Source of the DNA: an uncultured Chloroflexia bacterium
Lineage (GTDB): Bacteria > Chloroflexota > Limnocylindria > Limnocylindrales > CSP1-4
Reading direction: 5' to 3'
NCBI GenBank assembly: GCA_963770795.1
Contig: CAVYQR010000006.1
Coordinates: 70,264 to 134,263 of the forward strand
Length of the DNA stretch: 64,000 nucleotides
The position numbers and the translations under genes are program-made. Below are positions 1 through 64,000 of the stretch, one piece after another. Each line of letters begins with the position of its first letter. Position 1 is the stretch's first letter. The notes beneath the pieces were generated by a model that did not search any database, had not been told where the DNA came from, and saw only the letters and a list, made by a program, of their open reading frames with translations.

Positions 1-213
1 TCCCGTCGCGGTCTCGAACGGCGTCACCCAGTCGTAGGCCGGGTCGACGGCGCCGCGCTCGGCGTAGCCTGCCCAGATGACCAGGTTGAGCTCGCCCTCA
101 CCTGCGCCAATTGACTGGGGCAGGGTAGGGGCCTGGGTCGCGCTCGATCCACCGCACGCAGCGACGACCAGTGCCACGGCGCCGAGCAGCGCCGGAATCC
201 TCCGCAGTCTCAT
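1..213 (-). CDS. Polyamine (spermidine/putrescine-type) ABC transporter substrate-binding lipoprotein, N-terminal part only (runs off window start)
   Basis: Read manually: [24 protein letters not shown]...[13 protein letters not shown]...DWVTPFE. Lipobox VAAC, strong RBS (AAAGGAGGAGGAG), ATG overlaps the upstream ATPase stop (ATGA). Confidence 0.75.
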
Positions 214-1331
214 CTCTCCTCCTCCTTTGAACGTTCCCCGTCAGCGACGGGGAGGCAGTGCTGCCGCTTCCAGATGAGCCGAACGGCCCGGCCCTGCTGC
301 GCGAGCGCCTCGGTCGAGGACGTCGCGAGGTTCTGTTGGGTCACGACGAGCTCGGCTCCCGCGTCGAGCGCGACGACGTACCGCGTGTCCGACCCGACGT
401 AGACAACGTCCCGGATCCGGCCGGTCGCGCCGATCTCGTCCTCCGCGGGGACCGCGTCAAGGGTGGCGAGGCGGATCTTCTCGGGGCGCACGGTGTACGT
501 CCCCCGGCTGCCGACGACCCGGGTCGCCGCCTCGCCGGTCAACAGGTTGGATGTCCCCACGAAACCGGCCACGAACCTGGTCTCCGGACGCTCGTAGACG
601 TCCGCCGGCGCGCCCACCTGCTCGATCCGGCCACGATTGAACACCGCGATCCGGTTGCTCATGGTGAGCGCCTCTTCCTGGTCGTGGGTCACGTAGATGA
701 ACGTGATCCCTACCTCTCCCTGGATGCGCTTGAGCTCGATCTGCATCTCCTCGCGGAGCTTGAGATCGAGGGCTCCCAGGGGCTCGTCCAGCAACAGGAC
801 CCGAGGCCGGTTCACCAGTGCCCGGGCGAGGGCGACGCGCTGTCGCTGCCCGCCCGACAGCTGCCCGGGCTTGCGATCGTCGTAGCCCTCCAGCTGGACC
901 ATGGCGAGGGCCTCCGCGACGCGCCGCTTGCGCTCGTCCCTGGCCACCTTCCGGACGACGAGGCCGTAGGCGACATTGTCGGCGACCGTCATGTGCGGGA
1001 ACAGCGCGTAATCCTGGAAGACGGTGTTGACGTCACGGTCGAACGGCGCCAGCCGGGTCACGTCCTGACCGTGCAGGATCACCCTGCCCGCGGTCGGCTG
1101 CTCAAAACCCGCGATCATTCGCAGCGTCGTGGTCTTGCCCGAGCCGGACGGGCCGAGCATCGAGAAGAACTCGCCGTCAGCGATCTCCAGGTCGACACCA
1201 CCCACCGCGACGACCTCCCCGAACCGCTTCTCGAGATGCTCGAGGCGGATCGCGGGCGTTGCTGTGCGGGTCGCGGCTGCCTCTTCCCGGGCGTAGCCGG
1301 CAGGCGGTGGGTCCAGCGGGGTCGTGGTCAC
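210..1331 (-). CDS. potA: ABC transporter ATP-binding protein, PotA family
   Basis: Walker A GPSGSGKT, signature [15 protein letters not shown], Walker B LLLDEP, C-terminal TOBE-like region. Probable start GTG at 1331; the longer ORF 210..1946 is an N-terminal over-extension. Confidence 0.85.
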
Positions 1332-1439
1332 TCGGGATCGAGGCTCCAAGTGTGTGGCGCGCACGCTACGGGTGGTCCCCCGCGGTGTCAATAGCGATGC
1401 GCCACGTGGGTTTGGGCCGATCTCCAGCATCATTGGGGG

Positions 1440-1997
1440 ATGGACACCCTGCGCCTCTCGAACCGGACCACGGTCGCCCGTATCGCGATGGACGGGCGCA
1501 TGACGGCGGTCGCCGCTGGGGTAATCCTCGTCCTGCTCATCGCAGCCTGCGATACGGGCGCCCCGGCCGCCACGCAGCCGATCACGCCGGGCACCAGCGC
1601 GGAGCCGCGCGAGGTCAACATCATCGCCCGCGACTACGCCTACACGCCGGCGACGCTTGACCTGGTGCCCGGCGAGACCGTGATCCTCCACGTGGTCAAC
1701 GGTGGCCTTGCCGTCCACGAGGCGATGCTTGGCACCCTCGAGACGCAGCTGGCCTGGGAGGCGGCGGAGGCACCGCTTGCGGACTCGCCCCCCGGCCCCA
1801 CCCCGATCGTGCCGGTGCCGTCGGGCTTCGACGGCGTCCGGGTCGTGGTCGAGTCCGGCGAGCGGGTCGACGTGACCTGGACCGTCCCGCCGGACGCGGC
1901 GACCGCGGCGAGCGGCTGGTTCGTCGGGTGCCACATCCCGGGGCACTGGGACAAGGGCATGGTGGTGCCCGTCCGGTTCATCGGGGCGGGCGGCTGA
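1440..1997 (+). CDS. Cupredoxin (plastocyanin/azurin-like) copper-binding lipoprotein
   Basis: Lipobox LIAAC; type-1 Cu ligands HEA...[11 protein letters not shown]. Real start may be 1488 or 1500. Confidence 0.8.
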
Positions 1998-1998
1998 C

Positions 1999-2018
1999 GG
2001 GAGGCTCGCTGGCCTCCC
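1999..2018 (+). terminator. Short GC hairpin after the cupredoxin gene
   Basis: GGGAGGC...GCCTCCC inverted repeat just after the stop; no U-tract. Confidence 0.35.
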
Positions 2019-2138
2019 CTGCGCGTGCTCAATGGGAGTCGCGCGGGGTCTGCGCGGTGGTACGCTCTTGGTAGGCGCGCGGGTGGCCGCGCTCCTATGG
2101 TTCCACGTACAGCCCGATGATCAGGAGACCCCAAGACC

Positions 2139-2426
2139 GTGACGTACGTCATTGCCGAGCCCTGCGTCGACGTCATGGACACCGCATGCGTGTCCGTCTG
2201 CCCCGTGGATTGCATCCATTTCGAGGAGGGGGTTGACCGCAAGCTCTTCATCGATCCCGACGAGTGCATCGATTGCGGCGCCTGCGAGCCCGAGTGCCCC
2301 GTCAACGCGATCTTCCCGGAGGAGAGCCTTCCGGCCGAGTGGGCCGGCTACACCGCGATCGAGGCCACCTGGTTCGCCGACAAGGCCGCGGCCCGCGCCG
2401 CGCTGGACGCCCTCAAGCCCGCCTGA
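2139..2426 (+). CDS. fdxA: Dicluster (7Fe-type, FdxA-like) ferredoxin
   Basis: MTYVIAEPCVDVMDTACVSVCPVDCI...CIDCGACEPECP; RBS AGGAG upstream of GTG. Confidence 0.9.
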   Translation: MTYVIAEPCVDVMDTACVSVCPVDCIHFEEGVDRKLFIDPDECIDCGACEPECPVNAIFPEESLPAEWAGYTAIEATWFADKAAARAALDALKPA

Positions 2427-2469
2427 ACCTCATCTCGCCGGTCCTCGCGCCGGCCCGAAGATCGCATCC

Positions 2470-2493
2470 GGCCCCGCAGGCATCTGCGGGGCC
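2470..2493 (+). terminator. Hairpin after the ferredoxin gene
   Basis: GGCCCCGCAG-gcat-CTGCGGGGCC, perfect 10-bp stem. Confidence 0.5.
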
Positions 2494-2622
2494 GACCCGT
2501 TTCCGGCGCCGGATGCTCATGCTGGACGACCGTGGCCTGACCCCGGGCGGCCGCGGCCCGACCCGGATGGAGGAGGGCTGATCACGGGCGGCGAGGGTGC
2601 CCATCGCCCGTAGACTGGCAAG

Positions 2623-3510
2623 GTGCGTATCGTCTCCCTCCTGCCTGCCGCCACCGAGATCCTGTTCGAGCTCGGGCTCGGCGGTGAGCTGACCGGCGTC
2701 ACCGATGCCTGCACGTTCCCGCCGGCGGCCCGGCTCCTGCGCCGCGTCGCGACGACCACCGCGGATCCCCGCGACCCGAGAAGTGTCGGGCCGCGGCTGG
2801 TCCTCGATGACGTCGCCCTGGCCGTCGCCAGGCCAGACCTCGTGATCGCAGGCGGCGCCCCCGGAGCGGGGGCGATCGGCTACCGGGATGCCGCCGATGC
2901 CGTGGCCCGGTTGGGGCTCGAGTCGGAGGTGATCCGCCTCGACCCGACGTCGGTCGAGGGCGTGCTGAACGCGATCCAGGCGGTCGGCGCCATGACCGAG
3001 ACGGAGGACGAGGCGATGGACGTCGCCCTCGGCCTGCGGGAGCGGCTGCACGCGCTTGAGAGGATCGTCATCGGGCGGCGGGAGCACGCCTTCGTCCCGC
3101 CCCGGGTCATCGTGCTGGAGGGCCTCGAGCCGCCGGTCGCCGTGGGCCGGTGGGTCCCGGAGCAGGTCCGGCTGGCGGGTGGCTGGGAGTTGCTGGGCCG
3201 CGAGGGCGAGATGCCTGCCCCGACGGCGTGGGACGCCATCTGCGAGATGGAGCCCGAGGTCCTGGTCATCGCCCCGCGGGGCCTGAACCTGGCCGCGACT
3301 CGCGAGGCGTGGGATCGGTTGCCGCGCCCGGCCGGCTGGGAGGCGCTGCCGGCGGTCAGAGCCGGCCGGGTGTTCGCCGTGGATGGTCCCGCGTGCTTCG
3401 ACCATCCGGGGCCGCGCGTCATCGACGGCATCGAGGTGCTCGCGGAGCTGATCGACCCCGTCGCGTTCGACGGCATGGCGCCGCCCCGGACGTGGGACCG
3501 GCTGGCCTGA
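2623..3510 (+). CDS. BtuF/cobalamin-iron-type periplasmic-binding-fold protein, no signal peptide
   Basis: Starts MRIVSLLPAATEIL; has RPDLVI, W..EQVRLAGG and PGPRVIDGIEVLAELI segments typical of TroA/BtuF-like proteins. Confidence 0.75.
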   Translation: MRIVSLLPAATEILFELGLGGELTGVTDACTFPPAARLLRRVATTTADPRDPRSVGPRLVLDDVALAVARPDLVIAGGAPGAGAIGYRDAADAVARLGLESEVIRLDPTSVEGVLNAIQAVGAMTETEDEAMDVALGLRERLHALERIVIGRREHAFVPPRVIVLEGLEPPVAVGRWVPEQVRLAGGWELLGREGEMPAPTAWDAICEMEPEVLVIAPRGLNLAATREAWDRLPRPAGWEALPAVRAGRVFAVDGPACFDHPGPRVIDGIEVLAELIDPVAFDGMAPPRTWDRLA

Positions 3511-3529
3511 CGCCGAGCCCGCACCGACG

Positions 3530-4354
3530 ATGCCCTTTCGCACGACCTTCGACTGCCTCTGGTGCGGCGACCCGTGGACGGCCCGCGGCCCCGGTGACCT
3601 CGAGGGCTGGGCCCAGCTGTGTCCGGCGTGCCTCGGTCGCGCGGGCACCAACGCGTTCCTCCGGGGGCGCCTGCGGACCGCGCTGGCCGAGCGCGCCGCG
3701 GGCGTCCGTGCGCCCGGGAAAGCAGTCGTGCCTCCCGTCGAACCCCGTCCCGCGCCCGTCCCGCACCAGGTGGCCTTTCCCGACGACTGGTTCCTGCGCC
3801 GCGGCACCTTCGAGCGTGGTGCCATCCACGACGCTGCCTGGGCCGCCGAGATCGACGTGGTCACCCGCTGGCTGGATGCGATGCCGCCGGCCGCCCGGAT
3901 CGCGGAACCGGCGGCCGGGGTCGGGTTCTTCTCGCCGCTCCTTGCCGGGCGCGGTGAGCTCCACGCCTCCGACCCGGACGGGCACGCGCTGGACCTGGCC
4001 CGGGAGAGGCTCATGGCCCATCGGCTGCTGGCGCATCTGCACGTTGCGGACCCGTGGGCAGTCCCGGCGGGTGAGCCCGTGGACCAGGTGGTCGCCGCGT
4101 TCCTGCTCGGGCGGGTGCGGGGCGCGGGCCTGGACGCCGCGGTCGCGTCACTGCGCGCCCGCCTCCGCCCCGGCGGGACGCTGGCGATCATCGAGCTCCG
4201 ACGAGACCCGGCCGGTGGCCCGCCGGCGGGGATCGCCTGGTCCTGGCGTGAGCCCGAGGTCCTGGAGGCCACGCTTGCGCGCGCTGGGTTCGAGGCGATC
4301 CGGAGCACCCCGTCCGGGCGCTTCTTCCTGCTCGTGACCGCTGTCGCCGCCTGA
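3530..4354 (+). CDS. Class I SAM-dependent methyltransferase with N-terminal Cys4 zinc-ribbon-like domain
   Basis: N-terminal CLWC...CPAC; motif-I-like AEPAAGVGFF; later VAAFLLGRV and LRPGGTLAIIE. Confidence 0.65.
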   Translation: MPFRTTFDCLWCGDPWTARGPGDLEGWAQLCPACLGRAGTNAFLRGRLRTALAERAAGVRAPGKAVVPPVEPRPAPVPHQVAFPDDWFLRRGTFERGAIHDAAWAAEIDVVTRWLDAMPPAARIAEPAAGVGFFSPLLAGRGELHASDPDGHALDLARERLMAHRLLAHLHVADPWAVPAGEPVDQVVAAFLLGRVRGAGLDAAVASLRARLRPGGTLAIIELRRDPAGGPPAGIAWSWREPEVLEATLARAGFEAIRSTPSGRFFLLVTAVAA

Positions 4355-4401
4355 GCGTCGACCCCTGGGCCGCCTCGGCCCGGTGCTATCCTCCGGCCCA
4401 C

Positions 4402-5292
4402 ATGTCTCCCCTCTCGAGCGCCACCATCGCGACCGTCGGTTCGGGGGTCATGGCAGAGGCCATGGTCGCCGGGCTCTTGCGCGGCAACCTCGTCACGCCA
4501 GACCAGGTGGTCGCCAGCCACCCGCGCGCGGAGCGCCGCGCTGCCCTCGAGGCCACCCATGGGATCCGCGTCGTCGTCTCCAACGCGGAGGCCGTGACCG
4601 GCGCGGACGTCGTCATCCTTGCCGTCAAGCCACAGACGCTCGCCAAGGTCGGACGGGAGATCGGCCCCGCCTTGCGGCCCGGCCAGCTGGTCCTCTCGGT
4701 CCTGGCCGGACCCACGACCAAGGCCCTGGTCGCGACGCTGGACCACGATCAGGTCGTCCGGGCGATGCCCAACACGCCGGCCCGCATCGGTAGCGGCATG
4801 ACCGTCTGGTACGCGACGCCCGCCACCACCGCGGCACAGCGCGCGCAGGCGAAGACCCTGCTGGGCGCGCTGGGTGCGGAGCTGGAGGTCGAGGACGAGA
4901 AGTGGGTCGCGATGGCGACCGCGGTCTCGGGCACCGGTCCAGCCTATGTGTTCCTCGTCATGGAGGCGCTGATCGACGCCGCCGTACACCTGGGCTTCCC
5001 GCGCCACGTCGCCCACGACCTCGTCATCGAGACCCTCGAGGGCAGCACCCGCTTCGCCAAGCAGTCCGGCGACCATCCGGCCGTGCTCAGGAACATGGTC
5101 ACCAGCCCGGCCGGTACCAGCGCCGCCGCCATCCATGAGCTGGAGTCCGGCCGCCTGCGCACGGTCCTCTCGGAGGCCGTCTGGGCCGCCTTCCGCCGTA
5201 CGGTGGAGCTGGGCGACGAGCTCGATGCGCAGGTCGTCGCCACCCCGGCGACACACGCCCTCGGCCGGACGCCCGACGCGGACGCCCTCTGA
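4402..5292 (+). CDS. proC: Pyrroline-5-carboxylate reductase
   Basis: GSGVMAEAM nucleotide-binding loop, ILAVKPQ, RAMPNTPA, SGTGPAY, VTSPAGTS. Confidence 0.95.
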   Translation: MSPLSSATIATVGSGVMAEAMVAGLLRGNLVTPDQVVASHPRAERRAALEATHGIRVVVSNAEAVTGADVVILAVKPQTLAKVGREIGPALRPGQLVLSVLAGPTTKALVATLDHDQVVRAMPNTPARIGSGMTVWYATPATTAAQRAQAKTLLGALGAELEVEDEKWVAMATAVSGTGPAYVFLVMEALIDAAVHLGFPRHVAHDLVIETLEGSTRFAKQSGDHPAVLRNMVTSPAGTSAAAIHELESGRLRTVLSEAVWAAFRRTVELGDELDAQVVATPATHALGRTPDADAL

Positions 5293-5324
5293 GCCCGCCA
5301 ACCTTCAGCATACCGAGGCCTTCG

Positions 5325-6302
5325 ATGCCCGACCGATCTGCCTCCGGCGACGTCGCCGAACGCGCCATGCGCACCGCGCTCCTGGCGCTCTCCCGCCGCA
5401 AGTCGCTCGGCCGGCTCGCCACGCGCGTGCCGGTCACCCGCCCGATGGTTCGCCGGTTCGTAGCCGGCGAGACGCTCGAGGAGGTCCTGCCCGCGATCGG
5501 GCGCCTGCGCGACGCAGGGATGGGCACGACCGTGGACGTCCTGGGCGAATCCGTGACGGCGGAGGAGGATGCTCGTGCGGCTGCCGGCCGCTACCTCGAC
5601 GTGCTGGACGCGTTGGCCGCGGGCGCTCTGGACCGCAACGTCTCGCTCAAGCCCAGCCAGATGGGGCTCGCAATCGACCCGACGCTCGCCCGCGACAACA
5701 TTGCCGCGATCGTGGCCAGGGCGGTGGAGACGGCGGCCTTCGTCCGGATCGACATGGAGGACCACACCACCACCGATGCCACGCTGGAGCTCTGGCGGGA
5801 CCTGCGCCCCACGGGCTGGGCTGACGGCGGCGCGGATGTCGGGCTGGTGATCCAGTCGGCGCTGCGCCGCAGCGACGCCGACATCGAGGCGATCATCGAG
5901 GCCGGCGGGCGCGTGCGGCTGTGCAAGGGCGCCTACAAGGAGCCGGCGGCCGTCGCCTGGCAGGACAAGGCCGAGGTGGACGATGCGTACGAGCGTCAGA
6001 TGCTCCGCCTCATTCGCGCGGGTCGCTATCCCGCCCTCGCCACGCACGATGTCCGCCTGATCAGGCGCGCAGTCGATGTCGCGACAGCCGAGGGCATCGG
6101 CCGGGACTCGTTCGAGTTCCAGATGCTCTACGGGGTGCGGCGGGACCTGCAGGAGCAGCTGGCCGGCGCGGGCTGGCGGGTCCGCGTCTACGTCCCGTTC
6201 GGTGGACAGTGGTATCCGTACTTCATGCGCCGCCTGGCCGAGCGCCCCGCGAACGTGTCGTTCCTGCTCCGGAACATGTGGCGGGAGCGCGGCCGAGGCT
6301 GA
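5325..6302 (+). CDS. putB: Monofunctional proline dehydrogenase (PRODH)
   Basis: RFVAGE, VRIDME, RVRLCKGAY, ALATHD, FEFQMLYG, VYVPFG..WYPYFMRRLAERPAN. Confidence 0.93.
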   Translation: MPDRSASGDVAERAMRTALLALSRRKSLGRLATRVPVTRPMVRRFVAGETLEEVLPAIGRLRDAGMGTTVDVLGESVTAEEDARAAAGRYLDVLDALAAGALDRNVSLKPSQMGLAIDPTLARDNIAAIVARAVETAAFVRIDMEDHTTTDATLELWRDLRPTGWADGGADVGLVIQSALRRSDADIEAIIEAGGRVRLCKGAYKEPAAVAWQDKAEVDDAYERQMLRLIRAGRYPALATHDVRLIRRAVDVATAEGIGRDSFEFQMLYGVRRDLQEQLAGAGWRVRVYVPFGGQWYPYFMRRLAERPANVSFLLRNMWRERGRG

Positions 6303-6316
6303 CGCTGGGAATCCAA

Positions 6317-6341
6317 GAGCCGCCGGGAATTCCGGCGGCTC
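6317..6341. terminator. Hairpin between converging PRODH and small-peptide genes
   Basis: GAGCCGCCGG-gaatt-CCGGCGGCTC, 10-bp stem. Confidence 0.55.
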
Positions 6342-6374
6342 AGGCCTCGGCGGTGGAAAGGCGAGGGGAGCCTG

Positions 6375-6470
6375 CTACCAGCGCTTGGCTCCGTCGAGCA
6401 TGAAGCCGAAGGCGGCGATCGTGCCCAGGAAGATCGTGGCCCGTTGAGCGTACGACTTGAGGGTGGTCAT
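6375..6470 (-). CDS. Unannotated 31-aa hydrophobic peptide MTTLKSYAQRATIFLGTIAAFGFMLDGAKRW
   Basis: Translated by hand; ATG preceded by GAGGA at ~9 nt; mostly G/C-ending codons; one TM-length hydrophobic core; TAG stop. Below the ORF-track length cutoff. Confidence 0.7.
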   Translation of the reverse strand: MTTLKSYAQRATIFLGTIAAFGFMLDGAKRW

Positions 6471-6685
6471 GGTCGTCGTTCCTCGTCTCGTTCCGGCGAG
6501 GGTTCCGTCGCTCGCCTGGTGGACTGCGAACGTAGCCCCGCGCAGCCATCCTCCGGAATAGCCCGTTGGTACTGGTACCCCTCCGCCTTAAGGTGGAGTT
6601 GCCGGGTCGCACCGGCCGGCCCCGGCAGGCCGGGACCGGCCCGCGCCGTCCGAACCTGCGGTTCGCCATACGGCATCATCTGCAC

Positions 6686-7486
6686 ATGACGAACCTCACC
6701 GCTCCTGCGGCGATGCCGCCCCGCTCCGACCTCCGGCGCCGCGTGCTGGCCGGAGAGCCGACCATCGGCCTGTTCATCAACCTCGGCTCGGCCGTGTCCG
6801 CGGAGATCGTCGCGCGCGCCGGCTACGACTGGACCGTGGTGGACCTGGAGCACGGCGCCGGCACGGAGACGGAGCTGCTCGGGCAGTTGCTGGCGATCCA
6901 GGCCACGCCGACGGCAGCGGTCGTGCGGGTCGTCTCGGCCGAGCGGATGCGTGTCGGGCGCGTCCTGGATCTTGGCGCCGATGGGCTCATGATCCCGCGG
7001 CTCGAGACGCTGGGCGACGTTGCGGACACCGTCTCGTGGATGCGCTACCCGCCGGCCGGGATCCGCGGCGTGGCGGCCGGCACCCGTGGGGCCGGCTACG
7101 CCACGGTGTCCCATCGAGAGATCCAGACCCTCAACGAGCGGATCCTCGGGGTGTTCCAGGTGGAATCGCCGGCCGCCGTGGATGCCGCGGACGAGCTTGC
7201 CGCGATCGACGGCGTGGACGTGCTGTTCGTCGGTCCCGCGGACCTGTCGCACTCGATGGGGATCCCCGGCGCCTTCGACGACCCGGCGTTCACGGCGGCC
7301 CTGGACAGCGTCGCGGCGGCAGCGAGTGCCCATGGCAAGGCCGCGGGGATCCTGCTCCGTGACGCATCGGAGGTACGCGCGTACCGGGCGCGCGGCTACG
7401 GTTTCATCGGCATCGGATCGGACTCCGGAATGGTGATGTCCGGGGCACGGGCGGAGCTGGCGGCCGCGCGGGCCGCGCTCACCTGA
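6686..7486 (+). CDS. HpcH/HpaI (GarL-like) class II aldolase
   Basis: GYDWTVVDLEHG, VLDLGADGLMIP, RYPPAGIRG, QVES, DGVDVLFVGPADLS. Start ATG 6686. Confidence 0.9.
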   Translation: MTNLTAPAAMPPRSDLRRRVLAGEPTIGLFINLGSAVSAEIVARAGYDWTVVDLEHGAGTETELLGQLLAIQATPTAAVVRVVSAERMRVGRVLDLGADGLMIPRLETLGDVADTVSWMRYPPAGIRGVAAGTRGAGYATVSHREIQTLNERILGVFQVESPAAVDAADELAAIDGVDVLFVGPADLSHSMGIPGAFDDPAFTAALDSVAAAASAHGKAAGILLRDASEVRAYRARGYGFIGIGSDSGMVMSGARAELAAARAALT

Positions 7487-7510
7487 TCCGGGTCCCCATC
7501 CGCGCCGGCG

Positions 7511-8521
7511 CTACTCCTCGCCCAGCCGGACCATGGGCTGGGGGAGCGGCGGTTCATCGGGATCGAACGCAACCGCGCCCTCCGAACCGGGCCGCGGTCG
7601 GCCGCGAGTCTGGGACAGCAGCACGCCCAGCAGGATCAGCGCTCCGCCTGCGAGCTGGATCGGCTGCAGGCGTTCGCCGAACAGCAGCGCCGCGGCGGCG
7701 ATCGTCCAGAGTGGCTCCACCGTGGACACGAGCGATGCCTGGGCGGCACCGATCCGCTGGGCGCCCGCGTAGAAGGCCTGCATCGGCACGAATCCGGCGA
7801 TCAGGGCGACGGCGATGATCCCGGGCCACGCCGCGTCCGGGATGTCGACCGGCAGCACGGGGTGGCCGACCGCGAGGTTGGCCGTCCAGTAGACGGCGGC
7901 GGTCGAGGTGAGCATCACGGCCCCGATCACCGAGGTCGACGCCCCGTCGTCCGCCTCGTGGCCGGTGCGGTCGTTGCGCTCGCCCGAGTGGCGGGCCGCC
8001 ATGATGATCCAGACGGAGTAGACCAGGGGTGAGGCGATGATCAGCAGCAGCCCCTCCAGGGGCGGGGCGGTTGCCGTGTCGATGCCCCCCACGGCCAGGG
8101 CGACGCCCAGCACCGCGATCGCCAGCGCGGACCAGGCGCGGCGACCCTCGAGCGGCCGGCCCAGGCGGAGGGCGAGCACGGCCACCACCGGCGGGTAGAT
8201 GTAGATGATCAGGGCCGCCAGCCCCAGCGGGACGGTGGTGATCCCCGCGTAGTAGGTGGCCGAGTTGGTGACGTACCAGGCCCCGAGTCCCAGGGAGATG
8301 AGCAGCGCCCGGCGCGGGAGCGCCCTCAGCGCGCGCCGCGCCCGCGGCCGGGCCAGGAGCAGCGCCCAGGCGAGGACCGCTGCGATGCCGAACCGCCACG
8401 CCATGAGCGTGAACCAGTCCACGCCGGTGTCGTACACGGGCTGCGCGAAGAGCCCGCCAGAGCCGAACGCGATTGCGCTGACGACGACGAGGGCGATGCC
8501 GGTGAGGCGGATCCGGTCCAC
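7511..8521 (-). CDS. EamA/DMT family transporter
   Basis: About 10 TM segments in two EamA halves; start GTG 8521. Confidence 0.85.
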   Translation of the reverse strand: MDRIRLTGIALVVVSAIAFGSGGLFAQPVYDTGVDWFTLMAWRFGIAAVLAWALLLARPRARRALRALPRRALLISLGLGAWYVTNSATYYAGITTVPLGLAALIIYIYPPVVAVLALRLGRPLEGRRAWSALAIAVLGVALAVGGIDTATAPPLEGLLLIIASPLVYSVWIIMAARHSGERNDRTGHEADDGASTSVIGAVMLTSTAAVYWTANLAVGHPVLPVDIPDAAWPGIIAVALIAGFVPMQAFYAGAQRIGAAQASLVSTVEPLWTIAAAALLFGERLQPIQLAGGALILLGVLLSQTRGRPRPGSEGAVAFDPDEPPLPQPMVRLGEE

Positions 8522-8613
8522 GGAGCGAGGGTATCGGAGGCGGGGGCAGGCGAGGCGGCCCCCCGGCATGCTGCCCGACCTGCCCGATCGGTCCGCTGCG
8601 CTACACTTCCCCC

Positions 8614-9126
8614 GTGGCTAACCTCACCGAGCGCGCCGTAGCAGCGCGCGTTCCCGCCCTCGTGGCAGAACCCCTCATGGTCGTCGGACGCCGGCACCCG
8701 GTCACGGTCCAGCAGGGCACCTCGATCGCACAATGCCTGCTGGCCATCCAGCGCACCGGGACCGGTGACTCCGTGTTCGTGACGGATTCGGACGGTCACC
8801 TGACCGGCGTCCTCACGGAGAACGACGTCTTCAGCCGCCTGGTGGGGCCGGACGTCGGGTACGGCGTGGATGTCGATGAGCCCGTCGAGGCCTTCATGAC
8901 GACGAACCCCAACACCCTGCGCCTGGACCAGACGGTCCTGGACGCACTCGTGCTGATGCAGTCCGAGCGCTACCGGAACGTCCCCGTCGTGGACGGTGAT
9001 GGGCTCCTCGTCGGGGTCGTGCGCCAGATCGACATCCTCAAGTTCCTCGCGGAATCGTTCCCCGAAGAGCTGCTCAACCTCCCACCCCGACCACATCAGC
9101 GCATGGAGCAGGCCGAAGGCGGATGA
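8614..9126 (+). CDS. CBS-pair domain protein
   Basis: Two CBS motifs (GVLTENDV; YRNVPVVDGDGLLVGVVRQIDIL); stop overlaps korA start. Confidence 0.85.
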   Translation: MANLTERAVAARVPALVAEPLMVVGRRHPVTVQQGTSIAQCLLAIQRTGTGDSVFVTDSDGHLTGVLTENDVFSRLVGPDVGYGVDVDEPVEAFMTTNPNTLRLDQTVLDALVLMQSERYRNVPVVDGDGLLVGVVRQIDILKFLAESFPEELLNLPPRPHQRMEQAEGG

Positions 9127-10994
9127 CGACAACACCTGAAGCGATCGAGCGCCGGTTCGAGCTGCTCGATCGCGTCACCATCCGGTTCGCCGGCGACTCC
9201 GGTGACGGCATGCAGCTCACCGGGACCCAGTTCACCAGGACCGCGGCCGTCTTCGGCAACGACGTCAGCACGTTCCCGGACTACCCGGCCGAGATCCGTG
9301 CGCCCGCCGGCTCGTTGCCCGGCGTGTCCGGGTTCCAGATCAGCTTCTCGGCGTCGGACATCCACACCCCAGGTGACATGCCGGACGTACTGGTCGCGAT
9401 GAACCCGGCCGCGCTCAAGACGAACGTCGTGGACCTGCCCCCCGGGGGCGCCGCCATCGTCAACCTGGACGCGTTCACGCCCGCCAACCTGTCCAAGGCC
9501 GCGTACGCCTCGAACCCGCTCACGGACGGATCGCTCAAGGAATACAAGGTATTCGAGGTTCCCATCTCCACCCTCAACGCTCGGGCGCTGGAGGGGCTGG
9601 AGATGACCAGCAAGCAGGTCGACCTGACGAAGAACTTCTTCGCCCTGGGCCTGATGTTCTGGCTCTACGAGCGGTCGATGGAGCCCACGATCGAGTGGAT
9701 CGCCAAGAAGTTCTCCAGCCGGGCGATCATCGTGGAGGCCAACACGCGGGCGCTGAAGGCCGGCTACGCCTTCGGCGAGACCACGGAGATGTTTCACACC
9801 ACGTACCGGGTGCCGGCCGCCAAGCTGAGCCCCGGCACGTACCGGAACATCACCGGCAACGAGGCAACCGCCCTGGGTTTCCTCGCCGCGGCCAAAGTCG
9901 CCCGGCGGGACCTGTTCTACGGCTCCTACCCGATCACCCCCGCCTCGGACATCCTCCACCAGCTGGCGGGCTACAAGTCGTTCGGCGTGCGGACCTTCCA
10001 GGCCGAAGACGAGATCGCCGCGATGGGCGCCACCATCGGCGCGGCCTACGGCGGGGCGCTCGCCCTGACGGGCACCTCAGGCCCCGGCATCGCGTTGAAG
10101 TCCGAGGCCATGGGCCTTGCGGTCATGACCGAGCTCCCGATGGTCATCGTCAACGTCCAGCGCGCGGGCCCGTCCACGGGCCTGCCGACCAAGGTGGAGC
10201 AGGCGGACCTGCTTCAGGTCCTGTACGGACGGAACGGCGAGTCGCCGATGCCGGTCCTGGCGCCGGCCACGCCCGCCGAATGCTTCACGCTCGCCATCGA
10301 GGCTTCGCGTATCGCGCTCAAGTACATGACCCCGGTCGCCTACCTGTCGGACGCGTTCGTCGGCAACGGCGCCGAGCCGTGGCGAGTGCCGGACGTCAAG
10401 GACCTGCCGGACATCTCCATCCCGAACGCCGTGAAGGGGGAAGGGACGTTCCTTCCGTACGGACGGGACCCGGAGACGCTCTCGCGCCCGTGGGCCGTCC
10501 CCGGCACCGCGGGCCTCGAGCACCGGATCGGCGGCCTGGAGAAGCTGGACGGTCTCGGCACCGTCAGCTACGACGCCGACAACCACCACCGGATGAGCAC
10601 GCTGCGTGCGGCAAAGATCGCGGGCATCGCGAAGGACATCCCGCCGCTGGAGACGTTCGGGGCCGACGAGGGAGATCTGCTCATCCTGGGCTGGGGCTCC
10701 ACGTACGGCGCGCTGCGCAGCGCGACCGAGCTCCTGGTGGCGCAGGGCAAGCCCGTCGCGCACGCGCACCTGCGGTACCTCAACCCGTTCCCGGCGAACA
10801 CGGGCGAGGTCCTCAAGCGCTACAAGACCGTCCTGGTGCCGGAGCTCAACCTCGGGCAGCTGTCGTTCGTGATCCGCGGCACCTTCCTGGTGGATGCAAT
10901 CAGCTACGGGCGGGTCCGCGGCAAGCCGTTCAGGATCGCCGAGATCGTCGCCGAGGCCGAGCGCCTCCTGGCAGCCCCCGGGGTGACCCGATGA
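9123..10994 (+). CDS. korA: 2-oxoacid:ferredoxin oxidoreductase alpha subunit (gamma-alpha fusion)
   Basis: FAGDSGDGMQLTG, YPITPASDI, QAEDEIAA, TSGPG, QRAGPSTGLPTK, PELNLGQL. Confidence 0.93.
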   Translation: MTTTPEAIERRFELLDRVTIRFAGDSGDGMQLTGTQFTRTAAVFGNDVSTFPDYPAEIRAPAGSLPGVSGFQISFSASDIHTPGDMPDVLVAMNPAALKTNVVDLPPGGAAIVNLDAFTPANLSKAAYASNPLTDGSLKEYKVFEVPISTLNARALEGLEMTSKQVDLTKNFFALGLMFWLYERSMEPTIEWIAKKFSSRAIIVEANTRALKAGYAFGETTEMFHTTYRVPAAKLSPGTYRNITGNEATALGFLAAAKVARRDLFYGSYPITPASDILHQLAGYKSFGVRTFQAEDEIAAMGATIGAAYGGALALTGTSGPGIALKSEAMGLAVMTELPMVIVNVQRAGPSTGLPTKVEQADLLQVLYGRNGESPMPVLAPATPAECFTLAIEASRIALKYMTPVAYLSDAFVGNGAEPWRVPDVKDLPDISIPNAVKGEGTFLPYGRDPETLSRPWAVPGTAGLEHRIGGLEKLDGLGTVSYDADNHHRMSTLRAAKIAGIAKDIPPLETFGADEGDLLILGWGSTYGALRSATELLVAQGKPVAHAHLRYLNPFPANTGEVLKRYKTVLVPELNLGQLSFVIRGTFLVDAISYGRVRGKPFRIAEIVAEAERLLAAPGVTR

Positions 10995-12040
10995 CCGATA
11001 CGACCGCAGCCCCCGCGCCCGTTGCCGGCGGTCTCATCACGCTCACGCGCAAGGACTTCGTCGCGCCGCAGGAAGTCCGCTGGTGCCCGGGCTGCGGTGA
11101 CTACTCGATCCTCGCCCAGACGCAGAAGGCGATGCCCGAGTTCGGCGTGCCGAAGGAGAACATCGTGTTCATCTCCGGCATCGGCTGCTCCGGCCGCCTG
11201 CCGTACTACATGAACACGTACGGCTTCCACTCGATCCACGGGCGGGCACCCACGCTGGCCTCCGGTCTGCGGATCGCTCGCCCGGACCTGATGGTCTGGG
11301 TCATCACGGGTGACGGCGACGCGCTGTCCATCGGTGGCAACCACTTCCTGCACTCGATGCGCCGGAACCTGGACTTCACGATGGTCATGCACAACAACCG
11401 GATCTACGGCCTGACCAAGGGCCAGACGTCTCCCACCTCGGAGTTCGGGAAGCGGACCAAGTCCACCCCGATGGGCTCGACGGACCGGCCGATCATGCCG
11501 CTCACGATCGCGCTCGCGGCCGAGTCGACGTTCGTCGCGCGGACGGTCGACACCCACACCGAGCACCTGGGGCGGACGCTCGAGGCGGCAGGCCGGCACC
11601 GCGGTGCATCGTTCATCGAGGTGCTGCAGAACTGCAACATCTTCAACGACGGCGCCTGGCGAGAGTTCACCGAGCGCGACGTTCGCGACGACCGGATGCT
11701 GTTCCTGGAGCACGGCAAGCCGCTCATCTACGGCAAGGATCGCAACAAGGGCATCCGCCTGCGCGGCCTCCACCCGGAGGTCGTGACGATCGGCGAGGAC
11801 GGGATCACGGAGGAGGACCTGCTGGTCCACGACCAGCACGCCGAGGACCCGTACCTCGCGCTGATCCTGTCGCGCATGTTCTGGCCCGAGTTCCCGGTGC
11901 CGGTCGGCGTTCTGCGGGAGGTGCACCGACCGACGCAATCCGATCTCATCGAGGCCCAGATCGAGCAAGCTATCGCCAAGTCCGGCCCCGGCGACCTCAC
12001 GCAGGCGCTCCGGGCGGGCGAGACCTGGACAGTGGAGTAG
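10991..12040 (+). CDS. korB: 2-oxoacid:ferredoxin oxidoreductase beta subunit
   Basis: WCPGCGD, SGIGCS, HGRA, ThDP motif GDGDALSIGGNH...NNRIYGLTKGQTSPT. Start ATG 10991. Confidence 0.93.
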   Translation: MTDTTAAPAPVAGGLITLTRKDFVAPQEVRWCPGCGDYSILAQTQKAMPEFGVPKENIVFISGIGCSGRLPYYMNTYGFHSIHGRAPTLASGLRIARPDLMVWVITGDGDALSIGGNHFLHSMRRNLDFTMVMHNNRIYGLTKGQTSPTSEFGKRTKSTPMGSTDRPIMPLTIALAAESTFVARTVDTHTEHLGRTLEAAGRHRGASFIEVLQNCNIFNDGAWREFTERDVRDDRMLFLEHGKPLIYGKDRNKGIRLRGLHPEVVTIGEDGITEEDLLVHDQHAEDPYLALILSRMFWPEFPVPVGVLREVHRPTQSDLIEAQIEQAIAKSGPGDLTQALRAGETWTVE

Positions 12041-12043
12041 ACC

Positions 12044-12544
12044 ATGCTCTGCCCGAACTGCCACACCGACAACTTCGAGGGCGAGGACAGCTGCGTCAAC
12101 TGCTCGGCGGACCTGTCGACCGCGGACGTGCCGCAGGCGCCGGCCGACTATCACGACACGATCCTGGGCGACCATGTCGACGCCCTCGGTATCGGCTCGC
12201 CGACGATGGTCGAGCCTTCCATGCCGGTCGCCGCCGCCATCCGGCTGATGCACGAGACCGGCGTGGACTGCCTCGTGGTCTGCGACGCGGGGCGGCTGGT
12301 CGGGATCTTCACGGACCGCGATGCGGCGGTGAAGGCCGTCGACAAGCGCCTGGCGCTGTTCCGGGTCCGGGACTTCATGACGCCCGACCCCGTGGCGCTC
12401 CGGCTCGAGGACACGATCGCCGTGGCCATCCACAAGATGGCCGTGGGCGGCTTCCGCCACATCCCGCTCGTGGACGATGGCTGCGCCATCGGCGTGGTGT
12501 CCGCCGCTGATGTCTTCCGGCACCTCGTCGCCTCGCTCGAGTGA
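12044..12544 (+). CDS. CBS-pair protein with N-terminal zinc ribbon
   Basis: CPNC...CVNC, then CBS motifs (LVGIFTDRD; GFRHIPLVDDG). Confidence 0.85.
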   Translation: MLCPNCHTDNFEGEDSCVNCSADLSTADVPQAPADYHDTILGDHVDALGIGSPTMVEPSMPVAAAIRLMHETGVDCLVVCDAGRLVGIFTDRDAAVKAVDKRLALFRVRDFMTPDPVALRLEDTIAVAIHKMAVGGFRHIPLVDDGCAIGVVSAADVFRHLVASLE

Positions 12545-12951
12545 CGAGCGGTCCGCGTGCGGCCCGGCCGCGGATCGCGGTCCTCGCTGATGACCTGATC
12601 TGGGGCACGCGCCTCGCCGACGGCGTTCGCCGCTCGGGCGGCGAGCCCGTGCCTGTCCGCTCGGCGCTGGCGCTCGACGCCAACCTGGCATCGGTGGCCG
12701 GGTGCATCGTGGACCTGACCGCCCGCGCCTACGATGGGCTCGCCTGCCTCCACGCCGCGACCGCGGCCAGGGTGCCGGCTATCGCGGTGGGACAGCACGA
12801 CGACGCGGATCTCCGGCGTGCCGCCCGCACTGCCGGCGCAGGTCGCGTGCACGCCTACCGGACCCTGTTCGAGAACGGCGACCGGGAGCTCGGCGCCTGG
12901 ATCGGCGGCCTGGTCGTCAGCAAGGGGCCCGCAAGGGGGACACGGCAATGA
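12541..12951 (+). CDS. Atypical stand-alone receiver (REC)-like protein
   Basis: IAVLADDL acidic pocket, IVDL putative phospho-Asp, IAVGQH; conserved Lys not evident. Overlaps both neighbours. Confidence 0.5.
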   Translation: MTSGPRAARPRIAVLADDLIWGTRLADGVRRSGGEPVPVRSALALDANLASVAGCIVDLTARAYDGLACLHAATAARVPAIAVGQHDDADLRRAARTAGAGRVHAYRTLFENGDRELGAWIGGLVVSKGPARGTRQ

Positions 12952-14121
12952 GCGACCTCGGCATTCCGCCTTCGCGGTACGCCCAGCGGCTGGAGACGGC
13001 CCGCCAGGAGGCATCGGCCGCGGGTCTCGACGCGCTCCTGGTTGGCGTCGGGGCAGACCTGCGGTACCTGGCCGGATACGAGGCAATGCCGCTGGAGCGC
13101 CTGACCCTGCTCGTGATCCCTGCGAACCCGGGTTCGCCGATGACCCTGGTCGCCCCAAGGCTGGAGGCATCCCCCGCCCGGACGTGCCCGGCCGCTGCCC
13201 ACGGTGTGGTGGAGATCGCAACCTGGGAGGAGACCGAGGATCCGATGGCGCTGGTCGCCGCGGGCCTCGGCGAGGCGGTCGGCCGGGATGCTGCGGAGCG
13301 TGCGTGCCGTCGCGGTCTCGGACGGATTGCGCGCGGCGTTTGTCCTGGGTCTCCAGCGCGTTCTGCCCGGTGCACGGTTCTCGCTGGCCTCCGCGGTGCT
13401 CCGGAACCTGCGGATGCGCAAGGACGCCGACGAGGTCGCCCTGCTGCGGGCGGCCGCGCAGGCCGCGGACCGGACGGTGGCGGCGATCACGAACGGGTCG
13501 CTTGTCGGGCGGAGCGAGGCGGACGTGGCACGCGAGATCCGGGAGCGGCTGGTCGCCGAGGGCCACGACCACGCCGAGTTCTGGATCGTGGCCTCGGGCC
13601 CCAACAGCGCGTCGCCGCACCATGACCCCGGCGAGCGCGTGATCTCGGCTGGGGAGCCGATCGTCATCGACATCGGCGGCGCCTTGGGGGGCTACGGCTC
13701 CGACATCACGCGCACCGTCTGGGTGACGGGTGGGGACCCGGGGAAGGGCCCGGACGCGGACTTCCTGCGCCTCTACGGCGCACTCCAGGGCGCCCAGTTG
13801 GCGGCGACGGCCGCGGTCCGCCCCGGCGTGCCCTGCGAGCGGATCGACGCGGTCGCGCGTGGCCTCATCGGCGCCGCGAGTTTCGGTCCCTTCTTCTTCC
13901 ACCGTACCGGCCACGGCATCGGCCTGGAGGGCCACGAGGAGCCGTACCTCGTCGCGGGGAGCACCGAACCGCTGGCGCCGGGCATGGCGTTCAGCGTTGA
14001 GCCGGGCATCTATCTCGAGGGCCGGTACGGGGCGCGGATCGAGGACATCGTGGTGTGCGGGGAGGCTGGGCCGATCGTGCTCAACGAGGTGTCGCGGGAC
14101 CTGCTCGTCGTGTCGGGCTGA
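12948..14121 (+). CDS. pepP: Xaa-Pro aminopeptidase/dipeptidase (M24B), with an apparent frameshift near 13295
   Basis: Creatinase_N-like part in one frame (DLRYLAGY...ERLTLLVI) and M24 catalytic part in another (DIGG, SDITRT, HRTGHGIGLEGHE, FSVEPGIY, RIED). Confidence 0.8.
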
Positions 14122-14179
14122 GTGCGCGCTCCGTCGATCCGGGAAGGCGACCGGACGCCGCCCTTCGGACGGTCGCCGC

Positions 14180-14206
14180 TTGACACCTGGGCTGATCTCT
14201 GACAAT
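14180..14206 (+). promoter_or_regulatory. Possible sigma70-type promoter for the 100-aa gene
   Basis: TTGACA (14180-14185) then GACAAT (14201-14206); the 15-nt spacer is short. Confidence 0.35.
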
Positions 14207-14335
14207 GTGACCTTCGGCCCTGTTCGGGTAGGCCATATGGCCCCCAGCAGCGGACTAAGTCCGGACCAGGTGTTCGTCGTGCCCCCGGCGCACCAGCGTC
14301 CTGGTAGTCCCGGACAATCCATCGGGAGGCGTCCC

Positions 14336-14638
14336 ATGTGGCAGATCTTCGCGCTGACGGCGTTCGGCATGTTGAATGAGCGAGACAGGGAGGCTGAGAT
14401 CCTGGCCGACGAACGTCGGCTTCTCGGACAGCTCGGCGACGAGCGCGTCCCCCAGAAGGACCGGTCCCGGGCGTCGGGCCCGTCCGCCCTCGAACGTCTT
14501 GCAGTCGCGTTCCGCAAGGCGGCGCAGGATGATCACTCGCTGACGGACTACCCGTGCCGCCTGCCGGACGGGACGATGGGCAGGGTCGCGGCCGTCGAGC
14601 GCGGCGGGGAGTGGAACCTCGTCTGCAGGCGCGCCTGA
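14336..14638 (+). CDS. Hypothetical 100-aa protein
   Basis: GGGAGG RBS before ATG 14336; MWQIFALTAFGML...YPCRLPDGTMGRVAAVERGGEWNLVCRRA. Confidence 0.65.
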   Translation: MWQIFALTAFGMLNERDREAEILADERRLLGQLGDERVPQKDRSRASGPSALERLAVAFRKAAQDDHSLTDYPCRLPDGTMGRVAAVERGGEWNLVCRRA

Positions 14639-14882
14639 GCGAGATCCCGAGGGGCAGAACGGACCGGCCCCGGGTCGCCGTTCCGTGGGTTCGGCGCCCA
14701 TTGGGGCCGAACGACGTCGCGGCGCGCGGATCCATGGCCGCCGCCGGCTGAGAGCGCAACCCGGCGATCGGACGCCACGCGGGGTATCATCCGGCGATCG
14801 GTCGATGCCCCCTTGCGACCGACGCGAGAGCCACCATGACCACCCTTCGCGCGCAGGCCACCCGCCCGCGCAACCCCGGCCG

Positions 14883-15503
14883 ATGAGTCGGCGTGCCCGG
14901 CACGGCCGGAACCCACACCAGCATCCGTCCACGCGCCCCGCTCGTCCCGCGGCGCCTGCGGTGGAGGCCGCCCAGACCCCCGCCGACGATCGGGTCGCCG
15001 CCCCCCTGGAGGTCGCTGCTCCGCTGGAGGCCCAGGCCACCAGCCCCGTCGTGGACCCGGCGCGGGCGGTCGTGCTGCCGCCGCGTACTGCTCCGGAGCC
15101 GGTACGTCCCCCCGACCGCGCCCCCGCCGGGACCAGTCCCGATCGTGCCCCCGAACCCGGGGCCGAGCCGGTCCGGGAGCCGATCCGCGAGCAGCCGGCC
15201 CCGGGCTACGACGAGATCTCCCGTACCACCTGTACCCAGGCCCAGCTGCGCCGGTTCATCAAGAGTCGCCCGTGGGTCCCGATGCATGAGCTTCGTCGCC
15301 GCTTCGGCATCAACGGAGCGGAGGACGACGTGTCGCCGATGCGCGTCGGGGAGCACACGCTGTTCATCGGACTGCCGCCCGACGAGGGCCGCATGATGGG
15401 CGAGCTGCTCAATGCCGGGGACATCGGCTGCGAGCTGTCCCTGGACCCGGTGACGCCGGTGGTGATCGGCGTGTACCCGATGCGGCCGGTCCCCCGCGGC
15501 TGA
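14883..15503 (+). CDS. Hypothetical protein: Pro/Ala-rich linker plus C-terminal winged-helix-like domain
   Basis: Low-complexity N-terminus, then compact TQAQLRRFIKSRPWVPMHELRRRFGI...VIGVYPMRP. Confidence 0.6.
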   Translation: MSRRARHGRNPHQHPSTRPARPAAPAVEAAQTPADDRVAAPLEVAAPLEAQATSPVVDPARAVVLPPRTAPEPVRPPDRAPAGTSPDRAPEPGAEPVREPIREQPAPGYDEISRTTCTQAQLRRFIKSRPWVPMHELRRRFGINGAEDDVSPMRVGEHTLFIGLPPDEGRMMGELLNAGDIGCELSLDPVTPVVIGVYPMRPVPRG

Positions 15504-15527
15504 CCGACCTCTACCGCGACCGCCGCC

Positions 15528-16133
15528 CTACCGCGACCACGCCGGCAACGCAACGCCCTCGAGGGCGAGCAGGTCGCGCTTCATGGCCAGCGCCGCCTCG
15601 CGCCCGCCGAACGCCGCCACACCATACCCGCCCAGGGACCCGTCACCGGCGATCACCCGATGACACGGGATCACCAGGCCGACGGGATTGCGGCCCACCG
15701 CGCCGCCCACTGCTCGTGCGGCGCCGGTTCGCCCGATGCGCCGAGCCACCTCGCCGTAGGACGCCGTCTCGCCGCGGGGGATGGCGCGGACCGCACCCAG
15801 GACCAGGTGGTCCCAGGCGGAGCGGTCGGCGAGGTCCACGGCTAGCGTGTCGAACGGGACAGCCTCGCCCACGAGCGCCGCCGTCACCAGGTCGCGCGTC
15901 CGCGCGCAGAGCTCGGCCGCGGCACACGGTTCCCCGTGCGTGTCCGGCGTCACCAATGGTCCGAGGCCGCGGCGCGCCAGCCCGGACTCGAACGCGTCCA
16001 CGCTGCTCATCGGCTCCACCGCCACCACGCCGCGGGCGCTCGCGGCAATCCGGACCGGACCCCACGGTCCGTCCGCCGTCGTGACGGCGATGCAACCCTC
16101 GACGCAGCTCACGGACGCATCGTTGCATGGCAT
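15528..16133 (-). CDS. ogt: Methylated-DNA--protein-cysteine methyltransferase
   Basis: [21 protein letters not shown], active-site PCHRV, GYG. Start uncertain. Confidence 0.9.
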
Positions 16134-16305
16134 CGGGCAGTGACGCACGTCCACGCGCCCGGCGGGCCCACCGTCCGATGCGGCATCATGGGCCCTCCCG
16201 AGCACAGCCCAGATCCGACACCGTGCACGGGCAGGAATGGGGACGAGATATGTCAGGTCTCGGCCGAGCCGGCGGGACGCACCGTTGCTGAGGCGCCGCT
16301 ACGTC

Positions 16306-17226
16306 ATGCGCCTCCGCCGTCCGCGGTTCCGCGGGCAGCGCACCCCGGTCGCAACGCCCGGGCAGAGCGCCCGTCGGCTGCTTCTCGTCGGCCTGCTCTC
16401 GGTCCTGCTCGTGGTCGCGGCCTGGGCGGGGACCACGCAGACATACGTCGGGCAGCGCGTCGCGGACCTGATCCTGTACGGGCGCTTCGGGGCGGATCCG
16501 GCGGTCAGCGGCGCCGCGGCCAGCATCCTCGACCTGGCGGGACTTGCCTCCGCCGCCCTGGTCGCGCTCGGAATCTTCATCTTCGCCTTCATCCGGGGGG
16601 GGTTCGGGATGGCCACGGCGGTCGCGCTGACGCTGGCCGGTGCGAACGCCACGGCGCAGGGCCTCAAGGACCTCCTGTACCGGCCGAACCTCATCGGGAA
16701 CGCGACATACGCGAGCGGCAACAGCTTCCCCAGCGGAACCGTCACGCTCGTCGCCTCGCTGGGGTTCGTGTTGATCCTCGTCGCGCCACGGCGCCTGCGG
16801 ACGCTGGCGGCGATCGGGGCGATCGTCCTCACGGCTGCCGTCGGCGCCAGCACCATCACGGCGGGCTGGCACCGTCTTGCCGACGTCGTCGGCGCCGACC
16901 TCATCTCCCTCGGCTGGGTCGCCTTCGTCACGGCGGCGCTCGTCCGTGCCCAGGGACGGATGCCAAGGCGGACGTGGACCCGCGGCCTGGGACGGAGGAC
17001 GGCGTTCGTCACCGGGGGCACGGGGGTGATCGTGATCGGCATCGGTGCCGTCGGCCTCGCGATCGCGCTGGTCGACCCGGCGCCGCTCGGACGGCTCATC
17101 GCCGATCGGTCGACGACTCCCGAGGCATTCGTGGCGTCCGTCGCCATCGCAACCGGGACCGCCCTGATCGGGACGGCTGCCTACGTGTGGGCGATGCGTG
17201 GCGTTGCCGTGGACCTGCCCGGCTGA
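16306..17226 (+). CDS. PAP2-superfamily membrane protein with degenerate catalytic motifs
   Basis: Multiple TM segments; KDLLYRP, SFPSGT, GWHRLAD. Confidence 0.7.
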
Positions 17227-17279
17227 ACGGGAGCGGGCCGAACGAACTGCGCCGCGGCGCTGCTATACTCCCCCCTAGT

Positions 17280-19976
17280 ATGAATGCGCGCGTCCCCGCC
17301 ACCTCGCAGCCAATCGAGATCATCCTCCCCATCGAGGGCATGACCTGCGCGTCCTGCGTCAACCGCATCGAGCGGTTCCTCAAGAAGACGCCGGGCGTGG
17401 AGCTTGCGAACGTCAATCTCGCCACGGAGCGGGCCACCGTCGTGGTGGACCCGGGCGTGGCAGGTCGCGACGAGCTGGTCAAGGCCGTTGAGGCCGCCGG
17501 CTACGAGGTGAAGGCCGAGCCGGCCGCCGCGGCCGAGGGTGCCGCCGCGTCGCTCGAGGACGAGATCACCGCCGACGATGCCGAGCGGGAGCGCGCGCAG
17601 CGCCACACGCTTGTCCAGGCCCTCGTCTCGATTGCCGCCGCCGCCGTGTTCATGGTGTTGATGTTCACGCCCCAGACCGTGGTGGCGATGACGGAGATCA
17701 ACAAGCTGATCCTGTGGCCCGCCACGTTCATCCAGTTCTGGGCGGGCGGCCGCTTCTACCGCGCGGCCTGGCGGGCCGGCAGGCACGGCGGCGCCACGAT
17801 GGACACGCTCGTCGTGGTCGGCACCACCGCGGCTTGGGCGTACAGCGTCTTCGTCACGATGTGGCCGGAGATCGTGCACCAGGCCGGCCTCCACCCCGAG
17901 ACGTACTTCGACTCCGCGACGGTCATCCTCGGCCTGATCCTGCTCGGCAAGTGGCTCGAGACCCGCGCGAAGGGCAACACGACCGGGGCCATCCGCCGTC
18001 TCGTCGGCCTCCAGGCGACGACGGCGCGCCGCATCCGCGACGGCGTCGAGGGGGACATCCCGCTCGCGGACGTCATCGCCGGTGACCTGCTCCGCGTTCG
18101 CCCGGGCGACAAGGTGCCGGTGGACGGCGTCGTGGTCGAGGGCATCTCCGCGATCGACGAGTCCATGCTCACCGGCGAGCCGATCCCGTCCACCAAGCAG
18201 GCGGGCGACGAGGTCATCGGTGCCACGCTCAACACCACGGGCTCGTTCGTCATGCGCGCCACGCGCGTCGGCCGGGACACGGCCCTCGCCCGGATCGTGG
18301 AGCTGGTCCAGCGTGCGCAGGGCTCCAAGGCCCCGATCCAGCGCATGGCCGACCGGATCAGCGAGGTCTTCGTCCCGGCGGTCCTTCTCACGGCGGCCGC
18401 CACCTTCCTCGTCTGGTTCGTGGCCGGGCCGGAACCGCGCCTGACGCTCGCGCTGACCGCGTTCATCGGGGTCGTGATCATCGCCTGCCCGTGCGCCATG
18501 GGTCTCGCCACGCCGACGGCGATCATGGTCGGCACGGGCAAGGGCGCCGAGGTGGGGATCCTCGTCCGCGGCGGCGAGGCACTGGAGGCGGCCGGCCGGA
18601 TCGACACGGTGGTCATGGACAAGACGGGGACGCTGACGCTGGGCAAGCCGGCGGTCACGGCGATCATCGCTGCGGAGGGCCTCACGGCGGATCGGGTCCT
18701 GGACCTGGCGGCTTCGCTGGAGACCGGCTCGGAGCACCCGCTGGGCGAGGCGATCGTGCGCAAGGCCCGCGAGACGGAGCTGGGCTTCGCGAAGGCGGAG
18801 GCGTTCGAGGCGATCGTGGGACGGGGAGTGCTCGGGCGGATCGATGGCGCCGAGGTGGTCGCCGGCTCCCGACGCATGATGGCGGAGCGCGGCGTGGACC
18901 TGGGCCCCCTCGAGGCGGCAGCCGATGCGGTTGCAGCCGAGGGCGGGACGGTCGTGTTCGTGGCCCTGGACGGGGCGGCGGCCGGTCTCGTGGCCATCTC
19001 GGACCCGGTCAAGGGTGAATCCGCCGAGGCCGTGCGGGACCTCCGGGCCGCGGGCCTGGATGTGTGGCTGCTCACGGGCGACGCGCAAGTCACGGCCGAG
19101 GCGGTCGCACGACAGGTGGGGATTGCCGCGGACCACGTGATCGCGGAGGTGCTGCCCGGGGACAAGGACGCGATGATCGAGCGCCTGCAGGCGGAAGGTC
19201 ACCGGGTGGCGATGGTCGGCGACGGCATCAACGACGCCCCGGCTCTGGCCCGTGCGGACCTGGGCGTGGCAATCGGGACGGGCGCGGACGTGGCGATCGA
19301 GGCGTCCGACGTCACGCTGGTGGGCGGCGATCCGCGGCTGGTCGGCTCGGCCATCGCCCTGTCGCGGGCAACGATCCGCATCATCCGCCAGAACCTGTTC
19401 TGGGCGTTCGCCTACAACGTGCTGCTGATCCCGATCGCGATGGGGGTCCTGTACCCGGCCTTCGGGATCACGCTCAACCCCGCCCTCGCCGCGGGCGCGA
19501 TGGCGCTGTCGTCGGTCAGCGTGGTGACGAACTCGCTGCGGCTGCGCAAGGTGGACGTCCGGCCCGGGCATGTCACGCAGCAGCGGCGCGGGCCGCTGGG
19601 CGTGGTGCGGGACGGAGCCTTCCTGGTCGTCGTGGGCCTCGTAGGGCTCACGCTCGCCGGTGGCGTGCTGGCGGCGGACCGGGCGGTCGATGCGTCCTTG
19701 CCGCACGTGGTCGTCACGGTGCGCGACGGCGTGCTCACACCGGCAGCGATCACGGTGAGGGCGGGCGAATGGACCGTCATCGAGCTGGCGAACGAGGACA
19801 ACGTCGTCCGTGACTGGATGATCGACGGCGTGCCGAACCTGGACATCGTCGCGAGGCCCGGTCAGACGGCCCGGCTGCGGTTCGTGCTGGACACGCCCGG
19901 CGAGTACACGATCTCCGGCGGCTCCGCGATGGGCACCGGCGCCGGGTCCGGCACGCTGGTGGTCGAGACGCGCTGA
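17280..19976 (+). CDS. copA: Cu(I)-type P1B ATPase with N-terminal HMA domain and C-terminal extra TM plus cupredoxin-like domain
   Basis: [35 protein letters not shown] and MALSS motifs. Start ATG 17280; the ORF-track start 15936 is an over-extension. Confidence 0.92.
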
Positions 19977-20131
19977 CGGCGCCGATCTCCAGGTCCCAGC
20001 CCACCGGTCTGCCTGTTCGGGCAGCCGCGCTGCCCCGTCAGCCGTGGACTCCAGCACGCCGCCACGCGACCCTGAGGCTGGCGACGCACGCGCCGTGTGG
20101 GGGCTGCGCGCCATCGACAGCGAGGCCGACC

Positions 20132-21076
20132 GTGTCGGAACCCCAGCACGCCGCCCCGGCGCCCGCGCGCGACGTCTCGCCCGGCCTGGACCGGGGCGGG
20201 GCGTCCCAGACGGGCGCGTCGGACGCCCCGGCGTACGTCCAGGCGCTCCTTGACCTGCAGGCGACCGCCGGCAACCGTGCCGTGCTGCAGCTGCTGGGCA
20301 GGGACACGGGCGCCGGCCAGGCTCCGCCCCAGTTCGCTCCGCCGCCCGGCACCCTCGCCCTCAACTCGGGTTCCTGGAGGTTCGGCAGGCACCCCGCCTT
20401 CCCGGCCTCTATGGGCCAGACCTGGTACGCCCACAACGACATCGGCATGTGGCCCTCGTTCAACCTCGACTACAGCCGCAGCTTCATCCCGCCGTTCGAC
20501 GTTCAGGCGAGGCCCAGGACCACGGATGCGGTCGGGGCCGCGTGGCCGGTGCTGGCCACGCCCGAGAGCGAGGCCGGCTACAAGATGCCGAGCGAGCACC
20601 CGGAGCACCCCGGGCTCGACTACTACATCCGGGTCAGCGGGACCGCCGCCAACAACATCGCAGCGGCAGAGGGGCAGCACGTCAACGACCTCGACGAGGG
20701 CTGGAGCCTCACCGGTCTCGCGGCCCGACGGGCGATCAACCAGGCGGCCGGCGCGGACTGGTCGGAGGGCGATGACGTGGCCGAGGCGAAGGCCGCCGCG
20801 ATCGAGAAGGTCGTGGGTTCCATGGGCGGGCTCGGGGGCAAGGTCAAGAGCAACCTGGAGAGTGGAGGCAGCCTGGAGCCCTCGCTCGGTCCGATGATGG
20901 ACAAGTCGTTCACGCAGTCCAGATCAGAGCGCGACGACAGTGGCGGGCACACCATCCCGGTCGTTTACGTGACCAAGGACCCCGACAACACGAAGGTGCT
21001 CTACGAGGCCGACCCGAACAAGGCGCCCGAGCCGCTCGCGACGTCAGGCGTGATCAACCTCGGCACGATCGGGTAG
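20132..21076 (+). CDS. Hypothetical protein with N-terminal LQxxAGNxAV motif
   Basis: ALLDLQATAGNRAVLQLL; remainder unrecognised; codon usage fits a real gene. Confidence 0.7.
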   Translation: MSEPQHAAPAPARDVSPGLDRGGASQTGASDAPAYVQALLDLQATAGNRAVLQLLGRDTGAGQAPPQFAPPPGTLALNSGSWRFGRHPAFPASMGQTWYAHNDIGMWPSFNLDYSRSFIPPFDVQARPRTTDAVGAAWPVLATPESEAGYKMPSEHPEHPGLDYYIRVSGTAANNIAAAEGQHVNDLDEGWSLTGLAARRAINQAAGADWSEGDDVAEAKAAAIEKVVGSMGGLGGKVKSNLESGGSLEPSLGPMMDKSFTQSRSERDDSGGHTIPVVYVTKDPDNTKVLYEADPNKAPEPLATSGVINLGTIG

Positions 21077-21125
21077 GGGCGACGAGCCGCCGGGTCCGCG
21101 GCGCCCATGCGCGTACACTGCGCCC

Positions 21126-21656
21126 GTGACCGACGCCCCGCTCGAGCCCCGCCCTGGCGCCCCGGTCCGCTCGCGCATCGAGGTCCCGGCGGACCCACGC
21201 GACCTGGCCGGGGGGTTCCGGCACCGCTATGTCGTGCAGACGCGGTTCGGGGACACGGACGCGATGGGCCACATCAACAACTCGCGGTTCCTCACCTTCT
21301 GCGAGTCGGCGCGGATCGCGTACTGGGAGACGGCGACGGGTGAGCCCTTCGGCCTCGTGACCCATGGCGCCGAAGAGTCGCTGATCCTGGCCGACGTGCG
21401 GGTGGCGTTCCGGTCCCCCTCGTACTTCGGCGAGGTGCTGACCGTGGAATCGCGGCTGGCGAGGATCGGGCGGACCTCGTTCACCGTGGAGCACCGGATC
21501 ACGGCCGCAGCGTCGGCACGGGGCCGGGCGCGACTGGTGGCGACCGCCGAGGACGTCCTGGTGCTCTACGACTACGCGACGGAGCGCCCGCGAGTCATCC
21601 CGGACGACGTGGTCGTGCGCCTCGAGGCCTACGAAGGACGACTGCTCCGCGCCTGA
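21126..21656 (+). CDS. Acyl-CoA thioesterase (4HBT/hot-dog fold)
   Basis: TRFGDTDAMGHINNSRFLTFCESAR; RIGRTSF. Confidence 0.88.
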   Translation: MTDAPLEPRPGAPVRSRIEVPADPRDLAGGFRHRYVVQTRFGDTDAMGHINNSRFLTFCESARIAYWETATGEPFGLVTHGAEESLILADVRVAFRSPSYFGEVLTVESRLARIGRTSFTVEHRITAAASARGRARLVATAEDVLVLYDYATERPRVIPDDVVVRLEAYEGRLLRA

Positions 21657-21679
21657 GCGTGCACCGGCTCCTCCGCGGG

Positions 21680-22945
21680 CTATGCCTCGAAGCGCCGGAA
21701 GATCGTCACCGCGTTCTGGCCGCCGAAGCCGAAGCCGTTGATCGCCACGGTGTCCACCTTGGCCTTGCGCGCGACGAGCGGCACGTAGTCCAGGTCGCAC
21801 TCGGGGTCCGGCGTGTGGAGGTTGGCGGTAGGGGAGATGATCCCGTCGCGGATCCCGCCGAGGGCGGCCAGGGCGGACGCGATCCCCGCCGCGCCCACCA
21901 GGTGGCCGATCATCGACTTGGGCGAGGAAATCGCCCGCGAGGCCGCCGCGGACCCGTAGGCCGTCTTGATCGCCCGGGTCTCCGTCGAGTCGTTGAGCGA
22001 CGTGGACGTCCCGTGGGCCACGATCCAGTCGATCTCGTCGGGCGCCACGCCGGCATTGTGCATGGCCTTGGTCATCGCGCGGGCCTGGCCGCGGCCGGTG
22101 GGGTCCGGCGCGGAGACGTGGAACGCGTCCGCGGTGAGCGCCCCGCCCAGGATCTCCGCGATCGGCGTGGCGCCACGGGCAAGCGCATGCTCCGCCGATT
22201 CCACCACCACGACGCCCGCTCCCTCGCCCAGCACGAAGCCGTCGCGCGTTGTATCGAACGGCCGCGAGGCCGTCTCCGGAGAGTCGTTGCGCTTGGACAG
22301 CGCCGTCATGTTGGACAGGGCGGCGATGCCCATCGGCCAGACGGGCGCCTCCGAGCCGCCCGTGAGGACGACGTCACATTCGCCGGTCTCGATCAGCCGC
22401 AGCGCATCGTGGAAGGCGATGACGGAGGAGGCGCATGCGGCGACCTGGGCCATGACCGGTCCCGTGAGCCCGAACTCCATCGACAGCATGCAGGCCGCCA
22501 TCGACGGCGAGAGCGCCGGAACGGCGAACGCGGACACGAAGCGGGGACCCTTGGTGTCGTGGACGTGCGTGCCATCGATGATCGACTCGATGCCGCCACC
22601 GCCCGTGTTGATGACCACGCCGACGCGGTCCCGCTCCGCCGGCGTCATCGCAGCAAAGTCGATCCCCGATGCAGCGACCGCCTCCTTGCCTGCGCCCATG
22701 GCGAGGTGGATATAGCGGGTCATCCGCCGCGCCATCTTGGGGTCCATGTACCGGCCCGGATCGAAGTCGAGCACCTCTGCCGCGATCCGGACCTCGAACG
22801 CGCTCGCGTCGAAGGAGCGGATCAGACGCGTGCCCGTGACGGCCGCCTGGAGGTTCCTCCAGTACGTCTCGAAGTCGTTGCCGATCGGCATGACCGCGCC
22901 GAGGCCGGTGATGACGGCACGGCGCGCAAGGTCGGTCGAGGGCAC
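21680..22945 (-). CDS. fabF: Beta-ketoacyl-ACP synthase II, second copy
   Basis: Catalytic Cys (AACASS), His (AHGTST), His (GHLVGAAG); NGFGFGG. Confidence 0.92.
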   Translation of the reverse strand: MPSTDLARRAVITGLGAVMPIGNDFETYWRNLQAAVTGTRLIRSFDASAFEVRIAAEVLDFDPGRYMDPKMARRMTRYIHLAMGAGKEAVAASGIDFAAMTPAERDRVGVVINTGGGGIESIIDGTHVHDTKGPRFVSAFAVPALSPSMAACMLSMEFGLTGPVMAQVAACASSVIAFHDALRLIETGECDVVLTGGSEAPVWPMGIAALSNMTALSKRNDSPETASRPFDTTRDGFVLGEGAGVVVVESAEHALARGATPIAEILGGALTADAFHVSAPDPTGRGQARAMTKAMHNAGVAPDEIDWIVAHGTSTSLNDSTETRAIKTAYGSAAASRAISSPKSMIGHLVGAAGIASALAALGGIRDGIISPTANLHTPDPECDLDYVPLVARKAKVDTVAINGFGFGGQNAVTIFRRFEA

Positions 22946-22993
22946 GAATCACACCTTCCTGGTGGGGGAGACGGGCGGTGCTGGCTGGGCAGG

Positions 22994-22999
22994 ATTGTA
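22994..22999 (-). promoter_or_regulatory. TACAAT -10 element: internal promoter for the second fabF
   Basis: TACAAT follows a hairpin (AGCGGTCGC...GCGACCGCT) after the first fabF stop; AGGAAGG RBS before the GTG start. Confidence 0.5.
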
Positions 23000-23085
23000 G
23001 CGGTCGCTCCGACGCGGACCCCTGGGCGTCGCGCGGCGACCGCTGGTCATCGCCCGGCAACCCGGCCGCCCCTCCCTCCGGCGTG

Positions 23086-24360
23086 TCAGCGGCCGTCCCA
23101 GCGCTTGAAGATGATCGCGGCGTTGTGCCCGCCCAGGCCGATGTTGTTCGACAGGGCGTAGCGGATCGGGCGCTGGATGACCTCGGGGGTCACCCAGACG
23201 TCGGCGTCCGGGTCGGCCTCGCGGAAGTTGATGGTCGGCGGGGCTGTCTGCTCGGCGACGGTCATGACGGTCGCAAAGGCCTCGAAGGCCCCGGCCGCGC
23301 CCATCATGTGCCCGGTCATCGACTTGGTGGCGGTCACCAGCAGCGACTCGCGGCCGCGCGAGGCCCGGTCGCCGAACACGGACCAGATCGCGTCGGCCTC
23401 GCGCTTGTCGCCGACCGGCGTAGAGGTGCCGTGCGGGTTGAGGACATCCACCTCGTCAGCCGGCACGCCGCGCCGCTGGAGCGAGAGCTTCATCGCCCGG
23501 GCGGCGCCCGTGCCGCCTTCGATGGGCTGGACCATGTCGTGGCCGTCGGCGGTGGAGCCGTAGCCCACGACCTCGGCGTAGATTCGGGCTCCGCGCGCCG
23601 TCGCCACCTCGAGGTCCTCGAGGATCAGCCCGCCCGCGCCCTCGCCCAGCACGAAGCCATCGCGCGTACGGTCGAAGGGACGGCTGGTGTCGGCGATCGG
23701 CTCGCCCGGCCGTGGGGAGCCGAGGCCGCGCATGTTGCCGAAGCCCGCGTGGGCCACCTCGAGCAGCGGCATCTCGGTGGACCCGGCGATCACCGTGTGG
23801 ACGTCGCCGCGCCGGATGAGCTCCGCGCCCTCGCCCACGCAGTTGGTGCCCGTCGAGCACGCCGTGACGACGCACAGGTTGTGGCCGATCGCTCCCGTCT
23901 CGATCGCGATCATGCCGGAGGTGGAATCCACGAGGCCGTTGGCGATGAACGTGGGCGCGACCCGCCCCGGGCCTTTCTCCCGGAGGATGTGCCAGTTGTC
24001 GATCATGAGCTGCTGGCCGCCGGCGCCGGAACCGAAGATGACCCCCACGTCCTCGCGGTTGGCGTCAGTGATCTCCAGGCCGGCGTCGGCGATGGCCTGC
24101 TTCGCCGCCGCTACGCCGTACCACACAGAGGACTCGCTGCGCCGGATCGCCTTGGGATCCATCCACCGGGAGGCGTCGAAGTCGTGGACCTCACCTGCCG
24201 CCTTCTGGGCATACGGGGTGACGTCGAACTTGGTGATGATGCCCAGGCCGGAAACGCCGTTGAGCAGGTTCGACCAGGCGGTGTCCTTGTCGTTGCCCAC
24301 CGGGCTGACGACGCCGAGGCCGGTGACGACGACGCGGCGGGTGTAATCGGGCTGGCGCAC
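23086..24360 (-). CDS. fabF: Beta-ketoacyl-ACP synthase II, first copy
   Basis: TACSTG, PHGTST, GHMMGAAG; C-terminal NNIGLGGHN. RBS AAAGGAG. Confidence 0.92.
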   Translation of the reverse strand: MRQPDYTRRVVVTGLGVVSPVGNDKDTAWSNLLNGVSGLGIITKFDVTPYAQKAAGEVHDFDASRWMDPKAIRRSESSVWYGVAAAKQAIADAGLEITDANREDVGVIFGSGAGGQQLMIDNWHILREKGPGRVAPTFIANGLVDSTSGMIAIETGAIGHNLCVVTACSTGTNCVGEGAELIRRGDVHTVIAGSTEMPLLEVAHAGFGNMRGLGSPRPGEPIADTSRPFDRTRDGFVLGEGAGGLILEDLEVATARGARIYAEVVGYGSTADGHDMVQPIEGGTGAARAMKLSLQRRGVPADEVDVLNPHGTSTPVGDKREADAIWSVFGDRASRGRESLLVTATKSMTGHMMGAAGAFEAFATVMTVAEQTAPPTINFREADPDADVWVTPEVIQRPIRYALSNNIGLGGHNAAIIFKRWDGR

Positions 24361-24465
24361 GGGGCTCCTTTGTAGGATCTCTGTTCGTGGTTCGGGCGGT
24401 GTGGAATGGCTTGGGTCTGGATCCGAGGGTGGTCGCCGGGCGCTCTGGTGCCCGTCAGGCGTAGC

Positions 24466-25443
24466 TCAGGCGCCTTCGACGGCGGCCGTATCGGCGAAGG
24501 GGATCGACAGACGGTCGCCCGCCGCCGGATCGTCGAGCGCGAGCGTGACGACATCTGGCGCGATGCGGCGGATCAGGCCGGTGAGCACGCGGCCGGGCCC
24601 GATCTCGATGAACGTGGTGACCCCGCGGGAGTGCATCGCCCTTACCGCGCCGACCCAGTCGACGCCGGTGGTCAGGTGATCCACGAGCTCCGCCCGGCAG
24701 CCGTCCGCGGTGGTGACGAGGCGGGCATCCGCGTTGGCAAGGAGCGCGGGTTTCGGGTCCCGGAAGGTGATGCCGCCCAGGACCGTGCGCATGCCGTCGG
24801 CCGCATCGGCCATGAGCGGGGAGTGGGCGGCGACGGAGACCGGCAGCTCGATGGCGCGCTTGGCGCCGAGGGTCTTCGCGATGGCGATGGCGGCCTCCAC
24901 GGCCGCACGCTCGCCGGAGACCACCACCTGCCCGGGCGAGTTCCGGTTGGCGACGCCGAAGATGCCGTGCGCGGACGCCTGTGCGACGAGGTCCGGGATC
25001 CTCGCGTCATCGAGGCCGATGATCGCGGCCATGCGGCCTTCGCGGCCGGCGCCGGATGCCTGCATCAACTGGCCGCGGGTGCGGACGAGGCGGACCGCGT
25101 CCGCGAGATCGAGGGCGCCCGCGGCGACGAGCGCCGTGTACTGGCCCATCGAGTGGCCTGCGGCGAAGGCCGGGTCCGGGATGTCCACCGAGAGCGCGTT
25201 CCAGCGCTCGCGGACGGCCTCCAGGTAGGCGATCGAGGCGGCGAGCAGCGCCGGCTGGGCGTTCTCGGTCCGGTTGAGCTCATCCTCGGGGCCCTCCCAC
25301 GCGAGGCGTGAGATGGGCTCGCCCAGGGCCTGGTCGGCGGTCCGGAAGACGGCGGCGGCGGCGGGCGAGGTCTCGGCGAGGGCGCGGGCCATGCCGACGA
25401 ACTGGCTGCCCTGGCCGGGAAAGACAAAGGCGATCTGGTGCAT
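24466..25443 (-). CDS. fabD: Malonyl-CoA:ACP transacylase
   Basis: FVFPGQGSQ, AQPAL, GHSMG, ANRNSPGQ.V, VSVAAHSPLM, EIGPG. Start ATG 25443. Confidence 0.95.
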   Translation of the reverse strand: MHQIAFVFPGQGSQFVGMARALAETSPAAAAVFRTADQALGEPISRLAWEGPEDELNRTENAQPALLAASIAYLEAVRERWNALSVDIPDPAFAAGHSMGQYTALVAAGALDLADAVRLVRTRGQLMQASGAGREGRMAAIIGLDDARIPDLVAQASAHGIFGVANRNSPGQVVVSGERAAVEAAIAIAKTLGAKRAIELPVSVAAHSPLMADAADGMRTVLGGITFRDPKPALLANADARLVTTADGCRAELVDHLTTGVDWVGAVRAMHSRGVTTFIEIGPGRVLTGLIRRIAPDVVTLALDDPAAGDRLSIPFADTAAVEGA

Positions 25444-25544
25444 CGACCGGAGCGTACCGGCACGGGCACAGGATCCCGGCGAAATCCGTGCACGCTTGCA
25501 GGAATATCGAGTCCCGCCTACGCTCGGGCGGTGAGAATCCACCC

Positions 25545-26204
25545 GTGACCGAACCCGAGCCGACGCCGTCACTGCCACCGCGCACCGTTCGCGTCCGGCG
25601 GCTGCGTGCGTCCGACCCCGCGGCCGGGCCGGCGCTGCCGGAGGCGCTCGTCCGCAGACGCCGCGGAGGGGCATCGGGCCGCGTCATCGCCCGCACGTTC
25701 GAGGCGGACCTCTCGGCGTCGGTCGTGGCGGCCGGGACCCGGATCCAGAACGTGCGCCAGATCTCTGAGCGGGTGGCGATGGGCCGCGCGCTGTGGCGGG
25801 AGCTGGTCGTGGGGTTCGCCTACCAGTTGGGGGAGCTGAATCTCGGCTTCACGCAACTGGCCGCCCTGTACGTGTTGGCGGAGGGTGCGACGACTACCAT
25901 CGCGGACCTGGCCGAGGCGATCGGGCGCTCGCCTTCCGCCACGTCCCGCCTGGTGGACGGGCTGGTCAAGCGGCGCCTGGTTGAGCGCCGGCGCGAGGCG
26001 GACGACGGCCGGCTGCGCTCGGTCTGGCTCACGCCGCGTGGCCAGGCGATGCTGCGGCGCGTGGACCGGGCGCGCGCGGCGCAGTTCCTGTCCGCGGTCC
26101 GACCCATGCCGCGCGGCGAGCGATCGCTGGTCGCCATGGGCGTTGCGGCCCTCGCGACGCACGCGATCAGCCGTCGGGGGCGGCTGGTGCGCGGGGGAGG
26201 CTGA
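25545..26204 (+). CDS. MarR-family transcriptional regulator with long N-terminal extension
   Basis: LGFTQLAAL...TIADLAEAIGRSPSATSRLVDGLVKRRLVERRREADDGRLRSVWLTPRG. Confidence 0.85.
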   Translation: MTEPEPTPSLPPRTVRVRRLRASDPAAGPALPEALVRRRRGGASGRVIARTFEADLSASVVAAGTRIQNVRQISERVAMGRALWRELVVGFAYQLGELNLGFTQLAALYVLAEGATTTIADLAEAIGRSPSATSRLVDGLVKRRLVERRREADDGRLRSVWLTPRGQAMLRRVDRARAAQFLSAVRPMPRGERSLVAMGVAALATHAISRRGRLVRGGG

Positions 26205-26246
26205 GCGGTCCGTGCGCTCGGCCGGGCGGATCGGCGTGAGCCGGCC

Positions 26247-27686
26247 TCAGCCGCAGTACGCGAGGACCACGTCGTAGAGGACCGGCAGGCCCCAGCGGAG
26301 CGCCTCGATGCCCACGCGCTCGTCGGTGCCGTGAAAGCGCTCCAGGAATCGCTCGCCGGGCTCCAGGCGCAGCGGCGAGAAGCCGTAGGTGGGCACGTCC
26401 AGCTTGACCGTGGACTTGGCGTCCGTGGCGAACGGCGCCATGACGGGGACGGGGATGCCATCGGGATCATGGGCACGGATGGTGGCGGCCAGGATGTCGT
26501 ACAGCTCACCGCTCGCGGGCGCCTCGACCGGCGGCGCGCCGTTCATGTGCTCCACCGTGCAGTGCGGCGCGAGGTCGCCCAGGCGGGCGATGACCTCCTC
26601 GCGCATGTCCCCCTCGGTGGTGCCGGGCAGCGTGCGGCAGTCGATCTCGATGGTGGCCACGCCCGGGATCACGTTGTACTTGAAGCCGCTGTGGATCACG
26701 TCGGGGCTGATGCTGTCACGGAGCAGGGCCCGGAGGGCGCGCGCGTACATCTCGTCGCAGAGCGCGCGTACGGCGGCATCGCTGCGGCGCGGGTCGTCGT
26801 CGCCGATCGCCCGGGCAAGCGACGCGGCATCGGGGGGAAGCGACACGGCCAACTCGTCGAGGAGGCGGCGCATCACCGGCGTGACGCGCGGCTCGCCGGG
26901 GACGGCCAGGCGGCGGACCGCCTCCGCAGCCATCACGGCGGCGTTGTCGTCGCGGGGCATGGAGCCGTGGCCCCAGGTGCCGTGGACGATGATGCGGTAC
27001 GTCTCGAAACCCTTCTCGGCCACCTGGATCGGGTAGAACCGGCGCCCGGCCAGGTCCATGGAGACGCCGCCGGCCTCGTTCAGGGCGCCGGCAGCGCGCA
27101 GCGTGTCCGGCCGGTTCTCCAGGAGCCAGCGCGCGCCGTCGGTGCCACCTGCCTCCTCGTCGGCGCTGCACGTGAACAGCACGTCCCGGCGCAGGCCGGG
27201 GATGGGGTCCCTGGTGGGATCGAGGCCGGCGGCACGGGCCCGGCGCGCCAGGAGGATCACGACCATCGTCTCCATCGCCACCATCGCCTTCATGTCGACG
27301 GTGCCGCGGCCCCAGACGTAGCCTTCCGACACGTCGGCCGCGAAGGGCGGGTGCGTCCACTCGGTGGGATCGGCCGGGACGACGTCGTGGTGCGAGAGCA
27401 GGAGGAGCGCGTCGCCGCCGGTGCCGTCGCCGCGGAGACGGACGGTGACCGTGCCGCGGCCGGGAACCGGCTCGATGATCTCGGGGTGCAGGCCCTCTGC
27501 CTCCAGCTCCGCGGCGATCCGCCGCGCGGCCTCCGACTCCGCGCCGGGCGGGTCCGGCGGGTTGATCGAGGGGATGCGGACGAGGTCCCGGAGGAAGCCG
27601 ACCAGCTGCTGGTGGGCCGAGTCCCACGTCGCGAGATCCAGTGCGGCCGACGGCAGGTCCGAGCGCGGGGCGGCCGGGACGCTCAC
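26247..27686 (-). CDS. M20/M25/M40 family metallopeptidase/aminoacylase
   Basis: LLLSHHDVVP, WGRGTVDMK, ADEEAGG, NEAGG, FHGTDER. Confidence 0.88.
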   Translation of the reverse strand: MSVPAAPRSDLPSAALDLATWDSAHQQLVGFLRDLVRIPSINPPDPPGAESEAARRIAAELEAEGLHPEIIEPVPGRGTVTVRLRGDGTGGDALLLLSHHDVVPADPTEWTHPPFAADVSEGYVWGRGTVDMKAMVAMETMVVILLARRARAAGLDPTRDPIPGLRRDVLFTCSADEEAGGTDGARWLLENRPDTLRAAGALNEAGGVSMDLAGRRFYPIQVAEKGFETYRIIVHGTWGHGSMPRDDNAAVMAAEAVRRLAVPGEPRVTPVMRRLLDELAVSLPPDAASLARAIGDDDPRRSDAAVRALCDEMYARALRALLRDSISPDVIHSGFKYNVIPGVATIEIDCRTLPGTTEGDMREEVIARLGDLAPHCTVEHMNGAPPVEAPASGELYDILAATIRAHDPDGIPVPVMAPFATDAKSTVKLDVPTYGFSPLRLEPGERFLERFHGTDERVGIEALRWGLPVLYDVVLAYCG

Positions 27687-27690
27687 GGGA

Positions 27691-27942
27691 TCAGGACGGG
27701 CCCGTGATGAGCGCGGCGATGATGCCGAGCACGAACCCGAGCGCGATGATGCCGACGGTCATCGCGACCAGCAGTCGGACGTACTGACGCTCCCGGGCGA
27801 CGGTCTGCGAAAGGTCCGGGTCATCGCCACCGGCGATGTACGGCTGCTGGAGTCCGCGCTTGCGCGCGTGCTCGTTGCGGACGGCGTCGTACTGCTCGGG
27901 ATCGGGCGGCAGGGGGGTGGTTGCGGGGGCCGGATCGGTCAC
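27691..27942 (-). CDS. Small hypothetical membrane protein (83 aa)
   Basis: C-terminal TM segment; -10-like CATCAT 6 nt before GTG; stop 4 nt before the M20 start. Confidence 0.7.
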   Translation of the reverse strand: MTDPAPATTPLPPDPEQYDAVRNEHARKRGLQQPYIAGGDDPDLSQTVARERQYVRLLVAMTVGIIALGFVLGIIAALITGPS

Positions 27943-27990
27943 GTGGACATGATGCCCCGTGGCGGGCTTCGGTGCCGCCCGGTCGCGGGA

Positions 27991-28995
27991 TCAGCCCGCG
28001 TCGAAGAGCGGCCGGATGGAGTCCACGTCCGTCCTGCCCCGGGCGAGTGCGAGGCGCAGCAGGATGCGCGCCTTCCAGGGTTGGAGGTCGTCCGCGGTGA
28101 GCCAGCCCCGGGCAGCGAGCGACGGCACCCGGGGCACCCGCCCGGATCCGACGCGGGACGCCTGGCAGACGACGATGCCCGCGGCGGATGCCCGCTCGAG
28201 CGCCTCGATCTCGCCGGGCGTGGGGTAGCCGGCGCCCGTCCCCGCGCTCACGATCCCGCGGGCGCCCGCGGCGACTGCGGCATCGACCAGCGCGCCGTCC
28301 GCGCCCTGGTGGCTCACCACGACGTCCACGCGGGGGAGGGAGCGAAGGTCGGCGCCGGCGAAGGAGCCGCGCAGGGTGGTCCCCCGGGCGGGAAGATGGG
28401 CAAGCACCACGGTCCCGTCCGCGTCCACCCAGCCGAGCGGCCCGGCGGAGCCGTCCGCGAAGGCGTTCGTGCGGAGGGTGTTCGCCTTGGTCACGTCGCG
28501 TGCGCCGTGGATCGTGTCGTCCATCACGACCAGCGCACCCAGCCCGCAGGCCTCCGGCGACGCAGCCACGCGAACGGCATTGACCAGGTTGAGCGGCCCA
28601 TCGGCGGAGAGCGCGGAGGCGGGACGCATCGCGCCGGTGAGCACCATCGGCGCATCACCCGCTACCACGAGATGCAGGAGCCAGGCGGTCTCCTCGAGGG
28701 TGTTCGTCCCGTGCGTGATCACGATGCCGTCCGCCTCACCACGATCCCGGAGCCCCTGCACGAGCGCAACGAGGTCCGCGAGGTCATCGTCGGTGATCGC
28801 GTGGGCGCGGAGGCGGCGGAACGGGACCTCGCGCACCTCTGCGATCGCCGCCAGCTCCGGGGCAACCCCGCCCAGGAGCGCGCCGGGCTCCAGGCGCACG
28901 GCCGTGTCGAGGTACGCGGCAAGATCCAGCCGGTCCCTCCCGACCGAGTCGATGGTGCCGCCGGTCGTGACGACCACGATGCGGGGGAGGCTCAT
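27991..28995 (-). CDS. Asparaginase/glutaminase family protein
   Basis: TTGGTI, HGTNTLEET, TGAMRP...SADGPLNL, TKANT. Confidence 0.88.
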   Translation of the reverse strand: MSLPRIVVVTTGGTIDSVGRDRLDLAAYLDTAVRLEPGALLGGVAPELAAIAEVREVPFRRLRAHAITDDDLADLVALVQGLRDRGEADGIVITHGTNTLEETAWLLHLVVAGDAPMVLTGAMRPASALSADGPLNLVNAVRVAASPEACGLGALVVMDDTIHGARDVTKANTLRTNAFADGSAGPLGWVDADGTVVLAHLPARGTTLRGSFAGADLRSLPRVDVVVSHQGADGALVDAAVAAGARGIVSAGTGAGYPTPGEIEALERASAAGIVVCQASRVGSGRVPRVPSLAARGWLTADDLQPWKARILLRLALARGRTDVDSIRPLFDAG

Positions 28996-29005
28996 GCGGG
29001 GAGGC

Positions 29006-30013
29006 TCACGCGGGGAGGCCCTCGTCGGGCTGCCAGTGCGGTGCCCCGTCCGGGGGCGTGAACCCCGCCACCCGCGCGATCAGGCGGCGGATCCGCAGGC
29101 CTTCGACCGGTCCGAGGGCGTAGAGCGGCATCGGCCGCAGCCAGACCGCACTCCCGAGCGAGACCGCATCGGCGCCCGCCCAGAAGTACTCGCGGCAGTC
29201 GTCGAAGTCGCGGATGCCGCCGTTCGCGATGATCGGGAGGCGGAAGCCGGCGTCGCGCAGCTCGGCCACGACCCGCAGGCCGATCGGCTTGATCGCCCGT
29301 CCCGAGATCGCCCCGTACCGGTTCTTGAGGTAGGGCGCCCCCGTCTTCGGGTTGAGCCGCAGGCCCTTCACCGTGTTGATGGCCGTGATCGCGGCACAGC
29401 CGTGCGTGGCCGCCAGGTTCGCCTGCCAGTGGTAGTCCTCGTCCGGGCTGACCTTGAGGATCACCGGGTGGCGGCTCCGGGGAACCGCACGGCGGAGCGC
29501 CTCCTCCAGGATCGTCCCGAACGGGAAGTTGACGTTGTGGCACGAGGCGTTCAGCTCAACCGCGGCGATCTCGCCGGGCTTCGCCCGCTCGTTCACCGTC
29601 TCGATCAGCTGCTCGATCTCGTCCGCGGAGAAGCCACCCACCGAAACGATCCGGTTGAGGTGCGCCGTCCGACCGAAGTACTCGTCGAAGTAGCGCTCGA
29701 TGCCGATGTTCGACCAGCCGAAGGCATTGAGCCAGCCGCCGTCGACCTTGTGGAGCGCCCGCCCATAGAGCCGGAGCATCTCGGGGAAGTCGCGCAGGCC
29801 CCAGTCCTCGCGGAGCGTGAAGTGACCCTCGCGCGGTTGGAGGCTGACGGTCCGCGTGGTCACGGCGCCGAATCGCTCCAGCGGCACCCACTGGGCGATG
29901 GGGGAAAGGCCGTACAGGATCAGCCGGTTCTTGCCAGCGCCGTAGCCCAGGAGGCTGGCGCTGGTCAGCAGGCGGTTGCGGAGGCGGATCCCATTGAGGT
30001 CGATGGTGGGCAC
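29006..30013 (-). CDS. Divergent class-1 dihydroorotate dehydrogenase-like flavoprotein
   Basis: LNAFGWSNIG, ELNASCHN, ILKVSPD, AINT, GAISGRAIKPI, IANGGI, GADAVSLGS; contains an atypical insertion. Confidence 0.7.
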   Translation of the reverse strand: MPTIDLNGIRLRNRLLTSASLLGYGAGKNRLILYGLSPIAQWVPLERFGAVTTRTVSLQPREGHFTLREDWGLRDFPEMLRLYGRALHKVDGGWLNAFGWSNIGIERYFDEYFGRTAHLNRIVSVGGFSADEIEQLIETVNERAKPGEIAAVELNASCHNVNFPFGTILEEALRRAVPRSRHPVILKVSPDEDYHWQANLAATHGCAAITAINTVKGLRLNPKTGAPYLKNRYGAISGRAIKPIGLRVVAELRDAGFRLPIIANGGIRDFDDCREYFWAGADAVSLGSAVWLRPMPLYALGPVEGLRIRRLIARVAGFTPPDGAPHWQPDEGLPA

Positions 30014-30129
30014 GGGGGAAGTATGCCCGGCGCCGGGTGGGCCTCAGGCGGCCCGGGCGCGTTCGGCCGCCCCTGGGTGCGTGCGGTCGCGCTGGGGCGC
30101 GTGCGGCTCCCTGTCACGCGCCCAGCATG

Positions 30130-30277
30130 TGGGCACTCGCCAGCGGATCGAGCCGCAGAGGGGTGGGGGCTTCCTCCGTCGGGCGGCGAACGGTCCTCAT
30201 CGCCCGCCTCGCGGGCATCTGGCGCTGGAGCGGCGAGCAGGCCAGACGAAGGCAGCCGGCTCGGTGGCGAGTGCCCA
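30130..30277. repeat. Long palindromic element A (148 bp)
   Basis: 13-bp perfect terminal IR TGGGCACTCGCCA / TGGCGAGTGCCCA, nested GAGCCG/CGGCTC stem; followed by GGTCG. Confidence 0.65.
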
Positions 30278-30380
30278 GGTCGTGGGCGTCCGGCAGGCGG
30301 CGGCCCCATGGCGCGCGGGCGACATCGACGATCGGGCCGCCGCCCCCTTGAATGCGAGCGCTCAGATCCTGTATCGCTTG

Positions 30381-30402
30381 GTACGAACTGATAGCATCGT
30401 AC
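30381..30402 (+). promoter_or_regulatory. Palindromic operator upstream of the antitoxin gene
   Basis: GTACGA-N10-TCGTAC, 5 nt before the ATG; AT-richer than the surroundings. Confidence 0.55.
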
Positions 30403-30407
30403 ATATC

Positions 30408-30692
30408 ATGTCTAGTCGAGTAGGCGAGCGCGGTCAGATCACGATCGAGAAGGCGATCCGCGAGGAGCTGGCGATCTACGCGGGGGACGAGACCGTCCAG
30501 CGCGTGGAGGACGGCCGGATCGTTATCGAGATCGTCCCCGGACGGCACCGGCGATCGCTGGCCGGCTCCCTGCGCGACAAGGCCGGTCGCACGCCACCCG
30601 ACGAATCGTGGGAGGCGCTGCGGGCCGCGGCCTGGGCGACACCGGACCCGGCCTGGAACACACCCGCCGTTGAGCGCGAGGAGGACGGGTGA
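30408..30692 (+). CDS. vapB: AbrB/MazE/SpoVT-family antitoxin
   Basis: MSSRVGERGQITIEKAIREEL...GDE; overlaps the PIN gene (GTGA). Confidence 0.85.
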   Translation: MSSRVGERGQITIEKAIREELAIYAGDETVQRVEDGRIVIEIVPGRHRRSLAGSLRDKAGRTPPDESWEALRAAAWATPDPAWNTPAVEREEDG

Positions 30693-31096
30693 TTGCCGCC
30701 GATACGTCCGTGCTCGTCCGGTACCTGGTTGGGTCACCCGCTGCCGAAGCGCGGCGCGCCGCCCGCCTGATCGACGCCGACGACCGCGTGATCGGCGTGT
30801 CGCCGGTCGCCCTGGCGGAGTGTGCCCACGTGCTCCGGACGCAGTACGAGGTTCCCCAGCACGACATCATCGACAGCCTCATCGAGCTCGTCCAGCGCGA
30901 AAACGTCCGGGTGCTGGGCCTGCGGGCGGATGCGCTGGTGGAGATGCTCGTGCGAGCCCGCGGGATGCCCGGTCGGCCCATTCCGGACGCGATGATCGTC
31001 GCCGCGGCGATGGTCTCTGATGCGACCGCGCTCGCGACCTTCGATCGCGGACAGGCCCGCTACGGCTACCCGGTGGAGGTGCCCCCGGTGTCGTGA
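30689..31096 (+). CDS. vapC: PIN-domain toxin
   Basis: IAADTSVL, ALAEC, IPDAMI, LATFD acidic PIN motifs. Confidence 0.88.
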   Translation: MIAADTSVLVRYLVGSPAAEARRAARLIDADDRVIGVSPVALAECAHVLRTQYEVPQHDIIDSLIELVQRENVRVLGLRADALVEMLVRARGMPGRPIPDAMIVAAAMVSDATALATFDRGQARYGYPVEVPPVS

Positions 31097-31119
31097 CCGT
31101 CCCCGTCCGGCGCCTGCGG

Positions 31120-32082
31120 TCAGTCCTGCGGCGCGAGGGGACCCCGCAGCGTGAGCACGTCTGGGATCGGGCGGTAGCCCAGGCGGGCGTTCACGGCGCG
31201 CATCGGGGCGTTCGCCTCGTCGTTGCCGGTATCCAGCCTCTCAAGACCGTGTTCCACTGCCCAGGCGATCGTCGCGCGCTTGAGCGCGCCGGCGATCCCG
31301 CGGCCCCGGAAGGCACGCCGGACCGCTGTCATGTCGTGGTACGCGACGGTCGTGCTCCCGGCCGAGTAGCAGAGGCTGGCGTAGCCCGCGACCTCGCCGG
31401 ACGCGTCGTCCTGGGCAACGAAGAGCGCGTCCTTCGGGATCCCGACGCGGTCCACATCGCGGGCCGCGAAATCCTCGAGCGAGCCGACGTGGACCGGCTC
31501 GTCCTGCGGGATGTCGGGGAAGGTGTCGAGCGCCACCGCGTGCACCTCGGGGATGAGGTCCGGCCGCGCCGCGATGCTCTCGATGCGGATCCCGGCGGGA
31601 GCCCGGACCTCGGGTGGTGTGAGGCCGGCAAGGTCAAGCCGGACCATCTTGGCCCGGTCGACCTGGACAAAGCCGCGGTTGGCCAGGAACCGGTGTCCGG
31701 CGGTCTGATCCTCCGAGAGCGCGGTCTCGAACCCGGACTTGGCGGCCGCCCGCGCCACGTCGCTGATCGCGGCGTACAGCGCGGAGCCGGTACCGCGGTT
31801 GCGCGCCTCCGGTACCACCCAGATCCCCAGCCAGAAGCGCTCGTAGCCGCGCTCGTGCGTCCAGATCCTGCCGGTCGACGCGGTTCCAACTGGCTTGCCG
31901 TCCGGCTCCTCGGCCAGGAAGTGGCTGATCTCGCCGGGGTACGTCGCGACCTCCCAGCGGACGTGCTCGAGCGAATCGGTGTTCTCGGGCGCGACCGCGT
32001 TCCGGATACGGACGTATGACTCGAGGGCGGCCGTGTCCTCGAGATCGATGTGCCGCAGCGCTGCCGGGCGTTGGCCAGTCAT
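31120..32082 (-). CDS. Tandem GNAT acetyltransferase
   Basis: Two acetyl-CoA loops (VVPEARNRGTGSAL; VRRAFRGRGIAGALK); NAPMRAVNARLGY. Confidence 0.85.
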   Translation of the reverse strand: MTGQRPAALRHIDLEDTAALESYVRIRNAVAPENTDSLEHVRWEVATYPGEISHFLAEEPDGKPVGTASTGRIWTHERGYERFWLGIWVVPEARNRGTGSALYAAISDVARAAAKSGFETALSEDQTAGHRFLANRGFVQVDRAKMVRLDLAGLTPPEVRAPAGIRIESIAARPDLIPEVHAVALDTFPDIPQDEPVHVGSLEDFAARDVDRVGIPKDALFVAQDDASGEVAGYASLCYSAGSTTVAYHDMTAVRRAFRGRGIAGALKRATIAWAVEHGLERLDTGNDEANAPMRAVNARLGYRPIPDVLTLRGPLAPQD

Positions 32083-32085
32083 GAC

Positions 32086-32970
32086 CTAGCCGAGCTCCGA
32101 ACGCAGCGGCCCCAGCACGTCGTGGTGAGCGTCCTCGAGCGCCCTCGGCCCCAGTGCCGCCGGCACCCCGATGATCATCTCCGTGGCCCCGGCCGCGACC
32201 AGCGTCCGTGCCTGCCGCAGCGCTCGCGCCCGCGAGGCCGCGTCGCGCCCCGTGTGGACCTGGCCCACGAGCTCGAACGTCGCCGGATCGCGCCCCTCCG
32301 CCTCGAGCGCCTGCAGGATGGCGTCGCGCTTCTCCGTGAAGCGTGCGACGTCGCCCGCGTCGATCCCGGTCTGCAGCCAGCCGGCCGCCCGACGGGCCGC
32401 CAGCGCGATGCCGCGCGGCTTCTGGCCGCCCAGGAAGATCGGCGGACCGCCCGGGGTGAGGGGCGCGGGCGCATTGACGGCGCCGCTGAGCGGGTAGAAC
32501 GGGTCCGCACGGGTGATGCCGGGCGCCGCCGCCGCCTCTGGCGAGAACAGAAGCCTCAGCACCTCCACGGCGGAGACCAGGCGGTCGATGCGCTCGCCGA
32601 TCGGCGCCAGCGGGATGCCGAAGGGCTCATGCTCGCCCTCGTACCAGCCGGCGCCAAGGCCCAGCACGAGCCGCCCGCCGGTGGCGTGGTCGAGCACCGT
32701 GGCCGCCTTCGCGAGCAGGACCGGGTGGCGGAACGTGTTCGAGAGCACGGCGTGGCCCACCCGCAACCCCGGCACGCGGTGGACGAGGGTCGCCAGCAGC
32801 GTCAGCGCCTCGAGCGACGGCCCGGGCGCGTCCGGGTCCAGGTCCGTGAGGTGGTCATTGAGCCACGCTCCATCGAACCCGCCGAGCTCCCCGGCCAGCG
32901 TCCAGGTAGCGTCGAGCGTCGCCCAGTCCACCCGTTGCGGCGACGTCTTGAACGAGATCCGCAGCGGCAT
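32086..32970 (-). CDS. LLM-class (luciferase-like, probably F420- or FMN-dependent) oxidoreductase
   Basis: FDGAWLNDHL, FRHPVLLAKAATVLDHATGGRLVLGLGAGW, PPIFLGG. Confidence 0.88.
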   Translation of the reverse strand: MPLRISFKTSPQRVDWATLDATWTLAGELGGFDGAWLNDHLTDLDPDAPGPSLEALTLLATLVHRVPGLRVGHAVLSNTFRHPVLLAKAATVLDHATGGRLVLGLGAGWYEGEHEPFGIPLAPIGERIDRLVSAVEVLRLLFSPEAAAAPGITRADPFYPLSGAVNAPAPLTPGGPPIFLGGQKPRGIALAARRAAGWLQTGIDAGDVARFTEKRDAILQALEAEGRDPATFELVGQVHTGRDAASRARALRQARTLVAAGATEMIIGVPAALGPRALEDAHHDVLGPLRSELG

Positions 32971-32978
32971 CAGGCCCG

Positions 32979-34727
32979 TCAGCCCTCGGTCCGCGAGGCC
33001 AGGGCCCGCCGCAACTGGGACCCACTCGTGATCGCGCCTTCGGATGCCGAGGAGACGAGCGCTGCGTACTTGGCCATCACCCCGCTGGTGTACCGGGGCG
33101 CGGGCGCCGACCAGCGGGCGCGCCGCTCCGCAAGGATCGCGGCGTCAACCTCGAGGTTGAGCTCGTGGGCATCGACGTCGATCACGATCGAGTCGCCCTC
33201 CTCGACCAGTGCGATCGGGCCGCCCACCGCCGCCTCGGGAGCCACGTGGCCGAGCATCAGCCCGTGGGTGCCCCCCGAGAACCGGCCGTCTGTCAGCAGC
33301 GCGACCGATTCGCCCAGGCCCTCGCCGACCAGGGCCCCCGTGACGGACAGCATCTCCTGCATGCCCGGACCACCGATCGGACCCTCGTACCGGATCACCA
33401 CCACGTCACCCGCATGGATCTTCCGATCGCGGACGGCGGCGAAGCACTCCACCTCGGAATCGAAGACGCGGGCAGGGCCGCGGTGGAACCGGCGCTCGTG
33501 GCCGGCCAGCTTCACGATGCACCCCTCCGGCGCGAGGCTGCCCTTGAGGATCGCCTGGCCGCCCGTCGCCTTGATGGGCGTCTCGATCGGGTGCACGACC
33601 TGCTGGCCCGGCGTCTCGACGACATCGGCGGCGATCTTCGCGATCGTCCGCCCGTCCACGGTCCGCTCCGCGCCGTGGAGCAGATCCTGCTTGAGGAGCT
33701 CCCGCATGACGAGCGCCACGCCGCCGGCGTCGTACATGTCCGCCGCGGCGTACCGGCCGCCGGGGCGCATGTCCGCAATCAGCGGGGTCCGGTCCACGAC
33801 CGCCGAGAAGTCGTCGAGGGTCAACGGGATCCCGAACTCGGCCGCGATGGCCGGCATGTGGAGCGCCGCGTTGGTGCTGCCGCCCGTGGCCGACACGGAC
33901 GCGATCGCGTTCTCCAGGGCGTTCCGGGTGACGATGGACGACGGCCGGATGTCGTGGTGGACCAGGGTCATCACCAGCTCGCCCGCGCGCCGGGCGGCCT
34001 CGTCCTTCTTCGGGTCCTCGGCGGGGATGCCGTTCAGACCCGCGGGGGACAGGCCCAGGAACTCCAGGGCGGTGGACATCGTGTTGGCCGTGAACTGGCC
34101 GCCGCACGCCCCGGCGCCCGGGCAGGCGCCGTTCTCGGCCTCATACAGATCATCCAGCGTGATCCTGCCGGCGCGGTAGGCGCCGATCGCCTCGAAGACC
34201 GTGACCACGTCGGCGGGCTTGCCCTTGTAGGTGCCCGGCATGATCGTGCCGTTGTAGAGCACGAGGCCCGGGATGTCGAGGCGGCCCAGGGCCATGGCAC
34301 CGGCCGGGATCGTCTTGTCGCAGCCCACCAGGCAGACCAGGCCGTCGAACAGGTGGCCGCGTGCGACAAGCTCGATCGAGTCCGCGATGACCTCGCGGCT
34401 GACCAGCGATGCCTTCATGCCCTCGGTGCCCATCGACACGCCATCGCTGATCGAGATCGTGCCGAACTCCATCGGCGTGCCCCCGGCCGCCCGGATCCCC
34501 TCCTTGACGAACTCCGCCAACCGCCGCTGGTTGAGGTTGCAGGGCATCGTCTCGATCCACGTCGTGGCGACGCCGATGATCGGCTGGGCCAGGTCCTCGT
34601 CCGTGAACCCGACGGCCTTGAGCATCGCTCGTGCCGCGGCACGGTCCGGGCCGTCGGTCAGCGCGTGGCTGTGCCGCTTGCCGGGGTCGGTGGGGCGGGA
34701 GTAGGGGAGCTGGCGATCGGCGGACAT
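32979..34727 (-). CDS. ilvD: Dihydroxy-acid dehydratase
   Basis: [42 protein letters not shown]. Start ATG 34727. Confidence 0.95.
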
Positions 34728-34807
34728 GGTTTCCTCGCGGGGCAACGGGGCGGAAGGGCGATGAGCGGATGAGCTCGTTCGGGGCCCAGTATCGCCGGTC
34801 CGGGCCC

Positions 34808-36523
34808 TCAGGACGAGGCGGCGCGATCCTCTACCCAGGCCGAGACGACGTCGCGCAGCGTCGCGAGGGGGAGCGCACCGCTGCCAAGGACGACATCGTG
34901 GAAGCCGCGGATGTCGAAGCCCGGCCCCAGCCTCTCGCGCGCCTCCGCGCGCAGCCGCAGCAGCTCCAGCTGGCCGGTCTTGTAGGCGAGGGCCTGGCCG
35001 GGCATGACGATGTAGCGGTCGACCTCGTTGGCGATGTTGTCGGACGCGAGCGCCGTGTGCTCGTGCATGAAGGCGATGGCGCGGTCGCGAGGCCAGCCCA
35101 GGGCGTGCATCCCCGTATCCACCACCAGGCGCGCCGCCCGCCAGGCGTCGAACGAGAGGACGCCGATCCGGTCCAGGTCCCCCGTGTAGAGGCGCATGTC
35201 GTCCGCGAGCCGCTCCGTGTACAGGCCCCAGCCCTCGAAGAACGCAGTTGGCCCGAGATGCTTCCGGAACTCCGGCAGGTGCGCCAGCTCCTGGCCGATG
35301 GCGACCTGGAGGTGGTGGCCCGGGATCGACTCGTGGTAGGCGAGGGCCTCCGCCTCGTAGCGCGGTCTGGTCTGCGGTGACGACGTGTTGAGGTAGTACT
35401 GGCCCGGCCGGGAGCCGTCCGCCGCGGGCGGGCGGTAGTAGGCAATGGTGGAGTGGACCTCCTCGTGGGGGCCCATCCGGGAGACCTCGCAGGGTGCCTG
35501 CGGCAGGCGGCCGAACCAGTCCGGGATCGCCGCGGCGGCACGCGCCAGGCTGGAGGCCGCCTTCTCGAAGACCTCGTCCCGGGTCGAGAAGTACAGAGCC
35601 GGGTCGCCGCGCAAGGCCGCGAGCGCTTCCGCGAGGGAAGACGTTCCCAGGGTGCGGCCGGCCAGGGCGTCCATCTCGGCATCGATCCGGGCGATCTCCT
35701 CCAGGCCGATCCGGTGGATCTCCTCCACGTCGAGGTCCAGGGACGTGTGGACGCGGACGAGCCCGCGATACCCGGCCAGGCCGCCGTCCACGTGGCACAT
35801 GCCCGGCCGATCCGCGGGACGTGACGCGGGCAGGATCTCCGCGACGAGCGCGTCGTGAAGGCGGGCAAAGGCCGGGCGGATCTCGAGGTCGACGGCGTCC
35901 CGCAGGCCGGCGGCGAACCGCTCGCGGTCCGCGGTGGTCCAGCCCGGGAGTGCGTCCACGCCCGCGAGGGGCGCCAGCAGCGGCCACTCCTCGGTGGGGG
36001 TGCCGAGGATTTCGGCCAGGATGGCGGTCGTCCGCTCCGCGGGAGCGCGACATGCCACGCGCCCGTCCGCCAGGCTGCGCCGGAGCGAGGCCAGATGATC
36101 GTCCGTGTAGACCGCCATTCCCCGCCAGCGGGCGACCATGTGGCCGCCGTCATCGGGCGTCTCGAGCCGCTGGTAGTCGGGGACGTTGAGGAGGTTCACC
36201 GGGACGCCCTCGAGCGGGTCCACGTTCCACTCGGCCAGACCCGCGTCAAGGTCGGCAAGATCGGCGGCCACCGCCTCCCGCAGGGCGTCGCGGGTCACCC
36301 GGTCCTCGGTCCCGAAGGCGCTCCGGTCCAGCACGTCGACGTCCGCGAGCAGCCCGGCATAGCGGGTGCGCGCGGCGGCGATTCCCGCGGGGGACCGATC
36401 GGGGAGGCGGTCGTCGAAGCGCGCGTCTCCAAGCGACGTCGCGAACAGCGGGTTGGTCTCGAGGAAGGTCTCCCAGTAGGCGCCGGCGAGGGTGCCCAAC
36501 ATGGTCCGACCAGTGTCGCCCAT
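34808..36523 (-). CDS. DUF885 family protein (probable metallopeptidase)
   Basis: [38 protein letters not shown]...[10 protein letters not shown]. Start coupled to the upstream stop (TGATG). Confidence 0.9.
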
Positions 36524-37698
36524 CACCGGACGCACTCCCCGACGTTGGCAGAGCCCGTCCGGCCGAGGCCCGGCGCGATGCGGGTCGCAACCGAGGTCGG
36601 CGTCAGCGCGTAGCCCACGGCGGGATCGGTCCGCGACTCGGCGAACATGAGGCCCCCGACCGTCCCGTCCCGGAGCACCAGCGGCCCGCCGGAGTCGCCC
36701 GGATCCACCGCGGCGCGCAGCTCGAGGATCTGGCGCGTGATGCGCGCGTCACCATAGATGTCGCGCCCCGTTGCCGGGTAGCTGCCGGTGACAGCCGCCG
36801 GGAGCACCACCAGCGGTCCGCCGCCCGCATACCCGAGGGCGACGCCCGTCGCCCCGCGCTTGGGGTCCGCGGCCGCAAACCGCAGCGGCGTGCCCTCGAG
36901 GCCCGGAGCGTAGAGCAACGCCACGTCCAGGTCCGGGTCGAAGAGGACGGGCGTGGCGTCCGCGACATCGGAGCCGATGGTGACGCGGATGGTCGTGCCG
37001 CCTGCCACCACGTGGGCGTTCGTGACCACGTAGCCCTTGGCGACCAGGACCCCGGAGCCGTTGACCTGGATCCCGCAGGCCTTGGTGGCGATGCGCGCCG
37101 TGCCGGCCCGGGCGGCGCGGGCGATTCGCTCCGTCTCGGGGCGGGACGGCGTCTCCACCGCCATCAGCGGGATCGGCTCGAGACCGATGAACACGTCCGG
37201 CAGGCCGGAGCTGTCGAGGGCGCCGGCGATCTCGCCCACGACCTCCGTCGGCGCGGGCAGGTAGGTGTCCAGGAGGCGCACCGAGAACGACCCGGTGGCG
37301 GCGCGGGCCGGGGCGGGGAACGGCCCGATCGCGAGGAGCCCACCCACCAGCCAGATGATCAGGAGGGCCTGGACGGCTCCCAGGAGCCCGCCGAAGATCC
37401 GGTCCATGCTCGTCAGGGCGCCAGGAGAGACACGATCCGCAAGCATCTGCCCCGCCCCGGAGCCGATCGCCTCGCCCGCGATCACCGCACCGAGCGTGAG
37501 CCCCAGGACCACGAGGGCTCGCGGGATGGGCTCCAGGGACCCGGTGGCGTCCAGGAGCCAGGGGGCGAGGTTCAGGATGATGACGATGCCGAGGATCGCA
37601 CCGGAGATGCCACCGACCTGGGGCAGGGCCCCGGTGCGGGCGCCGGCCATGACGGCGAGCACGAGAAGGCCGAGGGCGGCGAGGTCGAACAGGTTCAC
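36523..37698 (-). CDS. marP: MarP-family membrane-anchored serine protease (CvpA TM plus trypsin domain)
   Basis: Four N-terminal TMs; TNAHVV, DVA, GDSGGP; two Cys (KACG, GECV). Confidence 0.88.
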   Translation of the reverse strand: MNLFDLAALGLLVLAVMAGARTGALPQVGGISGAILGIVIILNLAPWLLDATGSLEPIPRALVVLGLTLGAVIAGEAIGSGAGQMLADRVSPGALTSMDRIFGGLLGAVQALLIIWLVGGLLAIGPFPAPARAATGSFSVRLLDTYLPAPTEVVGEIAGALDSSGLPDVFIGLEPIPLMAVETPSRPETERIARAARAGTARIATKACGIQVNGSGVLVAKGYVVTNAHVVAGGTTIRVTIGSDVADATPVLFDPDLDVALLYAPGLEGTPLRFAAADPKRGATGVALGYAGGGPLVVLPAAVTGSYPATGRDIYGDARITRQILELRAAVDPGDSGGPLVLRDGTVGGLMFAESRTDPAVGYALTPTSVATRIAPGLGRTGSANVGECVR

Positions 37699-37823
37699 CG
37701 GGCGAGTATCGGCGAGGAATGCGATGGGCGCCGCCGCGGGGCTGCTGGCGGGCCTGCTCGCGGGGCGATCTCGTCCGCTGTTCCCTCCGCGATCCGGCGC
37801 CGGCCGTCAGTCGGCGCCGGCCG

Positions 37824-38456
37824 TCAGCCGGCGGGTGCGGTCCCGATCCGGGTGTCCACACGCGGGGGGTGGGCATCCTCCCAGGCCGCGATCTCCGCGT
37901 CCTTCGCCAGGACATAGCCGATCTCGTCGGTGCCGGCCATGAGCATCATCTTGGAGAACGGATCCACGTCGAAGTCCAGCGTGGTGCCGTCCGGGAGCAG
38001 GATCCCCTGCTCGGCGAGGTCCACGCGGAGCTCGGCATCCTCGTCTGCCGCGATCATCTCGAACAGGCGCGCGAGCGTCTCCGGGTCCACCACGATCGGC
38101 AGCACGCCGTTCTTGAGCGCGTTGCTCCTGAAGATGTCCGCGAACGACGTGGACAGGATCGCCTGGATGCCCCACGAGCGGAGCGCCCAGGGCGCGTGCT
38201 CGCGGGAGCTGCCGGTGCCGAAGTTGTCCCCAACAAGGAGGATCCTGCGACCGTCCATGCCGGGCCGGTCCAGGACGAAGGGCGGGTCCTTCTTCGTCCC
38301 GTCCTCGTTGAACCGCCGGTCGCGGAAGAGCGCCTCCGCGAGGCCCTCCTTGTCGGTGACCTTGAGGTAGCGCGCGGGGACGATCTGGTCCGTATCGACG
38401 TTCTCGGCCGCCATCGGCACGACCCGCGAGGTGAAGGAGCGGAAGCCCTCGGCCAT
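37824..38456 (-). CDS. leuD: 3-isopropylmalate dehydratase small subunit
   Basis: NVDTDQIVPARYLK, NFGTGSSREHAPWAL, SFADIFRSN. Confidence 0.95.
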   Translation of the reverse strand: MAEGFRSFTSRVVPMAAENVDTDQIVPARYLKVTDKEGLAEALFRDRRFNEDGTKKDPPFVLDRPGMDGRRILLVGDNFGTGSSREHAPWALRSWGIQAILSTSFADIFRSNALKNGVLPIVVDPETLARLFEMIAADEDAELRVDLAEQGILLPDGTTLDFDVDPFSKMMLMAGTDEIGYVLAKDAEIAAWEDAHPPRVDTRIGTAPAG

Positions 38457-38459
38457 CTC

Positions 38460-39902
<1,443 letters not shown>

Positions 39903-39992
39903 CGGCTTCGGGTCTGCTCTGCTGCGGCTGCGGGGAGGAGAAGGGTACCAGCGGATCTCACCGACGGGTCGCCGCGCCACCCCGGGCAGCGT

Positions 39993-40721
39993 TCAGCGTT
40001 CTGCCCCGATACGCGAGCGTTTCCCGTCCAGCACGACCCAGAGCAGGGACGGACCGGGCCACGGGGCCGTGCCCGTGAGGGCGGCGAGGGCGTCGGCGGG
40101 GTGAGCGGGGTAGGCGACGCGCAGCTGGCGCTCGAAGGTGATCGCGACATCGCGCGTCGCGCGCGTGCGCCGCACGACCAGGAGGCGGCTGATCGCGGGC
40201 TCGTCGCCGAGATGGGGCCAACCGTCCCAGCTTGGCAGCGATGCGGCCTTCTCCGTGGACCACCGGACGAGCTGCTCGAGGCGGCGCAGCTCCGACTGGA
40301 GCTCAGAGGCGAGGAACACGTGCGAGGTGGCGTCGTGCAGACCCAGATCGATCCAGCCGCGGCTCGGCTGCCGGACCGCGAGCTCGGTGAAGGGCGTCCA
40401 GCGAGGATGGAGCGGCGCGAGGAGGACCTCCAGCATCCGTGCCTGGTGGCGGTCCCGGAGCGCAGGTCCGGTGTTGGGGTAGATCCGCGTGTGGAGGTCC
40501 GCCCCGAGCGCCGAGGCGAGTCGCTGGTACGTCGCGATCGATGGCGCTTCCGAGCCACCCTCGATGCGGGCGAGGAAGCGGAGATCGACCCCAGACGCAC
40601 GGGCGAGCTGCGCCCGCGACACGCCCGCGTCCTCGCGAAGCCGCAGCAGGTCGCCGGCCAGCGTGCGGTGGCGCTTCGCCGAGGCGGTGGCAATGGCCTT
40701 CTCGAACTTCATGGTGGTCAC
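39993..40721 (-). CDS. XRE-type HTH fused to a PD-(D/E)xK/Vsr-like nuclease-fold domain
   Basis: LLRLREDAGVSRAQLARASGVDLRFLARIEGG (HTH_XRE), then TE...RGWIDL...ASELQSE. Start 40721 (GTG) or 40712 (ATG). Confidence 0.65.
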   Translation of the reverse strand: MTTMKFEKAIATASAKRHRTLAGDLLRLREDAGVSRAQLARASGVDLRFLARIEGGSEAPSIATYQRLASALGADLHTRIYPNTGPALRDRHQARMLEVLLAPLHPRWTPFTELAVRQPSRGWIDLGLHDATSHVFLASELQSELRRLEQLVRWSTEKAASLPSWDGWPHLGDEPAISRLLVVRRTRATRDVAITFERQLRVAYPAHPADALAALTGTAPWPGPSLLWVVLDGKRSRIGAER

Positions 40722-40797
40722 AGGCAGAGTGAAGCGGCCGGCGCTTACCCGCGGCTTGTTGATGCGCGCGCTCGCTCGTCTTGCCCGGCCGCGGCGG

Positions 40798-40952
40798 TGG
40801 GACTGCCAGTCATCGCTACGTCGTGCCTTGGGTCGTCTCCTGTGACTGGTGGTCATGGGGGAGGCCCCGATCCGGCCGGAGATGGGCCTCTCCGATGCCT
40901 CGGAGTCACAGGACAGCGTTGCGATCCGCTGCGGCTATGACTGGCAGTCCCA
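40798..40952. repeat. Long palindromic element B (155 bp)
   Basis: 16-bp perfect IR TGGGACTGCCAGTCAT / ATGACTGGCAGTCCCA; nested TCCTGTGACT/AGTCACAGGA (40838-47 / 40904-13) and GAGGCCC/GGGCCTC; followed by GGTCG. Confidence 0.75.
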
Positions 40953-40957
40953 GGTCG

Positions 40958-41051
40958 GCGCGACCGGGGCGCCGGAGACGGGCGCCGCGCGACCGGGGCG
41001 CCGGAGACGGGAGCTGCGCGAGGGCACAGGACGGGCGCTGCGCGAGGGCAC
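40958..41051 (+). repeat. Two pairs of short direct repeats
   Basis: GCGCGACCGGGGCGCCGGAGACGGG at 40958 and 40987; GCTGCGCGAGGGCAC at 41013 and 41037. Confidence 0.7.
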
Positions 41052-41121
41052 GGAAGGCTGCACTTTGGTTCGGCGGTTGCGCCCATGCGGGGGCTGCGGG
41101 TATCCTTCGCGCACCCGTCGC

Positions 41122-41367
41122 ATGGCGGGCCAGCAGGAGTCGGGTCGCTTGGACTTCTCCCAGGGCCGCAACCGCCGCATCGTCGCCGTCGTCGTGACGG
41201 CTGATGGACGCCGCGTGAACGTGCCCCTGCGCGACCTGAACACCAGCCGCGTATCCCTTCTCGATCTTCTTCGCTCGCTCCAGCTTGGGCTTGAGAGCCT
41301 TCTTGGCCTCCTCATTACCGGCTCCCGGCGGGAGAACGGAGGAACGCGGAGGGACGGCAGCCGCTGA
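41122..41367 (+). CDS. Putative ilvB leader (attenuator) peptide, 81 aa
   Basis: IVAVVV block, then 11 Leu in 20 codons (7 CTT, 4 CTC); TATCCT -10 at 41101-41106; terminator 25 nt downstream. Confidence 0.55.
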   Translation: MAGQQESGRLDFSQGRNRRIVAVVVTADGRRVNVPLRDLNTSRVSLLDLLRSLQLGLESLLGLLITGSRRENGGTRRDGSR

Positions 41368-41392
41368 GGCGCCGACCACCGACAACCGAAGG

Positions 41393-41419
41393 GACCCTCG
41401 CCGGGTGGCGAGGGTCTTT
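41393..41419 (+). terminator. Attenuator-type intrinsic terminator upstream of ilvB
   Basis: GACCCTCGCC-gggt-GGCGAGGGTC-TTT, between the leader ORF and the ilvB RBS. Confidence 0.75.
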
Positions 41420-41467
41420 GCATGTCCGGAGGTCGCGGGACCCAGCGGACGGAGAGGGACAGGACGG

Positions 41468-43336
41468 ATGACGATGACGAAGGACGAGCCGCCGGCCGGG
41501 CAGGCCGGCGGCTCGCCGGGACGTCGGAGCCACGTGCCGGGTGACGGCACGGCGGCGGCGGACGCCATCGAGCAGGCCCGCCGGCAGATGCTCCATGACG
41601 TACGGAGCAGGAAGCGGACCCGCATCGGCGCCGACGCGCTCATGGAGGCGCTCATCCACCAGGGCGCGGACACGCTCTTCTCCTACCCGGGCGGCGTCAT
41701 CCTCCCGATCTACGACATCCTCGGGGACTACCCCGAGATCCGCCACGTCCTCGTCCGGCACGAGCAGGGCGGCGCCCACGCGGCCGACGGCTACGCCCGG
41801 GCCAGCGGCAGGGTGGGTGTCTGCATGGGGACCAGCGGTCCCGGTGCCACCAACCTCGTGACCGGCATCGCCACGGCGCAGCTGGACTCCGTGCCGATGG
41901 TCGCGATCACCGGCAACGTGCCCGGCTCGCTGATCGGCAAGGACGCGTTCCAGGAGATCGACATCACCGGCATCACGCTGCCGATGACGAAGCACAACTA
42001 CCTGGTCCGCAACGCCGACGACATCCCTCGCGTCATTGCCGAGGCCTTCTACATCGCGAAGCACGGGCGTCCCGGGCCTGTGCACGTTGACCTCACGAAG
42101 GACGCCCTGCAGCAGGAGACACGTGCCGAGCATCCCTCGCTCGAGCAGGTGGTCGCCGGCCTGCCGGGCTTCCGGCCCAACACCGAGGGCCATCCCAGGC
42201 AGCTGAAGCTGGCCGCCCGGGAGATCGCACAGGCGAAGCGCCCGCTGATCCTGGCAGGACACGGCGTGCTGATCGCCGAGGCCTGGGACGAGCTCAGGGC
42301 CTTCGCTGAGAAGGCGCAGATCCCGGTCGCCTGGACGCTCCTGGGCATCGGCGCCATGGACGAGGATCATCCGCTGGCCTACGGCTACATGGGGATGCAC
42401 GGCTGGAAGCACGTGAACCGCGCGATCCAGTCGGCCGACCTCCTGGTTGCCATCGGGATGCGGTTCGACGACCGGGTCACCGGCAGCGTCAAGACCTACG
42501 CCCCGTACGCGCGGATCATCCACGCGGACATCGACCCGGCCGAGATCGGCAAGAACGTGGCGGTCGAGATCCCGATCGTGGGCGACGCGAAGAACGTCAT
42601 CGTCGGCCTCACGAAGCTGGTCCACCAGGTGGAACCGGCGGCACGCGCCGAGTACCACGCCCAGCTGGCCGAATGGCGCCACGAGTCCGAGGAGTCGTCC
42701 TGGCACGGCTCGGGCGGCTGGAAGGAGGGGGTCCTGTCCGCAGACTTCGTGGTGAGCCGGATCGGTGAGCTCACCGACCACGTCGCCACCTACGTCGCGG
42801 ACGTGGGCCAGAACCAGATGTGGCTCGCCCGCTACACCAGGTTCCGCCGGCCCCACAGTCATATCAGCTCGGGCGGCCTCGGTACGATGGGCTTCGCGGT
42901 CCCGGCCGCGATGGGCGCCGCGCTGGGCAACCCGTCCGCGGAGACGTGGGCGATCTGCGGTGACGGCGGCTTCCAGATGACCAGCCAGGAGCTGATGACC
43001 CTCGCCGCGGATCGCATCCCCGTGAAGATCGCGCTCCTCGACAACAAGAAGCTGGGCATGATCCGGCAGTGGCAGGAGATCTTCTACGCGGAGAACTACC
43101 ACTCCTCGCACCTGCCGGGCCCGGACTTCGCGAAGCTGGCCGATGCCTATGGCATCCCTGCCTTCAAGGCGACCACGACCGGCGAGGTGGACGGCGCGAT
43201 CAAGGCGGCCCAGGCCGTCGACGGTCCAGCGCTCATCTGGTTCGAGATCGAGCAGGAGCAGAACGTGTTCCCGATGATGCCGGCGGGCAAGGGCCTGTCC
43301 GACCTGATCGAGACCTGGGGAGGGCCGGAGGAATGA
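41468..43336 (+). CDS. ilvB: Acetolactate synthase large subunit
   Basis: YPGG, RHEQG, TSGPGATN, FQEID, DVGQNQMW, SGGLGTMGF, GDGGFQMT. Confidence 0.96.
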   Translation: MTMTKDEPPAGQAGGSPGRRSHVPGDGTAAADAIEQARRQMLHDVRSRKRTRIGADALMEALIHQGADTLFSYPGGVILPIYDILGDYPEIRHVLVRHEQGGAHAADGYARASGRVGVCMGTSGPGATNLVTGIATAQLDSVPMVAITGNVPGSLIGKDAFQEIDITGITLPMTKHNYLVRNADDIPRVIAEAFYIAKHGRPGPVHVDLTKDALQQETRAEHPSLEQVVAGLPGFRPNTEGHPRQLKLAAREIAQAKRPLILAGHGVLIAEAWDELRAFAEKAQIPVAWTLLGIGAMDEDHPLAYGYMGMHGWKHVNRAIQSADLLVAIGMRFDDRVTGSVKTYAPYARIIHADIDPAEIGKNVAVEIPIVGDAKNVIVGLTKLVHQVEPAARAEYHAQLAEWRHESEESSWHGSGGWKEGVLSADFVVSRIGELTDHVATYVADVGQNQMWLARYTRFRRPHSHISSGGLGTMGFAVPAAMGAALGNPSAETWAICGDGGFQMTSQELMTLAADRIPVKIALLDNKKLGMIRQWQEIFYAENYHSSHLPGPDFAKLADAYGIPAFKATTTGEVDGAIKAAQAVDGPALIWFEIEQEQNVFPMMPAGKGLSDLIETWGGPEE

Positions 43337-43950
43337 GTCCCGACCAGGAGACACCCACCCCAAAGGCCGCCGCCGCGCCTGACACGGTGCCGGCGCCAGC
43401 CCACACAGCCCCGCCGCCGCGCTCCCTCCCCGGCACCGGCGCGGGCCACCGCCACATCCTCGTCGTCCTCGTGATGGACCGGCCCGGCGTCCTGAACCGG
43501 GTCGCCAGCCTCATGCGGGCGCGCAACTTCAACATCGACTCCCTGGCCGTCTCGCGGACGGACAAGCCGCACATCAGCCGCATGACCCTCACCCTCCACG
43601 GTGACGACGTCGCGGTGGAGCAGGCGACCAAGCAGCTCTACCGGCTGATCGACGTGCTCAAGGTGCAGGACGTCACGGCCGAACAGGTCGTTGAGCACGA
43701 GCTCGCGCTGCTCAAGGTCCGCGCGACCGACACGAACCGGGCCGAGGTCATCAAGATCGTCGAGCTCTACAAGGGCCGGATCGTGGACATCGCCCCGGAT
43801 GCCGTCATCGTCGAGGCGAGCGGCACGGAAGCCGAGATCGACAGTCTCGTCGCGCTGGTGCGCGGCTATGGGATCAAGGAACTTGTCCGGACCGGCGCGG
43901 TCGTGATGCTGCGCGGCGCCGGGTCCATCGAGGAGGCACTCAAGCTATGA
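43333..43950 (+). CDS. ilvN: Acetolactate synthase small (regulatory) subunit
   Basis: [46 protein letters not shown]. Confidence 0.95.
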
Positions 43951-45005
43951 CCGCTCGGATGTACTACGACGCCGATGCCGACCCCACCGCGCTCGACGGG
44001 CAGACCGTTGCGGTCATCGGCTACGGCAGCCAGGGCCACGCCCACGCCCTCAACCTGCGCGACAGCGGCGTGAGTGTCGTCGTCGGCCTGGCGGCCGGCT
44101 CCAAGAGCCGGCCCCTGGCGGAGGCGGCGGGCCTGCGCGTGCTCGATACCGCCGAGGCGGTGAAGGGCGCCGACGTCGTGATGATCGCCGTCCCGGATAC
44201 CGCCCAGAAGGCGGTCTACGACGCCGACATCGCCCCCAACCTCAAGCCCGGTTCGCTCCTGATGTTCGCCCACGGGTTCAACATCCGGTTCGGTCAGATC
44301 AAGCCCGACGCCGGCGTCGACGTGGGCATGGTGGCGCCGAAGGGCCCGGGTCACCTCCTGCGCTCCGTCTACGAGCAGGGCGGTGGCGTGCCGGCCCTGT
44401 TCGCGGTCGACCAGGACGGCTCCGGGACCGCCCGGGCGCGGACGCTTGCCTACGCCCGGGGCATCGGCTCCACGCGTGCCGGCGTCCTCGAGACGACCTT
44501 CACGGAGGAGACCGAGACAGACCTGTTCGGCGAACAGGCCCTGCTCTGCGGCGGCGTTTCCGCCCTTGTCAAGGCCGCGTTCGAGACCCTCGTCGAAGCC
44601 GGCTACCAGCCCGAGCTCGCCTACTTCGAGACGATGCACGAGCTCAAGCTGATCGTGGACCTCATGTACCGCGGTGGCCTCAACTTCATGCGCTTCAGCG
44701 TCAGCGAGACCGCGGAGTACGGCGACTACGTCTCCGGCCCGCGCGTGACCGAGGGCGCAAAGGCGGCGATGAAGGACGTGCTGACCGACATCCAGAGCGG
44801 CTCGTTCGCAACCCGCTGGATCGCCGAGCAGGAGTCCGGCGGCGAGACGTTCGCCAGGCTTCGCCAGCAGGATCACGATCACCAGATCGAGCAGGTCGGC
44901 GCCGACCTCCGGGCGAAGATGTCGTTCCTCGACCCGGTGGTGGTCGAAGCCGGTCAGGCCCAGGCAGTGGCCAGCAACGCTCCGTCGGGGGAGGGCGGAC
45001 GATGA
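43947..45005 (+). CDS. ilvC: Ketol-acid reductoisomerase
   Basis: [41 protein letters not shown]. Confidence 0.97.
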
Positions 45006-46645
45006 CCTTCGAGGCCACGCACCCGCGGTTCGGCGGAGGCGTCGCGGCCGGCTCCGTCCGCATCTTCGACACCACCCTCCGCGATGGCGAGCAGGCGCCC
45101 GGGGCCGGCCTGACGGCCGCCGAGAAGCTCGACGTCGCACGCCAGCTCGCACGGCTGAAGGTCGACGTGATCGAGGCGGGCTTCCCGTCCGCCTCGCCCG
45201 GTGACTTCGAGGCGGTCCGCCGGATCGCCGAGGACACGAAGGGTGGGATCGCGGTCGCGGCCCTCGCCCGCTGCAAGGACGGCGACCCGCAGCGCGCCGT
45301 CGAGGCCATCGGCATCGCCGAGCGCCCGCACCTGCACCTGTTCATCGCCACCAGCGACATCCACCTCACGCACAAGCTGCGCATCTCCCGCGAGCAGGCC
45401 CTCGCCGAGGCGCGTCGCTGGGTGGGCTGGGCGCGCAAGACGCTGGGCCCCGATGCGGAGATCGAGTTCTCCGCCGAGGACGCCTCGCGGACCGAGGACG
45501 CGTTCCTGCTGGACGTGTACGAGGCCGTCGTGGAGGCCGGTGCCTCCACGGTGAACATCCCGGACACGGTCGGCTACGCGATCCCGGCCGAGTTCGGCGC
45601 CCTGGTCGGCCGGGTCGTGGACCGGGTCGGCCGCGACGCGACGGTCAGCGTCCACTGCCACAACGACCTGGGGCTCGCCACGGCGAACACCCTGGCTGCC
45701 GTGCAGGCGGGCGCCCGGCAGGTCGAGGTCACGATCAACGGCCTCGGCGAGCGGGCCGGCAACGCCTCCCTGGAGGAGGTCGTCATGGCCCTTCGGACGC
45801 GCCCCGGGCAGTTCCCGGACCTCGCGGCCGGCGTCCAGACCGAGCAGATCACCCCGGCCTCGCGCCTGGTGTCCTACCTGACCGGCTTCGCGATCCAGCC
45901 CAACAAGGCCATCGTCGGCGCCAACGCGTTCGCCCACGAGTCCGGCATCCACCAGGACGGCTTCCTCAAGAACCCGCTGACCTACGAGATCATGACCCCG
46001 CAGTCCGTCGGGCTGTCCGGGAGCACCCTGTCGATCGGCAAGCTCTCCGGCCGGCGCGGGCTCCAGGGCAAGCTCCGGGAGCTGGGCCAGGAGGTGGCCA
46101 GCGACGAGCTCGACGAGATCTACCGGGCCGCGGTCGCGCTGGCCGATACGAAGAAGGAGGTCACGGACGCGGACCTGCTCGCGCTCGTCGAGCAACAGAG
46201 GTCGGACGTGCCGCGGTCCATCGAGCTGCTGGGCTGGAGCATCAGCTCCTCGTCCGGCGGGCACTCCGCGGGCAGCATCTCGCTGGTGGTCGCCGGCCAG
46301 GCGAAGGCGGGTGACGCCACCGGCAACGGCCCGGTCAACGCGCTGTACAAGGCCGTCGACGAGGCGCTCAAGCCCGTCCTCGGCTGGTACCTGGTCCTCA
46401 CCGAGTACGAGATCAAGGCCGTCTCCGGCGACGGCGATGCGCAGGGCCAGGTGCTGGTCCGGGCCCGCCGCTCGTCCGACGAGGGCCCGGGGGCACTCGT
46501 GGTCACGGGCCACGGCCTGTCCACCAACATCATCGAGGCCTCGCTCGAGGCGTACCTCGTGGCCGCCAACAAGCTTCACGGCGCCGAGATCAACGGCATC
46601 GAGGTGCCGTTCGTCGGCCGGACCATGGGCGAGGAGCTCCCGTGA
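45002..46645 (+). CDS. leuA: 2-isopropylmalate synthase with C-terminal regulatory domain
   Basis: [40 protein letters not shown]. Confidence 0.93.
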
Positions 46646-47780
46646 CGGGGAGTGCCGGCGACCCGGCGCTCACCTACCGGATCACGCTCATCCCCGGTGA
46701 CGGGGTGGGGCCCGAGGTCGTCGCCGGTGCGGTCTCGGTCCTCGAGACCGTCGGCCGCCGATTCGGGTTCGGGTTCGACTGGCAGCAGCTGATCGTCGGC
46801 GGGGCGGGGATCGACGCGTACGGCGTTGCCATCCGTCCCGAGGACGTGGAGGTCTGTCGCGACGCCGACGCCGTCGTCCTGGGCGCCGTCGGCGGGCCGA
46901 AGTGGGACGACCCGGACGCGGCCGTCCGCCCGGAGCAGGCGCTGTTCGCCCTCCGTGGTGGCCTCGGTCTGTTCGCCAACCTGCGGCCGATCACCGTCAA
47001 TCCCTCCCTGATCTCCGCCTCGCCGCTGAAGCCGGAGCTCCTTGAGGGCGTGGACTGCCTCATCGTCCGGGAGCTCACCTCCGGGCTCTATTTCGGCAGG
47101 CCCTCCGAGCAGCGCATCACGCCCGAGGGACGCGCCGCCATCGACACCCTCTGGTACACCGAGGGCGAGATCCGGCAGATCGTCACCCTGGCGTTCGAGC
47201 TGGCCCGTGGCCGCCGCCGCAAGCTCACCTCGGTGGACAAGGCCAACGTCCTCGCGACATCGCGGCTGTGGCGCAAGGTCACCGAGGAGGTCCACGCGGA
47301 CTTCCCGGACGTCGTCCTGGAGCACCGCCTCGTCGACTCCGCCGCGATGGTCCTCGCCAGCCGGCCGGCCGGTTTCGACGTGCTCGTCACCGAGAACCTG
47401 TTCGGGGACATCCTCTCGGACGAGGCGGCGGTCATCGCCGGCTCGCTGGGCATGCTGCCGTCCGCGTCGCTGGGGACCCGGACCACCGCCTATGGGCGCT
47501 TCGGCCTCTACGAGCCGATCCACGGCACGGCGCCGGACATCGCCGGCCAGGACCTCGCCAACCCGCTGGGCATGATCCTGTCGACGGCGATGATGCTCCG
47601 CTGGTCGCTGGGCCAGTCCGCGGCCGCGGACGCCATCGAGTCGGCCGTCAACGGCGTGCTGGCGGACGGCTTCCGGACCAGGGACCTCGTCCCGTCCGAC
47701 CCCGTGGAGGCCGCGGCCTGCACCGTGGTCGGGACGACGGAGATGGCACGCGCGATCGGGGACCGACTGGGCCTCCCGGC

Positions 47781-47784
<4 letters not shown>
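46642..47784 (+). CDS. leuB: 3-isopropylmalate dehydrogenase
   Basis: PGDGVGPEV, VRELTSGLYFG, DKANVL, NLFGDILSDEA, EPIHGTAPDIAG. Confidence 0.96.
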
Positions 47785-49462
<1,678 letters not shown>

Positions 49463-49466
<4 letters not shown>

Positions 49467-50008
49467 CCGACCCGACCCCGATCTCCGCCGATCCGGACCC
49501 GATCCGGCTCGGGCGCTGGACGGTCACGTCCGGGAGCAACGTCAACAGCCGCGCCGCCGTCGTGCTCCAGGCCGGCAGCCACGACTGGAAGGCGTCCGCG
49601 GAGGGCAACGGAGCCGTCGATGCGCTCCTCCGCGCGGTGGACGGAGCCCTCGTCGACATCCTCGGCGGGCACCCGGTGCTGATCGCCTACGACGTGCATG
49701 CGCTGGCGGAGGGGCCGGATGCGGAGGGCCGGGTCACCGTCCAGATCGCAGCCCCGGCGGATACCGAGGGACCGCGCTCCGGCGGCAGCTACACGGGCGA
49801 GGTTGCCAGCACGAACATCGTGGCGGCCTCGGTCGAGGCCTACGTGCACGCCCTGAACGCGATGCTGGCCGATCCATCCTGGTCGGGGGCCGCGGAGGCG
49901 GCCGGATCGCGCCGGGATCGCGGCGTCGGCATGGATCCGGGCGGTGCGGCTGCGGAGTTCGATGACGACGCCCGCCCGATAGACACGACCGAGTGGTTCA
50001 ACCGCTAG
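49463..50008 (+). CDS. Stand-alone LeuA-type allosteric (leucine-binding/dimerisation) domain protein
   Basis: ASAEGNGAVDALLRAVD...YDVHAL...DAEGRVTV...STNIVAASVEAY parallels the LeuA and CimA C-termini in this window; no catalytic TIM barrel; GTG overlaps the cimA stop. Confidence 0.8.
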
Positions 50009-50883
50009 GCGTCGGCCTGCCCGGGGCTGTGCCGGCTCCGGTGCCCGCCGTCGCGTCCGCTGGTCCGCCGCCCATCGACGCCGAGGCGTTCAACGCGTTC
50101 GAGGCCGCCGGCTGGGAGGCGCGCGCCGACTCGTATGCGTTCCTGCGTCCGCTGACCGCCCGCGTCATCGGGACACTCCTCGCGTCCGCCGGCGTTGCGG
50201 CGGGCCACGAGGTGCTCGACGTGGGAAGCGGCCCGGGCGACCTGGCCGCGGCGGCCGCGTCGCTCGGGGCCGACACCGTTGGCATCGACGTCGCGCCGTC
50301 CATGGTCCGGCGGGCGGCCCTCGCCCATCCCACGATCCCGTTCCGGGTGGGGTCCTTCGAGGCGATCCCGGCCGGGGAGGGGGCATTCGACGCCGTGGTC
50401 GGCAACTTCGTGCTCAACCACGTGGGCCGGCAGGAGGCGGCGCTGGCCGAAGCGATGCGGGTCCTGCGGCCCGGCGGCTGGCTGGCGCTCTCCTCGTGGG
50501 ATGCTCCGCGACGGAACCGTGTCCTGGGGCTGGTGCTGGACGCGGTCGTCGCGGCCGATGCGCCGCCGCCGCCCGGGCTGCCGGCTGGTCCCACCAACTT
50601 CCGAACCGACGAGGAGCTGCGCGTGCTGTTCACCAATGCCGGGTTCGCTGACGTGGGCCTCGGCCGGGTCATGTTCGAGGCGATGGTCCCGGACCTGGAA
50701 ACGCTCTGGCGCGGGGTCCTGGATTCGGCCGTCCGGATCCCGCCGCTCGTGACAACCCAGACGCCGGATGTCCAGGCCCGGATCCGCGTGGCCTTCGACC
50801 GGCTGGCGGAAGTCCACCGGCGGCCGGACGGGCACTACGCGATCCCGGTTTCCGTCCAGGTGACTCGGGGCCGTCGGCCATGA
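49993..50883 (+). CDS. Class I SAM-dependent methyltransferase (UbiE/Methyltransf_11-like)
   Basis: VLDVGSGPG, GIDVAP, FDAVVGNF, RVLRPGG. True start probably 50029-50041. Confidence 0.85.
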   Translation: MVQPLGVGLPGAVPAPVPAVASAGPPPIDAEAFNAFEAAGWEARADSYAFLRPLTARVIGTLLASAGVAAGHEVLDVGSGPGDLAAAAASLGADTVGIDVAPSMVRRAALAHPTIPFRVGSFEAIPAGEGAFDAVVGNFVLNHVGRQEAALAEAMRVLRPGGWLALSSWDAPRRNRVLGLVLDAVVAADAPPPPGLPAGPTNFRTDEELRVLFTNAGFADVGLGRVMFEAMVPDLETLWRGVLDSAVRIPPLVTTQTPDVQARIRVAFDRLAEVHRRPDGHYAIPVSVQVTRGRRP

Positions 50884-51749
50884 TCGATCGCCCGCTCCGC
50901 GTGGCCTACACCGGGGAGCCCGGTGCATTTGCCGAGGAGGCTGTCCTGCGGTTCTTCGCCTCGCCCGAGGCCGTGCCGGAGTCCTCGTTCCGGGCCGCCT
51001 TCGAGGCCGTCCGCGACGGCTCGGCCGATGCCGGCGTCGTTCCGGTCGAGAGCTCCCTGCTCGGGACCATCCGGGAGAACCTCGACCTGCTCTACGAGTT
51101 CGACCTGCCGGTGGTGGGCGAGGTCTCCGTCCCCGTGCAGCTGGCGCTGCTCGCTCTGCCGGGGGAGCGGCTGGAGACCATCGAGCGTGTCTACTCCATC
51201 TCCGCGGCGCTGGCCCAGGCGGACGACTTCCTCCGGTCGCGCCCATGGACGATCCAGACCACGTACAACACGGCGGGGGCCGCCAAGCAGATCGCAGATC
51301 GCGGGGAGCGCGGGGCCGCGGCCGTCGCGTCCGCGCGCGTCGCCCCGATCTACGGCATGGAGGTCATCGCCGACGGGATCCAGACCGGCGACGCGAACCG
51401 CACCCGGTTCCACGTGATCGCGCGGCCGGGCGACGCGCCGCTGGTGCTGGCCGCCGCCCGGGCCGAAGCCGTGGCAGGGCCGCTGCGAACGTCTCTCGTG
51501 TTCGCCGTGCGCAACGTGCCGGGGTCCCTCTACCGCTCGCTGGGGGCGTTCGCAACCCGCGGGATCAACATGGTCCGCCTCGAATCCCGTCCCTGGACGA
51601 AGCTCGGCTCACGCTGGGAGTACCTGTTCTGGGTGGACCTGGACGCGGATCCGGCATCCCCTGCGTGCGGGCATGCCCTCACCGCGCTGCGCAGCGAGAC
51701 CGAGGTGGTCCGGGTCCTGGGCACCTATCCGCGGGCGCCCGAGGATTGA
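50880..51749 (+). CDS. pheA: Prephenate dehydratase with ACT domain
   Basis: VAYTGEPGAFAE, VVPVESS, ALAQ, NTAGAA, NRTRF, NVPGSL, LESRP, YLFWVD, LGTYP. Confidence 0.92.
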   Translation: MIDRPLRVAYTGEPGAFAEEAVLRFFASPEAVPESSFRAAFEAVRDGSADAGVVPVESSLLGTIRENLDLLYEFDLPVVGEVSVPVQLALLALPGERLETIERVYSISAALAQADDFLRSRPWTIQTTYNTAGAAKQIADRGERGAAAVASARVAPIYGMEVIADGIQTGDANRTRFHVIARPGDAPLVLAAARAEAVAGPLRTSLVFAVRNVPGSLYRSLGAFATRGINMVRLESRPWTKLGSRWEYLFWVDLDADPASPACGHALTALRSETEVVRVLGTYPRAPED

Positions 51750-51795
51750 CGTACCCGCGGACTGAGCACCGGGCGCAAGGGCTCAACGAGGGAGG

Positions 51796-53469
51796 TTGAC
51801 AGTGGTGGACGAAGCGTTCAGGACGGCGATGGCGGCGGGCTACGCGTTCGACGAGCCCGTCATCGTGTTCGGCTCGCCCATCATCGGGGACGAGGTTCTC
51901 CCCGACGTCCGAGTCCAGGTCCCGCTCTCCCGCATCAACCGCCACGGGCTGATCGCAGGGGCCACCGGGACCGGCAAGACGAAGACCCTCCAGTTGCTCG
52001 CCGGCCAGCTCTCCGACGCGGGTGTCCCTGTCTTCGCGGTCGACGTGAAGGGCGATCTGTCCGGCGTCGGCGCGCCCGGGGACGGCACCAACCCCAAGAT
52101 CGCCGAACGCGCCGCCTCCCTGAACTTCACGTTCCAGGCGGCCGGTCACCCCATCGAGATCCTCTCGCTCTCGGGCAAGGTGGGTGCCCACGTCCGCGCC
52201 AGCGTGTCTTCGTTCGGCCCGCTCCTCCTGGGCAAGGTCCTCGACCTCAACGACACCCAGACCTCGATCCTGTCGCTCGTCTTCCGCTACTGCGATGACG
52301 AGGACCTGCCGCTCCTGGACCTCGCCGACCTCCGGACCACCCTCAAGTTCCTGGGCTCGGACGACGGCAAGCCCGTGCTGGAGGACCTGGGCGGGATCAG
52401 CACCGCGTCGCTCGGCGTGATCCTGCGGTCCATCGTGACCCTGGAACAGGAAGGTGCGGGCGACTTCTTCGGCGAGCCCGAGTTCGACGTGGACGACCTG
52501 CTCCGCACCGGTCTCGACGGCAGGGGCGTGATCACGCTCCTGGAGGTTGCGGACGTCATGGACCGCCCGCGCCTCTACTCCACGTTCGTGCTCTGGATGC
52601 TCGCCCAGCTGTACGAGGGGCTGCCCGAGGTGGGCGACCAGCCGAAGCCGAAGCTGGCCTTCTTCTTCGATGAGGCCCACCTGCTGTTCGATGACGCCTC
52701 CGAGGCGCTGATGGACCAGATCGAGCGGACGGCTCGCCTCATCCGGTCCAAGGGCGTCGGCGTCTACTTCGTCACCCAGGCACCCACGGACGTCCCGTCG
52801 CCGGTCCTCTCCCAGCTGGGCAACCGGGTCCAGCACGCCCTGCGGGCCTTCACCCCTGACGATGCCGATGCGCTGCGCAAGACCGCGCGGACCTTCCCGA
52901 TGACCGACCACTACGACGTGGAGCGGACGATCACCTCCCTCGGCATCGGAGAGGCACTGGTCACCGTCCTCTCGCCCAAGGGCGTCCCAACGCCGCTCGC
53001 CGCCACCCGGCTGCTGCCGCCGGACTCCCGGATGGCCCCGCTCACCGAGGCCGAGATCGCGTCCGTCGTCGCAGCGTCGCCGCTCGCGGCACGCTACGGG
53101 CAGGCCGTGGACCGCGAGAGCGCCCACGAGATCATCACGGCCCGCCTGGCCACCGCCCGCGCCGCCGCCGCCCAGGCGCAGATGGCCGCCGCCGCTCTCC
53201 CCACCACCGGCGCCGGCCTCGACACGATGACCCCGGCCCAGCAGCGGCGCGCGATCGAGAAGCGGGCTCGGGAGCTGGAGTCGGCCCGCCGGGCGGCCGA
53301 GCGCGAGCGCAAGGCGCAGGAGCGCGCGATCAAGGCGGCCGAGCGCCAGCAGCAGAAGACGATGGAGACGGCGATCCGGACGGCCGGCCGCGTCGCCACC
53401 TCGAGAGCCGGCCAGTCGCTCATGCGCGGCGTGTTCGACACGATCTTCGGCGGCGGCAAGCGCGGTTGA
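51796..53469 (+). CDS. HerA-like/DUF853 (YjgR-type) ATPase with C-terminal coiled coil
   Basis: NRHGLIAGATGTGKTKTLQ, FFFDEAHLLF, RSKGVGVYFVTQ. Confidence 0.92.
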   Translation: MTVVDEAFRTAMAAGYAFDEPVIVFGSPIIGDEVLPDVRVQVPLSRINRHGLIAGATGTGKTKTLQLLAGQLSDAGVPVFAVDVKGDLSGVGAPGDGTNPKIAERAASLNFTFQAAGHPIEILSLSGKVGAHVRASVSSFGPLLLGKVLDLNDTQTSILSLVFRYCDDEDLPLLDLADLRTTLKFLGSDDGKPVLEDLGGISTASLGVILRSIVTLEQEGAGDFFGEPEFDVDDLLRTGLDGRGVITLLEVADVMDRPRLYSTFVLWMLAQLYEGLPEVGDQPKPKLAFFFDEAHLLFDDASEALMDQIERTARLIRSKGVGVYFVTQAPTDVPSPVLSQLGNRVQHALRAFTPDDADALRKTARTFPMTDHYDVERTITSLGIGEALVTVLSPKGVPTPLAATRLLPPDSRMAPLTEAEIASVVAASPLAARYGQAVDRESAHEIITARLATARAAAAQAQMAAAALPTTGAGLDTMTPAQQRRAIEKRARELESARRAAERERKAQERAIKAAERQQQKTMETAIRTAGRVATSRAGQSLMRGVFDTIFGGGKRG

Positions 53470-53866
53470 ACGGAGTCGCTCAGGGCCGCCGCCGCTGACG
53501 GCGCTGGGCGATCGAGGACATGGCCGAGCGAGGACGTGGCCGAGGCGCCCGATCGTGGTCCTGGCCTGGCCCTAGTAGGCGGATTGGGTCACGCGGATCT
53601 GCCTGACTCTCCAGCGCGTCCACGATCCGCCGCGCGGCTTCAGGCGGGCGGGGTGACGGACGTGAGGACCAGCGAGGCGAGCAGCGGGACCACGAGGAGC
53701 CCGGCAGCGCTCTCGGGCTGGCGAGGGCCACCAGCCACCCGGTCGCGCCCAGGAGCGACGAGGGGCGACTCCAGGGCCCGGCAGTGTTAGGTTACCGTGA
53801 CCAGTCCATGAGTAGGGCGTCAGTACCATTGCACCGCGGGACAACCCCGCCTAGGCTCGGTTGGTC

Positions 53867-55270
53867 ATGATTCGTCGTTACGGCAGCGGTCTGCGCGCGC
53901 TCCTGATGGTCACGGACGGTGTTCTCGCCGCCCTGACCATGGTCGCCACGTCCGCCCTCCGCTTCGGTGACGACTGGGACGTCCACTGGCGCGGCATCGT
54001 CCCGGACCCGCTGTCGTTCCTGGTCCTGTACGCAATCCTGTGGATCGGCGTCCTCACCTATCGCGGCCTGTACCAGCTCGGGCCGCGGTGGTCGATCCGC
54101 GGCGAGGCGACCGACCTCATGCGCGCCAGCTTCCTCATGGCCGCCATCGTCCTCGGGATCCTGTTCTGGACGCGCCTCCCCGACGTCAGCCGCTCGTTCC
54201 TGCTGCTGCTGTTCCCGGCGCAGTACCTGGTCACCCTGGGGACGCGCGTCGTCCTTCGCCTGAGCGTCGAGCGGCTCCGCGTCCGGGGCCTGAACCAGCG
54301 CTTCCTGGTCGTCGTGGGAGCGGGCCCGCGGGGCCAGGCGTTCGCCGAGAAGCTGGAGGCGCACCGGGCCCTGGGGCTGCGGGTGGCCGGCTTCATCGAC
54401 GAGGATCCCGGCTACGAGCTGCCGTCGCGGTGGCCGTACCTCGGGACGCCGAACGATCTCGAGCGCATCCTCCACGAGCGGATCGTGGACGAGGTCGCCA
54501 TCTGCCTGCCCATCTCGCAGTGGAGCCTCGTGGACGCGATCGCCCGCCTGTGCGAGGAGGAGGGCAAGATCGTCCGGGTCCCGATGACGCCCATGGCCTT
54601 CCTCGACCACGCGTTCCCGTCGGGTCGGATGGAGGAGCTCGACGGCAGCCCCGTGTTCTCGCTCGTGTCGGGGCCGGACCGGGCGCTGGCCCTCGCGATC
54701 AAGCGCCTCGTTGACCTCGCCGTCTCGGTCGCTGCCCTGGTGGTCCTCAGCCCCCTGTTCCTGGCGCTCGCCCTCGGCATCCGGCTCGACGACCGGGGGC
54801 CCATCCTGTTCCGGCAGGTCCGGGTGGGGTTCCACGGTCGCCGGTTCCAGGTGCTCAAGTTCCGGACGATGACCACCGACGCCGAGGATCGCTACGGGGA
54901 GGTCGTGGCGCTGTCCGATCCGCGGGCCTTCAAGGTGACGAACGACCCGCGGATCACCCACTTCGGCCGCTTCCTGCGCCGGACCAGCCTCGACGAGCTG
55001 CCGCAGCTGTTGAACGTCCTCCGAGGCGAGATGAGCCTCGTGGGACCGCGGCCCGCGCCGCCCCGCGAGGTCGAGGGCTACGACCTGTGGCACCGTCGCC
55101 GCCTGTCGATGAAGCCGGGCATCACGGGTCTGTGGCAGGTGACCGCGAGGCGCAACGACGACTTCGACGAGCGGGCCCACCTCGATCTCGACTATATCGA
55201 CCGCTGGTCGATGTGGCTCGACGTCAAGATCCTGGCCCGGACGATCCCGGCCGCCCTGGACGGGCGCTAG
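53867..55270 (+). CDS. Priming polyprenyl-phosphate sugar transferase (WcaJ/CpsE family)
   Basis: N-terminal TMs, CoA-binding-like domain, [43 protein letters not shown]. Confidence 0.93.
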
Positions 55271-56585
55271 GCGGCGACGCCCGCAGGCGCGCGAGTCGAC
55301 GCGCGAAGTCGACGTAGTTGACCTGCGCGACGAACCGTTCCTCCCACACCCGGCGGCTCTCGAGGCGCTTGGCCGCCGCGGCCGGCGGATCCTCGACCAG
55401 GCTGATCAGCGCATCGGCGATCTCGTCTGGCGTGGGGTCCGCGGAGACCAGCACGCCGTTCCGCTCCGAGACGATCTCGGGGTTCCCGCCCACGGCGGTC
55501 GCGATGATGGGGATGCCACAGCTGGCCGCCTCCATGATGGCGACCGGTGACCCGCCCTCGGAAGAGCTCGCGTTGATGAACGCGGCGACGGGTTCCTCCT
55601 GGTAGAACGCCATGATCTCCGCGGTGGTCCGGTAGCCGTGGAAGATGGCCTCGGCGTTGTCCGGAAGATCGGCCCGGGCCGATCGTTCGATTTCGTCCGC
55701 CTCCTCGCCGTCGCCGAAGTGGTGCCACTCGAAGCTGAGGTCGGGCATCCGGCGGGCGGCACGCTCGACGCCGTGGAGAATGAGCTCCACGCGCTTCACC
55801 GGGTGAATCCGCGAGCACGAGGCGATGACGTGCCGGCGCCCTGGCGGCGTAGGGCTGACCGGACCAGGATCATCCACGCCCAGCCTGGAGACCTCACAGC
55901 GCGGCTCGAACCAGGGGTAGTGGTCGACCGTGTAGCGCATCCCGTACTCCGAGACCGCGTACATGCGGTCGATGCGCTCGAGCGTCGCCCGGCGAAGTGG
56001 GAGGTACGGGGGGCGATGTCGCTCGAGGAACAGGTCGAAGCCGTTGACCCGTGTCACGACCACGAGCCCTGGATGCTCGTGCTTGGCCAGGCCCAGTCCG
56101 GCCGTCAGGCCGTCACACCAGAACGTGTACGCGACGCACCGGTCGGGGTCAACCGCGCCGTGTCGCGCCAGCCCCCGGAACCACGAGCGCGTCAGCTCGG
56201 CCCGGCCGGCTGCCAGGATCAGCCGCTTCAGCGCGCGCGGGCTGATGACGATCGATGGGCGCTCGGCGATGTCGCCCCAGAACAGGCGGCTCGCCAGCGC
56301 GCGCGTGACGAGCAGGAAGGCGACCCACCTCGATCCGAGGGTCGTCGCAAGGCTCTCGTCGACCTCGATCCCGTCGGGCGGCGTCGTCCGCCCGCGACCG
56401 GACCGGGCAGGGACGATGACGACGCGCTCGAAAGCCTGGCGCAGCGATAGGAGTTGCGGCTCGACGAACGTCTGTTCACGCTCGACCATATACGGGTAGG
56501 AGAGGGTGAGGATGAGGAGCGTCGCGCCCGTCGGCGGCGCCCCGGCTGCACTGGCCACATGCGTAGGATACGGTCCATCGGCCAC
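55224..56585 (-). CDS. Glycosyltransferase family 4
   Basis: SYPY...E..F, SRIHPVKR, SSSEGGSPVAIMEAASCGIPIIATAVGG..E. Start uncertain. Confidence 0.85.
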   Translation of the reverse strand: MADGPYPTHVASAAGAPPTGATLLILTLSYPYMVEREQTFVEPQLLSLRQAFERVVIVPARSGRGRTTPPDGIEVDESLATTLGSRWVAFLLVTRALASRLFWGDIAERPSIVISPRALKRLILAAGRAELTRSWFRGLARHGAVDPDRCVAYTFWCDGLTAGLGLAKHEHPGLVVVTRVNGFDLFLERHRPPYLPLRRATLERIDRMYAVSEYGMRYTVDHYPWFEPRCEVSRLGVDDPGPVSPTPPGRRHVIASCSRIHPVKRVELILHGVERAARRMPDLSFEWHHFGDGEEADEIERSARADLPDNAEAIFHGYRTTAEIMAFYQEEPVAAFINASSSEGGSPVAIMEAASCGIPIIATAVGGNPEIVSERNGVLVSADPTPDEIADALISLVEDPPAAAAKRLESRRVWEERFVAQVNYVDFARRLARLRASPPSARPGRPGSSGPGS

Positions 56586-56708
56586 GGGCCCGACGGCGTC
56601 GCCAGGAAAGACGAGGTAGGCATCAGAGATGGCAGGGGATCTCCGGCTCCACGAGGCTCGTCGCCGGCATATTCACAGGCGTCGAGCGGAGACCTGGGGC
56701 GTCCGCAC

Positions 56709-58055
56709 GTGAGATTCCGGCCCGGGGCGGCCGCGGCCCCGGGATCGGCGACCCTCGGGGCGACGGTCGCACGAGCGATGGTCACGACCTCGGCCAGCCA
56801 GGTCGCGATCGTCGCGCTGGTGTTCGTGACCTCGATCGCCCAGGCGCGCCTGCTGGGAGCAGAGGGCCGGGGCGAGCTCGCGCTGTTCATGAACGCCACC
56901 GCGATCCTCGTGCTCGTCTGCGGCCTCGGCATCAACTCCGCGATCACGTACTTCGTCGCCTCGGGGGCTGCGCAGCCGCGCCCGCTGATCCGGACCCTTC
57001 GTCCGGCGTATGCGTTGACCGTCCTCGCGGTGCTCGCGCTGTCGGCGATGATCATGGCGTCGGGCCTGCGGCAATTCCTGCCCGAGAGCCTCCCCGACGC
57101 GTGGCTGGTCCTGGCGCTGACCCTGTACTTCGCGCTAGCCCAAGCGGGCAGCTGGCTGGGCGCGGTCCTCGCGGCACGCCGGGCGTTCACTCCCATCAAT
57201 GCAGCCGCGGTGCTCGTCGCCGGTACCGGCACCGTGGTCTCGGCGGCCCTGCTCTGGCTCTCGCCAGCCTGGGCGAACGTGGGGGCCATCATCGCCCTCC
57301 TGGTAGCGCTCGAAGGGCTCCGGACGACGCTCCTGGCCGGATCCCTCGTCCGAAGCCGGTGGCTCGGGCGCCGGGGCGAAGCGGCAGCGACCGGAGTCGC
57401 CGAGCACCGCCTCACTTTCGTGCAGTTGTGGCGCTACTCGGGGCTCACGTTCGCCGTCAACTCCCTCCAGTTCCTGACCTACCGGTCCGACATGTGGATC
57501 GTGGCCGCCTTCCATGGGACTGCCGTGCTGGGCGTCTATGCCCTCGCTGTCTCGCTCGCGCAGCTCGTATGGATCGTGCCGGGAGCGACTGCGAGCGTCC
57601 TGTTTCCCTACGCCGCGATGCTGGAGAGGCAGAGCTCCGCGCATCTCGCGTTGCGGGCGGCGCAATTCGCGCTGGTCGCGAGCGCGGTGTGCGGCGTCGC
57701 GGGGTGGATCGCGAGCGAGCTGCTCGTCGTGACCCTGTTCGGGGAGGAGTTCGCCGAAGTCCCGTCGCTGATTGGGATCCTGCTGCTGGGGATCGTCCCG
57801 TTTTCCGTGGCCAAGGTGCTGGGCGGCTACCTCGCCGGATCGAACGCCGTCGGGCTGAACGCGGTCGCGACCACCGTCACCCTGGTCATCGCGATCGCGC
57901 TGGCGCTGCTCCTGATCCCGGGCATGGGTGCGGCGGGCGCCGCGTGGGCGACCGCCATCGCGTACTCGTTCCAGACGCTGCTGCTGGTGGTCCTCTTCGC
58001 CCGCCGGACCGCGCTGCCGCTCAGGGCCGTGATGCGGCTGCGCGCTCCGGGCTGA
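56709..58055 (+). CDS. wzx: Wzx-type oligosaccharide flippase (MOP superfamily)
   Basis: About 12 TMs; ARLLGAEGRGE, GVYALAV, GAAWAT. Start 56709 or 56778. Confidence 0.8.
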   Translation: MRFRPGAAAAPGSATLGATVARAMVTTSASQVAIVALVFVTSIAQARLLGAEGRGELALFMNATAILVLVCGLGINSAITYFVASGAAQPRPLIRTLRPAYALTVLAVLALSAMIMASGLRQFLPESLPDAWLVLALTLYFALAQAGSWLGAVLAARRAFTPINAAAVLVAGTGTVVSAALLWLSPAWANVGAIIALLVALEGLRTTLLAGSLVRSRWLGRRGEAAATGVAEHRLTFVQLWRYSGLTFAVNSLQFLTYRSDMWIVAAFHGTAVLGVYALAVSLAQLVWIVPGATASVLFPYAAMLERQSSAHLALRAAQFALVASAVCGVAGWIASELLVVTLFGEEFAEVPSLIGILLLGIVPFSVAKVLGGYLAGSNAVGLNAVATTVTLVIAIALALLLIPGMGAAGAAWATAIAYSFQTLLLVVLFARRTALPLRAVMRLRAPG

Positions 58056-58077
58056 GCGTCGCCGAGTGCGAAGCCGG

Positions 58078-59376
58078 CTACCGCACCGGCCCGGCTGCGA
58101 CCACCTCGGCGAGCAGGGCGGACCAGCGCTCGGCCAGGCGGCGCCGGTCGAACCGGGCAAGCACCTGGTCCGGCGCGCCGGTGAAGGACGGGTCCCGCGC
58201 GAGCTCCGCCGCACGCTGGATCGCGGCCCGGAGACCGGGCGCGTCATCGGGGTCGGCAACGACGCCGGCGCCCGAGGACCGGACGAGATCCGCAGCCGGC
58301 CCCTCGGGGCCGATGAGCATGATCGGGCGGCGGAGGGCGATGCACTCGTAGAGCTTCCCGGTCATCGTGTTGACGCCGATGCCGCCGCCGCCGGTGAACA
58401 CCAGCAGGACGTCCGCGGCGGACATTGCCCGCAGGGCCTCCGCGTGCGGGACGGCGTCCGAGATGCCGACCGCGTTCCCGCCGATGGCCGTCGTGGCAAG
58501 CGAGCGGAACCTGGGGCCGATCGGCCCGAGCAGGTCGAGCCGGAGGCGCCCGGGCTCGTGCTTCGCCATGTCCCCGAACACTTCCAGGAAGGCCCCGACG
58601 TCCTGCGGGCCGCGCAGCGAGCCCGCGTACAGGAAGCGGACCGGGTCACCTGGAGCGGCCGGAACCCGCGCCGGGAGTCCGGCGAGATCGGCGGGATCGA
58701 ACCCATTGTCGATCGCCTCGAAGCCACGGTGACGTGGGTACCGACCCCTGAGGACCTCGCACTCCATCTCGGACGCATGCACGACCCTCGAGGCGTGCTG
58801 GACGCACCGCGCCTCCAGCCGCCGTTCGATCGGACGGTGCCACGGGGCCGGGTTGGCGTGCATCGGGTTGTCCGACCAGTTGTCCCGCAGGTCCATCACC
58901 ATCGGGATGCCGTGTCGCCCGGCCAGGCTCGTCGCGGCCAGGTGGACGCTGTGCGGGGGCCCCGAGGACAGCAGGACGTCGGGATCTCCGAGCTCGGACC
59001 GGTCCAGCCGTGAGACCCGCCATGCCCATCCGAGGTACCGATCCGGGATGAGGACGGAGCGGACGGCCGCCTTGGCCGCCCTGGTGACGGCGCGGAGCGC
59101 GCCGGCTCGCCCTGAAGAGCCTGCGTCGCCCGCGTGGTTCGCACGGCTGCCGAGCGTGCGGATCGGTCCGCCGACGGTGCGAACCCGGACGCCTGCCGGG
59201 ATCTCGTCGCTCAGCGCCGGGTCGTCAAGCTCCCAGAAGGTCCCACTGCTGCGGACCACCGTGACATCCCAGCCGAGCTCGGGCAGGTATTTCGCCAGCT
59301 TCGCCATCCTGAGGACGCCGCCGCCGCCCATGGGCGGGAACACGATCGTCAGGATGGTCACCTTCGGTCGATCCAC
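58078..59376 (-). CDS. Glycosyltransferase family 4
   Basis: FPPMGGGG..R..KLAKYL, DLRDNW, NGFDP, YAGSL, GKLYE. Probable start GTG 59376. Confidence 0.85.
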   Translation of the reverse strand: MDRPKVTILTIVFPPMGGGGVLRMAKLAKYLPELGWDVTVVRSSGTFWELDDPALSDEIPAGVRVRTVGGPIRTLGSRANHAGDAGSSGRAGALRAVTRAAKAAVRSVLIPDRYLGWAWRVSRLDRSELGDPDVLLSSGPPHSVHLAATSLAGRHGIPMVMDLRDNWSDNPMHANPAPWHRPIERRLEARCVQHASRVVHASEMECEVLRGRYPRHRGFEAIDNGFDPADLAGLPARVPAAPGDPVRFLYAGSLRGPQDVGAFLEVFGDMAKHEPGRLRLDLLGPIGPRFRSLATTAIGGNAVGISDAVPHAEALRAMSAADVLLVFTGGGGIGVNTMTGKLYECIALRRPIMLIGPEGPAADLVRSSGAGVVADPDDAPGLRAAIQRAAELARDPSFTGAPDQVLARFDRRRLAERWSALLAEVVAAGPVR

Positions 59377-59519
59377 GGCAGCGCCAATCGGCTTCAGCGG
59401 GGGAGTGATCCCCGACAGGATACCGGCTACCCCGACCCTCCATGCATGCTCCATTGGAACGCCGCCGGTGCCGGAACCGCCGGCGTGGGCGACCTCCGTC
59501 TGGCACTCTGTGGCGACCG

Positions 59520-60476
59520 ATGTCCAGCTCCACCACGACCGCGCTCCCGGACGTCTCGTTCGTCGTCATCGCCTTCAACGAGCGTGCCCGAGCTGCCGAC
59601 TGCGTCCGGGCGATCCTCGACCAGCGGAGCGATGTCGCGTTCGAGATCGTCTTCGTCGATGACGGCTCGACCGACGGGACGGCCGACGCCGTGGCGGCCG
59701 CGACCGGGGGCGACGGACGGATCCGCGTCATCCGGCTGCCGTCGAACAGGGGACGAGGCGGAGCCCGGGCGGCCGGCGTGGAGGCTGCCCGCGGACCGGT
59801 GATCGGGTTCGTCGACGCCGACATCACGCTGCCGCCCGACTGGCTGGCCCGCTGCCTGGCGGAGCTGCCCGGGCACGCGGCCGTCGGCGGGATCGCAGTT
59901 CCGGACGGCGACGCCACCGTCCTCGCCCGCATGAGCGGGGCGTCGCCCCGTGTGGTCCCCGGCAGTGCGCCGATCACCGGCAACAACGTCCTGTTCGACG
60001 CCGCCGTCCTCGACCGGACGGGGTTCGACCCCCGCGATCGGCTGGGCGAGGACTTCCGCCTCGCGCACCGGCTGCTGCGGGACGGGCATCGGCTCCGGCG
60101 GGTGCCCGGGCTGACCGTGCGCCACGACGAGCGCAAGAGCTACGGTCGCGCGCTCCGCTGGCGCTTCGAGAACGGGATCGACGCCGCATCCCATCCGCGC
60201 CGGCTCCGGATCGTGCGCCTCGCCGACCTCGTGTGGATTGGCTGGTCCGGTGCCTGGATCATCGGCGTGATCGGGGCGGTCGCCGCGTCGCCATGGTGGC
60301 TCCTGCTCGGGCCGGCAGCCGGTGTGGCGGCCGGGGTGATGCACGCCACGACGCGGTTCCATCCCCGGCCCGTGGGGCCGTTTCTGCTCGCGTGCGTCGC
60401 GGATGTGCCCCTGATGACCGCCTATCTGGCCGGCCGAACGGTCGGGCTGCCCGGGCTCATCCGTGGCCGATCGTGA
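59520..60476 (+). CDS. Glycosyltransferase family 2 with C-terminal TM segments
   Basis: FVVIAFNE, VDDGSTDGT, FVDAD, GEDF. Start ATG 59520. Confidence 0.88.
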   Translation: MSSSTTTALPDVSFVVIAFNERARAADCVRAILDQRSDVAFEIVFVDDGSTDGTADAVAAATGGDGRIRVIRLPSNRGRGGARAAGVEAARGPVIGFVDADITLPPDWLARCLAELPGHAAVGGIAVPDGDATVLARMSGASPRVVPGSAPITGNNVLFDAAVLDRTGFDPRDRLGEDFRLAHRLLRDGHRLRRVPGLTVRHDERKSYGRALRWRFENGIDAASHPRRLRIVRLADLVWIGWSGAWIIGVIGAVAASPWWLLLGPAAGVAAGVMHATTRFHPRPVGPFLLACVADVPLMTAYLAGRTVGLPGLIRGRS

Positions 60477-61579
60477 CCCGCGTCGCCATCGTCCAGGACT
60501 GGCTCGCCGCCGAGGCGGGCTCCGAGCGCGTCACGCTCGAGCTGGCCCGGCTGCTGCCGTCGGCCGACCTGTACACCTCGTTCTTCGACCCGTCGATCTT
60601 CGGCGGGGAGCTGCGCGGCCGCCGCGTCCACCCGTGGCCGCTCGACCGGGTGTCCGGGCTGAGTCGCCGGTTCCGGTCGCTCCTCCCCCTGTACCCGCTC
60701 TACTTCTCGCAGCTCGACCTTCGCCGCTACGACCTGGTCGTGAGCAGCTCGGTCGCCTTCTCGCACGCGGTCCGGACGGCGCCGGGTGCGCTCCATGTGA
60801 GCTACGTGCACACACCGATGCGCTACGCGTGGGACCTGGATACGTACCTGCGGGGGTCGAGCACGTCGGCGGCCAGCGCCCTGGGGGCGCGGATCGCGAG
60901 GCCGTTCCTGCAGCGCTGGGACCAGGTGACGGCCCGGCGTCCGGACGTCCTCGTGGCCAACTCCGCCACGGTCCGGAGACGGATCCATGAGCTCTGGCGC
61001 CGCGATGCCGAGGTCATCCACCCGCCGGTGGACGTCGGGTCAATCCCCTTGGGCACCACGGACGACGGCTTCCTGCTCGTCGCGGCAAGGCTGCTGGCCT
61101 ATCGGCGCATCGATCTCGCGGTGGAGGCCGCGAACCGGCTCGGTCGCCCCCTGGTCATCGTGGGCGACGGCCCGGAGCGGCCCCGGCTGGAGGCCCTCGC
61201 CGGACCCCGGGTCCAGTTCGTCGGCCGGGTCGACCGGGCGGTTCTGCTCGACCTGCTCGGGCGCTGTCACGCCTATCTCGTGCCGGGGATCGAGGACTTC
61301 GGGATCGCGCCGGTGGAGGCGATGGCTGCGGGCAGGCCGGTGGTGGCGTTCCGGGCCGGCGGCGCGACGGAGACGGTCGTCGAGGGTGAGACGGGGATGT
61401 TCTTCGACGAGGCGAGCGGGGACGCGCTGGCCGCGGCCATTCGGTCGCTCGACGACGTCCAGCTCGACCCCGCGGCGATCCGCCGCCACGCCCAGGGGTT
61501 CGACACGGCGGTGTTCAGGGAGCGAATGGGGCGCATACTCGTCGAGCATGGCTTTGGCCCGGCGCTCCTCGTCCGCTGA
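60473..61579 (+). CDS. Glycosyltransferase family 4
   Basis: VAIVQDWL...GSER, HTPMRYAWD, HPPVD, EDFGIAPVEAMAAGRPV. Confidence 0.9.
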   Translation: MTRVAIVQDWLAAEAGSERVTLELARLLPSADLYTSFFDPSIFGGELRGRRVHPWPLDRVSGLSRRFRSLLPLYPLYFSQLDLRRYDLVVSSSVAFSHAVRTAPGALHVSYVHTPMRYAWDLDTYLRGSSTSAASALGARIARPFLQRWDQVTARRPDVLVANSATVRRRIHELWRRDAEVIHPPVDVGSIPLGTTDDGFLLVAARLLAYRRIDLAVEAANRLGRPLVIVGDGPERPRLEALAGPRVQFVGRVDRAVLLDLLGRCHAYLVPGIEDFGIAPVEAMAAGRPVVAFRAGGATETVVEGETGMFFDEASGDALAAAIRSLDDVQLDPAAIRRHAQGFDTAVFRERMGRILVEHGFGPALLVR

Positions 61580-61858
61580 CGACGAGGGGTCCTGGGACGA
61601 TCGGTGCCAGACGGCACCGGAATTGAGGGCCACACCGGGCGGGTTCGGTGGAGTTCGGGACGATTGGGGGTATTCGGGACCGGACGGGAGCAGTACCATT
61701 GATGGTCCTAGGCGCCTAGAGTGGCGTCGCTGACCGTCCCATCCCGGTGACTACTCCCGGGCCGGTCCAGTGTCCATCGGGGAGGGCGAGGAGCGCCCCG
61801 GCCAAGGTCTCATCGATGCCGTATTGGCATCATCGAAGCAAGGGAGAGTTGATCAACG

Positions 61859-63469
61859 ATGACTACCAGACATCCCGTGGCGCGCCGACGGCGCCTGCTC
61901 GCGGGTTCCCTGGGCCTGCTGCTGGTGGCGGCCCTCGCCGCGCCGGCGGCGACCTTCGCGGCTCACAACATCACCGGCGCGACCCTGAACGGCGCGTCCA
62001 GCGTGACGGTCGCCCCCGGTGCCACGATCAGCCTGACCGTGTCCGTGACGACGACCAACGGTGACGACTGGACATCGACCGGATGGCGCCTCGCCACCAG
62101 CCCCGGTAGCTTCACCTGCGTAGACACGCCCAACCACTATGGCAGTGGCACCTACACGGAGACCTTCAACATCACCGCCCCGGCCGGCTCGGGCTCGTAC
62201 AACCTGTACCTCGCCATGTGGGACGGGTCCAACAGCTGCAGCGGCGGTGCTGCCGGCTCCGGTCTCTATCGCAGCAACGCGGTCGTCGTCCGGCTCGCCC
62301 AGACGATCACGTTCGCGGCGCTTCCCGACAGGGTGCTCGGTGACGCCGACTTCCTGGTCGCCGCGACCTCTTCGTCCGGGCTGGTGGTCACCTTCAGCTC
62401 GACGACGACTTCCGTCTGCACCGTGACCGACTTCACGGTCCATCTCGCGGCCGTCGGCAGCTGCACGATCAAGGCCGACCAGGCCGGCAACGGGCAGTAT
62501 CTGCCCGCACCGTCGGTGTCGCAGAGCTTCAACGTCGCCCCGGCCGCCTCAGGCGGCTCGGTCACCAGGCTCGCGGGCGCGGATCGCTACGAGACCGCAG
62601 CCGCGATCTCGGCCGCGAACTTCTCCCCCGGCGTCCCTGTCGTGTACATCGCGACCGGCGCCAACTTCCCGGACGCCCTCGCCGGCGGACCGGTGGCAAA
62701 GATCAAGGGCGGCCCGGTGCTGCTCGTCCAGGCCGGCGCCATCCCGGCGGCCACGGCCACCGAGCTGACCCGCCTCCTCCCGGCGAACATCGTCATCCTC
62801 GGCGGCACCGCCGTCGTGTCGGCCGCCGTCGCAACCGCGCTCGACGCCTACACGACCGGCACCGTCACCAGGCTCGCGGGCGCGGATCGCTACGAGACCG
62901 CAGCCGCGATCTCGGCCGCGAGCTTCTCCTCCCCCGTCCCTGTCGTGTACATCGCGACCGGCGCCAACTTCCCGGACGCCCTCGCCGGCGGACCGGTGGC
63001 CGGGATCAAGGGCGGCCCGGTGCTGCTCGTCCAGGCCGGCGTCATCCCGGCGGCCACGGCCACTGAGCTGACCCGCCTCCTCCCGACGAACATCGTCATC
63101 CTCGGCGGCACCGGCGTCGTGTCGGCCGCCGTCGCAACCGCGCTCGACGCCTACACGACCGGCACCGTCACCAGGCTCGCGGGCGCGGATCGCTACGAGA
63201 CCGCAGCCGCGATCTCGGCCGCGAGCTTCTCCTCCCCCGTCCCTGTCGTGTACATCGCGACCGGCGCCAACTTCCCGGACGCCCTCGCCGGCGGACCGGT
63301 GGCCGGGATCAAGGGCGGCCCGGTGCTGCTCGTCCAGGCCGGCGTCATCCCGGCGGCCACGGCCACTGAGCTGACCCGCCTCCTCCCGACGAACATCGTC
63401 ATCCTCGGCGGAACCGCCGTCGTGTCGGACGGGGTGCAGACGAATCTCGCCGCGTACCTCGCCCCCTAG
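61859..63469 (+). CDS. Secreted protein with Ig-like domains and three cell-wall-binding type 2 (CWB2) repeats
   Basis: Signal peptide ending A-T-F-A; three RLAGADRYETAAAIS...ATGANFPDALAG...ILGGT.VVS units. Confidence 0.9.
   Translation: MTTRHPVARRRRLLAGSLGLLLVAALAAPAATFAAHNITGATLNGASSVTVAPGATISLTVSVTTTNGDDWTSTGWRLATSPGSFTCVDTPNHYGSGTYTETFNITAPAGSGSYNLYLAMWDGSNSCSGGAAGSGLYRSNAVVVRLAQTITFAALPDRVLGDADFLVAATSSSGLVVTFSSTTTSVCTVTDFTVHLAAVGSCTIKADQAGNGQYLPAPSVSQSFNVAPAASGGSVTRLAGADRYETAAAISAANFSPGVPVVYIATGANFPDALAGGPVAKIKGGPVLLVQAGAIPAATATELTRLLPANIVILGGTAVVSAAVATALDAYTTGTVTRLAGADRYETAAAISAASFSSPVPVVYIATGANFPDALAGGPVAGIKGGPVLLVQAGVIPAATATELTRLLPTNIVILGGTGVVSAAVATALDAYTTGTVTRLAGADRYETAAAISAASFSSPVPVVYIATGANFPDALAGGPVAGIKGGPVLLVQAGVIPAATATELTRLLPTNIVILGGTAVVSDGVQTNLAAYLAP
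62561..63466 (+). repeat. Three tandem 303-bp repeats encoding the CWB2 units
   Basis: Units start at 62561, 62864 and 63167; copies 2 and 3 look identical over about 245 nt by eye. Confidence 0.9.
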
Positions 63470-63513
63470 CAACTCCGGGGCGACGCCGTCGCCCTTGGCA
63501 ATCGTCAACTCAC

Positions 63514-63543
63514 GGACAGCCCCCGCAGACGCGGGGGCTGTCC
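63514..63543 (+). terminator. Strong hairpin between the CWB2 gene and the converging GNAT gene
   Basis: GGACAGCCCCCGC-agac-GCGGGGGCTGTCC, 13-bp stem. Confidence 0.7.
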
Positions 63544-63688
63544 CATTGTCCGCGCCGCGCTGCTCGCCCCTATGCGGGCTCCCGCGACGGTGCGCACCGC
63601 ACCCGGGCCATGGCAGGGGACACCGGCACGCGTAGGGCGCGGACTCCCTGGTCGCGCCCGGAACCGTGCGCTCACCGGCGGACGAGGA

Positions 63689-64000
63689 TCAGCTCCGGTA
63701 CAGCGGGAAGAAGGCCCGCCGGTCCGCCGGGTCCAGGTCCGGGTCGCGCCCTCGGACCAGACGGCGGTATGAGGCCCAGTCCAGGATCATCCGCAGCGTG
63801 CTGAACGGGTGGCGACGCGGCGAGAAGCCCAGCTTGAAGTGGAGGAGCGAATCGCTGTTCGCGCCAAGGCCCCCACCCAGGTGGAGGACCTCGCAGCCCC
63901 GTTCCTTCGCCCATCCGGTCACGTAGTGGAGCATCAGCTTGAGCGGCTGCAGGTGCAGGGACGCGTCGTCGCTGCCGGAGAGGTGATACTCGACAATCCC
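63689..64000 (-). CDS. FemAB/BioF2-like GNAT acyltransferase, C-terminal part (truncated by window end)
   Basis: ...EYHLSGSD...PLKLML...WAKERGCEVLHLGGG...SLLHFKLGF...FFPLYRS. Confidence 0.8.
   Translation of the reverse strand, partial: GIVEYHLSGSDDASLHLQPLKLMLHYVTGWAKERGCEVLHLGGGLGANSDSLLHFKLGFSPRRHPFSTLRMILDWASYRRLVRGRDPDLDPADRRAFFPLYRS

Follow-up and report, generated by a model that had tools for sequence, protein, structure and literature searches.

A putatively self-regulated XRE-PD-(D/E)xK gene as probable cargo of the variable spacer between leuC and ilvB in an uncultured Chloroflexota genome

The spacer between leuC and ilvB in the stretch of DNA analyzed here (64,000 nucleotides, referred to as the window; all positions are counted from its first letter) contains a minus-strand gene for a protein that joins an XRE helix-turn-helix (HTH) domain to a domain with a predicted PD-(D/E)xK fold. 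According to the reading that we prefer, and to which we give slightly better than even chances, this gene forms a complete accessory unit by itself, self-regulated and nuclease-like, and is carried as cargo in the spacer. Its role could be that of a fused repressor-nuclease module of the defense or addiction type, of a homing-like selfish gene, or of a local regulator. The features on which this reading draws are as follows.

39903..39953, minus strand: conserved block upstream of leuC, CGCTGGTACCCT (extended -10-like), with the 5' leader; kept in relatives with an empty spacer, with the XRE gene, and with another cassette
39993..40721, minus strand: gene for the XRE-HTH and PD-(D/E)xK-fold protein; open reading frame with more than 1,400 homologs, typically of 242 amino acids
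39996..40463, minus strand: predicted C-terminal restriction-endonuclease-like domain (C-domain), approximately 155 amino acids; placed by its AF2 model, Foldseek neighbors, and conservation
40491..40652, minus strand: XRE/Cro-C1-type HTH domain, amino acids 21 to 74 of the 239-amino-acid form; Pfam HTH_31 and HTH_3 above gathering cut-offs
40728..40759, minus strand: family-specific promoter/operator-like motif, ACAAGC-N5-GTAAGC-N9-TTCACT; same architecture upstream of paralogs
40780..40974, no strand assigned: a copy of an intergenic palindromic repeat that is dispersed in the genome
40958..41051, no strand assigned: two overlapping local tandem duplications

The open reading frame had been picked out from the sequence alone as lying between leuC and ilvB, and it is present at this place, with its stop codon at 39993 to 39995, leuC (38460 to 39902, minus strand) on one side and ilvB (from 41468, plus strand) on the other. 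It is single-copy in its own genome (3.19 Mb in 7 contigs). The longest form, 287 amino acids from ATG 40856, was discarded as almost certainly too long: it begins inside the palindrome, the family has approximately 242 amino acids, and a start at GTG 40721 or ATG 40712 is indicated by the upstream motif. These two codons yield proteins of 242 and 239 amino acids, respectively. GTG 40721 was preferred because the N terminus read from it, MTTMKFEK, matches the MxTxxFE of the more than 1,400 homologs and because it is spaced by 6 nt from the -10-like box. A small minus-strand gene at 41074 to 41330 was also dropped, as its conservation in relatives is better explained by the leader region of ilvB on the plus strand. 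Scanning the spacer against Rfam gave no match, and a scan of 39850 to 41500 for sigma-70 and terminator consensus sequences found nothing. The sequencing runs that contain the stretch were DNA metagenomes only, with a low share.

The N-terminal part of the protein was assigned without difficulty. HTH_31 (PF13560) scored 38.7 to 39.1 bits against a Pfam cut-off of 27 and HTH_3 (PF01381) 33.2 to 33.7 bits against a cut-off of 23, which bears out the XRE HTH named in the sequence-only reading, and a Pfam XRE-HTH match was obtained for 61 of 63 family members. The matches in NCBIfam, PADLOC, and PHROGs were confined to the same part of the protein. None of these three collections, nor Pfam, contained a model matching the C-domain, and a search of PDB sequences with the family profile returned HTH proteins only and nothing for the C-domain.

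The fold of the C-domain was approached by structure prediction. A full-length AF2 model, derived from a shallow alignment of 41 close homologs, was poor in this domain (pLDDT 50 to 68), and Foldseek searches with it returned HTH matches only. It was replaced by a domain-only model based on an alignment of 63 sequences reaching down to 32% identity, for which a pLDDT of 95.4 and a pTM of 0.90 were obtained. The predicted core has the order alpha-beta-beta-beta-alpha-beta (helix 8-18, strands 25-33, 39-47, and 52-59, helix 65-77, and strand 93-101, in fragment numbering), which is the order typical of the PD-(D/E)xK superfamily, whose four-stranded mixed sheet is flanked by helices, and it is followed by three helices and then a beta-hairpin. 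These approximately 80 additional C-terminal residues, with a WPG motif in the hairpin part, are particular to the family. The top Foldseek neighbors in the PDB were NucS (2vld), R2 endonuclease, YaeQ, Can2, XisH, McrC, Bax1, MunI, SfsA, and BstEII, all at weak scores (best E value 0.013, probability up to 0.97, TM 0.3 to 0.44, none with an E value of 1e-3 or less). In the viral library BFVD, the top match was an MmcB-like protein (E value 1.1e-3, TM 0.49 to 0.53), with Mrr-domain proteins, exonucleases, PD-(D/E)XK nuclease proteins, and Cas4 among the further matches. Near the top of the two lists, most PDB matches and all named BFVD matches are PD-(D/E)xK proteins. Because the structural matches are weak, the C-domain was placed at the level of the PD-(D/E)xK superfamily only; at this level, we regard the model-based fold assignment as sound. 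The restriction-like fold proposed earlier is thus upheld by the core order of the model together with PD-(D/E)xK-dominated Foldseek lists of weak score.

Conservation was evaluated in 63 diverse sequences. The conserved residues of the C-domain are D87, Q90, E110, D122, E137, Q/H/E139, S140, E146, R150, and K155. D87, D122, and E137 were found in 63/63 sequences, E110 and K155 in 62/63, and S140 and E146 in 61/63. Pairwise identity was higher in the core of the C-domain (0.50) than in the HTH (0.40). D122 belongs to strand 2, E137 to strand 3, and K155 to the helix that follows; by the predicted strand register, D122 and E137 would face each other across the hairpin, and the putative clustering of E110, D122, E137, and K155 is likewise read from this register. 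The motifs noticed at first sight, TE(110), GWID(122), and E(137)LQS(140), thus fall on conserved columns. Glutamine at the position of the canonical catalytic lysine was likewise confirmed, the region around residue 140 reading ELQS, and across the family this position is occupied by Q (31 sequences), H (19), or E (11) and never by K (0/63).

A nuclease-dead DNA/RNA hairpin binder had been one of the two proposals in the sequence-only reading. BglII (E-x-Q) and BamHI (E-x-E) are, however, active enzymes without the canonical lysine. In addition, migration of the lysine to the second core helix (PD-EXX-K) is a documented active variant of the superfamily, and the position of K155 on the helix in 62/63 sequences fits this variant (PMC3424549). 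With E110, D122, and E137 essentially invariant, with K155 so widely kept, and with this precedent, the label does not appear warranted, and nuclease-dead is not the better reading of the conservation pattern. Judged from its residues, the protein is probably an HTH-tethered, active nuclease.

To place the protein among its relatives, 1.84 billion cluster representatives (clusters at 50% identity) were searched with a profile of the C-domain at an E value of 1e-3 or less. Only 390 clusters matched, and in most of the matches listed the domain lies at approximately residues 88 to 245 of a protein of approximately 250 amino acids; this makes the family a narrow one with a fixed architecture. The C-domain was found in 7 of 301 genomes sampled across the phylum, 6 of the 7 belonging to the taxonomic family of the window. 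The protein family is thus essentially limited to a single taxonomic family of the Chloroflexota, the phylum to which database names also assign the lineage. Members of the genus carry from 1 to 10 homologs per genome. Paralogs occupy at least seven further neighborhoods, each conserved across species, and their neighbors there include ppk/CHAD genes with an ABC transporter, an aminotransferase gene, exopolysaccharide (EPS) clusters, and a cyclase gene together with one for a 7TM-BTAD protein; other copies adjoin leuCD. A partner gene common to these neighborhoods was sought and none was found. Equally, no toxin, restriction, or methylase gene, as in a type II toxin-antitoxin or restriction-modification controller context, adjoins the gene or the paralogs examined. 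A literature search found no paper on an XRE-HTH and PD-(D/E)xK fusion of this kind.

Self-regulation is suggested by the motif at 40728 to 40759, which ends 6 nt before GTG 40721. Upstream of paralogs at different loci, the family consensus is RTAAGY-N5-6-GTRAGY, followed after 8 to 12 nt by a TTCAMT box and after another 6 to 8 nt by the start codon. A relaxed pattern of this motif matched 15 of 39 nonredundant upstream regions, compared with 17 matches genome-wide, and a stricter pattern occurred once in the genome, at 40728 to 40759. The 6-nt spacing between box and GTG fits a leaderless transcript. From this arrangement we infer that the gene is transcribed from the motif and that promoter and operator overlap in it; alternatively, the motif could serve a dedicated sigma factor as its promoter. 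It should be noted that the repeat in the candidate operator is direct, whereas XRE dimers usually bind inverted repeats. In the mechanism that we propose, the HTH would bind the tandem RTAAGY repeats that overlap the leaderless promoter and so repress its own gene, and it would also bring the C-domain to DNA, where this domain may act as a divalent-metal-dependent nuclease or as a metal-dependent module that processes nucleic acids.

The spacer was also compared among relatives. In 12 of 29 relatives in the genus, the gene immediately upstream of leuC, read in the same direction, is a homolog; these homologs are 47 to 85% identical, and leuC is 84 to 97% identical. The distance from the XRE stop codon to the leuC start varies from approximately 55 to 540 nt across relatives. 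In four relatives, leuC and ilvB adjoin each other with an empty spacer, as the sequence-only reading had asked to see; among them is the closest relative, G043 (leuC 97% identical), in which the segment corresponding to approximately 39956 to 41060 is replaced by approximately 100 bp. At least 11 relatives hold other inserts, which in 8 cases consist of a gene for a GAF-membrane protein next to leuC; in the genomes of this type that were rechecked, ilvB lies 4.4 to 16 kb away on the same contig. Metagenomic contigs carry GGDEF/EAL genes, or EAL genes and a transposase, alongside the XRE gene in the spacer. The conserved block upstream of leuC, CGCTGGTACCCT, whose sequence suggests a promoter, forms the left edge of the variable part. 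Because empty, XRE-occupied, and otherwise occupied states are all found within the genus, we regard the spacer as a hot spot for cargo and the gene as dispensable cargo. Of the earlier suggestion of a palindrome-associated module, the restriction-like fold and this dispensability are supported; the link to the palindrome, discussed below, is not.

A different explanation of the same locus is that the protein is a local transcription factor acting on leuCD and/or ilvBNC from the divergent region, with the nuclease fold serving in dimerization or in ligand or metal sensing. A link to the branched-chain amino acid genes is conceivable because the gene is found in the ilvB-leuC region in 12 relatives and because on one metagenomic contig its stop codon overlaps the leuC start by 4 nt. 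The arrangement leuC <- XRE ... -> ilvB, as in the window, was also kept in 11 of 11 extended occupied loci. The conserved neighborhoods of the paralogs contain other genes of metabolism or regulation, a pattern also seen with paralogous regulators, and by this distribution the paralog groups look more like resident regulators than mobile genes. The PD-(D/E)xK superfamily is also known to include noncatalytic homologs whose sole activity is DNA binding (PMC3424549). Nevertheless, the gene is missing from G043, where the leader region of ilvB is approximately 97% identical all the same and the block upstream of leuC is retained with a few changes. At least 15 members of the genus have no homolog adjoining leuC, and in those that were rechecked none was found within approximately 1.4 kb of ilvB either. 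A regulon scan with the family motif revealed no second site in the genome, the motif being absent from the leuC and ilvB promoters, and the invariant acidic triad and K155 in the paralogs fit a common chemistry better than varied ligand sensing. The leuC-linked copies, furthermore, do not form one clade. Taken together, we consider such a local regulator unlikely, at about one chance in a handful.

The tree that separates the leuC-linked copies raises another explanation, a homing-like selfish gene, i.e., a free-standing HTH-guided endonuclease that would cut empty alleles and be copied in by repair. Homing endonucleases of the PD-(D/E)xK type exist. Such cutting and copying would explain why certain intergenic sites have been occupied repeatedly: close relatives differ in whether this spacer is filled, and in the maximum-likelihood tree neither the leuC-linked copies nor those at the ppk site are monophyletic, with at least three changes forced by well-supported branches in the case of leuC. 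Approximately one-tenth of the loci in relatives, moreover, are decayed by internal stops or split frames, and the gene has its own promoter-like motif and no partner gene. However, the variable distance to leuC indicates that there is no fixed insertion point. The large clade with most of the leuC-linked copies is unresolved in the tree, so that a single origin followed by losses could hold for most of them, and gene conversion among paralogs would yield the same tree. We judge homing to be rather improbable, a little more so than the local regulator, and prefer the accessory unit described above, whose role is left broader.

The third explanation concerns the repeats upstream of the gene. 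The 155-bp palindrome reported approximately 80 bp upstream is indeed there, 77 to 86 bp from the gene start and on one side of the gene only. Its core spans 40798 to 40952, with outer arms of 19 nt that are 95% complementary and inner arms of 41 nt that are 76% complementary; fold z-scores were -6.3 and -7.6, and none of 200 shuffled sequences folded as well. The two pairs of direct repeats were also recovered, as tandem repeats identified by TRF at 40958 to 41021 (29 nt x 2.2, 94% matches) and 41006 to 41051 (24 nt x 1.9, 95% matches). The latter are local duplications. They are not conserved in G047, a relative discussed below, and are absent in G043, which has a different threefold tandem repeat nearby instead.

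In the genome of the window, the palindrome is present in seven full copies and one truncated copy, 93 to 99% identical, which suggests that it spread recently. All copies are intergenic and adjoin unrelated genes. Six of the other seven share approximately 65 more bases on the left that are missing from the copy in the window, and some share additional sequence on the right; because flanking sequence is common to most copies, the unit of this repeat family is taken to be 230 to 290 bp long, of which the window holds the hairpin core only. Terminal inverted repeats of 19 nt and eight near-identical copies are traits of a MITE, whereas the aligned copies show no target-site duplication and most of them are conserved beyond the termini. 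Neither Rfam, applied to the seven other copies, nor a tRNA scan of all eight loci gave a match.

In the sequence-only reading, gene and palindrome had been combined into a module resembling REP-RAYT. In such a module, the protein would bind or cut the 155-bp hairpin and mobilize the eight copies in trans. The gene does lie approximately 80 bp from one of these near-identical copies, and G047 retains both gene and palindrome (78% identical) at the orthologous site. Yet G047 is the only relative with such a pairing, and in the genome of the window the seven further copies all lie away from any homolog of the XRE-HTH protein, so that the proposed adjacency of paralogs and palindromes was not borne out. 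G043 and G044 each contain one copy of the palindrome with no homolog within approximately 1.5 kb, and in G043 the gene is missing from the ilvB-leuC site as well. The palindrome was present in 5 of 40 genomes of the genus and not detectable in the remaining 35, though most of those tested carry 1 to 10 homologs; genomes with 5 to 10 homologs have no such palindrome. The one-sided position of the repeat, the lack of a visible target-site duplication, and the left flank that six of the other copies carry and this one does not also speak against a joint unit. With a gene that is single-copy, syntenic in 12 relatives, and represented elsewhere by homologs without flanking palindromes, findings of the kind that the sequence-only reading had itself listed as refuting its idea, we regard the module as very improbable. 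The palindrome is a separate dispersed repeat that shares the variable spacer with the gene by chance and is no part of its unit.

Returning to the accessory unit, a more specific version of it can be formulated. The family could consist of lineage-specific, free-standing, HTH-guided PD-(D/E)xK endonuclease genes that persist in bacterial chromosomes by homing- or addiction-like behavior, settling time and again in a few intergenic hot spots, the ilvB-leuC spacer among them, and each repressing itself through tandem RTAAGY sites on a leaderless promoter. In this complete form, the idea is a long shot, and we put it forward as a conjecture. If the domain is confirmed, the PD-(D/E)xK superfamily gains a family for which no model existed, fused to an XRE HTH, with an E-D-E(x)Q/H/E...K site, and with as many as 10 copies per genome in a lineage of uncultured Chloroflexota from soil and sediment. 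An HTH-tethered nuclease of this kind, with a putative operator that is short and easily recognized, could be a sequence-directed nuclease or a new single-gene module of defense or addiction. The locus itself is also clarified. The hairpin represents a young repeat family in its own right and the spacer between ilvB and leuC a hot spot for cargo; neither of them is a novel device for regulating branched-chain amino acid synthesis.

Among known systems, REP-RAYT resembles the locus in that a single-copy gene has as its neighbor a short palindrome, further copies of which are scattered over intergenic regions. The analogy fails because of how gene and repeat are distributed across genomes: they do not co-occur, the repeat has eight copies only, and it lies on one side of the gene. 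The HUH/Y1 domain of RAYT proteins is, in addition, missing from the XRE-HTH protein, which has a different fold.

The N-terminal domain is shared with the XRE regulators ClgR, DdrO, and SinR and with the restriction-modification controllers C.BclI and C.AhdI, with an E value of 6e-8 to ClgR and a similar HTH fold (TM to the target 0.77 to 0.84). As in autoregulated XRE repressors, a conserved site overlaps the gene's own, here putative, promoter; this candidate operator is a direct repeat, whereas that of the known regulators is an inverted one. Those regulators are small or have other C-terminal domains, unlike the protein described here. Controllers of restriction-modification systems adjoin restriction and methylase genes and antitoxin-type XRE proteins adjoin a toxin gene, but the present gene has no such partner.

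As modeled, the C-domain has in common with the PD-(D/E)xK superfamily (NucS, the endonuclease domain of the R2 retrotransposon, YaeQ, XisH, the nuclease domain of Can2, and MmcB-like and Mrr-like phage proteins) a core of the order alpha-beta-beta-beta-alpha-beta, in which strand 2 carries an invariant Asp, strand 3 an invariant Glu, and strand 1 a further acidic residue. The conserved lysine on the second core helix is a likeness to the PD-EXX-K variant (PMC3424549). The family differs in that its canonical lysine is replaced by Q, H, or E and in that no Pfam, NCBIfam, PHROGs, or PADLOC model covers it, and its best Foldseek matches have E values of 1e-3 to 1e-2 and TM values of 0.3 to 0.53. 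With regard to genome biology, Rpn (YhgA-like) of enterobacteria is a PD-(D/E)xK family with several stand-alone, chromosomal paralogs per genome and no partner genes. Rpn lacks the XRE HTH, however, differs in domain order and taxonomic range, and has no known sequence relationship to the present family. Neither the HTH nor the PD-(D/E)xK superfamily is novel, and DNA-binding domains are commonly found fused to the PD-(D/E)xK fold; new are a family that had no model, its fixed fusion to an XRE domain, a site with Q, H, or E in place of K together with a helix lysine, the lineage-specific expansion, and a promoter-like motif of its own.

The divergent spacer between ilvB and leuC is a hot spot that occurs in three states across the genus.

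39903-41467 of the window (also loci L022, L029-L050 and L087-L113): ilvB-leuC divergent spacer
39903-39953, minus strand: leuC upstream block, CGCTGGTACCCT plus leader CCGCAGCCGCAGCAGAGCAG
41074-41467 of the window, and 2550-2660 of locus L022: ilvB leader region

In the first state the spacer is empty and measures about 0.5 kb, in the second it holds the XRE gene, and in the third it carries an insert of 4.4-16 kb with a GAF-membrane gene at its leuC end. On metagenomic contigs, we found the XRE gene sharing the spacer with GGDEF/EAL genes or with EAL genes and a transposase. The extended -10-like CGCTGGTACCCT located 5' of leuC, together with the leader CCGCAGCCGCAGCAGAGCAG, is kept in nearly all genus members, regardless of the content further upstream. 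On the opposite side, the window and its closest relative, G043, share about 97% identity over the ilvB leader region, and the leader peptide frame is retained in G047, a relative with both the gene and the palindrome. Three tandem copies of GGTTGCGCCCATGCGGGGCCTGC, the stretch over the presumed -35 of the leader promoter, were observed in the ilvB leader region of G043.

Paralogs of the XRE gene also occur in EPS/glycosyltransferase clusters, where each is followed by a same-strand gene of 191-236 aa for which Pfam gave no match.

L059 6935-7603, L061 6960-7535 and L066 5828-6538, same strand as the paralog: gene 3' of the XRE-family paralog

The palindrome upstream of the XRE gene belongs to a dispersed intergenic repeat family whose unit measures 230-290 bp and whose terminal inverted repeats are 19 nt long.

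40780-40974: palindromic repeat, window copy
C2:56819, C1:18692, C1:40630, C7:108958, C2:847675, C2:13507 and C3:110612 (loci L003-L009): other copies in this genome
30130-30277: element A, the second long hairpin of the window

Element A does not belong to this family (element B); it has one further genome copy (C1:692837-693038, approximately 70% identity). Neither an Rfam match, scanning the window spacer and the seven other copies, nor a link to a transposase was found for the family. A short tandem duplication (CGCCACTCCT x2) lies directly beyond the right end of the L007 copy (C2:847597-847675), and the window copy likewise has a tandem duplication outside its right end; such slippage beside the hairpin may have happened repeatedly in the family. 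Since the eight copies of this genome are 93-99% identical, whereas G043, G044 and G047 contain a single copy each, our data suggest that the repeat was amplified recently in this genome.

Follow-up and report, generated by a model that had tools for sequence, protein, structure and literature searches.

The analysed window is a stretch of 64,000 nucleotides of DNA from an uncultured Chloroflexia bacterium, with a GC content of ~71%, and all features described here lie on its plus strand. Between 41.5 and 51.7 kb it contains an operon of branched-chain amino acid (BCAA) biosynthesis, in which Pfam matches identify ilvB (about 41540-43336), ilvN (to 43950), ilvC (43947-45005) and leuB (46642-47784). 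The 2-isopropylmalate synthase gene leuA (45002-46645; 547 aa; NF002086, 634 bits) and the citramalate synthase gene cimA (47781-49466; 561 aa; TIGR00977, 628 bits for a cut-off of 450) each encode an HMGL-like, an HCS_D2 and a LeuA_dimer domain, in agreement with an earlier note on this DNA, according to which both synthases keep regulatory domains of their own. The genes from ilvB to cimA (41540-49466) are closely packed, with stop codons overlapping start codons. They are followed by a gene for a stand-alone LeuA-type regulatory-domain protein (hereafter SA; 49463-50008), which is supported by the open reading frame call, a Pfam LeuA_dimer match, homologues and dN/dS values. A SAM-dependent methyltransferase (Methyltransf_11/25; 49993-50883), which overlaps the end of SA by 16 nt, and the prephenate dehydratase pheA with its ACT domain (50880-51749), both identified by Pfam, complete the operon.

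The SA open reading frame starts with GTG at 49463 and ends with the stop codon TAG at 50006-50008, and its product of 181 amino acids has a mass of 18.5 kDa and a pI of 4.4. The GC content at third codon positions (GC3 0.89) fits genuine coding, as judged from codon-position GC. The start codon of SA and the stop codon of cimA share the four nucleotides GTGA (49463-49466), preceded by a Shine-Dalgarno-like GGGAGG (49451-49456) that is located 6 nt 5' of the GTG, within the 3' end of cimA. This arrangement recurs in related loci. In 41 of 70 loci, GGAGG or GGGAGG precedes a 4-nt overlap (ATGA or GTGA) of the SA start and the cimA stop, a count in which the start-picking heuristic failed for part of the loci outside the 41; in about seven further loci the gap between cimA and SA is at most 6 nt, and GGAGG or GGGAGG is present at the equivalent position in most of the 70. 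The coupling of SA to cimA that the earlier note had proposed is borne out by the GTGA overlap, the GGGAGG and the 41 loci that are alike, and SA appears to be translationally coupled to cimA. A scan for terminators and promoters gave nothing above chance, and the sequencing runs containing the SA locus are DNA metagenomes only; RNA runs were sought and none was found.

The sole domain recognized in SA by Pfam is LeuA_dimer (PF08502), with an E-value of 8.2e-24 and a score of 84.4 bits (gathering score 24.9); the match spans residues 11-134 of SA and positions 19-130 of the 131 positions of the profile. The NCBIfam models for LeuA and CimA meet SA via their last 110-130 positions only, at 17-61 bits for cut-offs of 450-950. 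Both the HMGL-like (DRE-TIM) catalytic barrel and the HCS_D2 accessory domain are absent from SA in the Pfam and NCBIfam searches, and no nucleic-acid-binding domain was found with Pfam. Judged by these profiles, SA is clearly a member of PF08502 and not an isopropylmalate synthase, since the catalytic domain is absent. The SA domain is 38% identical to the C-terminus of the LeuA protein of the window, its closest paralogue, and 32% identical to that of CimA. The earlier note had asked for a Pfam LeuA_dimer search, which gave this match far above threshold, and had described the 181-aa protein as a regulatory domain alone, free-standing, of LeuA/CimA type and nearest to LeuA; the Pfam result, the identities and the tree presented below agree with that description.

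The AF2 models of SA have a mean pLDDT of 83 with 32 family sequences and 85 with 149. The core regulatory domain (residues 15-136; 49505-49870) is predicted with pLDDT above 90 to consist of two beta-beta-beta-alpha units, with the secondary structure E-E-E-H-E-E-(h)-E-H. In a Foldseek comparison with the PDB, the top 12 matches to the model are all regulatory domains of LeuA from Mycobacterium tuberculosis (MtLeuA) or of the citramalate synthase from Leptospira interrogans (LiCMS), including 3fig (with leucine), 3hps, 1sr9 and 3hpz for MtLeuA and 3f6g/3f6h (with isoleucine) for LiCMS. The matches to 3fig, 3hps, 1sr9, 3f6g and 3f6h have E-values of 7e-8 to 2e-6 and a TM score of 0.8 on the target. 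At the sequence level, a PDB search with the single SA sequence gave no match, and the best match of the SA family profile is 3f6g (E 9e-4). The LiCMS domain, the 'LA domain' of CimA, is thus the best profile match as well as a structural match (TM 0.8), with 21-22% identity to SA, whereas of the two types, LeuA and CimA, SA is nearer to LeuA.

Compared with the regulatory domain of M. tuberculosis LeuA (1SR9, 3FIG), SA has the same Pfam family, the same doubled beta-beta-beta-alpha fold, and likewise the GNGxVxAL and STNI..AS.EAY motifs. In contrast to the LeuA domain, which is fused to the HMGL-like barrel and the accessory domain, SA is unfused, and the linker helix that precedes the LeuA domain (Pfam positions 1-18) is missing from it. 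The invariant residues R18, R30, W42, H79 and W140 are specific to SA, and LeuA has no counterpart to its additional helix, its linker or its C-terminal [FY]-N-x motif.

A search of 5.8 billion proteins identified 1,746 clusters of SA homologues (E<=1e-3, 0.55-1.75 times the query length). The best 120 of these clusters are 171-196 aa long, 65-91% identical to SA and contain PF08502 only. In column statistics of 120 homologues, the near-invariant blocks are RWTVTSGSN.NSRAAVV, HDW.ASAEGNGAVDAL, P.L.AYDVHALAEGPDAEG.V, STN.VAASVEAY and W140. A scan of species genomes yielded 73 SA loci, 71 of which belong to Chloroflexota MAGs by record label (14 'Ca. Limnocylindria', 35 'uncultured Chloroflexia', 20 unclassified and 2 Anaerolineae). 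The remaining two (L019 and L030) are labelled Gaiellaceae (Actinomycetota) and Methylomirabilota; they carry the same ilvNC-leuAB-cimA-SA-pheA block, with SA proteins 62-69% identical to those of Chloroflexota, and these contigs are probably mis-binned or mislabelled. In all 71 informative loci, that is, those with upstream DNA present, cimA is located directly upstream of SA and the order ilvN-ilvC-leuA-leuB-cimA-SA is invariant.

Selection on SA was assessed by the Nei-Gojobori method, which gave dN/dS values of 0.10-0.16 in comparison with the five closest relatives, within the range obtained for ilvC, leuA, leuB, cimA and pheA in the same pairs (0.07-0.27). In 41 genomes the tree length is 10.2 for SA, 3.6 for LeuA, 5.2 for CimA and 10.8 for PheA, so that SA has an evolutionary rate similar to that of PheA and roughly double those of LeuA and CimA. 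The survey of stand-alone copies and of their synteny with cimA, which the earlier note had recommended, thus returned 1,746 clusters, with cimA adjoining SA in 71 of 71 informative loci. The same note had named sporadic, degraded duplicates as the finding that would overturn its reading; this alternative fails in view of the synteny, the dN/dS values and the near-invariant motifs, and SA is a genuine conserved gene rather than a decaying duplicate.

About 45 residues of SA (137-181) lie beyond the Pfam domain and were not mentioned in the earlier note. A family-specific extension outside the Pfam model (49880-49924) comprises W140, present in 120 of 120 homologues, and a helix (residues 143-154) that AF2 predicts with pLDDT ~89 and packs on the domain. 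It is followed by a Gly/Ala/Arg-rich linker (residues 155-164; 49925-49954), which is predicted to be disordered (pLDDT below 50) and is variable in length and sequence. The protein ends in an acidic/aromatic motif, EFDDDARPIDTTEWFNR (residues 165-181; 49955-50005), a candidate docking peptide on the basis of its conservation in the 120 sequences, with the consensus E-[FY]-D-D-x-A-R-P-I-D-T-T-E-W-F-N-R-COOH. Residues E165, D167, I173, D174, T175, T176, W178, F179 and N180 are each found in at least 109 of the 120 homologues, with W178 and F179 in all 120 and N180 in 118. With the 149-sequence alignment, AF2 still assigns residues 155-181 a pLDDT of 47-61 and does not predict docking of the tail in cis, the tail remaining at low confidence; no other open reading frame within the window ends in a similar C-terminal motif. 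SA is thus laid out as a folded domain that is joined by a flexible linker to a conserved peptide at its end, and this conserved tail looks like a docking peptide.

The regulatory-domain motifs of SA include GNGAVDAL (residues 48-55; 49604-49627), aligned with the homologues and with LiCMS, in which Ala51 replaces the usual Pro, and STNIVAASVEAY (residues 116-127). The isoleucine pocket of LiCMS, as described in the 2009 structure paper, is presumably formed by Y430, D431, L451, Y454, I458, T464, V468, P493 and Q495, and all nine residues fit the chain sequence of 3f6g. Of these, T464, together with the adjacent K463, is confirmed in the literature (PMC13381585). In the same order, the nine positions align with V52, D53, L73, Y76, L81, A87, V91, T117 and I119 of SA; seven of them are identical to the LeuA protein of the window, all nine are well conserved in the family, and the G48-N-G50 loop is conserved as well. 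The pocket positions of SA are therefore LeuA-like by alignment, from which we infer that the domain may be competent for ligand binding.

The earlier note had suggested that replacement of the Pro in the canonical GNGP motif could alter ligand binding. This suggestion is weak, since Ala is fixed in the subfamily (119 of 120 close homologues) but not in the family as a whole (136 of 149 sequences), deeper stand-alone clades have Pro or Gly at the position of Ala51, and the isoleucine-binding LiCMS domain has Gly there (GDGG). Because of the residues found in the other clades and in LiCMS, a loss of binding is improbable, and the substitution is unlikely to abolish it. An isolated regulatory domain of CimA folds as dimers and tetramers and specifically binds isoleucine (PMC13381585). 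[quoted passage not shown]

To trace the origin of SA, a maximum-likelihood tree was built from 30 SA domains together with the regulatory domains of LeuA and CimA encoded at the same loci, the domain of LiCMS serving as the outgroup. In this tree SA clusters with the LeuA-type domains (SH-aLRT 89), apart from the CimA type, while the LeuA domains form one group (93) and the CimA domains another (91). The same species clusters recur inside the SA, LeuA and CimA groups, and therefore vertical inheritance is indicated. The tree does not resolve the monophyly of SA, for which the support comes from the tail and from derived residues that its members share. According to this phylogeny, SA descends from a LeuA regulatory domain that was duplicated long ago.

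An exhaustive search of representative proteins extended the family to 451 representatives at E<=1e-3, many of them fragments or frameshifted reads. The complete distant members, 31-48% identical to SA, retain the SA-specific residues R18, R30 and W42 and end in an aromatic motif, such as …GSWFDR, …IDWFPH, …TGWYQD or …GDWFDR. A second SA subfamily (query P0186) comprises 122 clusters with 32-40% identity and C-termini of the form …LM.LYN. (e.g. …LYNP), …MFNH or …SAYNG. Across the SA subfamilies, the common core of the tails appears from these sequences to be [FY]-N-x-COOH.

On long contigs the second subfamily is found in the arrangement ilvB-ilvN-ilvC-leuA-leuB-cimA-ilvE-SA, followed 3' by a PALP enzyme and a GHMP kinase, by aspartate kinase and asd, or by unrelated genes; both the methyltransferase and pheA are missing from this operon. 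The housekeeping enzymes at these loci are 58-69% identical to those of the window, and CimA is 64-69% identical, so that we consider the operons to be orthologous operons of more distant organisms. In two other distant members, the gene in front of SA, which overlaps it by 4 nt, likewise encodes a citramalate synthase of the TIGR00977 type. The BCAA operon, and above all cimA, is thus the only constant association of SA; neither pheA nor the methyltransferase is. In a small clade (P0138/P0159) SA is preceded by a 151-155-aa protein of no known family, and one of its loci (L074) has ilvB after SA. The two copies of this protein (L074:898-1365 and L077:284-739) are 58% identical to each other and overlap SA by 4 nt; they have no Pfam or NCBIfam match and no homologue in the window or the other loci. 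Metagenome scans for longer contigs of the P0138/P0159 clade found none.

Taken together, we propose that SA is a functional, vertically inherited copy of a LeuA-type domain, which acts as a BCAA-sensing dimer in trans, via its tail, on an enzyme of its operon, a reading to which we give even chances. SA, retained as the final conserved member of the ilvBNC-leuA-leuB-cimA operon, would dimerise and form two amino-acid pockets at the interface, as in the isolated regulatory domains of the characterised synthases, and the dimer would bind a branched-chain amino acid. The flexible linker and the C-terminal aromatic motif (…TEWFNR-COOH) would dock SA in trans on an enzyme encoded in the same operon. 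Once docked, SA could add or alter feedback control as a dissociable regulatory subunit, in the way that IlvN does for acetolactate synthase. The gene itself, its fold, conservation, synteny, selection and origin are shown by the data above, whereas dimerisation, the ligand, the docking role of the tail and the identity of the partner are what we infer in this mechanism. CimA is the first candidate partner because cimA and SA are translationally coupled, and LeuA is the second; the presence of ilvE between cimA and SA in the deeper subfamily weakens a CimA-specific assignment. Both synthases already have regulatory domains, which counts against a third sensor, and the need for one is left unexplained.

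Two further analyses were aimed at the partner of SA. The covariation of evolutionary rates was computed from branch lengths fitted on one topology for 41 genomes, with cimA and leuA split into catalytic and regulatory halves. SA correlates with none of the other proteins: its Spearman coefficients with CimA, LeuA, LeuB, IlvC and PheA are between -0.45 and 0.14, compared with 0.47 for the catalytic and regulatory halves of CimA, which served as the positive control. No genuine fusion proteins of SA were found by a Rosetta-stone analysis of the representative search. Matches of 276-607 aa were considered as candidate fusions and rejected, their partial PDT or methyltransferase matches being frameshift or read-through artefacts of error-prone assemblies.

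Small separate polypeptides that provide end-product feedback in trans are known for other enzymes, such as the ACT-domain protein IlvN/IlvH of acetolactate synthase and HisZ of ATP phosphoribosyltransferase. Their genes adjoin that of the catalytic subunit or belong to the same operon, and the window has an ilvN of its own. Like these dissociable subunits, SA is a separate conserved gene that adjoins a catalytic gene (71/71 loci, with overlap in 41/70). The fold and origin of IlvN and HisZ (ACT domain; HisRS paralogue) differ from those of SA, and the candidate partners of SA carry a built-in sensor, unlike the case of IlvN and HisZ. By analogy, SA would functionally most resemble dissociable regulatory subunits of this kind. 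In the most specific form of the proposal, the LeuA/CimA (DRE-TIM, Claisen-condensing) family would have its first dissociable allosteric subunit in SA, a leucine-type sensor dimer anchored by its …W-F-N-x tail on CimA or LeuA and providing a second amino-acid input, a possibility that we advance only tentatively. If this is true, Ile/Leu cross-regulation makes sense where the citramalate route makes both pathways share LeuB and LeuCD.

Alternatively, SA could be an autonomous BCAA sensor, comparable to stand-alone ACT/RAM proteins, with its target outside the synthases, such as IlvE, IlvBN, PheA, the aspartate-family enzymes whose genes follow SA in the sister subfamily, a transporter, or a factor involved in transcription or translation. 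In favour of this reading are a tail that resembles a generic short linear docking motif and with neighbours that vary by clade, being cimA, ilvE or the 151-aa protein on the 5' side and pheA, thrC/thrB-like genes, lysC-asd or ilvB on the 3' side. However, the ilvBNC-leuAB-cimA block is the only constant association, the methyltransferase and pheA are dispensable neighbours, and SA is devoid of a nucleic-acid-binding domain, all of which make a target of this kind unlikely.

The earlier proposal that SA heterodimerises with the synthases or titrates them corresponds to mixed dimers, in which the regulatory domain of CimA or LeuA would pair through the canonical interface with SA instead of with its own counterpart, with the effector specificity changed or the feedback uncoupled. 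The residues of the shared pocket (T117 and I119; V52, L73 and Y76) match LeuA and CimA, the interface is sterically plausible, and synthesis of SA from the mRNA of cimA, immediately after that of the regulatory domain, would favour co-translational pairing. Against this, in characterised synthases the regulatory domains of the obligate homodimer pair constitutively (PMC9860122), so that SA would have to out-compete a tethered partner; ilvE separates cimA from SA in the deeper subfamily; and the rates of SA do not covary with those of either regulatory domain. Mixed dimers would also leave the conserved linker and C-terminal motif unexplained, and the docking-like tail points to a homodimeric sensor on a partner rather than to heterodimerisation or titration, which we regard as distinctly improbable. 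Finally, a ligand-independent role, in which SA would help the synthases in structure or assembly, or a relic in the form of a barely functional duplicated fragment, would fit the twofold faster evolution of SA (10.2 vs 3.6 and 5.2) and a locus seen in DNA metagenome runs with no expression data found, but is very improbable given dN/dS values far below 1, which disfavour a vestigial role, pocket and tail residues near-invariant down to ~35% identity, and the same operon slot held across a deep clade in which CimA is just 64-69% identical.

Feedback control of the synthesis of leucine and of citramalate-route isoleucine is generally attributed to a sensor domain that is part of each synthase itself. 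A detached, conserved sensor that is under selection and has a docking-like tail suggests an extra level of trans-acting control in abundant uncultured soil Chloroflexota. If the proposed function is true, SA would represent a new type of regulatory subunit for the LeuA/CimA enzyme family and a natural model for fused allosteric domains turning into separate subunits, or the reverse. It would also provide a ready-made small amino-acid-binding module. Unlike the isolated CMS/CimA domain, which was made in the laboratory, SA occurs in nature as a gene of its own; the CimA domain has already been engineered into biosensors (PMC13381585).

Full-text searches of the literature library consulted found no papers on a free-standing LeuA-type regulatory domain. 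In public databases the family is named 'alpha-isopropylmalate synthase regulatory domain-containing protein' by NCBI, which also uses this name, with the label [Candidatus Limnocylindr…], for some members of the second subfamily, and '2-isopropylmalate synthase' or 'hypothetical protein' by JGI. The JGI label '2-isopropylmalate synthase' on many members of 170-195 aa is wrong, as the catalytic domain is absent, and the present analysis corrects this recurrent mis-annotation. A further source of confusion is the frameshifted loci of long-read MAGs (L002, L022, L040, L047, L072 and several matches of the representative search), in which genes are split over frames. Such errors yield false 'fusions' and false 'stand-alone' LeuA_dimer fragments in protein databases, for example the P0262/P0398 clade at L085:8372-9441. 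The P0262 clade (17 clusters), considered as a set of stand-alone copies in other lineages, was rejected as a family member, as it represents the C-terminal remainder of a synthase gene that is broken, with a 204-aa HMGL fragment directly upstream.

Several features of the operon beyond SA were also observed. The methyltransferase gene between SA and pheA is present in 27 of the 73 loci and missing elsewhere, with gene order otherwise unchanged. The BCAA operon ends with pheA in 69 of the 73, an unusual link of Phe synthesis to the ilv-leu-cimA genes, and in the deeper subfamily genes of the threonine or aspartate pathways are located downstream in place of pheA. On the 3' side of pheA, the window encodes a HerA-like ATPase (HerA_C/DUF87, E 5e-186; 51796-53469), which is also found downstream of the operon in most of the related loci.
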